In this document: in pieces, positions 1-64,000 of the stretch
How positions within the stretch are numbered: position 1 is the stretch's first letter
How the letters are laid out: the number at the start of each line of letters is the position of its first letter
Assembly (NCBI GenBank): GCA_038087875.1
Contig: CM075987.1
Coordinates: 25,298,001 to 25,362,000 of the forward strand
Reading direction: 5' to 3'
Length of the DNA stretch: 64,000 nucleotides
Source: Malacoraja senta
Lineage: Eukaryota
The notes under the pieces: model-generated
What the model was told of the DNA's origin: nothing
Databases searched by the model: none
The model's input: only the letters and a program-made list of their open reading frames with translations
Position numbers and translations under genes: made by a program

Positions 1-1135
1 TGTGGGGAGAATGGGGTTGAGAAGGGAAATGAGATCAGCCGTGATAGAATGGAGGAGCAGACTCGATGGGCCAAATGGCCTAATTCCACTCCTATTTCTT
101 CAAGATAAAGTTGAAGGCTTGCAAGTTCATTCCTTCAGGAATATGTCAAGGTTCCCCTTGTTCAAGGTACTGTAGGTTCTTCCACAAGACTTTGGGGTGA
201 AAGGGTGGATGGCCATTTCTGAAGGATGGCTCTTGGACATGCCTGTTGCCTGTTTCCATATGGCTTTGTCAGTGTAGTGCAAACCTGCCTGAACGCAGCC
301 CAATGTGAATAACTACCAGGGCATGAGATGGTGGAAGTAAGCTAGGACCTTCTGTGTCTGTTGCTCGTCCACGAGTGATGATAAATACATGCTGTGTGTG
401 TTTGTGTATCGTTCCCCCATAAATCCGGCAAAATTGACATATTCCTCGCAGGTAATGCAAAATCATCAGAGGAATAGATCGGGCAGATGCACAGAGTCTC
501 TTGCCCAGAGTATGGGGATCGAGCACTGGAGGACATACAGTAGGTTTAAGCTGAGGGGGGAAAGATTTAATAGAAACATAGAAAATAGGTGCAGGAGGAG
601 GCCATTCGGCCCTTCGAGCCAGCACCGCCATTCATTGATCGTCCCCTATCAATAACCCGTGCCTGCCTTCTCCCCATACCCCTTGACTCCACTAGCCCCT
701 AGAGCTCTATCTAACTCTCTCGTAAATCCATCCAGTGACTTGGCCTCCACTGCCCTCTGTGGCAGGGAATTCCATAAATTCACAACTCTCTGGGTGAAAA
801 CGTTTTTTCTCACCTCAGTCTTAAATGACCTCCCCTTTATTCTAAGACTGTGGCCCCTGGAACCTGAGGGGTAACATTTTCACACACAGGGTGGTGGGAG
901 TATGGAACAAGGAGGTAGTTGAGGCAGAGACTTTGCCTCAACCACAGGAGGTAGTTGAGGCAGAGACTTTCCCAGCATTTAAGAAACAGTTAGACAGGTG
1001 CATGGATAGAACAGGTTTGGAGGGATATGGACCAAACGCGGACAGGTTGGACGAGTGCAGCTGGGACATGTTGGCCGGTGTGGGCAAGTTGGGCCGAAGG
1101 GCCTGTTTCCACGCTGTATAACTCTATGACTCTAA
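1..1135. mobile_element. Cluster of CR1 (HER1-like) LINE 3' fragments in both orientations, nested
   Basis: Recurrent 3'-end motifs (tggcctaattc..ctcctat; gaaacatagaaaataggtgcagg at about 573 on minus; FTQRVV..WN..P-type translation); tail actctatgactct at about 1121-1133. Confidence 0.8.
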
Positions 1136-1395
1136 TTCAAGTACTTGTCTAATACTTCTTAAATGTGTGTGAGAATCTCTGCCTCCACAAATGTTCCCCT
1201 CAGGCAGAACATTCCAACTACTAACCCCCCACTGGGTGAAAAAAGATCTTCCTCAGATCACCTCTAAACATTTCATCTTTTGCCACAAACCTTTAACCGG
1301 ACTTTACTGGTTTTACACTAAACTTTATTCCCTTTATCAAGTATCTGCACACTGTGGATGGTTCGATTGTAAGCATGTGCAGTATAGTCTTTTCA

Positions 1396-1581
1396 CTTCT
1401 TCTTCTTTTTGTGTCCAAATGTTGACCTCGCTGTCATCGTCCGTCCTGAAAAGGACACGAGCTTCCGGCGACAATCAGTGGGAGCCATCACTTGTCGCAA
1501 TAGATGATGGTGGTAGCAGAATTAGCTCGGGATACTTCCAGTTTCCAGCCCCGTGACGTGGACGCTTCTGCTATGGGGCCC
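1396..1581 (-). mobile_element. Short retroposon with a 5' HDV-like ribozyme and (GAA)n tail (type B)
   Basis: Minus strand starts GGGCCCC-A-TAGCAGAA and ends ggacacaaaaagaagaagaag. It interrupts a Rex1-like 3' UTR. No clear TSD. Confidence 0.75.
1514..1581 (-). ncRNA. HDV-like (CPEB3-like) self-cleaving ribozyme motif
   Basis: P1 GGCCCC/GGGGCU; P2 UAGCAGAA/UUCUGCUA; P3 GCG/CAC (1 mismatch); L3 UCCACGU; GG for P1.1; J4/2 CUAA. Confidence 0.85.
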
Positions 1582-1956
1582 GATGGGCACGCAACAAAAA
1601 GCTTTTCATTGCACCTAAAGCATTAAAACTAAAACTAATCTAAACTAGACTAACATACTCCAGCTTTAGATTCTTCTGGTATGGGGAAAAGATTTCAGCT
1701 GCCTACCAGATCTATGCCTCTCATAATTTAGATAGCAGGGAGATAGATGTTGCACTAACAAAAATACAAAGCTGCGATCATTCAAACGTTGTTGAGGTAG
1801 GTTTATGGGGAGCATGCAATATAAGTCTCAAACAAAACATATAAGAGGAATTTAAAAACCCCCCACAGTGAATGGGAAACTGTGAAAGGCCCATTCTTCT
1901 TCTTTTACAGACACGTCGTACGTGCAAGGTTGCTCGTGAAAATCAATGTGATGATC

Positions 1957-2815
1957 CAGTAATCTCTCATTATAACGGAGCATAGAGGGGGCGAAATGGT
2001 GTCTGTTATTGCCGATTGTCTGCTATAACCAAGTGTAATATGTGGCGTTTCATGTGTAGAGACCCTACAATAACATTTATTGTGAGCAAGAGCTGCACTG
2101 AAAGCTGAAACATAAGTTCATAAGTTATAGGAGCAGAATTAGGCCATTCGGCCCATCAAGTCTATCATTCAATCATGGCTGATCTATCTCTCCCTCCTAA
2201 CCCCATTCTCCTGCCTTCTCCCCACAACCCCTTGACACCCGTACTAATCACGAAACTATCTATTGGCCCTGTCCCACTGTACGAGTTCATTCAAGTGCTC
2301 TCCCGGGTTTAAAAAAAAAATCAGACTCGTGGTAAGCACGTGGAATGAACGTAGCGGGTACGTCGGAGCTCGGGGACGTCTCTTAGCGGCTCGTAACGCT
2401 AACGGCAGGTACTCGGGAAGACTCGCTAACGGCAGGTAAGCTCGGGAAGACTCGTGAAGATTTTTCAACATGTTGAAAAATGTCCACGAGAGCCCCGAGT
2501 ACCGACGAGCGGCCATTACCGTAAATCTCCGAGTTCGAATCAGGGCAAACTCGGGGAGAACTCTTGAATGAACTCGTACAGTGGGACAGGGCTTTATCTC
2601 TGCCATTAGAATATCCATTGACTTGGCCTCCACAGCCTTCTGTGGCAATGAATTCCACCGATTCACCACCCTCTGACTAAAGAAATTCCTCTTCATCTCC
2701 TTCCTAAAGGTGCGTCCTTTAATTCTGAGGCTGTGCCCTCTGGTCCTAGACTCTCCCACTAGTGGAAACAACCAAAATTTGTTGTAAAGAGGTCTGTAAA
2801 AACGAGGGTTTACTG
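1957..2815. mobile_element. Degenerate Tc1/mariner (Tigger-like) non-autonomous element containing nested CR1 and Harbinger-like insertions
   Basis: Imperfect terminal inverted repeats cagtaatctctcattataacgg and (reverse complement) cagtaaaccctcgtttttacag; TA TSD not preserved. Confidence 0.45.
2264..2594. mobile_element. PIF/Harbinger-like MITE
   Basis: Long TIRs gccctgtcccactgtacgagttcattcaag / cttgaatgaactcgtacagtgggacagggc; inserted into a CR1 3' end at a T/A-rich site. Confidence 0.75.
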
Positions 2816-3125
2816 TTATAGCAAAGCTCTGACAATCAGGACCAAAGGGCAAGTATGTTTTGGATTAAATGGTGGCTTGGGTGATATGCGCAGTGGACTG
2901 ACATAAAATACATACTTTTGTAGAGGATGTGTTCTTAGAAAATATTTAGTAAAATAAAAAAGCCAGGCACATTCTCTTCGGGATACTTTGGTACGATGGA
3001 AGGGAACTGATGTGCCAATTGTGTAGCACAAATAAAGATTTGGAAATCATGGACACATATCCGAAAGAGTCGACGGCATTATAGTGAAGAGATGTCAGTT
3101 GATCGTTCATATTACAGTCAGCCGT

Positions 3126-3153
3126 CTGAAGAAGGGTCTCGACCCGAAACGTC
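3126..3153 (+). ncRNA. Minimal hammerhead ribozyme motif in a Penelope-like pLTR
   Basis: CUGAAGA-A-GGGU(CUCG)ACCC-GAAA-CGUC. Confidence 0.65.
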
Positions 3154-4789
3154 AGCCATTCCTTCTCTCCAGAGATGCTGCCTGTCGGGCTGAGATGAGG
3201 AAAAACTTTTTCACCCAGAGAGTTGTGAATCTGTGGAATTCTCTGCCACTGAAGGCAGTGGAGGCCAATTCACTGGATGTTTTCAAGAGAGAGTTAGAAA
3301 TAGCTCTTCAGGCTAAAGGAATCAAGGGCTATGGGGAAAAAGCAGGAACGGGGTACTGATTTTGGATGATCAACCATAATCATATTGAATGGCGGTGCTG
3401 GCTCGAAGGGCCGAATGGCCTACTCCTGCACCTATTTTCTATGTTTCTATCTTTCTATACTCCAGCTTTTTGTGCCTATCTTCAGTTTAAACCAGCATCT
3501 GCAATTCCTTCCTTCACATATTATTTATTATTCCTCCAAAGAGAAAGCGTTTTGTAGGATTTTACTTTCAAATCCTACAAATTTACTTTCAAGAGTTACA
3601 TAGAGCTCTAGGGGCTAGTGGAGTCAAGGGATATGGGGAGAAGGCAGGCACGGGTTATTGATAGAGGACGATCAGCCATGATCACAATGAATGGTGGTGC
3701 TGGCTCAAAGGGCCGAATGGCCTCCTCCTGCACCTATTTTCTATGTCTAAATCGACATTCAGGATTTTCACGGCAATGGGTTGAATGTTGCATTTTTTAT
3801 CTTTAAAGTCTTATTGACTCCAATAAAATAAATGAATTATACACCACTCAGCAGCTCACTTTAGTTCACCATTGCAAGGTGCTGAATGAAACAATGCTTC
3901 TTTCCATTGTAAAATGAATCCTGCTGCTGTTTCAACAACTCCTTTTGATATTGGGTGAATGATAATCAGAGCATTGTCAACACTGCCACTGTCAAATGCT
4001 AATGAGGATGTTTCCACTAGTGGGAGAGCCTAGGACCAGAGGTCACAGCCTCAGAATTAAAGGACGTTCCTTTGGGAAGGAGATGAGGAGGAATGTTTTT
4101 TTGTCAGAATGTGGTGAATCTGTGGACATCTTTGCCACAGAAGGCTGTGGAGGCCAAGTCAGTGGATAGTTTTATGGCAGAGATGGATTTATTCTTGATT
4201 AGTACGGGTATCAGGGGTTATGGGGAGAAGGCAGCAGAATGGGGTTAGGAGGGAGAGATAGATAAGCCATGGTGGGGTAGACTTGATGGGCTGAATGGCC
4301 TAATTCTACTCCTATGACTTATGACCTTATGAAAACAATACATTGCTTGACAGGAGAGTTTGCACATGGTTCATTTGTCGACTGGATTATTTGTTTGGCA
4401 TTGAGCTCCTAACACTTATGAACACGTGGGCTTCTATCTATAAGTGGAAGATTGTGTTGCTAGTTCTGGATGTTGTGCATGTGTGGAGATCTGATCAGCG
4501 GTAGTAATGGTCTTTCAAGAATTGCCTTCAGTTATATTGTGCCAGATAGATCAGCCATGATTGAATGGCAGGGTAGACTTGATGGGCCGAATGGCCTAAT
4601 TCTGCTCCTATTACTTATGAACTTATGAACTAATTACACCTTGCAATATAATAGTGACTCAATTTTGTCATAACCACTTTGGTTCTGCAGTAAGTTATGA
4701 AATTAAATAAGCATCCCCCCCCCAAATATGATCTTAAGGGTAAACTTGATTTAATTGAGAACGAGGCTGAATTTTATGCAATATTACTT

Positions 4790-5045
4790 GAAGTTTGACA
4801 CAAATTGCTGGAGTAACTCAGCAAGACAGGGAGCATCTCTGGAGAGAAGGAATGGGTGACGTTTCGGGTCGAGAACCTTCTTCAGACGGTGAGTCAGGGG
4901 AGAGGGGGAGATACAGAGATGAGGAAGTGTAAGGTGTGAAAATGAGACATCAAAGGGGATGGAGATCAAGGAGAATGTAGAATAGATCATTGTTAGCTGG
5001 GAGAAGGTAACAACAAAGCGAACAGAGATAAAATGTAGTTGGGGT
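4790..5045 (-). mobile_element. Penelope-like element 3' end / pLTR
   Basis: Reverse complement of the ctgaagaagg..cccgaaacgtcacccattccttctctccagagatgct motif found at the 3' end of the GIY-YIG-bearing copy at 41401-42598. Confidence 0.75.
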
Positions 5046-5451
5046 AATGTAGCTGTTGAAAGGAAACAGATTTATATGCAGCATGACATTAATATTCCAA
5101 AACATCTCAAGATACTCTATATCCAATGACAACCTCCTTGAAGCATTATTAGGATTGTACAGGAGGCCGCAGCAAATTGGTTTAATGTACTGTATTCCAC
5201 TCATCTGCGTCAGCAATTGTGACTGAGGGATATCAGGGGAAAACCACCTTGCTCTTTTTTTTTTTGAAGTAGCGCCTAGTGATCATTTAATGCAACTAGG
5301 AGACAGACTCAGTTTAACCTCCCACTAAAGTGTAAGCTCTTCTAAAGCTGCTGCCTACAAAACAGAGGATTATGCAGATTGTGTAAGAGTTCCTTTGCAA
5401 CTTGTAAACATAACAGGCTGCCATTATTGTTTGTGAGTTTGTTTTTATGTT

Positions 5452-6015
5452 AATATATATGTGTGTGCGTATGTATGTATGTATGTATGTGTGTGTGTAT
5501 ATATATATATATACATGTGTTTGTGCGTGAGTGTGTACATACTTGAGTGTGTGTGTATATATATATATATATATACATATGTGTGTGCGTGTCCGTGTGT
5601 GTATATATATATGTATGTCTGTATATGTTTGTGTGTGTGTGTGTGTGCGTGTGTGTGTGTGTGCGTGTGTGTGTGTGTGCGTGTGTGCATGTGAGTGCAC
5701 GTGTTTGTATGTGTGTGTGTGTGCGTGTCTGTATATGTGTGTGTGCATGTGTGAGTGTGTGTCTATGTGTGTGCGTGTTTGTGTGTGTGCATGTGTGTGT
5801 GCGTGTCTGTATATCTGTGTGTGTTTGTGCATGTGTGTGTGTGTGTGTGTCTGTGTGTGTGTGTGTGTGTGTCTGTGTGTGTGTGTGTGTGTGTGTCTGT
5901 GTGTGTGTGTGTGTGTGTCTGTGTGTGTGCGTGTGTGTGTGTGTGTGTGTCTGTGCGTGTGCGTGTGTGCGTGTGTGTCGGCATATGTTTGGGTGCGTCT
6001 GCATATGTTTGTGTG
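5452..6015. repeat. Compound degenerate (TG)n/(TA)n microsatellite
   Basis: Directly visible. Confidence 0.95.
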
Positions 6016-6742
6016 TAAGAACTACAGATGCTGGTTGAAACCGAAGATAGACACAAAAAGCTGGAGTAACTCAGTGGGTCAGGCATATGTCTGTGTACAC
6101 ACACTCTCTGAAGAAGGCTCTCAACCCAAAACATCACCTATTCATTTTCTCCAGAGATGCTGCCTGACTCGCTTAATTACTCCAGCATTTTGTGTCTATT
6201 TTTAAAAATATTATATATAATATATACACACTAATCAAGAATCTGTCAATCTCCACCTTACAAATATCCATTGATGGCCTCTACAGCCGTCTGTGGCAAT
6301 GAACTCCATAGATTCTCCACCCTTTGACGAAACAAATTTCTCATCACTTTTCCAAAGGTACTTTCATTAATTCTGAAGCTCTGGCCTCTGGTCCTGCACT
6401 CTCCCACTTGTGGAAACATCCTCTCCACATTCACTCTATCCAGGCCTTTCACTATTCGGTAAGTTTCAATGAGGTACCCCCTCATCCTTGTAAACTCCAG
6501 CGAGTCCAGACATAGTGTCTTCAGATCATTCTGTATTTTTACATCTTTCGATATTTTTACTTTATCGTCTGGTTTGTGATGAAAGCTCAATTGACTTTCA
6601 TTCTGATGCAATCCTTGGCATTTGTTGTCCAAACTCAATCATCCCCATCCCTGAATATATCCCAGTTCTGATCATTGGCTTCATATAATATCTGCTTCCT
6701 AATCTCCAGCTACTTCCTGGCTCGGGTATTTTGAGGGCTAGA

Positions 6743-7025
6743 GATGCAGCTATCAGACAGGCCCTTCGGCCCACCGAGTCCACGCCGACCAGCGAACCCC
6801 GCACACAAGCTCGATCCTACACACTGGAGACGAATTGCAATTTTACTGAAGCCAATTAACCTACAAACCTGCACGTCTTTGGAGTGTGGGAGGAAACCGG
6901 AGATCCCGGAGAAAAACCCACATGGTCACAGGGATGATGTACAAACCCCGTACAGCTGTGGTCAGGATTGAACCCGGGTCTCTGGCGCTGTAAGTCTGCA
7001 ACCCTGCTGCTGCGCCACCGTGTCG
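6743..7025 (-). mobile_element. tRNA-derived V-SINE (HE1-like)
   Basis: Minus strand has A box tggcgcagcag, B box gttcaatcc and the conserved core ggtttcctcccacactccaaagacg. Confidence 0.8.
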
Positions 7026-9215
7026 TGTTCTGATTGTTATTATAGATTTGCAGCTTCAGGTTCAGTTGAACCTCACCCTCTTTTCATTCATCACGTGAGA
7101 CAGCAGGCGTAGAATTGCCGATTCCTTCAGGCTGCGATACAAAGGCTAGGTTTGTAGTTGGCACTTGGCAGTGAGGACATCAGAAGGAGAATCAATGATT
7201 TCTGTTGCTTCTCTCTTTCAGTCTAAAGCAAGAAGATAAGTGGCGGATACCTACTGCAGAGAAGGGACGCATCCAGGTCTAACCTTACACTTACTCGGTC
7301 AAAAGCTTGAAGCCCAACATGCTGTCTGTTCAGCTTGAAGCAGGAAATCTTGTATTGATGTGTAAGGAGGAACTACTGATGCACCGACGATAGACACAAA
7401 AAGCTGGAGTAACTCAGCGGGACAGGCAGCATCTCTGGAGAGAAGGAATGGGTGACGCTTCAAGTCTGCCTGTCCTGCTGAATTACTCCAGCATTTTGTG
7501 CTTCTCTTTGATTTAAACCATCATCTGCAGTTCCTTCCCACACAGGGTATCATATCAATACGGATTGAAGAAGGATCTCGAAGAAGGGTCTCAACCCGAA
7601 ACATCACCCATTCCTTCTATCCAGAGATGCTGCCTGTCCCGCTGAGTTGCTCCAGCATTTTGTGTCTATCTTCGGTTTAAACCAGCATCCACAGTTCCTT
7701 CCTACACAGACTGCCTTTAAACCTTTTAATGAGAATTATTTTCCGATGTATTTTGAAGCTGGCCATCAATGTTTCATCAATGAACAATGGATTGGAAAGA
7801 CTTGGATGGATATGGGCCAAATGCGGGCAGCTGGGACTAGTGTAGATGGGACAACTTGGTCAGCGTAGGCAAGTTGGGCCAGAGGGAAGGGGGCCTGTTT
7901 CCATTCCACACTGTATGACTCTATGTCTCGATATCTTCAGCCCTCCCTGCAGCGAGTATTGAGGATGTTTATTGATTATTGCAATGTGTTCAGTTAGTAT
8001 GTGGCCTTTGACGGCACTGGGCCTGTACTCGCTGGAGTTCAGAAGAATGAGGGGGGAAGATTGAGTCAAAGACTTGGATAGAGTGGATGTGGAGAGGGAG
8101 TGGTGTCCCACTAGTGGGAGAGTCCAGGACTAGAGGTCATAACCTCAGAATTAAAGGACGTTCTTTTCGGAAGGAGATGAAGAAGAATTTCTGTACTAAG
8201 AGGGTGGTGAATCTGTGGAATTCTTTGCCACAAAAGGCAGTGGAGGCCAAGTCAGTGGATATATTTTAGGCAGAGATAGATAGATTCTTGATTAGTATGG
8301 GTGTCAGAGGCTATGGGGAGAAGGCAGGTGAAGGGGTTAGGAGTGAGAGATAGATCAGCCATGATTGAATGGCGGAGTAGACTTGATGGGGCCGAATGGC
8401 CTAATTCTGCTCCTATCACTTAGAACGGAGATGAGGAAAAACATTTTCACCCAGAGAGTTGTGAATCTGTGGAATTCTTAGCCTCAGAAGGCAGTGGAGG
8501 CCAATTCTCTGGATGCTTTCAAGAGAGAGTCAGATAGAGCTCTTAAACATAGCGTAGTCAGGGGATATGGTGAGAAGGCAGGAACAGGATACTGAACGTG
8601 GATGATCAGCCATGATTACAGTGAATGGCGGTGCTGGCTCGAAGAGCCGGATGGCTTACTCCTGCACCTATTGTCTACTGTCTATTGTCTATTGCCAGGG
8701 GAGATAGTTGAGGCAGGTATTATCACAATGTTTAAGAAACGTTGTCTACTATGTTTCTATGTTTCTAAACATTTGGACAGGTACATGGATATGACAGGTT
8801 TAAAAGGATATGGGCCAAACACAGGCAGGTGGGACTGGTGTAGATGGGTCATGTTGGTCGGTGGGGCAAGTTGGGCCAAAGGGCCTGTTTCCATGCTGTA
8901 TGACTCTGACTCTAAATCAGCACAGCACAGTGGCTAAATGGAATCCTTCTGTATGATATGACTTCATAATATGTCTATAAGCTGATAAGATGCTTTGAGG
9001 ATAGAGCTAGTCTTTTTAATGCCAGAGGAAATGGTATGGAGCCACATAGAAAGGATAAAGGCCTTTTCCGGCACACTTATGCTGACCAATTTCAGTTCCA
9101 TTTATCTGTGTTTGGCTCATATCCCACGAAACATTTCCTATCCATGTAGCTGTCCAAATATTTTTTAAATGTTGATATGGTGCCTACCTCACTTCCACTG
9201 GCAGCTCGTTCCATA

Positions 9216-10688
9216 TCTATATTACTAAAAGTCTGATCTTGACCACTTCCTGTTCTGTATATTGATTTTAGAAAAAACGCTGCCACTTACGGCTGTGATT
9301 TTTGGCCATCTTTCTCAGAGTCCCCCTCCGCTGCGCAGGACAAGAGGATTTTTCCCATTGATGAAAAATAAAAGAGTTATTCGTGTTTAAAAAATGTTGA
9401 GATTCTCTCTCCTGAAGGCGACGCCACTTCCGGAGGGACTATAAAACCCGGAAGCGTTGAGTGCCTCAGTCAGTCTCTGCAAGATGGGGGAGCGAGAGAG
9501 TCATGTCTCTCAGTCTGAGCTGTGAATCACACTGAACACATGTCTACTAAACTGTGAGTGGTTTTACTGACCTGTCAGTGCCCTTAATGTGGTTTGAAAA
9601 TATAGTTTGGAAATGCTAAAGCTGTGTTGCCTTTGGTTTGGAATAGCTAAAGCTGTGTTGCCTTTGGTTTGGAAATGCTAAAGATGTGTTGCCTTTGGTT
9701 TGGAAATGCTAAAGCTGTGTTGCCTTTGGTTTGGAAATGCTAAAGCTGTGTTGCCTTTGGTTTGGAAATGCTAAAGCTGTGTTGTCTAATTAAAGTTACC
9801 TTGCCTAATTAAAGTTGCCTTGCCTAATTAAAGTTGCCTTGCCTAATTAAAGTTGCCTTGCCTAATTAAAGTTGCCTTGCCTAATTAAAGTTGCCTTGCC
9901 TTCTATATAATTAAGGGTCTAATCTTGACCACTTCCTGTTTGCTCTTTATATTGATTTTAGAAAAAATGCTATCACGTACGGCTGTGATTTTTGGCCATC
10001 ATACGCAGAGTCCCCCTCCGCTCCTCAGGTGCCAAGGATTTTTCCCATCGATGAAAAATAAAAGAATAATTAGTGTTTTAAAAATGTTGAGATTCTCTGT
10101 CCTGTCAATCATGCCATGAAGGCCACGCGCCTTCTGGTGGGAGGGGGGAGGGGGGAGGAACTATAAAACCCAGAAGTGTGGGCGTGGCTCAGTCTCTGCA
10201 AGATGGAGGAGGGAGAGGTCACGACTCGCTGTCTTTAGTGGCCTTGCACCCTGCTTGAAGTGGTATGAAACTGCATTTAAATTTGGTGGCCTTGCACCCT
10301 GAAACTGCACTTGAATTTGGTGGCCTTGCACCCTGCTTGAAATGGTATGAAACTGCACTTGAATTTGGTTGCCTTGCACCCTGCTTGAAATGGAATTTCA
10401 AGGAATAGCCGTGAGTCAACTGCCCGCCCACCAGCCATGAGTGAGTGAGCTGCCGGCAAAACAGGCTTGAGTGTCTGAGGCGCCAGCCCAAGAATCCATT
10501 CGGCCCACAATGTCCATACTAGTCCTCTGGAAACCAGTCCCTTCAGCCCACAACACCCATACTAGTGCTCCAGAACCCTCCCCCCCCACTGGCCACCAAT
10601 ATTGGAATTGGTGGAGAGGTGGAATATTGCGTTGGGGGACCAGCCCTCCCGTGTGATGGTGGGACCCAACGGGTCCCACTTAGTCTAG
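9216..10688 (+). mobile_element. Non-autonomous Helitron
   Basis: 5' TC (tctatattactaaaagt) after A9215; 3' hairpin gggaccc-aac-gggtccc then CTAG (10685-10688) followed by T; no TSD; internal minisatellites. Confidence 0.85.
9607..9900. repeat. Tandem arrays inside the Helitron: 31-bp unit x about 5.5, then 19-bp unit x about 6
   Basis: Units ctaaagctgtgttgcctttggtttggaaatg and taattaaagttgccttgcc, with no spacers. Confidence 0.95.
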
Positions 10689-10762
10689 TATATCCATATA
10701 TCCATATTTCCATATATATATATATATCCATTCAAACCTGTATGTCTTTGGAGTGTGGGAGG

Positions 10763-11215
10763 TGTAATGAGGCGAGGCATACGCATGCCAGGGTGCAACA
10801 CATGTTTATTGATGTCTACTCACAGCATACTTCTGCATGGTGTTACAGTAAGCTAGCAACTACTCAGACTAATTACATTAGCAGACCTCCGATAATATAA
10901 ACCGCATAGTAGGCGGAGCTTCTACTAACAAGCACTACAATTGGCTGGTAAGAGGTAACCAATCCACATCTTTCCTTGTAGAAACAAAATAAACCATTGA
11001 TAGGATATCAATTATCAATTATTATAAATGGATATCAACCATTGATACACGGTGGCTAAATAATACAGTGGCCAAAATGCGAATAGCGCATATGGGGACG
11101 TATAGATGATTACACAAACTCTCCATATCTAAGGGGTGGCCTACAAAGCCGTCCGGCATGCGTGCGGTATAAATCCGCGTCTCCTCCGTTCATCGGGGAA
11201 GTGACTGGGGACGGC
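10763..11215 (-). mobile_element. Gypsy-type LTR retrotransposon 3' fragment (pol C-terminus, PPT, 206-bp LTR at 10763-10968)
   Basis: On minus: RTHAGRLCRPPLRY..stop (typical integrase tail motif), purine tract aaggaaaga, then LTR TGTGG...aataaa...CATTACA. Inserted in a V-SINE. Confidence 0.7.
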
Positions 11216-12514
11216 ACCAGAGCACCTGGAGAAAACCCACGCAGGTCACAGGGAGAACGTTCAAACTCCGTAACGCCAGCACTCGTAGTCAGGATGGAAC
11301 CCGGGTCTCTGGCGCTGTGAGGCAGCAACTCTACCGCAGCGCCACCGTGCCGCCCCAACTTAGCCGCTTCCATTGACTTCCCTTTCCCCGGTTGCTTCTA
11401 GTTCCAGTCCTCCATCCCCTTTTGCGCTATCTCCGCTGCTAAAAAACACCCAGTATTGGCAGCCTCCTGCACTGCAATACATTCCCCACAGCACCTCGGC
11501 GTTGACCTTGCGTTTAATTTTTCTCCAGTCTGCGCTGCCCACGGGCCTGTAGTGATATTTAAATTTGAACATTAATCTCCCCTAATCCAAATTCCACAGA
11601 ACATCCTGTGTTAAGCTACAAACTGCCTCCTTGACAAATTGCTTCCCTAGTTCGACACAGAATCAATGTACAGCAACTAAAATGGCACCTTTCTCCTCGG
11701 GACTACAAAAACAAGGTCAACAATGTTGGTTAGGTGGAAATATTGTATAATTTATGCCGTAATGAAACATGGCACTGTTTAAATTAACAGAGAGCCCTGT
11801 TGCCTTTGTAGATCAGACTTTATTATTTCTATTTATGGGGATTAGCGACACACATCGGGGGAATCACTATGCATGATACTTATTGAACAAGCAGAACTAA
11901 TGTCCCAGTACGCACCTATCTATGCAATCCAGTTAGCATCACTACTTTGAGACGCGTCACATCTGATGTGTCTCCTGTGCCAGGTTTGTCACCAGTGGTT
12001 GACTTAATAGGGAACTCCATTGCTGCTGTAACTGATCATCTAGATCAAGTTCTTATGATATACAAATTGCTGTTTGCAGTGTTCCCCAGATGAACGTGAA
12101 TCAAATTGCCCTTTCTATTCCGATGTCGCCTAATTTAATGGAGCATCTACTGATGGAATCACACCCGATAAATCTGTCATCATCTTAATAGCAACTAAGC
12201 ATTATTAGTGAAATATGTACGTCGGAAGGGAGGATCAGCTTTTGTCCAGCAATTAGGATATTATCTTGCGTTCAGAGTGGCAATACCCTTCTGAAATTCA
12301 ATTGATTTTAAACTACAAAACAGCTAAGGCTGTGCTAAAATGGAAAGCATTGCAAAACGATACTGCTGTAATAGGGAGATGATCAACAGAAAACCTGGTA
12401 ACGACCCTTTCAAGTCACAGAGAGGTCACTTCGTTCAAGGGAAGACTTTCACACAGAAGCCCCAAATGTTTTGATTTTGCAGAGTGTTGGTGTAAAGGTG
12501 AGTTGGTGAGTTTA

Positions 12515-12905
12515 AGAAGGTTGAGGGGGGGGACCTCATTGAAACTTACAGAATAATGAAAGGCATAGATAGAGTGGATGCGGAGAGGATGTTTCCACTG
12601 GTGGGAGAGTCTAGGACCAGAGGTCACAGCCTCAGAATTAAAGGGCGCTCTTTCAGAAAGGAGGTGAGGAGGAACTTCTTTAGTCAGAGGGTAGTGAATC
12701 TGTGGAACTCATTGCCACAGAGGGCTGTGGAGGCCAAGTCAGTGGATATTTTTTAAGGCTGAGATAAAATTCGTGATTAGAACGGGTGTCAAAGGTTATG
12801 GGGAGAAGGCAGGAAAATGAGATTAGGAGGCAAAGATCAGCCATGATTGATTTGGAGCATAGACTCGATGGGCTGAATGGTCTAATTCTACTCCTATAAC
12901 TTGTG
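12515..12905 (+). mobile_element. CR1 LINE 3' fragment
   Basis: RGDLIETYRIMKGIDRVDAERMFPLVGESRTRGHSLR..FFSQRVVNLWNSLP. Confidence 0.9.
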
Positions 12906-13029
12906 AATTAGTAAAACATTTGAAAGCTCAATTTTTAATATTGAAGATTTTGCGTTATCCACATAAGGAATTAATATTATTCCAAAGCCACTGAGACTTT
13001 AGAATCCCAGGGGGTTTCTGATGTTTACT

Positions 13030-13337
13030 TTTGTTTAGTTTAGAGATACAGCGCGGAAACCGGCCCTTCGGCCCATCGAGTCCGTGCCGACCAGCGATCC
13101 CCGCATACCAATACTATCCTTCACACACTAGGGACTAATTACCATTTTACCAAGCCAATTAACTTACAAACCTGTACGTCCTTGGGGTTTGGCAGGAAAC
13201 TGGAGCCCCCGGAGAAAACCCACGCAGGTCACGGTGGAGAACGTACAAACACTGTACAGACAAACGACCGTAGTCAGGATGAAGCCTGGGTCTCTGGCGC
13301 AGTAAGGCAGCAACTCTACCGCTGCACCGTCATGCCT
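13030..13337 (-). mobile_element. V-SINE (HE1-like)
   Basis: (taaac)n tail and conserved core on minus. Confidence 0.8.
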
Positions 13338-15349
13338 CCATCCGAAACGTCGTCTGGCCATTTCCCTCCACAGATGCTGCCTGGCCTGTTGAGTTCCTCC
13401 AGCAGTATGTTTTTCACTCAAGAATCCAACGTCTGCAGTTTCTTGTTTCTGCAGATAAAGTTCCCAGATGGACCTTTGGTATGATGAAGGGTCTCGACCC
13501 GAAACGTCACCCATTCCTTCTCTCCAGAGATGCCGCCTGTCCCGCTGAGACCCTTCTTCGCACTCCAGACTCTCCTCTTCACACAAGTGAACATGTGGTA
13601 AGTGAATTGAAGGACACCACACTTTACCCACCCCATCCATGCCACCCACCGCGACAATATCTGCTCAATCTGAAGTGAGAAAGATCCCCTTGCAGAATAG
13701 TTCTTGGATTACATCTTCTGGCTCCTGCTGAATTTGTACAGGTAGATGAAGCGTTTTGAAGTTTTAATGGTTCCCTCAGGGAATGGAACGACTGAAACAT
13801 CTGGCCGTTCGCTTGAAAGTTTGTGCAGTCACAAGCTGCTTCCAGAAGTGGCTGGCGTGGTAAGACTCCCCTGGGGAGAAACACAATTGGGAGAATGAAA
13901 CATGCCTCGACTCTTCGGCCCACCGAGCCCGCGCCGACCAGCAATCCCCGCACGCGAACGCTCGGGACAATTTACAATTTTACCAAGCCAATTAACGTAC
14001 AAACCTGTACGTCCATGGAGTGTGGGAGGAAACCGGAGATCCCGGAGAAAACCCACGCAAGTTTAGTTTAGCTTACTTTTGAGATACAGCGCGGAAACAG
14101 GCCCTTCAGCCCGCCAAGGTTGCACTGACCAGCGATCCCCGCACACTAACACTATCCCACACACACTAGGGATTAATTACAATTTTACCAAAGCCAATTA
14201 GCCTACAAACCAGCACGTCTTTGTGTGCGGGAGGAAACCGGTGCACCCGGAGAAAACCCACGTGGGTCACAGGAAGAATGTACAAACTCCATACAGACAG
14301 CACCCTTGGTCAGGATCGAACCCGGGTCTCAGGCGCTGTGAGCACTGTAAGACCAACTCTACCGCTGCACTACCGTGCCGCCCAAAGTGGAGCTTGGGCA
14401 AGCTGGGGCCCCGCCTGTTAGACCATAGAAGGCGTTCTGAGAATTTGCACTCTTGATCTTTCAATCTTTCCCATCTGAATATTGTACTTGAGTTTGAACC
14501 GATTGTATGTATGTGTGTATGTACGGTGCATCTGATCTCTTTGTACAGCATGCAAAAGAAGGCTTTTCACTTAACCTCAAAACAGTTGACAATAAGAAAG
14601 CTAATCCCAAAATATCTTTGCATGATTGGCGATATTTAGAACGAGTAGAATTAAAACAAAAATTAAATAAAAATATACGGGTCGAATGGACAGGATTGGA
14701 TCCACTTCCACCCGACAGTCAGTGTAGATCAAACAGTATTGCTGATTTGATCCGTGTCTGGTTTTGCTGCTGACCTGATCCATAATCCATGTCAGGTTTC
14801 CACACTACCACCTAGTGGCATGGGGGCAGCCATGTTAGTTAGTTCAACTTACGACTCCGAGCCTGCAGTACTCATTTTGATGGTCTCTGTATGTATTCTA
14901 ATTAAAGTACTTATTATGATATATAATGACTCTGTATCAATAGTACTTTGCACAGTCAGGTCCATCACTAATGCGCCCATCCTCCGGACAATGATCATTA
15001 TTCATGGTTCATTCACTGCCTCTTCTCTTCCAGGCATGTCTCTTTGAAGCAAGCTCTGTTTCTCTCTCCAATGCAATTAGCACCGTGGCCTTTTACCTTG
15101 TTCTTCCTACATGGATGCTGACTGGCCTGCTGAGTATCCCCAACATTCGCTATTCTCATCCCCCAAATGGATTGGATGCCTTTCCATACCCCTTGCCTGT
15201 GTATAGTTTAGTTTAGAGATACAGCGCGGAAACAGGTCCTTCGCCCAACTGAGTCTGCGCCGAGCAGCGATCCCCGCACATTAACACTATCCTACACAAA
15301 CTAGGGACAATTTGCAATGATACCAAACCAATGAAGTTACAAAATGTTG

Positions 15350-15552
15350 AGGAAGGAACTGCAGATGCTGGTTTAAACCGAAGATAGACACAAAATGCTG
15401 GAGTAACTCAGCGGGACAGGCAGCATCATTGGAGAGAAGGAATGGGTGACGTTTCAGGTCTGAAGAAGGGTCTCGACCCGAAACATCACCCATTCCTTCT
15501 CTCCAGAGATGCTGCCTGTCCCGCTGAGTTACTCCAGCATTTTGTGTCTATC
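15350..15552. mobile_element. Inverted (fold-back) pair of Penelope-like pLTRs inside a V-SINE
   Basis: agatagacacaaaatgctggagtaactc... is paired with its reverse complement; the centre lies at the hammerhead motif. Confidence 0.85.
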
Positions 15553-16822
15553 TGCAATTACAAACCTGTACGACTTTGGAGTGTGGGGGGAAACCGGAGC
15601 ACCCGGGGTAAACCCACGCAGATCACGGGGAGAACGTACACACTCCGTACGGACAGCACCCGTAATCGTGATTGAACCCAGTTCCTTGGCGCTGTGAGGC
15701 AGCAACTCTACCGCTGCGCCACTGTGCCACCCTGTGGAAACCAGAAGTGAATGTCTTTGTGGCCAATGAGTTCCCTTTGACGTGATCCCTCCCCATTTTA
15801 TTTTAATTTCGATTCAGTTCGTTCTATCCACTTCAAGCAAAATACATCTGAAACTGTAAACAAAACTGTCGGGGATGACAGAGAATGAGTAATGTCTGAC
15901 ACTTTGTCTTTCACAAAAGTAATTAAGGTCTCTGCTGTGAAGAGCAATGATGCATCAGTTGTACCAACCTAATCTCAATAGATTTGACAAATATGAAGTA
16001 ACCGTGAGGTCCTACTGACTGTGCACAGGTGCTTGGCTCCTGCTAAGGATACCACTGTTTTAGTTTAGAGATACAGCACGGAAACAGGCCCATTGGCCCA
16101 CCAAGTCCATGCCGACCAGCGATACCCGCACAGTCACACTATCCTACACACTAGGAACAATTTACAATTTTATCTGAAGAAGGGTCTCGACCAGAAACGT
16201 CACCCATTCCTTCTCTCCAGAAACGCAGCCTGTCCCGCTGGGTTACTCCAGCTTTTTGTGTCTATGGTAGATTTTTATCAAGCCAATTAGCCTACGTCTT
16301 TGGAGTGTGGGAGAATACCGGAGCTCCCGGAGAAAACCCACGCAGGTCACGGGGAGAACGTACAAACTCCGGACAGACCGCACCCGTAGTCAGGATCGAA
16401 CCAGGGTCTCTGGGGCTGTGAGGCAGCGACTCCACTGCTGCGTCACCATGCTGTGTATTTAAACAAAGGGGGACTTCTGCGAGGATAACGATTCTCCAAG
16501 AAAGTCTCTTCCCTTGAACACGGTCACAGGAACACGAGAATGTGTTGACTGTAATAGCCACTTATAATAGATCCTTCAATAAACTTCAAATGGATTGCAA
16601 ATTGATCAAATGCCAAACAAAACAAAAAAATCCCAGCCTTAAAATGCATCTTTTGATCATATAATTTGAGCACCTTGCACACAAAAACAAACAATCTGAG
16701 CAGTACGATAGACACAAACAGCTGGAGTAACTCAGCGGGTCAGGCTGCATCTCTGTAGAGAAAAGGGTTTCGGGTCGAGTCCCTTCTTCAGACTGACAGT
16801 CAGAAAGATAAACGAGAGATGT

Positions 16823-16855
<33 letters not shown>

Positions 16856-17566
16856 TATAATATCTTTTATTGTCGTTGAACATAGGTGCAACGAGATTTG
16901 GTATGCGGCTTCCATCCGATAGAAATTACTTAAACAACTAATTACATTTAGATACCCCGAGAAACATGATTTATATTTTAAAGTGCAAATATGTCTGTGC
17001 CGGGTCGATGTGCGTGTGAATACAGTTCATGGGGGTGGGGGGCACTGAGCAGCGCCGGTTCAGAGCAGCGATAGCTCTCAAGAGAGAGTTAGATTTAGCG
17101 GGCGGCCGATGGGGCACTTTGCCCAACCGCGCTGTGTCTCTAAATTAAGAAAAAAATGGGTTGAATACAAGCTGGGAGAGTCTTCCAACAGATTGACAAA
17201 CATATGTTATTATTTCTGACACTTCACGCTAAGAGTGTCTCTCTTAGCATTGAAGCATTTAAATTAGGTACATTGCTCCTTCACTAAGTTTGCAGATGAC
17301 GTGATAAGGGGAGAGGATCCCAAAATGCATCAGTAAGATTTCAAGGCTTCCAATCTCTGCTACATGCCAAGTTCATCATTTAGTCCGTGATCCACTTCAG
17401 GTTTAGTTCAGTTTAGTTTAGAGAAGGTTTAGTTTAGTTTTAGTTTATTGTCACGTGTACCGAGGTACAGTGAGAAGCTTGTGTTGCGTGCTAACCAGTC
17501 AGCGGAAAGACAATACATGATTGACAATCGAGCCATTTACAGTGTGTAGATACATGATAAGGGAAT

Positions 17567-17749
17567 GTAGACAAAATTGCTGGAGAAACTCAGCGGGTGC
17601 GGCAGCATCTATGGAGCGAAGGAAATAGGCAACGTTTCGGGCCGAAATGTTGCCTATTTCCTTCGCTCCATAGATGCTGCTGCACCCGCTGAGTTTCTCC
17701 AGCAATTTTGTCTACCTTCGATTTTCCAGCATCTGCAGTTCCTTCTTGA
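17567..17749. mobile_element. Penelope-like pLTR fold-back insertion (near-perfect 149-bp palindrome at 17567-17715) with 15-bp TSD
   Basis: TSD acatgataagg(g/a)aat at 17552-17566 and 17750-17764. Confidence 0.85.
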
Positions 17750-18306
17750 ACATGATAAGGAAATAATGTTTAGCCCAAGGTAAAGCCAGTAAAGTCCAAT
17801 CAAGGATAGTCCGAGGGTCAGAAACAGGCCCTTCGGCCCAACAGCGATCCCCGTACAATAGACGATAGACAATAGGTGCAGGAGTAGGCCATTCGGCCCG
17901 TCGAGCCAGCACCGCCATTCAATGTGATCATGGCTGATCATCCCCAATCAGTACCCCTTTCCTGCCTTCTCTATACTAATGCTATCCTACACACTAGGGA
18001 TAATTTCACCTTTTTGTTTTAACAATGCCAATAAACCTACAAACCTCTACGTCTTTGGAATGTGCGAGGAAACCGGAGCACCAGGAGAAAACCCACGCGG
18101 TCACGGGGGGAAGGTACAAACTCCGTACAGGCAGCACCCGTAGTCAGGATCGAACCCGGGTCAATTGTCCCTAGTGTGTGTAGGGTAGTGTTAGTGTTAG
18201 TGTTAATGTGCGCAGGGAGCGCTGGTCGGCACGGACTCGTTGGGCCGCAGGGCCTGCTTCCACGCCATATATCTCAACTAAAGTAAAACTGAACTGTGAA
18301 CCACAA

Positions 18307-19503
18307 GACTTTCAGAAGGCTTTCGACAAGGTCCCACATAAGAGATTAGTATACAAATTTAAAGCACACGGTATTGGGGGTTCAGTATTGATGTGGATAG
18401 AGAACTGGCAGGCAAACAGGAAACAAAGAGTAGGAGTAAACAGGTCCTTTTCACAATGGCAGGCAGTGACTAGTGGGGTACCGCAAGGCTCAGTGCTGGG
18501 ACCCCAGCTATTTACAATATATATTAATGATTTGGATGAGGGAATTGAATGCAACATCTCCAAGTTTGCGGATGACACGAAGCTGGGGGGCAGTGTTAGC
18601 TGTGAGGAGGATGCTAGGAGGCTGCAAGGTGACTTGGATAGGCTGGGTGAGTGGGCAAATGCATGGCAGATGCAGTATAATGTGGATAAATGTGAGGTTA
18701 TCCACTTTGGTGGCAAAAACAGGAAAGTAGACTATTATCTGAATGGTGGCCGATTAGGAAAAGGGGAGATGCAACGAGACCTGGGTGTCATGGTACACCA
18801 GTCATTGAAAGTAGGCATGCAGGTGCAGCAGGCAGTGAAGAAAGCGAATGGTATGTTAGCATTCATAGCAAAAGGATTTGAGTATAGGAGCAGGGAGGTT
18901 CTACTGCAGTTGTACAGGGTCTTGGTGAGACCACAGCTGGAGTATTGCGTTCAGTTTTGGTCTCCAAATCTGAGGAAAGACATTCTTGCCATAGAGGGAG
19001 TACAGAGAAGGTTCACCAGATTGCTTCCTGGGATGTCAGGACTTTCATATGAAGAAAGACTGGATAGACTCGGCTTGTACTCGCTAGAATTTAGAAGATT
19101 GAGGGGGGATCTTATAGAAACGTTCAAAATTCTTAAGGGGTTGGACAGGCTAGATGCAGGAAGATTGTTCCCGATGTTGGGGAAGTCCAGGACAAGGGGG
19201 CACAGTTTAAGGATTAAGGGGAAATCCTTTAGGACTGGGATGAGAAAAACATTTTTCACACAGAGAGTGGTGAATCTCTGGAACTCTCTGCCACAGAAGG
19301 TAGTTGAGGCCAGTTCATTGGCTATATTTAAGAGGGAGTTAGATGTGGCCCTTGTGGCTAAAGGGATCAGGGGGTATGGAGAGAAGGCAGGTACAGGATA
19401 CTGAGTTGGATGATCAGCCATGATCATATTGAATGGCGGTGCGGGCTCGAAGGGCCGAATGGCCTACACCTGCACCTATTTTCTAAGTTTCTATGTTTCT
19501 ATG
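18307..19503 (+). mobile_element. 5'-truncated CR1 LINE; open ORF2 reverse-transcriptase C-terminal half (to 19404)
   Basis: DFQKAFDKVPH, SGVPQGSVLGP, KFADD, ERVQ-type RRFTR motifs; (ttctatgt)n tail. Confidence 0.95.
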
Positions 19504-19546
19504 AGGCAAAGAAATCGAGTTCAAGTGACCTTAAATCCACAGGCAA

Positions 19547-19877
19547 CTGTTTCAGGACTGGGTGAAGGATGGTCAAGAATATAAATAACGATCTCCTTAA
19601 TCTCTTATTTTCTACACTTTTTCTTTCTATCTTCTTTTCTTCACTTTTCCTCTTTCACCCCTTTTTCCTTTTCACACACCATATATCACACGTTTTTCTA
19701 TATTTTATTATCTATTCTCTCTTTTTCTCTTTCATTATTAAAAAAAAAATAAGAAGCTGTACATAAAATGTAATATGTCAATATATATTAGGCACCTTGG
19801 TGCCATATTACTGTACTTACTTCTAATAAAATAAAGTAATTAAAATATTTTTTTTTTTTTTTTTTTTTATTTAAAAA
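19547..19877 (+). mobile_element. Short 5'-truncated L1-type 3' UTR insertion with 14-bp TSD
   Basis: TSD aaatccacaggcaa at 19533-19546 and 19878-19891, preceded by tt (TT/AAA site); AATAAA before the tail; T-rich UTR like that at 33000-33350. Confidence 0.75.
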
Positions 19878-20051
19878 AAATCCACAGGCAATGCATGGTG
19901 TGCAGTTAAATTTCTCCTCGTGCCCTGCTGTCCCAGAGGCACACCTGAGTGGTCGTTTTTCGATAAACCATAACATTGCCGTGATTTATATGAGATAATT
20001 CAGAGCTGCCGTCCAGAAATAATCTCTCAGTTTTTCCCTCACTCACAACAG

Positions 20052-20140
20052 AAAACATCTTCCTGTCGATCCTAATAAACCTCCACTTACTAGTAAAGAA
20101 CGTTGTCGGATCACCCCCGAGCCTTGTCCTGACTTTTCTG
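20052..20140 (+). other. Possible isolated exon (89 nt), gene unknown
   Basis: Pyrimidine tract + cag acceptor; TG|GTAAGT donor; one open frame (KHLPVDPNKPPLTSKERCRITPEPCPDFS). No homology recognised. Confidence 0.25.
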
Positions 20141-20278
20141 GTAAGTTTGTCCTCTCTGTTCTCATTTCATCTTTGAATTTCTGGTTTTTTTGTAATTTCT
20201 CCACTGACTCCCCGCTGAGCCAAAGTAGCCGATCCTTCCGAAGGCCACCCCCTCGCTGTGACAGCTCCCACTGTGAAA

Positions 20279-20416
<138 letters not shown>

Positions 20417-20559
20417 ACCGGCCAAGGTCACACTTAAAAAGTTATAGAGTCGTTGAGTCAGGCCCTTCGACCCAACTTGCCCGCGCCGACCAACATGCCC
20501 TATCTACACTCGTCTCACCTGCCCGTGTGTGACCCATATCCCTCTAAACCTAGCCTATC

Positions 20560-20927
20560 TAGGACACGCTAGAGGCAGGAAACATGTTCCCGATGTTGGG
20601 GGAGTCCAGAACCAGGAGCCACAGTTTAAGAATAAGGAGTAAGCCATTTAGAACGAAGACGAGGAAACATTTTTTCTCACAAAGAATGGTGAGTCTGTGG
20701 CATTCTCTGCCTCAGAGGGCGGTGGAGGCAGGTTCTCTGGATACTTTCAAGGGAGAGCTAGATAGGGCTCTTAAAAATAGCGGAGTCAGGGGATATGGGG
20801 AGAAGGCAGGAACGGGGTACTGATTGGGGATGATCAGCCATGATCACATTGAATGGCGGTGCTGGCTCAAAGGGCCGAATGGCCTACTCCTGCACATATT
20901 GTCTATTGCCTATTCTCTATTGTCTAT
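20560..20927 (+). mobile_element. CR1 LINE 3' fragment with (ctattgt)n tail
   Basis: MFPMLGESRTRSHSLRI..FFSQRMVSLWHSLP..GYGEKAGTGY. Confidence 0.9.
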
Positions 20928-21491
20928 CCAGGTAGTTTAGTTCAGTTTAGTTTAGAGATACAGCGCGGATTCAGGCCATTCGGCCCACTGGGTCCGCGCT
21001 GACCAGCGATCCCCGCACATTAACACTTTCCGACACACACTTGGGACAATTTCTTTTTTGCATTTATACTAAGCCAATTTACCTACAGACCTGTACGTCT
21101 TTGGAGTGTGGGAGGAAACCGAAGATCTCGGAGAAAACCCACGCAGGTTACGGGGAGAAGGTACAAACTCCGTACAGACAGCACCCGTAGTTCGGATCGA
21201 ACCCGGGTCTCTGGCGCTGTAAAGCAGTAGCTCTAGTGTTATGCCACCGTACCTGTCCAAATCTCTCTTAAATGTCGTCATTGTACCTGCCTGAACTACC
21301 ACTTCCGACAGCTCACTCCATATACGCACCACCCTGCGTGTGGAAACATAGAAACATAGAAAATAGGTGCAGGAGTAGACCATTCGGCCCTTCGAGCCAG
21401 CACCGCCATTCAATGTGATCATGGCTCAGTACCCCGTTCCTGCTTTCTCCCCATATCCCCTGATTCCGTTAGCCCTAAGAGCTATATCTCA

Positions 21492-21817
21492 TGGGGCTGT
21501 CCCACTTACGCGACTTTTTCGGCGACTTGCCGGCACCCGTCATAGGTCGTTGCAGGTCACCGAAATTGTTCAATATGTTGAAAATCCAGCGGCGACCAGA
21601 ACAAGGTACGACTCTTTGGGCGACTACTCACGACCATACAGGCTTCATTCACCCCGCAACATGTCGCCAGGGTGTCGCCTGTATGGTCGTGAGTCGTCAC
21701 CTCAGTTGCCCAAAGAGTCGTAGCGTCTTTCTGGTCGTAGCTGGATTTTCAACATGTTGAACATTTTTGGCGACGAGCAACGACCTGTGAAAAAGTCACG
21801 TAAGTGGGACAGGCCCA
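21492..21817. mobile_element. PIF/Harbinger-like MITE
   Basis: TIRs tggggctgtcccacttacg / cgtaagtgggacaggccca; flanked by tca/taa at a TAA target in a CR1 3' end. Confidence 0.75.
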
Positions 21818-22554
21818 TAACTCTCTCTTGAATACATCCCATGAATTGGCCTCCACTGCCTTCTTTGGCAGAGAATTCCACAGATTCACAACTCTCTGTT
21901 GGAAGTGTTGCCCCTCAGATTCCAATGAATTGGTTTGGATGTTCCCACTGGCTATTGTCCTCTGTACAAGGCTCCAAGGACATCTTTGCAAAGAGTCTTG
22001 GCTCTGTAGCTGTTGACAGTTGTATGTAACCCCTGTTGACCAGGAGGACTGAGATCAGAGGAAGGTGTTTGGCAATTCACCGGAACCTGTTCATCGTTTC
22101 TCCCACGGCAAAATGAATTTATTGGCAAGGCAGATTGCTGATACATCAACTCGTATATGAAAATTAACTTCAATAGCAATTTGCAGATATGCTCAGATCA
22201 CATGGCTAATAAATCAGCGAATTGTAGATGGAGTTAGATTAATTTTAAAACACTCCAGAATACTGGTAATTAACAACTTTACTGATCCCAAGGCACATAT
22301 TTGAGTAAAAGTAGTAATCTACCACATGTTGAAAAGTCCATTTTTGCAGCTCATACCCCACGGATTTTATCATTGACTGCAACTACAATATGGCAACAAT
22401 TATTTTAACAAAGCTCTCAACTTCAGTGCCATTGGTGATATTGTTGGCCTCTTATTAATTTAAGGCACTTTCACATTTATTTTTTTGTCTTTAGTCTGAG
22501 TTAGACACACACTGTCAGTCCCCAGCATTGCTAAGAGGCAAATGCAGATGCAGA

Positions 22555-23015
22555 TGCAGCAGAGAATAGTGGACGCAGCCCAGACCATCACACAAACCAA
22601 CCTCCCTTCTATCTGACTCCAGTTCTACCTCACGCTGCCTCGGCAAGGCCAGCAGCATAATCAAGGACGAGTCGCACCCTGGCCACTCCCTCTTCTCCCC
22701 CTCTCCCATCGGGCAAAAGGTATAGAAGTGTGAAAACGCACACCTCCAGATTCAGGGTCAGTTTCTTCCCAGCTGTTAACGGGCAACTGAATCATCCTAC
22801 CACAACCAGAGAGCAGTCCTGAACTACTATCTACCTCTTTGATGACCCTGGGACTATCCTTGATCGGACATTGGTGGCTTCAACTTGCATTAAACGTTAT
22901 TCCCTTATCATGTATCTGGACACTGTAAATGGATCGAATGCAATCATGTATTGTCTTTCTGCTGACTGGTTAGCACGTAACAACAGCTATTCACTGTACC
23001 TCGGTACACGTGACA
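22555..23015 (+). mobile_element. Rex1/Babar LINE 3' fragment
   Basis: QRIVDAAQTITQTNLPS..RCLGKASSIIKDESHPGHSLF..PSGKRYRS followed by the 3' UTR. Confidence 0.8.
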
Positions 23016-23218
23016 AAAAAAAAGAAAGACACAGAGTACTGAAGTAACTCAGTGGGTCAGGCAGAATATCTGGAGAAAACGGATAAGTGACGTTTCGATT
23101 CGGGACCCTTCTTCAGAACGCCCAAGATCTCCAGAGATGCTGCCTGACCCGCTGAGTTACGCCAGCACTTTGTGTCTGTTTTTAACATCAGGTTGAGACA
23201 TTGGCCAGGAGTTTGGGC

Positions 23219-23524
23219 TTTAGTTTAATTTGGAGATACAGCGCGGAAACAGGCCCTTCGGCCCACCGAGTCCGCACCGACCAGCGATCCCCGCTAACAC
23301 TACCCTACACACACTATGGACAATTCACATTTGTACCAAACCAATTAACCTACAAACCTATATGCCTTTGGAGTGTGGGAGGAGACCGAAGATCTCGGAG
23401 AAAACCCACACAGGTCACAGGGAGAACGTACAAACTCCGTACAGACAAGCTCCCGAACTCAGGATCGAACCCGGGTCTCCGGCGTTGTAAGGCAGCAACT
23501 CTACCACTGCGCCACCATGCCACC
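23219..23524 (-). mobile_element. V-SINE (HE1-like), near full length
   Basis: A and B boxes, core and tail on minus. Confidence 0.85.
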
Positions 23525-24319
23525 CTTCAGGAAGACAAGTAAATCTACACAGGCACAGTAGTTATGTACGACAAGTATTGATTAAAAATATTATTGCTTT
23601 CTACATTTTTACGTTTCTCTTTTTAATTTCTGTTGTGCATCTTCAAAGTAACCTTGGCAATAAGATCCAGTCAGTTTCCTTGTGCATGAAAATTCTCTTG
23701 TTTTACAGATTACTGTGCGATCAGTTTTGAAAGGTGCAATAGCCTGTATTGAGCGACACGAGAAAACTAGTAGTTACCAGAGAAGGTGATTGAGCCAAAT
23801 ACGATAATATATCAGAACAATAGGTTGACAATACGATACCGGGGACAAACTTGAATCTCTAACTCCAAGTAACCCTCTCCTCTCCCCCTGTGCTTTTACA
23901 CACTAGAAAGTCTCTTCCAAAGCAATGGTATGAATATTGACTTCCCTAACTTCAAGTAACCCTTGCTTTCCCTCTCTCTCCATCCTTCGCCCATCCTGGT
24001 TCTCTGACTAGTTCTACTGTCCTCCAGATTAAATATTGCTAATTTTATGCCCCGTTGTCTCCTTCCCCTCAGCTAACAACGAACCATTCTACATTTCCTA
24101 GGTCATCATCCGCTTTGATCTGTTGTTTTCACACCATACCCTTCTACATCTCTAGACTCTCTTTCCCCTGACTCTCAGTCTGAAGAAGGGCCTCGACTCA
24201 AAACCTCACCCATTCCTTCTCTCCAGAGATGCTGCCTGGCCCGCAGAGTTACCCCAGCATTTCGTGTCTATCTTCCCAGTATAATCATTCGGCCATCCGG
24301 CAAGTGGCAAGGTCTGAAT

Positions 24320-24565
24320 ATTCTAACGAGCTGCAAAGCGAAGTCAGGCAACATCACTGGTGATAGTGTGGCCCAACCCGATGGACTTACCGCGTTCTAG
24401 CCTTCGCTTTAAGCAGAAGGCCAATGGGGCAATGACGTCTGTCCCATCAGACTCAAGTGTGCTTCTCCCCAGGGTCACTGTTGCAGAGGTTAGATCGCCC
24501 TTCCTGAGGGTGAACCCACGGAGAGCAACCGGCCTGGACGGAGTCCCAGAGTCACGTCCTTAAGG
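24320..24565 (+). mobile_element. Degenerate internal LINE (Rex1-like) ORF2 fragment
   Basis: VTVAEVR..RVNPRRATGLDGVP (KAxGPDG-type motif). Confidence 0.6.
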
Positions 24566-26679
24566 ACCAGTTCAGTTCAGTTTGCATCAGTCTGAAGAAC
24601 GGTCTCGACACTGCAACGTCACCCATTCCTTCCCTCCAGAGATGCTTCCTGTCCCGCTGAATTACTCCTGACACATTTTGTGTCTATCTTCAGTTCAGTT
24701 TATTGTTTATTGCCACGTGTACCGAGGTAGAGTGAAAAGCTTTTGTTGCGTGCTAACCAGCCAGCGGAAAGACAATACCCGATTACAAGCGAGCCATTCT
24801 CAGTGTATGGATACATGATGAAGGGAATAATGATTAGTGCAAGGTAAAGCCGATAAAATCCAATCAAAGATAGTCCGGGGGTCCCCGATGAGGTAGATAG
24901 TAGTTCAGGACTGCTCTTTGGTGGCGGAAGGATGGTTCAGTTGCCTGATAACAGCCAACTAGCTGGAGTGTTCACGGACATCTTTTTTTCTTGCCCATCT
25001 CTGTTCTGAGGTACTTTCTTGCTTCAACAAGACCACCTGGTACCAAAGAAAAGCATGACCTCATACCACAGTCTGAAGAAGGGCTCTGACCCGAAACATC
25101 GCCAAAAGATGTTCTCCAGCGTTGAGTTACTCCAGCATTTTGTATCTTTCCTGAAGAGAAAATGACATACGTTCTAGGAGCAGAATTAGGCCATTCGGCC
25201 CATTATGTCTAGAAACATAGAAACATAGAAACATAGAAAATAGGTGCAGGAGGAAGCCATTCGGCCCTTCGAGCCTGCACTGCCATTCATTGTCTACTCC
25301 GCCATTCAACCATGGCTGATCTAATACCAACCTAACCCCATTCCCCAACCTAATACCCACCCAACCCCATTCTCCTGCCTTCTCCCCAAAACCTCTGACA
25401 CCTGTACTAATCAATAATCTATCCATCTCTGCTAGCCATTGACTTGGCAATGAATTCCAGATTCACCACTCTCTGACTAAAGAAATTCCTCCTCATTTCA
25501 TAAGGTCATAAAGAATAGGAGAAGAATTAGGCCATTCGGCCCATCATGTCTACTCCGTCATTCTATCGTGGCTGACCTATCTCTCCCTCCTAACCCCATT
25601 CTCCTGCCTTCTCCCCATAATCTCTGACACCTGTACTAATTCTGTCCTTCTGTCTTCTTCCCTAGTTCATGAAAGATGCATCCATTGTTCCCAATAGTGA
25701 ATCAGATTTCACTCAATGTGGAAGCTCAAAATGCAGAAAATAAGTCTGCGGTTTTGGAGGTCAACGGAAAATCCTTCAGTACTCCGTCACTGATTTTGCA
25801 AGAGGCAGAGAGGGATGGGCTAATGGCAAAGTTAATTTTATGAAATGAGTCAGTAGACACTCTGCGTTTCATGATTTATAGCTATCGTTATTCATTACAA
25901 TCAGACGTTCGGACAAGAAAAGTTGCCATGGTTTAACATGCAGACACTGATAAATTATTGTACGCATCCTTCACAAGCTTGGGTTCAATCCAAAACAAAA
26001 CCCTGGACCTTAGCTACTTGCTACAAGGATCCGTGCTCCACTTGTCATCTGATAGTTCCTGAATTCCTGGACAAGATTGCACCTCTGCTAATTTCAGTTT
26101 TGTTAAAAGATAATTCAGTGCAGGTTACGGGCACGGTGGAGTCACGGTAGAGTCGCAGCCTCACAGCGCCAGAGACCCGGGTTCGATCCCGACTACGGGT
26201 GCTGTCTGTACGGAGTTTGAGCGTTCTCCCCGTGACCTGCGTGGGTTTTCTCCGAGATCTTCGGTCTCTTCAAAGAACTACAGGTTTGTAGTTTAATTGG
26301 CTTGATATAAGTGTAGAATTGTCCCTAGTGTTAATGTGCGCTGGGCCGCAGGGCCTGTATCTCCAAACTAAATAATCTAAACGTTATTATTGCCACGTGT
26401 ACCGAGGTACAGTGAAAAGCTTTTGTTTGTGTGCTCGCCAGTGAAAGATAAGACTACACATCAATGCAATTGAGCTGTCCACAGTACACAGATCAAGGAT
26501 AAAGAGTACATCTTGTCGTGCAAGTTACAATGTTGAAGTCTGATAAAGTCCGATTACAAATAGTTCAAAGAACTCCAATGAGATAGATGGGAGGTGAGGA
26601 CCGCACTCTAGCCGATCGTTCCCTCGTGTGTCAGACAACGTGTAGCTCGCTGTTGGCTTCTGTCGTCGTCCAACATGTT

Positions 26680-27273
26680 TTTTTTGTTGTTTTTTTAAAA
26701 TATTATTTTTATTGGAAGCAATTGTACAAGAATAAAACATTCGACATGTAAAATTATACAATTATTGTCCAGCTACAATTTTGACCTTTTAACCTGAAAA
26801 TGAGGGAAAAGAAGAGAGAAAGAACAAGAGAGGGAAAAAGCGAAAAGTGAAAAGACAGGACCACTGGACTACCAGTGTGGCCAAAGAGTGAATAAAGATA
26901 TAAGCGAGGAAAAAAAAAAAAAAAAGTGGAGATATACCTGCTGCCCCTCGTTCCCCCCCCCCCCCGCCCCCCCCCCCCCCCGCCCACCTCACGCAACCAA
27001 TAATTGGATTTAAATCCAAAGTTGTGTTGCGCCATACTATCCTTGTAAGAATTCGGTGAAGGGTGTCCATGTCTTGAAAAATTGATCTGGTTTTTCTGCC
27101 AAGACGAGCCTAATATTTTCCAAATGTAGTGTCTCGGACATGTTTGTAATCCACATCTTCACAGTAGGGACTGATGTGTGTTTCCAAAATGTAAGTATTA
27201 GTTTTTTCGCCGTTATCAGGCCATAGTTAAGGAAACGTCTTTGAAATAATGTTAGCTCAGAACAGGCTTCTGA
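26680..27273 (-). mobile_element. 5'-truncated L1 (ORF2 C-terminus, 3' UTR, A-rich tail) with 13-bp TSD
   Basis: NYGLITAKKLILTFWK..PTVKMWITNMSETLHLE..FFKTWTPF; TSD cgtccaacatgtt at 26667-26679 and 27274-27286. Confidence 0.9.
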
Positions 27274-27310
27274 CGTCCAACATGTTGACATGAAATGGTC
27301 GCCCGACGCG

Positions 27311-27374
27311 TCACAGAATGCATCGTGTCATCGTTTCCAGGGATCACCACGAGGAGGCTTCTGTCATGATCCCC
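27311..27374 (-). ncRNA. HDV-like ribozyme motif, catalytic C apparently mutated to U
   Basis: P1 GGGGAUC/GAUCCCU; P2 ACAGAA/UUCUGU; P3 GCC/GGU; L3 UCCUCGU; GG; J4/2 UGCA. Confidence 0.8.
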
Positions 27375-27704
27375 ACTCTTGCTGATGAAAGGACAGTTCA
27401 CTTGCCTGCTAACAGTTGGGAACAAACTATGCCTGAATCTGGAGATAGACACAAAAAAGCTGGAGTAATTCAATGGATGAGGCAACATCTCTGGAGAAAA
27501 GGAATAGGTGACGTTTCAGGTTGAGATCCTCCTTCAGATTGAGAGTCAGGGAACCTGAGCTACGTACTTTCAGTCTCCTGCAAATTCTTCTGTCTGCCAC
27601 AAAGGTTTTAGGTGGTCCACAAGGAATTTAATTAAAATTCAATTTCATAAGATCATATGTGATGGGAGTAGAATTAGGCCCATTCGGCCCATCAAGTCTA
27701 CACC

Positions 27705-27904
27705 NNNNNNNNNNNNNNNNNNNNNNNNNNNNNNNNNNNNNNNNNNNNNNNNNNNNNNNNNNNNNNNNNNNNNNNNNNNNNNNNNNNNNNNNNNNNNNNN
27801 NNNNNNNNNNNNNNNNNNNNNNNNNNNNNNNNNNNNNNNNNNNNNNNNNNNNNNNNNNNNNNNNNNNNNNNNNNNNNNNNNNNNNNNNNNNNNNNNNNNN
27901 NNNN
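27705..27904. other. Assembly gap (200 N)
   Basis: Run of N. Confidence 1.
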
Positions 27905-28262
27905 GAGTAGGGGAATCGAGAAACCAGAGGACATAGGAACCCGAGGGTACTTTTTCATACAAAGGGTGGTGGATGTATGGAACGAGCTGCCAGAGGAGGT
28001 AGTTGTGGCAGGGACTATCCATACGTTTAAGAAACAGTTAGACAGGTAAGTGGATAGCACAGGTTTGGAGGGATATGTACCAAACGCAGGCAGATGGGAC
28101 TAATGTAGATAGGGCATGTTGGCCGGTGTGGGCAAATTGGGCCGAAGGGCCTGTTTTTATGTTGCAATCACCCCCTCTTCCTTTGCTACCCTTCACCTGC
28201 ATTGAGATGAAGAATGCTGTTGGATTCATACTAATTTGTAATAAGGTGACAATAAACTAAAC

Positions 28263-28552
28263 TGCACGGTGGAGCAGCGGTAGAGTTGCTGTCATCAGCA
28301 CATACAGCGCCAGATCTGCGGGTTCGATCCAAACTCTGAGTGCTGGAGTTTGTACGTTCTCCACATGAGCCCTTCGAGACCTTCAGTTTCCTCCCACATT
28401 CCAAAGACGTGCAGTTCCGATGGTTAATTGGGCTTGGTATAAGTGTAAATTGTCCTTAGTGTGTGTAGGATAGTGTTAATGTGCGGGGGACCGCTGGTCG
28501 ACGCCGACTCGGTGTCTGTTTCCGCGCTGTACTCTAAACCGAACTCAACTAA
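28263..28552 (+). mobile_element. V-SINE (HE1-like)
   Basis: gcacggtggagcagcggtagag, gggttcgatcc and the core. Confidence 0.8.
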
Positions 28553-29172
28553 TTGAGGGGGCAAGTGTGGAGAAACTGATTGAGCTTTGTACTTCCCAAC
28601 TGGTCTTGCCTGAGGTGTTCAGAAGGTGGAACAAGACTGACGGCATTCCAGTGCAATGATTTGCCCCATTCTCCCTGTCAGAATTAATTACTTTGAGCAT
28701 TAATTAATATGTTGCCTAGAATGCAAATCTAATTCAAAGATTTGCAAGGGGGAAACAGTATTCCTTAATCACAGCTTCAATTAAATAACCTGGATAGATC
28801 TAAATGATTGATGCAATCAACATTTAAGTAGCCACAGGCATAGACTTCATGCTCCCCATCACTGATGTTGCTTCTATTCCGTGATTCCCACTTCTACATC
28901 AATTTGCATCTCATTGAGAGAATTATCCTCCCAACTCTTGTTCAATTAGAGTCATGCAATTTAATAATATTTCACTTTAGATCATTGGCCTTTCCACATT
29001 GGAACTTCCTATTGGTTGAAATGTCTGTAAAGGAATGTCAATCACACATTTGTTTAGTGATAAGAATAATATGGACATACCAACAAAAGTTAATAACTCA
29101 AAAACTCCCCCAATACTAAAGACCTGGATATGGACGCACCACAAGATTTCAAAGGTACTATAATTATTCAAA

Positions 29173-32100
29173 ATGCATGACACCACACAAAAGAACCTAG
29201 GAGAATCTCATTTTGTAGTTGGAATATAAGAGGTATTAACGAACCTATCAAAAGGGGTAAGATATTAGCTCAGCTAAAAATGTATAATTTCAGACATTAC
29301 CTTCCTACAAGAACACACCTAAAACCTCAGGACCAAGTTAGGCTGAGGGCGAAATGGATAGTCAAACATACCACTCTTCATTCACTTCAAAATCTAGAGG
29401 CACGTCAATTATCATAAGAAAAGGTATACCATTTAAAGCAAAGAATATTATAACAGATATAGAAGGGAGATACCTAATAGTTAATGGAGAAATCCATGAC
29501 ACTCCACTTACTTTGGTAAATATATATGCCCCTAACTTTGATAACCCCCACTTTTTCAATAAAATCTTCAATATAATTGCAGAGTCAAACTATCAAAATG
29601 TTATAATAGGCGGAGACTTTAACTGTGTTTTAGATCCGTACTTAGATAAATCAAGTCAAAAACAGAGAGGGAATATGAAATCGAAAACTGGGGAACTCCT
29701 CAATACCTACATAAATAACACTAATATAGCAGATGTTTGGAGAATTGTGAATCCAACTGGCAGGGAATTTTCGTTTTACTCAATGGTACATAAGACATAC
29801 TCACGTATAGACTACTTTCTGCTGGATACAAAATTAATCCCCCAAACATCTAATGCAATATACCATACAAATTCAATTTCAGACCATTCTCCACTAACTT
29901 TCTTTTTAAAACTGGAAGGATTGTCTAAGAATAATTCATTCTGGAGATTTAACTCTCAAATTTTAAAAGATCCACAAGCGAGTATATATTTAAAAGAACA
30001 AATGGAGGTCTTTTTTCAAACAAATGATACTTCAGATATATCGCCTACTTTACTTTGGGAATCTTTTAAAGCATACATTAGGGGTATCATAATTTCATAT
30101 CAAGCTTTTCAAAATAAAAAGAATAAGAATGAACAAAGACAGTTAGAAGAACTTATTAGACAAATGGATATAGATAATGCTAAAGATCCATCAATAGATA
30201 AACATAATAAAATAATAATTTTAAAATTTAAATTAAATAAATTATTATCTGCCAAACTTATAAGACTTTTTCAAATTACAAAACAAGAGCACTTTGAATT
30301 TGGGATAAAACCGCATAAACTTTTGGCTCGCCAGCTAAAAAAACGAGAAAAGGAACATACTATACCAAAGATCAAATCAGATAAAGGGGAATTATTAACA
30401 ACACCGAAGGATATTAATAAAAGATTTGCGCAATTTTACGAGAATTTGTATACATCTAAAACGATAATTTGATTCCAATAATATCACAAAGTTCTTGGAT
30501 ACCTGTAATCTTCCAAAGTTAGAGCTGAAGGAACAAGAGGAACTGGGTGCACAAATCTCAATTAAGGAATTAGAAGATACAATAAACTCACTAAAAAATG
30601 GAAAAACACAGGCCCTGATGGATTTACTAATGAATTTTATAAAAGCTTTTATGATAAAATAATACCAAGATTACAAAAAATGTACCAATAACGCTTTTAA
30701 AAAACGAATACTACCTGATACATTAGTGGAATCAACGATTACATTAATACCTAAGAAAAATAAGGATTTAGAAGAACCTGGCTCATATAGAGCTATAGCA
30801 TTGTTAAACACAGATCAAAAAATATTAGCGAAAACATTAGCCAGAAGATTAAGTAAATACATTAGGAAATTAATAAACCCAGATCAGACAGGGTTTATCC
30901 CTAAGAGATACTCTTCTAATAATATGAGACGTCTACTCAACATAATGCACTCACACAAATCTGAAGATCAAGAATTATCAATTATTTCGCTGGATGCTGA
31001 AAAAGCATTTGATCAAGTAGAATGGAATTATATGGATAAAGTATTACAAAAATTTCAACTGGGAGAGATTTTATTTTATGGATTAAGTTACTATATAACA
31101 AACCTACAGCTAGAATACTTACTAATAACATATTATCCTCGAAATTCCAACTATCAAGGGGAAATAGACAAGGATGCTCATTATCACCACAGCTGTTTGC
31201 TCTCATTATTGAACCGCTAGCAGAAAAAATTAGAATACACCCTGATATTCATGGATATAATACTAAAGACTCATATAATAAAATATCTTTATACGCGGAT
31301 GATATATTATTGTATATACAAAACCTCAAATAACTATACCAAATATATTAAATTTAATTGAAGACTTCGGATCTTTTTCTGGATATAGAATAAATTGGAA
31401 TAAAAGTGAAATTATGTCAATAAAACCGAAAGATTCAACACATCTTTTAAAATTCCCTTTTAAAATAGCTACAGAAAAATTTAAATATTTGGGAATCGAA
31501 ATTACCAGAACATATCAAGGTATGCTCAGGGCAAATTTTGACCCCCTACTTAATAAACTGAATACATTAATTAAATTCTGGAAAACGCTCCCGATGTCTT
31601 TAATAGGCCGAATAAACGCAATAAAAATGATCTTTTTACCACAAATTTATACCTATTTCAATCAATTCCTATATACTTACCTAAGAAGTTTTTTAAAAAA
31701 ACTCGACTCAGATATCACTAATTTTATATGGGACTATAAATCACATAGAATACAAAAAACCCATCTGAATAAACCTAAAGTATTGGGGGGTCTAGCACTA
31801 CCTATTTTATGTATTATTATTGGTCAGTAAATATTAAAAACATGATTCAACTGATGGATAACTCCGCCCAGCAAGTAGACTGGATTGTAATGGAGAAAGA
31901 GGATTGCTCCTCTAGAAACATTGGAGCGATCCTCCTCTCTCCAATGAAATTGAATAACATAAACTATAATAAGAACCCAATTATTCATAGTACAATCCGT
32001 ATTTGGAAACAAATAAAACAAAATTTAAAATTAAGAAACTTATCACTTTTATTACCTATAGTCAATAACCCTTCGTTTAGTCCTTCTATTATAGATAAAG

Positions 32101-33371
32101 CTTATACACAATGGGATAGACTAGGGAATTAAAACGCTTGGTGACTTGTATGAAACTGGAAAATTACTTTCATTCAACAATTACAAATAAAATATAAACT
32201 CGGAAATAATCAATATTTTAAATACTTTCAAATATGCGACTATTTGAAAAAATATATAAAAGATCATCATAATAACCCAGCAGATGTACTGGACGAGGCA
32301 ATGCAGACAAAAGCGGAATCAACAAACTTAATATCATATTTGTACAATATATCTTAAATGTACAAATACCATCTACGGAGGGTATCAGAAGAGACTGGAA
32401 CAAGAGTTAGCTATTAAAATTTCAAAGGAAAGTTGGAATGAATACTTATTAAAAGTGCATAAATGCTCGATTAATGTAAGACACACTTTAATACAATTTA
32501 AAATTTTACATAGATTATATTATTCGAAAACTAAAATTCATAAAATGTTCCCAAACGTATCATCTATTTGTGATAAATGTCAATCCCAAGAAGCAACTAT
32601 AGCGCACTCATTTGTCTTCTGTACAAAAATTCAAAAATTTTGGAATGAAATTTTTGAAATCTTTACAAAGTTATTTAAAACAAGACTGATACCCAAAGCA
32701 GAATGGATTATCTTCGGAATAACGGAAGATGATCCAGAACTAAATGAGTTTCAAAAGAAATTAATGGATTAGGGTTAATAACTGGAAAAAAGCTAATTCT
32801 AAAATTTTGGAAGAAGGCTCCAATACCAACTATAAATATGTGGATTTCAAATATGTTTGAAACATTACACCTTGAAGAGATAAGACTCCTCCTAGCAGGT
32901 AAACCAGATCACTTCCACCTGACGTGGTCTGCATTTATAGAATTATTACAACATAGGGTGCAAAAGTACTTTAAAAAAAATAAAAAATGAGGTCGGGTAA
33001 GGGGGGATGATAGTTGAAGAGTTGGTATGTCCTATTTACGTGATGCTCAAAAAAAAAAAAACATTTGTTTCTCTTTTTTTCTCTTTCTCTTCTTTTCTTA
33101 GGGCCTATTTCTTAACTCTTTTCTTTTGTTTTTAATTTCGCTCTTATAGGGTCTTCGTCCTTTTTTGTTGTTACATTTTCTACACTTTTCTACACTTGCA
33201 CTTTTTCCTTCACTTTCTTCTCTCTTTCAATCTTTTCTTTCTCTAGTGTAAAAAATAAATAAAGGGAGTACATTAATTGTAAGAAGATATAAATGACGAG
33301 TATTAATGTATGTGGTTGTAATGTAATGTACCTTCATAATAAATAAAAATTAAAAAAAAAAAAAAAAAAAA
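29173..33371 (+). mobile_element. L1-clade LINE lacking ORF1; complete but frameshifted ORF2 (about 29173-32956), 3' UTR and poly(A)
   Basis: APE endonuclease (SWNIRG, NIYAPN, GGDFN, SRIDY, SDH); RT (YRAIAL, DAEKAFD, RQGCSLSP, YADD); CCHC knuckle CDKC..AHSFVFC; AATAAA + A20. Confidence 0.95.
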
Positions 33372-33558
33372 CACATAAATGTTCTTTGTCCAACGTGAAG
33401 TGTGTTACTGTAAATGGGCATTTCTAAAATATAATGCAAGTCTGCACCACCAGACTCAGGAACAGCTTCTTCACCTCTGTCGTCAGGCTTCTGAATGGTC
33501 CTTCCATAAGCTAGGGTACTGCCCGATTCACCTCTACCCCATTGCGGACATTGGACTT

Positions 33559-33702
33559 CTTCTTCTTCTTCTTGTGTATGGCGTGTACAGCCTAAAGTTG
33601 TAGGACAACTTGTTCTATTTGATCTTACTTGAATGTGCACACCAGGTTGATTGCATCCGTCGAAACAGGGCGGACCACGTGAAGGTTGCAATCTCCCACC
33701 CC
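33559..33702 (-). mobile_element. Ribozyme-headed short retroposon (type A) with (GAA)n tail
   Basis: TSD ggacattggactt at 33546-33558 and 33705-33717; same 5' start as the copies at 40556 and 44672. Confidence 0.9.
33649..33702 (-). ncRNA. Minimal HDV-like ribozyme (54 nt)
   Basis: GGGGUGG-GA-GAUUGCA-ACC-UUCACGU-GGU-CCGCCCU-GU-UUCGA-CGGA-UGCAAUC. Confidence 0.85.
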
Positions 33703-34048
33703 ATGGACATTGGACTTTGTCTATGGAACTAAAGGTGGACACAAAAAGCTGGAGTAACTCAGCGGGTCAGGCTGCATCTCTGGAGAAAAGGAATGGGTGA
33801 CGTTTCGGGTTGAGACCCTTCGAGCTTATGCGCTACAATGCTGAGAACTATATTTTGCACCCTATATCTTTCCCTTTGCTCTATCCATTGTACTTGAGCT
33901 GGCGTGATTGTATTCACTTATGGTATTATCTGATCTACGTTAAAAGGAACTGCAGATGCTGGTTTCTACCGAAGATAGACACAAGTGCTGGAGTAACTCA
34001 GAGGGTCAGGCCGTATCTCAGGAGAAACAGGATGGGTGATGGGTGAGT

Positions 34049-34076
34049 CTGAAGAAGGGTCCCGACCCGAAACGTC
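34049..34076 (+). ncRNA. Minimal hammerhead motif in a Penelope-like pLTR
   Basis: CUGAAGA-A-GGGU(CCCG)ACCC-GAAA-CGUC. Confidence 0.65.
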
Positions 34077-37000
34077 ACCCATCCTTTTCCTCCAGAGATG
34101 CTGCCTGACCCGTTGAGTTACTCCAGCATTTTGTGCCTATCTTTGGTATTATCTGATCTGCTTGGGTAAATTTCAATGACTGGCTTTGCAGTTAAAATAC
34201 AACCATGTCAATCGAGATGACTGTCACTTGCGGGGTACAGGGGCAATGGGTGTGGAAAAAGTACAACCCATTGGTGATATTTCCACAAATTCTATAATTC
34301 AAATATCTTCCTTCAGCAAAAATATCCTCAACATGGCTTTGACTGCTCATTAGATGGTGTGCAAGCCCTTTCATTTTTCTGAACATATCTCAAAAGATTC
34401 TCTAAATTTTTTTCCATTCAGTAGGATCTGCAAGTCCAAGTCACCAGAGAAAGCTATGTCTTTTTATACTGCTGTCAGCTTACAGTATTTTCAATTGCCA
34501 ACTAATTTAAAGTTCCATGAATTCTCTGACCAAAGCCAAGTTCCATTCTAGTGAGCAAATCAATTCTTTGCACCGTTTTCTGCTGCGCTCCTAAATACAA
34601 TCCCATAATTACTGACTTGCAAATTAATAATTTTCTCTATCACACTAACCGCTCATTTTTATATTTATTATACATTTTATATTTATTATATTTTTATATT
34701 TAGTCGGAGGGTGGTGAATCTGTGGAATTCTTTGCAACAGAATGCTGTGGAGGCCATCAGAAGATATTTTTAAGGCAGAGATAGATAGATTCTTAATTAG
34801 TGCGGGTGTCAGAGGTTATGGGGAGAAGGCAGGAGAATGGGGTTAGGAGGGAGAAATAGATCAGCCAAGATTGAATGTTGTAGACTTGATGGGCCGAATG
34901 GCCTAATTCTACTCCTATTCCTGATGACCTTATGATTTGTATATTTTATATGTTTTATTACAGTCTATACACAAATTTAAAAAAAATCCAAAATTAGTTT
35001 TTGTCTTTGCATTTGGTATGAAGTTAGTATGTTATCGAACAATGTAAAGATACATTCACGACGGTTCAATCAAGAGACACAAGGAACTGCAAGATGCAGT
35101 TTGCAATACAAAACACACGAAAAACAAAGCGCTGGAGTAACGGGGTCAGGGTGGCACGGTGGCGCAGTGGTAGAGTCTATACAGGTGCTGTCTGTATAGA
35201 GTTTCTAAGTTCATCTACGTCGGTGTGGGCTAGTTGAGCCAAAGGGCCTGTTTCCATGTTGTATGAATTTATAATTCGAATAGCAGTCAGGATTGGTAAT
35301 TCTACCCTAGCCTTCACTGTTAAAGGTCTTGGGTTTTCTCCAGTGGCTCCAGTTTCCTCCCACGCTTCAAAGACGTACAGGTTTATAGGTTAATTGTCTT
35401 CCACAAAATTGTAATTTATCCCTAGTCTGTGCAGGATAGTGTTAGCGTGCGGGGATCGCTGGTCGGCGCGGACTCGGTTGGCCTAATCTCTAAACTAAAA
35501 CTAATCTGTAAAACTAAACTAAGCTCAATGGATCAAGCAGCATCTCTGGATGACATGGATCGGTGACATTTATCCAGCTCGGACACTTCTCCCGGTTTAG
35601 TCAGGGCCAGAAAATCTCTGTTATTTTCACAGCACTGTGTTTTTCAAAACAAATGTTGATTTTCCACCCACATTTAAAAGTGCACTCTCCTGCAGAAGTG
35701 ACTGAGATATGATGCTCTGCATCTCCATTCCTGGGAGCGCAGGAGGACGAAGGGTGTACAAAATCATGAGAGGAATAGATCGGGTCGACGCACAGAGTCT
35801 CTTGCCCAGAGTAGGGGATCGAGAACCAGAGGACACAGGTTTAAGGTGAGAGGGGGGAAAGATTTAATAGAACCCCGAGGGGTAACTTCTTTTTTACACA
35901 AAGGGTGTTGGGTGTATGGAACGAGCTGTCGGAGGAGGTAGTTGAGGTAGTACTAGGAAACAATTAGACAGGTGCATGGATAGGACAGGTTTTAGAGGGA
36001 TATTGGCCAAACGCAGGCAGGTGGGACCAGTGCAGATGGGACATGCTGGTCAGTGTGGGTAAGTTGGGCCAAAGAGCCTCTTTCCATGTGGTATGAGTCT
36101 ATAATTTGAATAGCAGATAGGATTGGTAATTCTACCCTAGCCTTCATTGTTAAAGGCCTTGGGAGGTGTGATATGGTGCTGAACACAGTTAAGTTGTTAC
36201 ACCTAGGGTGGTGCTTTGCGCATGACTGAGATGGATGTGGGCAACTTTCAATCTTTAATTGCCTAATTTATATACAGACCATTAAGGGCGGTGAATCTGT
36301 GGAATTCATTGCCACAGACGGCTGTGGAGGCCAAACGCTGGATATTTTTAAGGCGGAGATTGACGGATTCTTGATTAGTACGAGGTGTCAAGGGTTATGG
36401 GGAGAAGGCAGGAGAATAGGGTTGGCAGTAAAAGATGGATCAGCCACGATTGAATGGCGGTGTAGACTTGATGGGCCGAATGGCCTAATTCTGTTCCTGG
36501 GAATTATGAACTAAATACCCCAAAACAAGATTCATTACAGTGAGCGAAAACTACAAATAAAGTGAATTATTGAACCAGAAATCGGTTGCATTTCATAGCA
36601 GTAAACTAACCTCAAGGTGATGACCATTTTATTTAACTTGGCAACCAGTAGGCACTACATTTTTGTCAGGCAAACCTTTTGCTTCATTATCCAGTTCTTT
36701 GTTGCAATTGAAGTTTGCACACATTTTGCAGAGGTGGCAAGTTTTCCCAACCTTGCCTAATGTACATTCCGATTCCGATTTTAATTGAAGTACAGTACAT
36801 ACTTTACATAACAATCCCATGCTATTCCCATGGGTTGAATGCATTATATTGCCCTGCTTGTGTGGACCCAGTTCCTGGTAGTGAACGAGGCTTAATCACC
36901 TGGATAAAAATAAAGAATTAAACAAAGTTAATTAAATAGCATATAAATGTAGAACATGGGGATAGTGTAGGACAAGGTGTAATAAAATATGATCATTATG

Positions 37001-37789
37001 CTACTCAATCCAACTGTGAATAGTTATACCTGGTCTGAAATGCTAATTTAATCACCAACATGATTTAGAAAAATGATAGAAAAACATATTTTCCCAGCGA
37101 TGTCTTATGAAACGTGGGAAGAGGAAGAAATAAAAATAAGTAAGGACAAAGAAAACAATGAAAAATGAATGAGTGAAGGAAATTCAGAGAGAGAGAGAGG
37201 GGAAAGGTGGGGGAAGAGAAAGAGTGAGACACAAAGAACTGCAGATGATGATTTACAAAAAAAAACACACAAAGTGCTGGAGTTCCTCAGCGGGTGAGGC
37301 GGAATCTCTGGAGAACATGGATAGGTGACGTTTTGGGTCAGGGCCTTTCTTCGGAAAGAAGAAGATTCCCCAATCTGAATGTCACCTTCTGACAGCGCCA
37401 GAGAAGCGGGTTCGATCCTGACCTTGGGTGCAGTCTGTACGGAGTTTGTACTTTCTCCTCAAGACCTGCGTGGCTCCCCCCCCCCCCCCCCACCACAATC
37501 CAAAGACGTGCAGGTTTGTAGGCTAATTGGCTTCTGTAAATGATCCCTAGTGTGTAGAGTAGAACTAGTGAACATGGATCGCTGGTTGGCGCAGACTCGG
37601 CAGGCCAAAAGGCCCGTTTCCATCCTGTATCTCTAATCTCTAAACTAAACGAAACTAAGTTTGAAGATAAAGTCAAGTTTGGAAAACTGGAGTAACTGGA
37701 GCTGACTTTGCACGTTGATTTGAATTATACCCACAAGGGAAGCGTTGCTCCCTGTAAAACAGAAAGGTGGAGAGATCGAACTTTCATTC

Positions 37790-38940
37790 CATTTAGTATA
37801 TTGTCACGTGTACCGAGGTACAGTGAAAAGCTTTTGTTGAGTGATAACCAGTCAGCGGAAAGACAATACATGATTACAATCGAGCCATTCGCAGTGTACA
37901 GATACATGATAAGGGAATAACGTTCAGTGCAAGGTAACGCCAGTAAAGTCTGATCAAGGATAGTCCGAGGGTCACCAAAGAGGTGGATGAGCACTCAATA
38001 GTCCAGTAGTTCAGATTAGTGGTTCAGGACTGCTCTCTGGATCAGGGGCGGAAAACCCGGGGGTAGCCAGAGGGGACACGTCCCCCCCATGTTTCGAGAG
38101 GTGGGGACATCCCCCCCAAGTTTTTGTGATCCGTATTTTAAAATCTCCGCTTTCCGCGAGGCAGTGGGGGTTGGGACTGCTGATCGAGGGCGAGATGATT
38201 GGAGGAGGGAGGAGTGAGGTGTGTGGGGGGGGGGGGGGGTGGGACTGAGGATAGAGCGCGGCGATTGGAGGAGGGAGACGTGGCACAGACCTGCGCCTCA
38301 TCCGCAGGCAGGATCGATCCCGGCCGGGTCTCCGGCGCTGTCCCGAGTGCTCCCCCCCACCCCCCCCCACGGGTGGCCAGAGAGGTCGGGAGTCAGACAC
38401 GAGCTGTACCCCCAGGCCCACAGCCAGCGCAGAGAAGCAGCACTAAACCCAGCTCACTCTGCCTGTCCTGCCTGGGCTTGCGGGAAATATGGCCAGCGCG
38501 GAGAAGCAGCGCTGGTGTCCCGTCAGTCCAGTCAGGGCTGTAGTTAACCCGGTGAGACAGGCAGTGTTGAGCTGCATTTAGCGCTGGATTGAGCCTCCGA
38601 AGCCTCGCGCGCGCGTGTGTGTGAGCGGCCGCCAAAAAATGGTGTCCCCTGTCCCCTCCATGTTTTGATAGCGAGTTCCGCCCTTGCTCTGGTTATGGTT
38701 GGATGATTCCGTTGCCTGATAACAGCTGGGCGGAAGCTGTCCCTGATTCTGGAGGTGTGCGTATTCACACTTCTGTACCTTTTGCCCGATGGGAGAGGGG
38801 AGAAGAGGGAGTGGCCGGGGTGCGGCTCGTCCTTGATTATGCTGCTGGCCTGGCCGAGGCACCGCGAGGTATAAATGGAGTCAATAGAAGGGGGGGGGGG
38901 GGGGGGGGTTGGTTTTTTTGTGATGGTCTGGGCTGCAAGT
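37790..38940 (-). mobile_element. Rex1/Babar LINE 3' fragment interrupted by a hAT-like MITE
   Basis: AAQTIT..SIDSIYTSRCLGQASSIIKDEPHPGHSLFSPLPSGKRYRS on minus, plus the 3' UTR. Confidence 0.8.
38043..38686. mobile_element. hAT-like non-autonomous DNA transposon
   Basis: TIR caggggcggaa / ttccgcccttg; 8-bp TSD ctctggat (38035-38042) / ctctggtt (38687-38694); subterminal ggggaca/tgtcccc motifs. Confidence 0.8.
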
Positions 38941-40555
38941 TCTTGTGGTCTTGGATGGAGCAGTTCCCAAATCAAGCTGCAAGGCAATGCGATAAAATGC
39001 TTTGTACTGCACATCTGTAGAAGTGCGTCTATGCTCTCTATGGTGCCTCTTTTTGCACGATGTCCCGAACACTTTGTAGTCAGTCTAATACTTCTAAATT
39101 TATTCCCTGTTTTGATTCCAAAGCCCAGCAGCCAGCGAGTTCCCAAGGCTATTCACTGCTGTGATTGCTGAAAAAAAATTTGCCAAACAAACAACATTGC
39201 TAATGAGATTCCCCTGGTGCTCAAGCTGGCTTGGACACTGATTTCATTCTGTATTTAATAATTAGTACCCATGGTGATGCAATTATTACTTGGCGGTATC
39301 ATGCAGATTTCTTATTAAAATGATTTTTTTTTACTATTACGTGGAAGACTAGGAAGCACTGTGTTCCATTCTCTGGGCTCAATCAGTAAGTGGCTATCAG
39401 AGTTCATCATGAAATTCAGTTGGAGTGAATAGGGCTTCAGTACACTGTTAGGAATAAGAATGACTGATTATAACATTGCTACACTTTCTGAGACTATTAC
39501 TAGTCAACAAGCATTTCTTCCATTATCACCAAGAAAGCCCATAGAGTCATAGAGTGATACAGTGTGGAAACAGGCCCTTTGGCACAACTTGCCCACACAG
39601 ACCAAAATGTCCCATCGACACTAGTCCCACCTGCCTGCGTTTGCCCCATATCCCTCTAAACCTATCCGATCCATGTACCTGTCTAGATGCTTCTTAAATG
39701 CTGCGATTGTACGTACCTCAACTAACTCCTCCGGCAGCTCGTTCCAGACACCCACACCTCTACCACCTTAGAAGATTGAGGAGTCAACGAATACTCTTTT
39801 GAACTTCTACAGGTGTACAGTAGAGAACATATCGACTGGTTGCATCATGGCCTAGTTCGGCAAAACGGTCGCCCAGGAACGAAGAAGCTTGTAAAAAGTT
39901 GTGAACACTGCCCAGCCCATCACAGATACTGACCTCCCCACCATCGAAGGGATCTTTTATTTTTTTTCCCCCCAATATTTACATATCTGTTGTGCTGCTG
40001 CAAGTAAGAATTTAATTGTTCCGTGTGGCAATATGACAATCTGGTCTCTGAAAACCTCTGATGAAAATGTGCCTTTGCAAAAAAAAATGCAGAGAAGCAA
40101 AATATTTTGTTGACTGCATTTTAGATATTTCATTACCATTGATTGATCAATGGGTTTTTAGATGCAAGGGGAATCAGGGGATATCAGATAAGTGGCACAG
40201 AGGTAAAAGATCAGTCATAATCTTATTCAATGACAGAGCAACAACCCTTGCTTCCATTTCCTACATTCTTACCAACAAAGTGAAATATCACAGATGCAGG
40301 TGGCCCAGTGGCACATCATTAGAGTTGCTGCCTTACAGCGCCAGAGACCTGAGTTCAATCCTGGCTATGGGTGCTGTCTGCACGGAGTTTGTACGCTCTC
40401 CCCGCGACTTTTTCACTTTTTCACACAGAGAGTGAAAACACTTGTTCACACAGAGAGTTGTCAGTCTGCGGAATTCTCTGCCTCAGAGGGCGGTGGAGGC
40501 CGGTTCTCTGGATACTTTCAAGAGAGAGCTAGATAGGGCTCTCAAAGATAGCGGA

Positions 40556-40609
40556 GGGGTGGGAGATTGCAACCTTCACGTGGTTCACCCTGTTTTGACG
40601 AATGCAAAC
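40556..40609 (+). ncRNA. Minimal HDV-like ribozyme (54 nt)
   Basis: GGGGUGG-GA-GAUUGCA-ACC-UUCACGU-GGU-UCACCCU-GU-UUUGA-CGAA-UGCAAAC; putative catalytic C at 40599. Confidence 0.85.
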
Positions 40610-40689
40610 AACCTGGCGTGCACAAACGGAAGATCAAAGTTGTCTTACAACTTTAGGCTGTGCAAGCCATACGCAAGAAGAAGAAGAAG
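40556..40689 (+). mobile_element. Ribozyme-headed short retroposon (type A) with (GAA)n tail
   Basis: TSD aagatagcg(g/a)a at 40545-40555 and 40690-40700; inserted in a CR1 3' end. Confidence 0.9.
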
Positions 40690-41400
40690 AAGATAGCGAA
40701 GTCAGGGGATATGGGGAGAAGGCAGGAACGGGGTATTGATTGTGGATGATCAGCCATGATCACATTGAATGGCGGTGCTGGCTCGAAGGGCCGAATGGCC
40801 TACTCCTGCACCTATTATCTATTGACCTGCGTGGGTTTTCTCCGAGATCTTCGGTTTCCTCCCACACTCCAAAGACGTACAGGTTTGTAGGTTAATTGGC
40901 TTGGTATAAATATAAATTGTCCCTGGTGTGTGTAGGATAGTGTTAATGTGGGTGGATCGCTGGTTGGTACGGATTCGGTGGGCCGAAGGGCCTGTTTCCA
41001 CGCTGCATCTCTGAACTAAACTAAACTGAAATAAACTGAGATGCCTCCTAATTATATTAGTGTTGCTACATCATTGATGATGATCAAGTGATCAATGCAA
41101 ACAAATGTTGTCGGTCTCAAGGACGGATTGCATGGTTGAAATACTGTACAGTGTCTGTCCTAATTCACCGTTCCTAAACCATGTTGGTAAAATGTATGTG
41201 TAACCACAAATTACAGCAATCTCAGGCATTTCAGTTGAGAGATCCAGCTTCACAAGTTCATAAGTGATAGGAGCAGAATCAGGCCATTTGGCCCATCAAT
41301 TCTAATCTGCCATTCAATCATGGCTGATCTATCTCTCCCTTCTAACCTCATTCTCCTGCCTTCTCCCCATAACATTTGACACCTACTAACCAAGAATTTA

Positions 41401-42598
41401 TCCACCAATTTTCATCCTTTTCTCAAATTCACTTGGACCATCTCCGACACCTCCCTCCCCTTTCTTGATCTCACAGTCTCCATCACAGGAAATAGACTAT
41501 TGACTGACGTCTATTACAAAAGCACTGACTCCCACAACTATCTCGACTACACTTCTTCCCACCCTGCTTCCTGCAAAGACTCTATCCCCTACTCCCAATT
41601 CCTCCGTCTACGCCGCATCTGCTCCCAAGATGAGGTGTTCCATACCAGGACATCCGAGATGTCCTCATTCTTTAGGGAACGGGGGTTCTCCGCTCCCATC
41701 ATAGATGAGGCCCTCACTCGTGTCTCCTCGGTACCCCGCAGCTCCGCCCTTGCTCCCCCTCCCCCTAGTCGCAACAGAGACAGAGTCCCACTGAAACTCA
41801 CCTCCCGGCCCATCAGCCGTCGCTTACACCACACAATCCTCAGAAATTTATGCCATCTCCACCCCTTTCTGCCTTCCGCAGAGACCGTTCCCTCCGCAAC
41901 TCCCTGGTTAGCTCATCCCTTCCCACCCAAACCAATGCCGACAGTCCTTTCAGGATAGGCAGAGGTTCACTTGCACCTCCTCCAACCTCATCTACTGTAT
42001 CCGCTGTTCAAGATGTGGACTCTTATACATCGGTGAGACCAAACGCAGACTGGGCGATCCTTTCGCGGAACACCTTCGCTCAGCCCGCGTGAACCAACCT
42101 GATCTCCCAGTTGCTGGACACTTTCATTCTCCTTCCCATTCCTACACAGACCTTTCTGTCCTCGGTCTCCTCCATTGTCAGTGAGGTTAAACGCAAATTG
42201 GAGGAACAGCATCTCATATTTCGCTTGGGCAGCTTACAGCCCAGTGGTATGAATATTGAATTCTCTCATTTCAGGTAGCCCCGGCATTCCCTCTCTCTCT
42301 CTCTCTATCCCTCCCTCCCCAACATCGCACTATTCTCATTTTCACCCTACAAACAGCTAACAATGGCCTGTTTCCTTTATCATCATTACTGTTTTGCAAG
42401 TCTTTCATTCATTGTTCTTTATCTCTACTTCATCATCTATATCTCTCGTTTCCCTTATCCCTAACCAGTCTGAAGCAGAGTCTTGACCCGAAAAGTCACC
42501 CATTCCTTCTCTCTAGAGATGCTGCCTGTCCTGCTGAGTTACTCCAGCTTTTTGTGTCTATCTTCGGTTTAAACCAGCATCTGCAGTTCCTTCTTACA
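41401..42598 (+). mobile_element. Penelope-like retroelement, 5'-truncated (RT C-terminus + GIY-YIG, frameshifted) with pLTR
   Basis: NFHP..KFTW..LPFLD, YYKSTDSHNYLDYTSSHP, SNLIYCIRCSRCGLLYIGETKRRL; TSD-like caagaat(t/c)tatc. Confidence 0.9.
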
Positions 42599-44671
42599 CA
42601 AGAATCTATCTGTCTCTGCCTTAAAAATATCCATTGACTTGGCCTCCACAGCCTTCTGTGGCAATGAATTTCATAGACTCACCACCTTCTGACTAGAGCA
42701 ATTCCTCCTCATCACCTTCCTAAAGGAACATCCTTTAATTCCACTTCCAGGAAAACAATAAATACATTTACCTGAATGATTCAGTGTCACAATGATGGAT
42801 TTCTGCCATGTTATAAACCTCCATGTGATTATCCAAGGGTTTACACTTTCAGTTCAATCATTTTACGTAATGACAATTGTGAGTTCCCTTTTAATGCAGA
42901 AAACTGAAGATAATTTGGAGTGACGGAATCCAAATTGAATTGAATCTGTTCCAAAAACAGCGATCAGAATGCATTAATTCACTGGCAGGGCCCATTGCCA
43001 TAATCTAATAATGCATAATCCATGACAGAGGCGGCATGATTGCAAAGCTGCTGTTGACCAGAGGGTCGCTCAGTACTTCACTAAGACACGATTAAAAGAG
43101 CAGGCATTCAGTCAAACTGCACTTTGTTTAGTTGGAGCAAAGAGCCACAGATGCTGGTTCATACCAAAGATAGACACGGAGTGCTGGAGTAACTCTGCTG
43201 GTCAGGCAGCATCTCCTGAGATAAAGGAATGGGTGACGTTTCGGGTCGGGAACCTTCTGCACACACTTTGTTTAGTTTTAGTTAGACGTATGGCATGGAA
43301 ACATACTGTACGGAGCCTACAGTATGGAGCATCAAAACATGCCCTTTGGCCCTCCAAGTCTGCGTCGACCATCGAATGCCCTTCACACTGATTCCATGTT
43401 ATCCCATCCACTCTCCACACACTATGTATTTAATATACAAAGGCCAATTAACCTACAAACACACACGTCCTTGGGATGTGGGAGGAAACCGGAGCACCCG
43501 GAGGAAAACCATAACATCACAGGGAGAATGTACGAAAACGCTGTACAGACAGCACCCGTAGTCAGGATCGAACCCCGGCCCCTGGCGCTGTAAGGCACCA
43601 AATCTACCTCCCCACCACAGAGCCAAAGGAGACTTTGACCTTCCCCAACTTTTGTACTCCGAATTCAAACTCCACACGGACGGCACCCGAAGGTCAGGAT
43701 CAAACCATCTACCAGCTGTGCCACTTTCAAAAACAGCATATAAGTTGAGAGGAGCAAAGATGTACGGGAACGTATTTTTTTTACGGAAGTTGGTGGGTGC
43801 CTGGAACGTGCTGCCAGAGATGGTGGTGGAGGTAGGTACCATAGTGGTGCTTAGGTGGCTTTTCGATAAGCACGTGGACATGCAGGGAATGGTGGGATTC
43901 GGATCATGCAGGGAGATGGGATTAGTTCATCTTGCCATCATGGTCAGCATAGAGGTTGTGGGCCGAAGGGCCTGTTCCTCTGTTTTATTCTTCTATGTCC
44001 CATGTTTTAATCCTAAAACAAAAGTGCAACACATCACTGTCATTGATTATAATTTTATTCCAGTAGTGTTCTTGATTGCAAAGATGTTCAATCAGTTTGC
44101 AATTGATAAGCAAAACTGGAATTGTACTTCAATGATAAGGAGTTACTGTCTGGTCACATATATATTACAATACAGAAACATATCATTACAATCAATCCAC
44201 AGAAACTTCTCGGCCTACACGGTAGGCTTATTATTTAAACTCGTATTTATATAAACAATTCTGTACTCAGACTACTGTGCAATCAAAGCAATTTGTGATT
44301 TCCACAACACCGGTACAATCGCTCATGTTTACAGTGGAAACAAGCCGGCAATGGCGGCAGTGCTTACCCAGAAAGCCGTGCGCCGCAGAAAGTGCCCCAT
44401 TGGTGAGATGGGGGGAACCCAAGTTTACAAGTAGATAGACACAAAATGCTGGAGTAACTCAGCGGGACAGGTAGCATCTCTGGAGAGAAGGAATGGGTGA
44501 CATTCCGGGTCGAGACCCTTCTTCAGACTAGTCAAGGGAAAGGGAAACGAGAGATACAGATGGAGATGCAGAGAGATAAAGAACAATGAATGAAAGATAT
44601 GCAAAATGGTAATGATGATAAAGGAAACAGGCCGTTGTTAGCTGTTTGCTGGGTGAGAACAAGAAGCTGGT

Positions 44672-44725
44672 GGGGTGGGAGATTGAAACCTTCACGTGGT
44701 CCACCCTGTTTCGACTAATGCAATC
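44672..44725 (+). ncRNA. Minimal HDV-like ribozyme (54 nt)
   Basis: GGGGUGG-GA-GAUUGAA-ACC-UUCACGU-GGU-CCACCCU-GU-UUCGA-CUAA-UGCAAUC. Confidence 0.85.
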
Positions 44726-44807
44726 AACCTGGCGCGCACAAACAGAAGATCAAACAGAACAAGTTGTCCTACAACTTTAGGCTGTGCACGCCACACGCAA
44801 GAAGAAG
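44672..44807 (+). mobile_element. Ribozyme-headed short retroposon (type A) with (GAA)n tail
   Basis: TSD aagaagctggt at 44661-44671 and 44808-44818; inserted in a Penelope-like 3' region. Confidence 0.9.
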
Positions 44808-45634
44808 AAGAAGCTGGTGCGACTTGTGTGGGGGAGGGATGGAGAGAGAGGGAATGCCGGGTTACTTGAAGTTAGAGTGCCTGTGTTGTTTGCTCATGCA
44901 CACCTTCCACGGGCACATCTACTCCAGTTACTTTCACTTGCATCACTCTCCACCCAACCCTCCTCCTCATGGTGCGGCAGAGTTGCTCCCTCACAGCGCC
45001 AGAGACCCGGGTTCGATCCTGACGATGGGTGCTGTCTTCACGGAGTTTGTACGTTCTCCCTGTGACCTCATGGGTTTTCTCCAGGTTTCCTTGTTTCCTC
45101 CCACACTCCGCACAGATAAGTACCCGTAGTCAGGATCGAACCTGGGTCTCTGGCGCTGTAAGGCAGACAACTCTACCGCTGCGCCATCGTACTTACTTCA
45201 GCAACCAGAGGAAGCCAAACCTATTACCTGATCCTGTCAAAATGTTGCATTTTGCATTGCGATTTCCAGGCATAGCAAAATTAATTTTTCAAGTCTTTAT
45301 TCACACAGGCATTGCCTTATTTGTAGAGCAGATAGCTTGCCACTAAATACGTATTGCACTTGTATCAATAGTCTTCTTTCAATTCTTCATAAATGTTCTA
45401 ATTGCTATTATTAAGATTTATATTTGGTTACCGTGACTTTCCTATTCTATATGGCGGTGCTAAATCCTTAAAATCCATTCCCCTTGTCTGTTTAAACAAT
45501 CTTATCAATTAAAAATTACTAAAATATATCCTTCGGTTCGTTGAGAACATTGCAATCTCTCAGCTTCAGGAAGGCACTGATAGAAGTTCATTCGGAATGA
45601 TGCTCCTCGACTGGTGTTTATTTCAAGAAGGCCT

Positions 45635-46240
45635 GCAGACAAGAACGGGGATGTAACGCTGAGGCTCTACGAGGCACTGGTCATGCCGCATTTGTAATAT
45701 TGTGAGCAATTTTGGGCACCATTACTGAGGTTGGATGTGCTGGCTCTGGAGAGGGTCCAGAAGAGGTTTACAAGAATGATCCCAGGAATGAGTGGGTTAA
45801 CCTACGATGAGCGTTGGATGGCACTGGGCCTGTACTCGCTGGAGTTTAGAAGAATGAGGGAGGACCTCGTCGAAAGATACAGAATAGTGAAAGGCTTGGA
45901 TAGAGTGGATGTGGAGAGGATGTTTCCACTGGTGGGAGAGTCTAGGACTAGGGGTCATAGCCTCAGAATTAAAGGACCTTCTTTCAGGAAGGAGGTGAGG
46001 AGAAATTTCTTTAGTCAGAGGGTGGTGAATCTGTGGAATACTTTGCCACAGAAGGCTGTGGAGGCCAAGTCAGTGGATATTTTTTAAGGCAGAGATAGAT
46101 AGAAAGATTCTTGATCAGTTAGTACGGTTATGGGGAAAAGGCAGGAGAATGGAGTTAGGAGGGAGAGAAAGATTAGCCATGATTGAATGGAGGGGTAGAC
46201 TAGATTTTCCTAATTCTACTCCGATCCCATGACCTTACGA
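45635..46240 (+). mobile_element. CR1 LINE 3' fragment
   Basis: DVLALERVQKRFTRMIPG..FFSQRVVNLWNTLP. Confidence 0.9.
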
Positions 46241-47088
46241 CTCATAAACTGCCCCACTCTTAACTTCATTGAACATCTACAAGCTCCTGAAGGGCCATGC
46301 ATCGAAGCCTGGCTCGCCCGCCACAGAACCGTGGCGCAGCGGTAGAGTTGCTGCCTTACAGCGCCAGAGACCGAAGGTTCAATCCTGACTACAGGTGCTG
46401 TCTGTACGGAGTTTGTACGTTCTCCCCGTGACCTCATTCCCCTACTCCCTCTTATTGAGGTGTATAAAATCATGAGAGGAATAGATCGGGTAGATGCACA
46501 GAGTCTCTTGCCCAGAGCAGGTGAATCGAGGACCAGAGGACATAGGTTCAAGGGAAGGGGGAAAAGATTCAAAATAATCTGAGGGATAACATTTTCACAC
46601 AAAGGGTGGTGAGCGTATAGGACAAGCTGCCCGAGGGGGTAGTTGAGGCTGGGACTATCCCAACTTCTAACAAACAGTTAGACAGGTACATGGACAGGGC
46701 AGGTTTGGAGGGAGATGGGCCAAACGCAGGCAGGTGGGACTAGTGTAGCTGGGACATGTTGGCCGGTGTGGGCAAGTTGGGCTGAAGATCCTGTTTCCAC
46801 ACTCTATGACTCTATGACCTGCGTGGTTTTTCTCTGGGTGCTCAGTTTCCTCCCACACTCCAAAGATGTACAAGTAATTGTAAATTGTCCCCAGTGTGTG
46901 TAGGATAGTGTTAGTGTGCGGGGATGGCTGGTCAGCACTGACATTCTCTAGCTTCTTTTTAGTGCTATTGTTGGAGACATGAAGGTGCCGATGCACACCT
47001 TTAATAAACATACACCTCACGTATGAAATAAAATAATGAAATAATGGTGTTTAACTGATTGTTAACTGATTTAACTGATGTTTATGTA

Positions 47089-47390
47089 CGGCATGGTGGC
47101 GCAGCGGTAGAGCTGTTGCCTTACTGCGCCAGGGACCCGGGTTCGATCCCGACTACGGGTGCTGTCTGTACGGAGTTTATACGTTCTCCCCGTGACCTGC
47201 GTTGGTTTTCTCCGAGATCTTCGGTTTCCTCCCACAGACTCAAAGACCTACGGGTTTGTAGGTTATAATATAAATTGTCCCTAGTGTGCGTAGGGAAGTG
47301 TTAATGTGCGGGGATCGCTGGTCGGTGCGGTCTCGGTGGGCCGAAGGGCCCATGTCCGCGCTGTATCTCCAAATTAAAGTAAACTAAACT
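47089..47390 (+). mobile_element. Full-length V-SINE (HE1-like)
   Basis: A box tggcgcagcgg, B box gttcgatcc, core, (taaac)n tail. Confidence 0.9.
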
Positions 47391-50300
47391 CTTCCGAGGT
47401 ACTTCCACAAACAAAAAACACTGGTCCTCCTATTCTAGTTTCAACAACAGCCTTCCAGTTGCCATTGTTCTTGGCCTGTGGGTGGTGTACATAGTGAGCT
47501 GAAAGGGGACTGGAAACAACTGGAAAAAATAAAATGCACGGCTAACATCCTAGGCAGTGGGTTGAGAGAAATCCCAGGGCACGATTCAAAGCAGAGCAGA
47601 GATTCATTCCCGTGACCTGCTCAACATTCATCTCCTGGATCATCTGCTGGCTGTGTGGCAGAGTTGCATACAAAGTGGCTGTTGCATCTGGCGCTGTGGC
47701 ATCTAACCAGCTTGAAATACAATCCTTCAGCTGTAATGCAGTTCAGAACAACCGGCCAAGATGACAAATTTGCCTTTAAAAAAAAAAAATCTCCGCATCT
47801 CATCAAGTGCAGAGATTAAACGGGAAAATAAAATATGAATGAGGGTCCATGTGCCAATGGGAAATTATGGCTGAGGTTGTGGTGGGAAAGGGGAAGAAGG
47901 TTTCTTCAGTTTGCTAAGAGCCGTTTTAGTAGTAATTGGTCTCTACAAATTACCAGTGTGTCGGAAGTGGATGTGAAAGTGGGATAACTTTGAGCGAGTG
48001 TGGACGGGTGATCAGTGTGGGCTCGGCGGGCTGAAGGGCCTGTTTCCATGCTGTATCTTTTAAACAATCAATCAATCAAAATCTGAAGATAGACATAAAA
48101 AGTTGGAGTAACTCAGCGGGACAGGCAGCGTCTCTGGAGAGAAGGAATGGGTGACGTTCCGGGTCGAGACCATTCTTCAAACACATCTGAAGTCATCAGA
48201 GAGGCAAAGCTTTAAATAATCGCTATTCTTAAGTTTTTTTAAAAACATTTTCAAAATAAAAGCAGTGGAAGCAAAGAGATGAGGACTGTTTTTTCCTCCG
48301 GAGTCCCATTCACAGTTTATGCCTGTTCATGAGAAAAGCAGCACACATCCCTACATGGATGGACACAAAATGCTGGAGTAACTCAGCATTTACTCAGACA
48401 GGCAGCATATTCTTTACATATTATTCTGTCTGAGGTTTTAACAAATTTGGAGATGACGGTCATTTCAACAGAATGTATGACTTGCCATTAAAAAAAGCCA
48501 TGTTGAAACAATTTTACTTCAATAATTGACCTCCAAAAGGCAACTCCGAATAGGTTCTATTGCAAAAGGATTGAATTGTGAATCATGGCCTGCTCACCGA
48601 TGGTAACAATGGTGGACAGGATTTAAGACAATAATATAGACAATAGACAATAGGTGCAGGTAGTAGGCCATTCGGCCCTTCGAGCCAGCACCACCATTCA
48701 CTGTGATCATGGCTGATCATCCACAATCAGTACCCCGTTCCTGCCTTCTCCCCATATCCCTTGACTCCGCTATCTTTAAGAGCTTTATCCAACTCTCTCT
48801 TGAAAGCGGCGTTGGTCGGTGTGGACAAGTTTGGCCGAAGGGCCTGTTTCCATGCTGTGTGACTCTATGACTCAAACGGTATGCCTGTGTGACATCACCT
48901 CCATTTGCTTTCTGTGGACCAAAGGGCCTGTTTCCACGCTGTATCTCAAAGTCAATTGTGAATAAAACATTAGTTCTAGTCAGGTACATGCAGCATTAAC
49001 ATGGCTCCAACCTTCTGCTAAGTTTTCCGGTCATCTGAAGTATATCTGACCCAGTTTTAAAATTCGTAGTACTGTTGCCGTACACATATATGCACGATAA
49101 TCCGTATTACGCAGTGCCGAACATATATTGATAGCTTCACCACGAAATGTGCTGTTTTACACCAAAGATCGACGCAAAATGCTGGAGTAACTCGGCAGGA
49201 CAGGCAGCATCTCTGGATAGAAGGAATGGGTGACGTTTTGGGTCCAGACCCTTCTTCAGACTGAGAAAGGGTCTCGACCGAATAGTCACCCATTCCTTCT
49301 CTCCAGAGACGCTGCCTGTCACGCTGAGTTACTCCAGCATTTTGTGTCTATCTTTGATTGCTTCACGAAAAGGGCAAGGAGGGAAAAACCATCACATTGT
49401 TTTGTTTCACGGAGGACAATTGCTTTCAGCTAATGATATATAACAGCAGCCCACCTAACTGAGAATGAAAGGCATTGGAACGCAAACAAATTACAGAGCT
49501 TGTATGAATCGACATCATTGTTTTAAGATGATTTGCATCGCTTTCGTTTCTAGGTCGAGAGAGCTGTCAGCATAGTCCGATTAAACCCTGCTACGGAGAC
49601 AGTTGAACAGAGCAGTTAAATTACTTGTCAAATCAAGGATTTGCAACTACAATATTCCACTCACAATATTGGTGGGATGCAAAGCCTGAAGAAAGAATGA
49701 AGTTAATATTCAAACTCTAATGAGTCTGGATTTGACTGTGTTGAAGCCAAGCATCTGGTAATGAAAAACAGCATCCATGATTCAGAAGACAGTGACAGAA
49801 TGTAGTGGAGATGTCTTCTCTCATTTTAATTGGGAAGCCTGATGTCAAAGGCATAACTGGCTGGTACAATGTAATGGTCCGAGGTTATGAGCATCAACAA
49901 AACTGGACAGCCTTCCGATCCAATACCAGCTCCTTCATGTCAGAAATATAGGTGCATATCAATGAGCTACAACTGGAAGCGAGTATATTAGGCCGGCAGA
50001 AAATAGTTAGCTTTCTCCACACAACTCTCACGCAGTGGCTGTTTTTAGTAACCCACTTTGCACAAGTTCAACAGGGTTAAAAAAAAAATTTAGTTTGGTT
50101 TAGCGATACAGCGCGGAAACAGGCCCTTCGGCTCGCCGAGTCCGCGCTGACCAAGCAATCCTCGCACACCAACACTATCCTGCACACAACAGGGACAATT
50201 TTACATTTATACCAAAGCCAATTAATCTACATGCCTGTACGTCTATGGAGTGTGGGAGGAAACTGAAGATCTCAGAGAAAACCCACGCAGCCACGGGGAG

Positions 50301-52093
50301 AACGTACAAACTCCGTACAGACAGCACCCGTGGTCGGGATCGAACCTGGGTCTCTGGTGCTGTCTGTGTGGAGTTTGCACGATCTCCCTGTGACTGCGCG
50401 GGTTTCTTCTAGGTGCTCCTGTTTCCTCGCACATCCCAACGATGTGCGGGCTTGTAGGATCATTTAAACTCGGACTCTTGTTTTTGAGTAAACCCGGCCT
50501 CTTGTTACCATGTGCAACAGATTTCCACTGTCCCTTATTCTGTTTAGCTCTTACAAATATAGTTTAGTTTAGTTTAGAGATACAGAACGGAAATAGGCCC
50601 ACCGTGCCGACCAGTGGTCCCCGCACACTAACACTATCTTGCACATTAGGGACAACTTAGAATTTTTACCGAAGCCAACGAACCCGTATGTCTTTGGAGT
50701 GCGGGAGGAAACCAGAGCACCCGGAGAAAACCCGCGTGGTCACCGAGAGAATGTACAAACTCTGGGCAGACAGAACTTGTAGTCAGGGTCGAAATCAGGT
50801 CACTGGCGCTGTAAGGCAGCAACTCTACCGCTGCGCCACCGTGCCGCCCCTAGCAACTCCCTATAAATGGACCCCTATAATTCCCCCGCCCCCCCCCATT
50901 GTGCAGGGAACTGGATGCGAAAGTTGGACGAGGTAGAACCAGGGCGATGGATGGTTGAAGTTGACTCGTTGGGCCAAATGGCCTCTTTCCATGCTGCATC
51001 TTTCGATTCACTCAATCAAATGGCGAGGAACTGTAGATACTAGTTTACACTGAAGATAGATATAAAAAGCTGGAGTAACTCAGCGGGACAGGCAGCATCT
51101 CTGGAGAGAAGGAATGGGTGACGCTTCAGGTCGAGACCCTTTTCTGGGACTGTGATCCAGTGTGAAAATGGAACAGTGGCCTGATGTCTTGTGTGGAAAG
51201 CGAGAGTTCTGGAAAGCCTGTTAGATGAGGCAGAAGCAGGATTAGAATATCCCTTGGCCAATTATGTACTCGTTCAACGAATGCTCCTTTAATCTCATGA
51301 GTTCACTTTCACTAACAAGTCTTTTATGCAGTACTTAATCAAAAGCCTTATGAAAATCAAAAATCGCACATGAGCCACACTACCCTCATCAGCGCTGTCA
51401 ATTACTCCAACAATAAACTCAAATCAATTTAGTCTAACGCAATTTCCTTCAACAGGTCCCGCAGGCTTTTGTCTATTATGCTGTGGTCTGGAAATTCATT
51501 GGATCAACGCTGCTAAAACAAATTTGCTCAGATGAATATCATACAACGTGCTGTTTTACAGATGAATGAATGGGTAAATACTTTATTGCCACAAGCGAGA
51601 AGTCACAGCGAAATGTTTTGTTTGCGCACCCAAGGTATGTAAATAGTCACCACATAGAGGGCGGGGACAAAGGTACAAAGTGTACACAGTATCCGCCCCA
51701 GGTCCCCCTTTGTAACCCCCCCTCCCTCAACCCTCTGCCCCCCCCCACACACCGGGTCCCCATTGTCTATTGGTCTTCCCCCCACCCTCCCTCATGGCAA
51801 TCCCTCCTTTCAGCAAAAACGTTGTCAGTTGAAAGGTTCACTTGCTGTTTAGAAACATCGAAACATAGAAAATATGTGCAGGAGGAGGCCATTCGGCCCT
51901 TCGAGCCAGCACCGCCATTCATTGTGATCATGGCTGATCGTCCCCTATCAATAACCCGTGCCTGCCTTCTCCCCATATCCCTTGACTCCACTAGCCCCTA
52001 GAGCTCTATCTAACTCTCTCTTAAATCCATCCAGTGACTTGGCCTCCATTGCCCTCTGTGGCAGGGAATTCCAGGGAATTCCAGTTTAGGTTA

Positions 52094-52186
52094 GGGATGC
52101 AAGCAGAAGCCCCCACGTGGCGCATCCCAAGCAATGCTGACGACAGAAACTGTACCACAGTGACTGACTGAAGTCGCCAATTCTGC
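52094..52186 (+). ncRNA. HDV-like ribozyme motif with extended P4, P1.1 degenerate
   Basis: P1 GGGAUGC/GCAUCCC; P2 GCAGAA/UUCUGC; P3 GCC/GGC; L3 CCCACGU; CGAC..GUCG in P4; J4/2 CCAA. Confidence 0.75.
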
Positions 52187-52263
52187 AACCACCGACCGTC
52201 AACCGTCACTGACCGACCGGAAAGACGTGATATAGAAGATGGCTGGACACGATGAAGAAGAAG
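52094..52263 (+). mobile_element. Ribozyme-headed short retroposon (type D) with (GAA)n tail
   Basis: TSD-like agt(t/a)taggtt at 52083-52092 and 52262-52271; ends ggacacgatgaagaagaag. Confidence 0.75.
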
Positions 52264-53155
52264 TATAGGTTCAAGATAAAGTGCAGAAACAGGCCCCTTC
52301 AGCTCACCGTATCCGCGCCGACCAGCGATCCCCGCAAACAAACACCACCCGACACACACTAAAGACAATTTACAATTTTACCAAGCCAATTTGCCTGCAA
52401 ACCTGTACGTCTTTGGAGCGTGGGAGTAAACCGAATCACAATAGACAATAGGTGCAGGAGTAGGCCATTCGGCCCTTCAAGCCAGCACCGCCATTCAATA
52501 TGATCATGGCTGATCATGCACCTGGGGAAAACCCACGCAGGTGACGGGGAGAAGGGGAGAAGTCTAGAGCTATGAAACCTGCTATGTCCAAGAGTTCAAG
52601 TGAGTTTTATTGTCATGTGTCCCTGATAGGACAATTTAATTCTTGCTTTGCTTTAGCACACCAGAACACAGTAGGCACATGTTTAGGGCAACCAGGCATA
52701 CAAGGGGGAGAACAATCCTCCGGAACATAAATAAACTGAGCGTTAAGTCCTTTCGGTGCAGAGACAGCGACAGATGGTCAAAGACAGTTTTAATCTATAA
52801 ATTGCATGGTTTACCTCAATATTTTGGATGTGAACACTGGCTCCATGGAATAAGTGCTGCCATTGACATGCACTGCTTTGAATATTCGAGATCTGCTTTG
52901 AATATTCAACCATCCTTGTTGTGACAAGGTGATTCACATCAAAATTGTTAAACGCCTCTGAGGAGAAAACCCAATTTCCAAAACATCCTCCTTATGGATG
53001 GGGGATTAACTGGTCCGAATAGAAGTACTATACTAACTTCAAGTAGCCCTTGCTTTCCCTCTCTCTCCAGTCCCTCCCCCTTCCCAGTTCTCCTTCCAGT
53101 CTTACTGTCTCCGACTACATTTTATCTCTGTTCCGCCCACTCCCCTGACATCAGT

Positions 53156-53183
53156 CTGAAGAAGGGTCTCGACCCGAAACGTC
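53156..53183 (+). ncRNA. Minimal hammerhead motif in a Penelope-like pLTR (element about 53030-53283)
   Basis: CUGAAGA-A-GGGU(CUCG)ACCC-GAAA-CGUC. Confidence 0.65.
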
Positions 53184-53299
53184 ACCCATTCCTTCTCTAC
53201 ATTGACGCTGCCTGTCCCACTGAGTTACTCCAGCATTTTGTGTCTACCTTCGATTTAAACCAGCATCTGCAGTTCTTTCCTACCATGACCTAATTCTAC

Positions 53300-53823
53300 A
53301 ATGATATGAATAGAATTAGGCCATTCGGCCCATCAGGTATCTTCCGCCATTCAAGCTTGGCTGATCTATCTCTCCTTCCGAACCCCATTCTCCTACCTTC
53401 TCCCCTTAACCTCTGACACCTGTACTAATCAAGAATCTATCTATCTCTGCTGTAACAATATCCACTGACTTGGCCTCCACAGCCTTCTGTGGCAAAGAAT
53501 TCCACAGATTCACCACCCTCTGACTAAAGAAATTTCTCCTCATCTCCTTCCTAAAAGAACATCCTTTAATTCAGAGGTTATGTCCTGTAGTCCTCGACTA
53601 TCCCGCTAGTGGAAGCATCCTCTCCACATCCACTCTATCCCAGGCTTTCACTGTTCTGTACATTTCAATGAGGTCCCCCCTCATTCTTATGAACTCCAGC
53701 GAGTCGAGGCCCAGTGTCGTCAAAGGCTGATCATATGTTAACCTACTAATTCCTGGGATCATTCTTGTAAACCTCCTCTGGACCCTCTCCAGAGCCAGCA
53801 CATCCTTCCTCAGATATGGGGCC
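53300..53823 (-). mobile_element. CR1 LINE 3' fragment (second subfamily)
   Basis: WAPYLRKDVLALERVQRRFTRMIPG on minus. Confidence 0.85.
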
Positions 53824-54908
53824 CATAGAAACATAGAAACATAGAAACATGGAAAATAGGTGCAGGAGTAGGCCATTCGGCCCTTCGAGCCTGCACCGCC
53901 ATTTAATATGATCACGGCTGATCATCCAACTCAGTATCCTGTACCTGCTTTCTCTCCATACCCCCTGATCCCTTTAGCCACAAGGGCCACATCTAACTCC
54001 CTCTTAAATATAGCCAATGAACTGGCCTCAACTACATTCTGTGGCAGAGAATTCCAGAGATTCACCACTCTCTGTGTAAAAAATGTTTTTCTCTTCTCAG
54101 TACTAAATGATTTCCCCTTTATCCTTAAACTGTGACCCCTTGTTCTGGACTCCCCCAACATCGGGAACAATCTTCCTGCATCTAGCCTGTCCAACCCCTT
54201 AAGAATTTTGTAAGTTTCTATAAGATCCCCCCCTCAGTCTTCTAAATTCCAGCGAGTACAAGCCGAGTCTATCCAGTCTTTCCTCATATGAAAGTCCTGA
54301 CATCCCAGGAATCAGTCTGGTGAACCTTCTCTATACTCTCTCTATGGCAAGAATGTCCTTCCTCAGATTAGGAGACCAAAACTGTGCGCAATACTCCAGG
54401 TGTGGTCTCACCAAGACCCTGTACAACTGCAGTAGAACCTCCCTGCTCCTATACTCAAATCCTTTTGCTATGAATGCTAACATACCATTCGCTTTCTTCA
54501 CTGCCTGCTGCACCTGCATGCCCACTTTCAATGACTGGTGTACCATGACACCCAGGTCTCGTTGCATCTCCCCTTTTCCTAATCGGCCACCATTCAGGTA
54601 ATAGTCTACTTTCCGGTTTTTGCCAGCAAAGTGGATAACCTCACATTTATCCACATTATACTGCATCTGCCATGCATTTGCCCACTCACCCAGCCCATCC
54701 AAGTCATCTTGCAGCCTCCTAGCATCCTCCTCACAGCTAACACTGCCCCCCAGCTTCGTGTCATCCGCAAACTTGGAGATGTTGCATTCAATTCCCTCGT
54801 CCAGATCATTAATATATATTGTAAATAGCTGAGGTCCCAGCACTGAGCCTTGCGGTACCCCACTAGTCACTGCCAGCCATTCTGAAAAGGACCCGTTTAC
54901 TCCTACTC
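53824..54908 (-). mobile_element. 5'-truncated CR1 LINE, same subfamily as 18307-19503
   Basis: SGVPQGSVLGP, KFADD; (ttctatgt)n tail; one frameshift near 54230. Confidence 0.95.
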
Positions 54909-56077
54909 ATTTTCCCACTACATAAGAGATTGCCATATGCCACATGCGCATTGTCCTGATATTTATCAGATTGAATTCCATTGAATATTTTATTGTCAGG
55001 TGACAAGTCACAAGTATGCAAATGGTCGCTCATAAAGGGGGCTGACAAAATTACAAATCCCCCTGCTCCAGTTTCCCCTTTGTTCTCCCCCTCCCTCACG
55101 CCGGGTCCTTCTTCGTTCCTTTCTGTCGGCAGCGGCGTCCCCACTTCCACGTGTCCGTCCACGTCCGTCGGCCGGCGCCACCATTGACCGCCGCACCGAC
55201 CTCTCCACTATCGCCGCCGGGTCCTCTGCCAGCGTGAATATCTTGATGCGTGCATCTACTGAGACATCATAAAATCGTCTTCTCAGTTTCCAAAGCATAT
55301 CTCCTAAGTGGCCTCTGACTGTGAGCTGGTAGTCTGCTCCCTTCACAATGAGCAAAGCACAACGTGTTAGAGTAACTCAACTCCTCAGGCAGCATCTGCG
55401 GGGAGAATGGATAGGTGATTTTTCCAGGTCGGGGGCCTCCTTCAGACTTTTCCTATCCATTCCTTCCACAGATGCTGCCTGACCCGCCGAGATCCTCCAA
55501 CACTTTGTATTTTGCTCCAGATTCCAACATCTGCAGTTCGTTGTGTCTCCCTTCCTAACGGCACTTGTTTGTCCAGCTGCAATTACAAAACGGATTACTG
55601 CTTTGTGAGTACATTTGGATGTAGTTTGAAGCCTTAATTACTGGTATTAATCAAATCAACATTCACTGCACAAAATATACTCTAACCACAGATTATTACA
55701 CCTTAATGGAGAGGTATTTTCAGTGAATTACTAACAACCCACATGCTAAATCAACTGATAGAAAATATTCTCTGAAATTCTATAAATTGCTTATTTACCA
55801 TCAATCAACATCATTCCTTGAAAAGTAACACTTCCATAAACCTGCAAATATTCAAGTTTCTAAATATGCAGTCCTTGACTTTTGTCATCTGCAAAGATAT
55901 GTCAGCATTCTAAGAATTAATAATTTGACAAATTATCCGACTTTTACCTGTTATGGCGATGCTGTGGCGCAGCGGTAGAGATTCTGCCTCACAGCGCCAG
56001 AGACCCGGTTCGATCCTGACTACGGGTGCTGTCCGTATGGAGTTTGTACGTTCTCCCCGCGACCCGCGTGGGTCCAA

Positions 56078-56632
56078 ATCCATTTTTCCCATTTTCTGTT
56101 AAACTCGTCTTCTTTCACTCTTAGAGAATATGTCATTTTCTCCATGATAAATATTTCCTGTACTATGTCTAACCATCATCTAAGTCTGGGTGTGTCCGCT
56201 GCAAGCCATCTTCTTGTAATGTCCTTACTGCCAGCATGTGAGTAGGATTTTAACCAAGTAATGATCTTCCTTCAGCACCACTTTAGTTATGTTACCCAGG
56301 TATAAAATGGAACACTTCTTGGAGACTATATATCCTAATACCTCCTTTAATTCTGAATTCACTCTGTCCCAAAATGGTTCTAATTTTGGGCAACGCCAGA
56401 AGATATGTGCATGATTTGCGTCTGTTTGGCCACATTGCCTCCAGCATGTTTGCTGCCTTAGAATCTGCTTGCTTTTTATGTTAGGCGTAATAAAGAAACA
56501 CATTTTTCCAATTAATACTCTCCATTTTTGTGAATTAGTGGATGTCTGAAGTGTTACACACATATGATGCCATTCTTCTTCTGAGATTGTGATGTTCAAT
56601 TCCTTTTCCCACTTAAATGTATCTCCAAACTG
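56078..56632 (-). mobile_element. Old L1-clade ORF2 C-terminal fragment
   Basis: WEKELN..EEEW, CWRQCG..NHAHIFWRCPKL..FW (CCHC knuckle). Confidence 0.85.
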
Positions 56633-57201
56633 AAACACATAGAACCAACAAGTCGTGGTCCCAAGGGCAGATCATTTAGCTTAAAAAGATGGAAATGATT
56701 CAATTTTATAAACTATCTCACAAGTTCACAAGTTATAGGAGTAGAACCAGGCCATTCGGCCCATCGAGTCGACTCCGCCATTCAATCATGGCTGATCTCT
56801 GCCTCCTAATCCCATTTTCCCGCCTTACGAGTTCACAAGTTATGGGAGTAGATTTTCAAAGATTCTTGATTTTCAAAGATGAAAAAAGCATGAACTCACA
56901 ACTAAGTCTCCAGCAGTGTTTTCCCTAAGCCTTGCGTCGCCAGATGGTGAAATATAGATTTAATCAGTGGAATTCTCCCTCGGTGAATATCCATGCTGCA
57001 ATTCATTAAACATAATATTAGGTTTGCATTTCTGTGTCAATTCACTCCACCACAACAACATATCTGGCGAGCAAACTACCAGAGTTTAAAGTAAGCGGAA
57101 AACATGCTCACATGCCAGTTCAGTAATGCAGCAAAATGGAGATGCATCTCTCGCGTTAATAAAAGTTTCATGCCAATAGGCCGGGAATCATTTTCTAGTT
57201 A

Positions 57202-57234
57202 CCAGCAGAGGGTGCAGAAAGTAACCATGGCAAC
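57202..57234 (+). promoter_or_regulatory. CTCF-like core next to an RFX X-box
   Basis: ccagcagagggtgc (57202-57215) and gtaaccatggcaac (57221-57234); motif match only. Confidence 0.35.
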
Positions 57235-57275
57235 CAGGGAGCTCAGGCACCAATGACAAATCACAACCCAAGTTA

Positions 57276-57668
57276 TGCCCCTGTCCCACTTAGGCGATTT
57301 TTTAGGCGACTACAGGCGACTAGGCTGTCGTCACATGGTCGCCAGGGTGTCGCCTGTACGGCCGTGAGTCGTCTCCTCAGTCGCCCAAAGAGTCGTAGCG
57401 TCTTTCTGGTCGCCGCTGGACTTTCAACGTGTTGAACATTTTTCGGAGACAGTCAACGACAGTGGGTTTGACGCCAATGATGTAGCTTTTGTCGTAGTTG
57501 TCGCCAGGTTAACGTAGTTTGTCGCCGGTACTGACTTCATTTTTTTTTGGTTAAAGTTAGGATTCTATTTCAAATTTTATGTTGAAGGGGACCGTTTTTT
57601 CGGCGACCATCTACGACTGTGACAGATGCGGGCAGTCCCCTAAAAATAGCCTAAGTGGGACAGGCCCA
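57276..57668. mobile_element. PIF/Harbinger-like MITE
   Basis: TIRs cctgtcccacttaggc / gcctaagtgggacagg; tta/taa flanks. Confidence 0.75.
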
Positions 57669-58795
57669 TAACTCAGCGGGTCAGACATCATCTCTGGAGA
57701 AAAGGAATGGGTGACATAACTCTCTCAGAGCGGCACGGTGGCGCAGCGGTAGAGTGGCTCGGACTATGTACAAGTTGGGAGTTTGTACGTTCTCCCTGTG
57801 ACCTGCGTGGTTTTTCTCCGGGTTCTCCGGTTTCCTCCCACACTCTAAAAAGATGTAGGTTAATTGGCTTTGGTAAAATTGTAAATCTGTCCCTAGGGTG
57901 TGCAGGACAGTGTTAGCGTGCGGGGATCGCTGGTCGGCGCGGACCGAAAAGGAGGGGCAGAAAGGACAGAGAAAGAGACGTGATTTTTGCTGACGTTTAT
58001 CTGCATCTTTTTTCTTCTTCAACTCTCTTTGGTTTGTGACTATTCACAAGGTTGTAACGTTCACAATAATATCATTCAAATATACTCCAGAGGCCAAAGG
58101 AAGAACACTACACAGTTATGTAAACAAAAAAAGATGCATTTGGAAAACCAGTCTCTGTATCTCAAGGACATTTGTATACACGTGGCATTTCATGTCAATA
58201 TATGGTTAGCCGAATTTAGCAGCAGAGGTGCCGGTGGAAACATGTTCCAGTCTATATTCCCCCCACAGAAACGCAACCCCTTTGTGATTATATCATACTT
58301 TTCACATTTCTTTTTCCACTAGTAAATTCACTGTTGTGAAGCCATGTTGTACATGTAACTAAAAAAAAACACACACACAAAGTGCTGGAGTAACTCAACA
58401 GGTCAGGCAGAACATTCATGGGTGACGTTTCTGGTCGGGATCCTTTTCCAGTCTGAAGAAGGGTCCCGACTTGAAAAGTCACTGATCAATGTAATCCAGA
58501 GATGCTGCCTGACCCTCTGATTTACTCCAGCATTTTGTCTTTGTTTCGATTAATCAGCATCTGTATTTCCTTGTAACTCCTTGTTCATACGTTCTAGGAG
58601 CAGAATTAGGCCATTCGGCCCATTGTTCACTTTACCATTCAATCACGGCTGAACTATCTTTCCCTCTCAACCCCATTCTCCTGCTTTCTCCTCATAACCC
58701 CTGACACCCGTACCAATCAAGAATCTATCTATCTATCTCTGCCTTAAAAATATCCATTGACTTGGCCCCCATAGCCTTCCGTGGCAGTGAAGTAA

Positions 58796-59463
58796 AGGCT
58801 CTGTCTCACGGTGTTGCGGTCATCAGCGGTGAAGCGCGGCTTCGCCTGTAGAGGGGACCGCACGGCAACGGCGAGAGCGCCGAGCCTATGCCACGGGAGC
58901 GCCGCACGGATGCTGCGCAGGGGCCGAGTGATTTAAATACGGCTGGTCCCACGTGCTCGCGGTAAGTATAAAAAAAAAGTGCGGGCCGACTGCGATGACG
59001 TCATTTTGGATCTGCGGGGCTGTGGCGGCGGCCGTCCTGATCGCGGCGCTGTAGCGGTGGCTGTGGCGGCGGCCTTGCCGCACACGTGACTCACTAGCGG
59101 CGGCTGTGGCAGCGGCTGTGCTGATCGCGGCGCTGTAGCGGTGGCTGTGGCGGCGGCCGTGCCGGCGGTCGTGCCTCACTGGCGGAGGCTGTGGCGGTGC
59201 AAGTTCGACGCGCGGCGCTCGTGCCACACTGGCGGCGGCTGTGGCGGCGGCCGTGCCGCAGTCGTGCCTCACTGGCGGAGGCTGTGCGGTAGGGACATAT
59301 TTTTGAACAGTGTTGGTTTTATTTTAGCACCGTGCGGTGTTGGGAACAACGCCGCACGGCCCCGGAATTGTGCGTTTGACCGAGTGCGCGGTCTATGGCG
59401 GCCCAGGAGCGGTAGATTCTTCCTGTTTCGCCGCCAATGACCGCAGACTCGTGAGACAGGCCT
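58796..59463. mobile_element. CpG-rich Harbinger-like non-autonomous element with internal tandem repeats
   Basis: TIRs ctgtctcacg..tgcggtcat / atgaccgca..cgtgagacag; taa/tta flanks; repeated gctgtggcggcggccgt units. Confidence 0.7.
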
Positions 59464-59837
59464 TTAAGTGTGTGTGTGTGTCCTTGCAAGTGCAACCCCA
59501 GTGTTAACTATTGTAACTAATATTGTTTGACCTCCTGGAATACAAATTGAAATTGTGATCTGTAATATATGAGGATTGTATCCATTAGTTGATACAGATA
59601 CAAACAGAAGCAGATGATAAAACTAAAGCCTTGTTGGTTCAGGTCAGGGGAGGGGAGGGGAGGGGAGGGTGCAGCAATGATTCCAAAACTATATGAAAGA
59701 GAATCTGCAGTTTCAAGAGTGGCACATTGGTGCAGCGGTAGAGTTTGCTGCCTTACAGCACTTGCCAGAGACCCTGGTTCGATCCTGACTACGGGTGCTG
59801 TCTGTACGTAGATTGTATGTTCTCCCTGTGACTCAGT

Positions 59838-59865
59838 CTGAAGAAGGGTTTCGGCCCGAAACGTT
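59838..59865 (+). ncRNA. Minimal hammerhead motif, second pLTR subfamily
   Basis: CUGAAGA-A-GGGU(UUCG)GCCC-GAAA-CGUU. Confidence 0.6.
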
Positions 59866-60831
59866 GCCTATTTCCTTCGCTCCATAGATGCTGCTGCACC
59901 CGCTGAGTTTCTCCAGCACTTTTGTCTACCTTCGATTTTCCAGCATCTGCAGTTCCTTCTTAAAAACTCCCTGTGATCACGTGGGTTTTCTCCGAGATCT
60001 TCGGATTCCTCCCACACTCCAAAGACGTGCAGGTTTGTAGGTTAATTGGCTTGGTATAAATGGCACCGTGAGGCAGCAACTCTACCGCTGCGCCACCGTT
60101 TCACCATAGAAGAAAATAATGTTGCCGTTTATTTATAACAGGAACATCTGCACTGCTAATTCAGTTACCGACCTTCTTTAACTGTAGAGGGTGTGGGAGA
60201 CGAGAAGATAGGAAAGGGCTTAGCAAAGGTAAGGTGACAGGTAGGTAATCTTTCAACTTCATACAAGAAATGGCGAAAATAAAAATAGTTTCACAACACA
60301 AACCACCGTAAATCACTGAGCGACAGAGCAACGCGAGGGCAAGAGGAAGTTTTGGATTGTTGTCAACAACGCTTTTGATGGAGAAAGATTAATCAAGAGT
60401 TTGAGGGGACTAGCAGATGAAGTGGTGGAGGACAAAATGCTGGAATCACTCGAGTAACAGTTGGACGAGAGAATTGGAGCTTCAGAAAGGAAATCAATAA
60501 TAAATAAATCAAAAAAGTCACCCGCTCCCTCCATCGAGAAGATTGCAAATAATTCCGTTCTCCGCAACTCTCGTTTGTATTTTGGGGTTGGTGTGGCAAA
60601 ATCTCGGTCCATCAATGTCAGTCAGTCATTGTCTCAGTTTCACGATATGTAGCACTGGGTGACCAAGAAATTGTTATTATTCTTAATTGTAACTGAGAAG
60701 GTTCAAGAGGGTTTAAAAGGAAAATGTCAAGACAAAATGAATTCGCAAGGCACTGGTTTAGGAATGGCTCCCAGTCTGTGGAGAGTAAATTGTTCTCAGG
60801 CAGAAAGACCAAATTAGTTTTGCAATTGCAA

Positions 60832-61148
60832 GGGCGTCACGTTGGCGCAGCGGTAGAGTTGCTGCCTCACAGCGCCAGAGACCGGGGTTCGATCCCGTCT
60901 ACGGGCGCTGTCTGTACGGAGTTTGTAAGTTCTCCCCAAGGCCTAAGTGGGTTTTCTCTGAGATCTTCGGTTTCCTCCCACACTCCAAAGACGTCCAGGT
61001 TTGTAGGTTAATTGGCTTGGTGTAAATGTAAGTTGTCCCTAGTGTGTGTAGGATGGTGTTAGTGTGCGGGGATCGCTGGTCGGTGTGGGCTCTGTGGGCC
61101 GAAGGGCCTGTTTCCGTGCTGTGTCTCCAAACTAAACTAAGACTAAAA
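60832..61148 (+). mobile_element. Full-length V-SINE (HE1-like)
   Basis: A and B boxes, core and tail. Confidence 0.9.
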
Positions 61149-61231
61149 TTGACTTAAAAAACATTGGGACCACAGAGCTGCGGAAAAGAACAGTTAATCC
61201 CACTGCTGACCAAGACATGATGACTACTGCA

Positions 61232-62330
61232 GGTACACAAAAATGCTGGAGAAACTCAGCGGGTGCAGCAGCATCTATGGAGCAAAGGAAATAGGCAACG
61301 TTTCGGGCCAAAACCCTTCTTCAGACTGATAGGGGGTGGGGGGAAGAAAGGAAAAAAGGAAAAAGGCGGAGGAGGAGCCCGAGGGCTGGGGGAGGGGAGG
61401 AGACAACCAGAGGGCTGATGAAGGGGAGGGGACAGCAAGTGCTAGCAGAATTGGGAGAATTCAATGTTCAAGCCCCCAGGATGTAGACTGCCCAAGCGGA
61501 ATATGAGGTGCATTTCCTCCAATTTACGGTGTTGCTCGTTGTGGCCATGGAGGAGACCCAGGACAGAGAGGTCAGATACGGAATGGGAGGGTGAGTTGAA
61601 GTGCTGAGCCACCGGGAGCACAGGTTGGTTATTGCGGACGGACCGGAGGTGTTCGGCGAAACGATCGCCAAGCCTCCGCTTGGTCTCACCGATGTAGATC
61701 AGCTGGCATCTAGAGCAGCGGATGCAATAGATGAGGTTGGAGGAGATGCAGGTGAACCTCTGTCGCACCTGGAACGACTGCTTGGGTCCTTGAATGGAGT
61801 CGAGGGGGGAGGTGAAGGGACAAGTGTTGCATCTCTTGCGGTTGCAAGGGAAAGTACCCGGGGAGGGGGTGGTATGGGAGGGAAGGGAAGAATTGACAAG
61901 GGAGTTACGGAGGGAGCGGTCTTTGCGGAAGGCAGACATGGGGGGAGATGGGAAGATGTGGCGAGTGGTGGGGTCACGTTGGAGGTGACGAAACTGACGG
62001 AGGATCACTTGTTGTATGTGACGGCTGGTGGGGTGAAAGGTGAGGACTAGGGGGACTCTGCCCTTGTTGTGAGTGGGGGGATGGGGAGAGAGAGCAGTGT
62101 TGCGGGGTATGGCAGAGACCCTGGTGCGAGCCTCATCTATGGTGGAGGAGGGGAACCCCACGTTCCCTGAAGAATGAGGACATTTCAGATGCCCTGGTGT
62201 GGAACGCCTCATCCTGGGAGCAGATGCGGCGTAGACGGAGGAATTGGGAGTGGGGGATGGAGTCCTTACAGGAAGCAGGGTGGGAAGAAGTGTAGTCCAG
62301 ATAGCCATGGGAGTCGGTGGGTTTGCAGGT
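61232..62330 (-). mobile_element. Penelope-like retroelement, 5'-truncated (RT tail, Cys motif, GIY-YIG) with pLTR
   Basis: KPTDSHGYLDYTSSHP; CNRKRCNTC; SNLIYCIRCSRCQLIYIGETKRRLGDRFAEH..GLNIEFSQF. Confidence 0.95.
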
Positions 62331-62523
62331 GTGGAAATAGGAATGATGTGTCAAACATCCACCAAATATTCTAAAGATAGACACAAAATGCTTTACGTCT
62401 TTGGAGTGTGGGAGGAAACTGAAGATCTCGGAGAAATACCACACAAGTCACAGAGAGAACGTACAAACTCCATACAGACAAGCACCCATAGTCAGGATCG
62501 AACCCGGGTCTCTGGGGCTGCGA

Positions 62524-62857
62524 TGGGCCTGTCCCACTTACTCAACTTTTTCGGCGACTGCCGGCACCCGTCATAGGTCGTTGCAGGTCGCCGAAAATGT
62601 TCAACATGTTGAAAATCCAGTGGCGACCAGAACAAGGTACGACTCTATTGGGCGACTACTCACGACCGTACAGGCTTCACCCCATGACATGTCGCCTGTA
62701 TGGTCGTGAGTCGTCTCCTCAGTCGCCCAAAGAGTCGTAGCGTCTTTCTGGTCGCCGCTGGATTTTGAACATGTTGAAAATGTTTGGCGACCTGCAATGA
62801 CCTATTATGCCGGGTGCCGGCAATCACCAAAAAGGTCCCGTAAGTAAGACAGGCCCA
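62524..62857. mobile_element. PIF/Harbinger-like MITE, same family as 21492-21817
   Basis: TIRs tgggcctgtcccactta / taagtaagacaggccca; shared interior; inserted in a V-SINE. Confidence 0.8.
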
Positions 62858-64000
62858 TTAGGCAGCAAGTCTACCGCTGCACCACCGTGCCGCTGAGGTC
62901 CAGGACAGAAAGGTCAGTTTGGGAATGGGAAGGGGAGTTAAAGTGTTTGGCACCCGGCTGGGTGTCCATCTTCTACATAAAGCTAGGTTTCTGGCCTACT
63001 GGTCCAGAGACATAACATAGATGTTCTCTGTACAGAGATCCAAATAGATGGACCAGACCTATTGTGACAATGCCTAATCCTCAGTCCGTCTCTCGTTGCG
63101 AAAATTAAAGTCAGCTGTGAATCATAAGATCATAATTGATGGGGGGTAGAATTAGGCCATTTGGCCCATCAAGTCTACTCCGCCATTCAATCATGGCTGA
63201 TCTATCTCTCCCTCCAAGCCCCATTCTCCTGCCTTCTCTCCGTTACCCCCGACACCCAATCAACCTAAACAACGAGTGAGAAGGAGCAGGCAGAACAGTA
63301 ATAACACTGAACAAATAAAAACTGGTAAAATAAAGTCCAGAATAAAAGGATTATTATCCTAAACCAGCACCAATAATTCCATTGGTTTTGGTTGTATTGT
63401 TGGGTAAACAGATTTTTGATTTTTAAGGTTAATCAATTATTTGTCCTCTATCTACGTATCCCGACTATGAAATCTAACCCTGTCATTTCTACATACCATC
63501 CCTTTCATCTTTATATCAGTACCAATTCCAATATTGCTTCTTGTTCCAAAGTATATGTAGCACTCAATCAAAGATCTCTGAATACAATGCTACCTAGATA
63601 CATCACAGTAACTTTTGCTTTCCCTCTATCTCCAACCCTCCCCTTGGCTAACAATGCCTCGGTTATTACCCTCCCCCCGAACAACAATGATCCATTCCAC
63701 ATTTCCCTTGACCTCCGTCCCCTTTGATGTCATGTTTTCACACCTTACCCTTCCACATCTCTGTGTCTCCCTCTCCCCTGACTCTCGGTCTCAAGAAGGG
63801 CCATGACCCAAAACGTCACCCATTCCTTCTTTCCAGAGATGCTGCCTGTCCCGCTGAGTTACACCAGCTTTTTGTGTCTATCTTCAGGGTAAAAGAGAGG
63901 ATGAGAGACACGGAGAAAGTGTGTGTGAGAGAGAGAGAGTGGGGAAGTGTGAAGGGGAGGGCGGCACAGCGGAGCAGCGGTAGAGTTGTTGCCTTTCAAC

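What the first reader, a model, noticed from the sequence alone, without database searches (positions are those of the whole stretch)
52094..52263. Type D ribozyme element with extended P4
Seen: P1 GGGAUGC/GCAUCCC, P2 GCAGAA/UUCUGC, P3 GCC/GGC, L3 CCCACGU, and a ~45-nt P4 region with CGAC/GUCG and CUGU/ACAG stems, then CCAA. AA replaces the expected GG of P1.1, so it is likely inactive. It shares ttctgc(t/a)accacc after the ribozyme and ggacac..gaagaag at the 3' end with type B (1396-1581), suggesting related parent LINEs.
Basis: partly seen in the sequence, partly recalled or inferred. Interest (0 to 1): 0.7.

Follow-up and report, generated by a model that had tools for sequence, protein, structure and literature searches.

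The report
Ribozyme-headed short retrotransposon, decayed copy
This 170-base stretch is a mutated copy of a young jumping element with several hundred copies, whose first 93 bases fold like the hepatitis-delta self-cutting RNA, a known way for such elements to trim their own RNA start; the kind is ordinary, but the ribozyme resembles the mammalian CPEB3 one.

Summary
Window 52094-52186 meets a strict HDV-like ribozyme descriptor with no mismatch: P1 7 bp, P2 6 bp, P3 3 bp, a 7-nt L3 and CNAA before P2'. The same descriptor found nothing in shuffled controls.

The whole 170-nt stretch is one copy of a family with at least 396 genome candidates. Twenty-seven distinct copies differ from the majority base by about 1.1%. 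Homology starts at ribozyme base G1 and ends in (GAA)n, and 29 of 30 copies have target-site duplications next to G1.

Most copies have UCC in L3 and GG after P1, so P1.1 is intact. The window copy carries C19 and AA and is probably catalytically dead. Its CGAC/GUCG stem exists only in this copy.

The element is a non-autonomous retroelement with a ribozyme head and no Pol III promoter. Five similar elements (types A, B and C) lie in the same window.

An RTE parent is not supported. The only (GAA)n-tailed LINE I found has ORF1 plus an EN-RT-RNase H ORF2, and its 5' end has no ribozyme. Its 5'UTR weakly resembles D's body. No direct parent was found.

This is a new member of a known kind. The closest Rfam family is the mammalian CPEB3 ribozyme, below threshold. 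That similarity is the most interesting lead.

The parts
52083..52092 (.). 5' copy of the target-site duplication (AGTTTAGGTT); one extra A (52093) lies between it and G1
   Evidence: 10 nt, 1 mismatch to the 3' copy
52094..52186 (+). HDV-like ribozyme head, 93 nt; the predicted cleavage site is immediately 5' of G52094
52094..52100 (+). P1 5' strand GGGATGC (G1 pairs with C35 rather than forming a G-U wobble)
52103..52108 (+). P2 5' strand GCAGAA
52109..52121 (+). P3 hairpin: GCC, L3 CCCACGT (majority TCCACGT), GGC
52122..52128 (+). P1 3' strand GCATCCC
52129..52130 (+). P1.1 partner positions: AA here, GG in 21 of 30 copies, so P1.1 is lost in this copy
52131..52176 (+). extended, interrupted P4 (46 nt); the window copy has A82C, which creates the copy-specific GUCG
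52177..52180 (+). J4/2 CCAA holding the presumed catalytic C (counterpart of HDV C75, recalled)
   Evidence: every type parsed has C-N-A-A, which the descriptor requires
52181..52186 (+). P2 3' strand TTCTGC
52187..52243 (+). post-ribozyme body (AACCACC...GAAGATGGC), weakly similar to the 5'UTR and ORF1 start of the (GAA)n-tailed LINE
   Evidence: score 35 against at most 29 in 1274 background tiles; similarity to type B
52244..52263 (+). 3' tail TGGACACGATGAAGAAGAAG, ending in (GAA)n
52262..52271 (.). 3' copy of the target-site duplication (AGTATAGGTT); it overlaps the last two tail bases

Best explanation
The stretch is one dead-on-site copy of a young, non-autonomous non-LTR retroelement of about 170 nt. 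In Kojima's terms it is a 'bipartite non-autonomous LINE'; it also resembles the R2 SIDEs. Its head is an HDV-like self-cleaving ribozyme and its end is a (GAA)n tail. Proposed cycle: (1) A source copy has no promoter of its own and is transcribed as part of a longer host or neighbouring transcript (inferred). (2) The ribozyme folds and cuts just 5' of G1, which gives the element RNA its exact 5' end (inferred from the fold and from the genomic ends; not shown biochemically). (3) The tail is used in trans by a (GAA)n-tailed LINE for target-primed reverse transcription, leaving duplications of about 10-13 bp (the duplications are shown; the identity of the LINE is inferred). The window copy has since lost P1.1 (GG to AA) and the first U of L3 (T19C), so it should no longer cleave.
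For: Fold: the strict descriptor matches with 0 mismatches, and shuffles give 0 hits. The unconstrained minimum-energy fold of a majority copy gives P1, P3 and P4. Rfam's nearest families are CPEB3 and HDV-F-prausnitzii, at 23-26 and 24.8 bits on four intact copies.

Family: 396 candidates, of which 40 were scored at 95-100% identity over the full length. There are 243 exact 18-mer heads, 187 exact 21-mers near the 3' end and 123 exact 35-mer cores. Twenty-seven distinct copies differ from the majority by 1.11% on average.

Ends: in 30 aligned loci homology begins at G1 and ends in (GAA)n. Duplications occur in 29 of 30 copies and are at least 10 nt in 26. The 5' copy ends at G1 in 18 copies and within -1 to +3 in the other 11.

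Covariation between families: P1 is GGGATGC/GCATCCC, GGGGTGG/CCACCCT, GGGGCGG/CCGCCCT or GGCCCC/GGGGCT. P2 is GCAGAA/TTCTGC, ATTGCA/TGCAAT or GAAAGG/TCTTTC. P3 is GCC/GGC, ACC/GGT or GCG/CGC. RNAalifold finds compensatory changes in 5 of 8 pairs. A model built from D copies only, run with filters off, ranks the six ribozyme-headed elements of the window first. D itself scores by construction; the other five have E from 5e-4 to 0.23, and the next hit has E 1.1.

No Pol III head: no tRNA and no A or B box.

Partner: a (GAA)n-tailed LINE has many open 1277-aa ORF2s and makes 12-14-nt duplications. D's body aligns to that LINE's 5'UTR.
Against: No cleavage assay exists and there is no RNA evidence. 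No Rfam family reaches its gathering score. P4 is not more stable than shuffles. D pairs G1 with C35, whereas types A, B and C, and HDV and CPEB3 as I recall them, have a G-U wobble there; the effect on activity is unknown. The candidate partner LINE has no ribozyme at its own 5' end. Its tail shares little with D's beyond (GAA)n and GCCGGA. The similarity to the LINE 5'UTR is short and partly low-complexity (GACC repeats). A precise 5' end would also result from a fixed transcription start. The descriptor demands pairing, so the covariation table is partly circular.
Confidence: 0.85

Rival explanations
1. It is an RTE-derived element: head and tail come from an RTE-clade LINE, which also mobilises it.
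For: As I recall it, Ruminski et al. 2011 reported HDV-like ribozymes at RTE 5' ends; that paper is not held. Kojima 2018 lists RTE among the clades that carry ribozymes and that produce bipartite non-autonomous LINEs (PMC5786205, passages). My sample of LINEs was only 20 of 150 scored endonuclease hits out of 32,291 candidates, so an RTE with a (GAA)n tail could have been missed.
Against: None of the 12 sampled loci outside the (GAA)n family showed (GAA)3 or more within 900 nt of the ORF end. The only (GAA)n-tailed LINE has ORF1 and RNase H. Rex3 tails are (GAA)2(GATG)n. D's body resembles the 5'UTR of the RNase H-bearing LINE.
Confidence: 0.1
2. The HDV-like fold does not cleave. It serves as a structured 5' end (for stability, protein binding or an IRES-like role), and the fixed 5' end comes from a transcription start.
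For: No cleavage data exist. D has G1-C35 instead of the wobble. R2 ribozymes also bind R2 protein and are proposed to act as IRES-like elements (PMC6765202, passages).
Against: All core features needed for catalysis are kept in the majority: the L3 U and G, the P1.1 C-G pairs and the C of J4/2. Several families with different helix sequences keep the fold. No Pol III promoter motifs are present.
Confidence: 0.07
3. It is a chance look-alike, or a single-copy regulatory ribozyme of a host gene.
For: Scores are below the Rfam thresholds.
Against: There are hundreds of copies with duplications. Shuffles give 0 descriptor hits.
Confidence: 0.01

Closest known systems
HDV-like ribozymes at the 5' ends of non-LTR retrotransposons (R2, RTE, Baggins/LOA, L1Tc/Ingi)
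   Same: A nested double-pseudoknot fold sits at the very first base of the element. The proposed role is to cut the element RNA out of a co-transcript. Upstream flanks differ while downstream sequence is conserved (PMC6765202 and PMC5786205, passages).
   Different: Here the carrier is a 170-nt element with no ORF, in a vertebrate. No autonomous LINE carrying this ribozyme was found in the assembly.
Bipartite non-autonomous LINEs, R2 SIDEs and NARTc
   Same: A short element built from a LINE-type 5' end (with ribozyme) and a LINE-type 3' end, mobilised in trans (PMC5786205, passages; PMC3414825 and PMC3383444, search listing and start of abstract only).
   Different: The parent was not identified. 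The only candidate LINE shares a weak 5'UTR similarity and the (GAA)n tail but lacks the ribozyme. The described cases are from insects, trypanosomes and RTE families.
Mammalian CPEB3 ribozyme (Rfam RF00622)
   Same: It is the best Rfam match for types B (32.1 bits), C (27.7) and D (21.6-26). The P2 strands GCAGAA/UUCUGC are identical, L3 matches at 6 of 7 positions (7 of 7 in type A), and both have C-N-A-A-UUCUGC.
   Different: All scores are below the gathering score of 35. These elements are multi-copy and mobile, not a single conserved intronic site. P1 differs. D has a 46-nt P4.
Hammerhead-bearing SINE-like elements and retrozymes
   Same: Non-autonomous retroelements that carry a small self-cleaving ribozyme (PMC6765202, passages; PMC4918200, listing only).
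   Different: They use a different ribozyme class. They occur as tandem or circular-RNA forms; D copies are dispersed single units with duplications.

Membership tests
HDV-like self-cleaving ribozymes | P1 (6-7 bp) starting at the cleavage-site G, nested with P3, and crossed by P2 (double pseudoknot) | tested here: met
   P1 7/7, P3 3/3 and P2 6/6 pairs; 0 hits in shuffles
HDV-like self-cleaving ribozymes | P1.1: two C-G pairs between L3 and the bases after P1 | tested here: not met
   The window copy has AA. The family majority has UCC and GG, so the feature is met in 21 of 30 copies and in 123 exact cores.
HDV-like self-cleaving ribozymes | Catalytic C in J4/2 just before P2' | tested here: met
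   CCAA at 52177-52180. Types A and B have C-N-A-A as well (required by the descriptor).
HDV-like self-cleaving ribozymes | Self-cleavage 5' of G1 | not testable with these tools
   Indirect evidence only: duplications abut G1 in 29 of 30 copies.
HDV-like self-cleaving ribozymes | Reaches a curated Rfam gathering score | tested here: not met
   best scores are 21.6-26 bits (CPEB3, gathering score 35) and 24.8 bits (HDV-F-prausnitzii, gathering score 44)
CPEB3 ribozyme family | Single conserved copy in a CPEB3 intron; Rfam score of at least 35 | tested here: not met
   Hundreds of dispersed copies; scores below threshold. Gene context was not examined.
Bipartite non-autonomous LINE / SIDE | No ORF, flanking target-site duplications, LINE-type 3' tail | tested here: met
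   170 nt; duplications in 29 of 30 copies; (GAA)n tail as in the LINE family
Bipartite non-autonomous LINE / SIDE | 5' and 3' parts traceable to an identified parent LINE | tested here: inconclusive
   The body aligns weakly to the LINE 5'UTR. No LINE has D's head or exact body, and none has D's tail preceded by a purine.
Classical SINE (Pol III) | tRNA-, 7SL- or 5S-derived head with an internal Pol III promoter | tested here: not met
   ARAGORN finds 0 genes; no A or B box match. 7SL and 5S heads were not tested separately, apart from the Rfam scan.
RTE-clade derived element | 3' end homologous to an RTE LINE (single ORF with endonuclease and RT, no RNase H; recalled) | tested here: inconclusive
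   No RTE reference set was available. The only (GAA)n LINE found has ORF1 and RNase H. The Rex3 tail differs.

The most novel reading that the evidence does not exclude
The B, C and D ribozyme heads are sequence-level relatives of the mammalian CPEB3 ribozyme: same P2, near-identical L3, same J4/2-P2' run. On this reading the CPEB3 intronic ribozyme is a domesticated head of an old vertebrate retroelement lineage that is still mobile in this genome. Domestication of intronic HDV ribozymes has been suggested only in general terms (PMC7761336, passages). My searches found no named source family.
Probability: 0.25. Interest if true: 0.7.

Novelty: new member of a known kind. Interest (0 to 1): 0.42.

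Why it matters
The element shows a vertebrate genome in which short, recently active retroelements use a hepatitis-delta-type ribozyme as their head instead of a Pol III promoter. Six such elements of four types lie in 64 kb.

These families offer many natural sequence variants of the fold for testing. They include a form with almost no P4 (type A) and a form with a 46-nt P4 (type D).

The resemblance to the CPEB3 ribozyme gives a concrete, testable candidate for the origin of that mammalian ribozyme.

For annotation, the practical point is that these repeats should be labelled as ribozyme-headed non-autonomous LINE derivatives, not as unknown repeats or functional single-copy ribozymes.

Tried and rejected
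Rfam at gathering thresholds: nothing.

RNA evidence: no RNA holder is listed. The four runs laid are contigs whose RNA label is a guess. They show only that pieces of the element, with the same ends (1500/1501 and 1667-1671 of L011), occur in runs under four organism codes. They say nothing about starts or expression.

Parent LINE hunt by exact patterns:
- D's body followed by something other than D's tail gave 6 and 6 hits, all D-like.
- D's tail preceded by a purine gave 0 hits.
- The 5' end of the (GAA)n LINE has no HDV-like motif by Rfam or by my descriptor.
- Searching 251 nt around the L064 junction returned another repeat, not LINE heads.

MAFFT puts D's P1 out of register with types A, B and C, so RNAalifold gave only a partial P1. 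The D-only model misaligns P2' of type A, and with default filters it misses type A in L009. I therefore ran no formal pseudoknot pair count, and the helix table comes from my own descriptor.

Earlier findings of this scan: nothing on this genome or sequence.

Ruminski et al. 2011 is not held. My recollection that Rex3 ends in (GAA)n was wrong: the reported tail is (GAA)2(GATG)n.

Type B's and type A's bodies show no significant match to the LINE 5' end.

Full report
**1. What is at the site**

- Counting from G52094: P1 GGGAUGC/GCAUCCC, J1/2 AA, P2 GCAGAA/UUCUGC, P3 GCC/GGC, L3 CCCACGU, then AA.
- A 46-nt P4 region follows, then CCAA, then the 3' strand of P2 ending at 52186. The ribozyme is 93 nt long.
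- I wrote a strict descriptor of the HDV-like fold. It requires all pairs of P1, P2 and P3, the L3 motif YYCNCGY, and C-N-A-A directly before P2'.
- The descriptor hits this site with no mismatch. It gave no hit in five shuffles of all 361,777 bases I held, both strands.
- Rfam at gathering thresholds reports nothing in the window.
- With E-values, the best family is the mammalian CPEB3 ribozyme (21.6 bits, E 0.0026 in a 501-nt search, gathering score 35). HDV-F-prausnitzii comes next.

**2. It is one copy of a young repeat**

Copy number and age:
- The 170-nt stretch finds 396 candidates in its own 1.94-Gb assembly. Forty were scored, and the 39 other than the window copy itself match at 95-97% over the full length.
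- Exact-word counts give 243 copies of the first 18 nt and 187 copies of a 21-mer near the 3' end.
- There are 123 copies of the 35-mer core that spans P2, P3, L3, P1' and the GG.
- The head is thus at least as frequent as the 3' part, so most copies appear to be full length. The two words differ in length and CpG content, so this comparison is rough.
- I aligned the 30 best loci with 70-nt flanks. Three pairs share flanks (L007/L012, L020/L021, L026/L027), which leaves 27 distinct insertions.
- These 27 differ from the majority base at 1.78 of 160 positions on average (1.11%, range 0-6). Nineteen of the 48 differences are CpG transitions.

Ends:
- Homology begins at G1 and ends in (GAA)n. Twenty-seven of 30 copies start GGGATGC; three have one changed base among the first three.
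- Target-site duplications were found in 29 of 30 copies, and 26 of them are at least 10 nt long.
- The 5' copy of the duplication ends exactly at G1 in 18 copies and within -1 to +3 in the other 11.
- The window copy has AGTTTAGGTT / AGTATAGGTT.

**3.

- L3 is TCCACGT in 27 of 30 copies. The two bases after P1 are GG in 21 of 30, AG in 5, and AA, GA, CA and GT once each.
- The family therefore has the two C-G pairs of P1.1, and the window copy has lost them.
- The window copy differs from the majority at six positions: T19C, G36A, G37A, A82C, C151T and G160T.
- As I recall the HDV structure, T19C removes the L3 U that pairs with G24, the counterpart of the U20-G25 pair. This copy is hit twice in the catalytic core.
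In majority copies the base of P4 is UGCU/AGUA, followed by CAG/CUG and ACUGU/ACAGU.
- P4 alone is no more stable than shuffles (z about -1). That is not a concern, because type A has almost no P4.

**4. Other ribozyme-headed elements nearby**

The window holds five more ribozyme-headed, (GAA)n-tailed elements.
- Type A (three copies): 33553-33702(-), 40556-40695(+) and 44672-44813(+).
- Type B: 1396-1581(-).
- Type C: head at 27311-27374(-). Its body is split by a repeat of about 600 nt.
- The relaxed descriptor parses types A and B. It also finds a further type in L061 and L036, with one hit in five shuffles.

The helices differ between types while pairing is kept.
- P1: GGGATGC/GCATCCC, GGGGTGG/CCACCCT, GGGGCGG/CCGCCCT, GGCCCC/GGGGCT.
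- P2: GCAGAA/TTCTGC, ATTGCA/TGCAAT, GAAAGG/TCTTTC.
- P3: GCC/GGC, ACC/GGT, GCG/CGC.
- The descriptor selects for pairing, so this table is partly circular.

Two more independent checks agree.
- RNAalifold on a MAFFT alignment of the 5' domains finds compensatory changes in 5 of 8 pairs, although D's P1 is out of register there.
- I built a covariance model from D copies only and scored every position of the window. It ranks the six elements first.
- D scores 119 bits by construction. C scores 26.0 (E 5e-4), A 22.8, B 22.7, A 15.6 and A 14.2 (E 0.23). The next hit has E 1.1.

**5. What kind of element it is**

- There is no ORF, no tRNA-like head and no A or B box.
- The head is a ribozyme, the tail is a LINE-type microsatellite, and duplications flank it.
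- This matches the 'bipartite non-autonomous LINEs' of Kojima (PMC5786205, passages). That paper notes that such elements keep the LINE 5' end, possibly because of a 5' ribozyme. [quoted passage not shown]
- It also matches the R2 SIDEs and NARTc (PMC3414825 and PMC3383444, listing and start of abstract).
- A review states that hundreds of intergenic HDV-like copies with conserved downstream and varying upstream sequence were already seen. [quoted passage not shown]
- The kind is therefore known. My searches found no report of it for cartilaginous fishes or with these sequences.

**6. The partner LINE**

How the candidate was found:
- A Pfam endonuclease search scored 150 of 32,291 candidates in the genome. 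I fetched 20 loci with long open frames.
- Six have (GAA)3 or more within 900 nt after the ORF. Two more belong to the same family by BLAST.
- None of the other 12 shows such a tail.

What the family looks like:
- It is 5.1-5.2 kb long.
- ORF1 is 399 aa and has CCHC-like motifs seen by eye, with no Pfam hit. ORF2 is 1277 aa with endonuclease, RT and RNase H (RNase_H E 1.9e-13).
- Five of six copies make 12-14-nt duplications.
- By recalled knowledge this architecture belongs to the I/Ingi/LOA-type group, not to RTE.

Its 5' end carries no ribozyme:
- The longest 5' end starts AGAGTTGGCC in two copies with different flanks (L064, L066).
- It has no HDV-like motif by Rfam or by my descriptor.
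- Of the 28 genome matches to its first 120 nt, starts cluster at positions 1, 31, 58 and 64.

How it relates to D:
- D positions 94-150 align to the LINE 5'UTR up to the ATGGC of ORF1 with a score of 35.
- The best of 1274 background window tiles scores 29. The two other tiles that reach 35 contain D itself.
- The aligned region is partly a GACC-type low-complexity run, so I treat this as moderate support for kinship with this LINE group.
- No LINE with D's exact body or tail exists in the assembly. The direct parent is either gone or diverged.
- B and D are related to each other along their whole length.

**7. Mechanism**

- Shown: the fold, the family, the exact ends, the duplications, the decay of the window copy, and a co-resident (GAA)n LINE with many open ORFs.
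- Inferred: co-transcription from outside promoters, self-cleavage at G1, and use of the LINE's machinery through the tail.
- D pairs G1 with C35, where the other types have G-U. I do not know what this costs in cleavage rate.

**8. The CPEB3 resemblance**

- Types B, C and D hit the CPEB3 model at 32.1, 27.7 and 21.6-26 bits.
- They share GCAGAAGC, (U/C)CACGU and AAUUCUGC with it.
- Type A shares L3 exactly but has a different P2 and no P4. It does not hit the model at E up to 10. The fold alone is therefore not enough for a hit, although the missing P4 also costs score.
- A review suggests in general terms that intronic HDV ribozymes of amniotes were domesticated from mobile elements (PMC7761336, passages).
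- In the passages I read, the CPEB3 paper does not discuss such an origin (PMC10919898).
- I found no named source family.
- Common descent is possible but unproven. I put it at about one in four.

**9. Verdict**

The RTE attribution is not supported. The element is a new member of a known kind and is of moderate interest, mainly for the CPEB3 lead and for the density and variety of such elements in this genome.

Noticed in passing
window 33553-33702(-), 40556-40695(+), 44672-44813(+): Three copies of a type A element, 84-90% alike. Each has a minimal HDV-like fold with a 5-nt linker in place of P4, L3 TTCACGT (the same as the CPEB3 consensus shown by Rfam), a G1-U wobble, a (GAA)n tail, and duplications next to G1.
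   Followed up: partly
window 1396-1581(-): Type B element. It is the best CPEB3-model hit in the window (32.1 bits, gathering score 35, E 1.2e-4). This copy has a C-A mismatch in P3 at a CpG.
   Followed up: partly
window 26400-27376(-): The type C head (27311-27374) is separated from its tail by a repeat of about 600 nt, flanked by the duplication CATGTTGGACG. That repeat has at least 8061 candidates in the genome.
   Followed up: partly
L048, L055, L058 (LINE loci): In three copies of the (GAA)n LINE, 27-45 nt of unrelated sequence lie between the 5' duplication copy and the LINE body. This may reflect template switching at the 5' end. It contrasts with the exact 5' ends of D.
   Followed up: no
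L061:2419-2469(+), L036:1242-1362(+): A further HDV-like motif type (P1 GGGGTC, P2 GAAAGG/TCTTTC, L3 TTCACGT) found by the relaxed descriptor.
   Followed up: no
L064:2250-2384: A 135-nt repeat with at least 1417 genome candidates, the scored ones at 99-100% identity. This is a very young, abundant family of unknown kind.
   Followed up: no
window 29342-31830(+), 18184-19404(+), 54331-54906(-), 61442-62350(-): Other retroelement ORF remnants: endonuclease plus RT, RT alone twice, and a weak GIY-YIG hit that may be a Penelope-like element. None has a (GAA)n tail nearby.
   Followed up: no
L007/L012, L020/L021, L026/L027: Three pairs of D loci share both flanks and the duplication, on different contigs or 8 kb apart. 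They are segmental duplications or assembly redundancy.
   Followed up: no
runs X1, X2, X4, X6 laid on L011:1401-1770: Contigs from public runs under four different organism codes hold pieces of the D element at 90-99+% identity with the same ends. The family is not confined to one sample.
   Followed up: partly
window 15406-15528(-), 5463-5603(+), 17586-17696: Sub-threshold Rfam microRNA-family hits (for example MIR839 at 59 bits, gathering score 200) that probably reflect hairpin-forming repeats.
   Followed up: no
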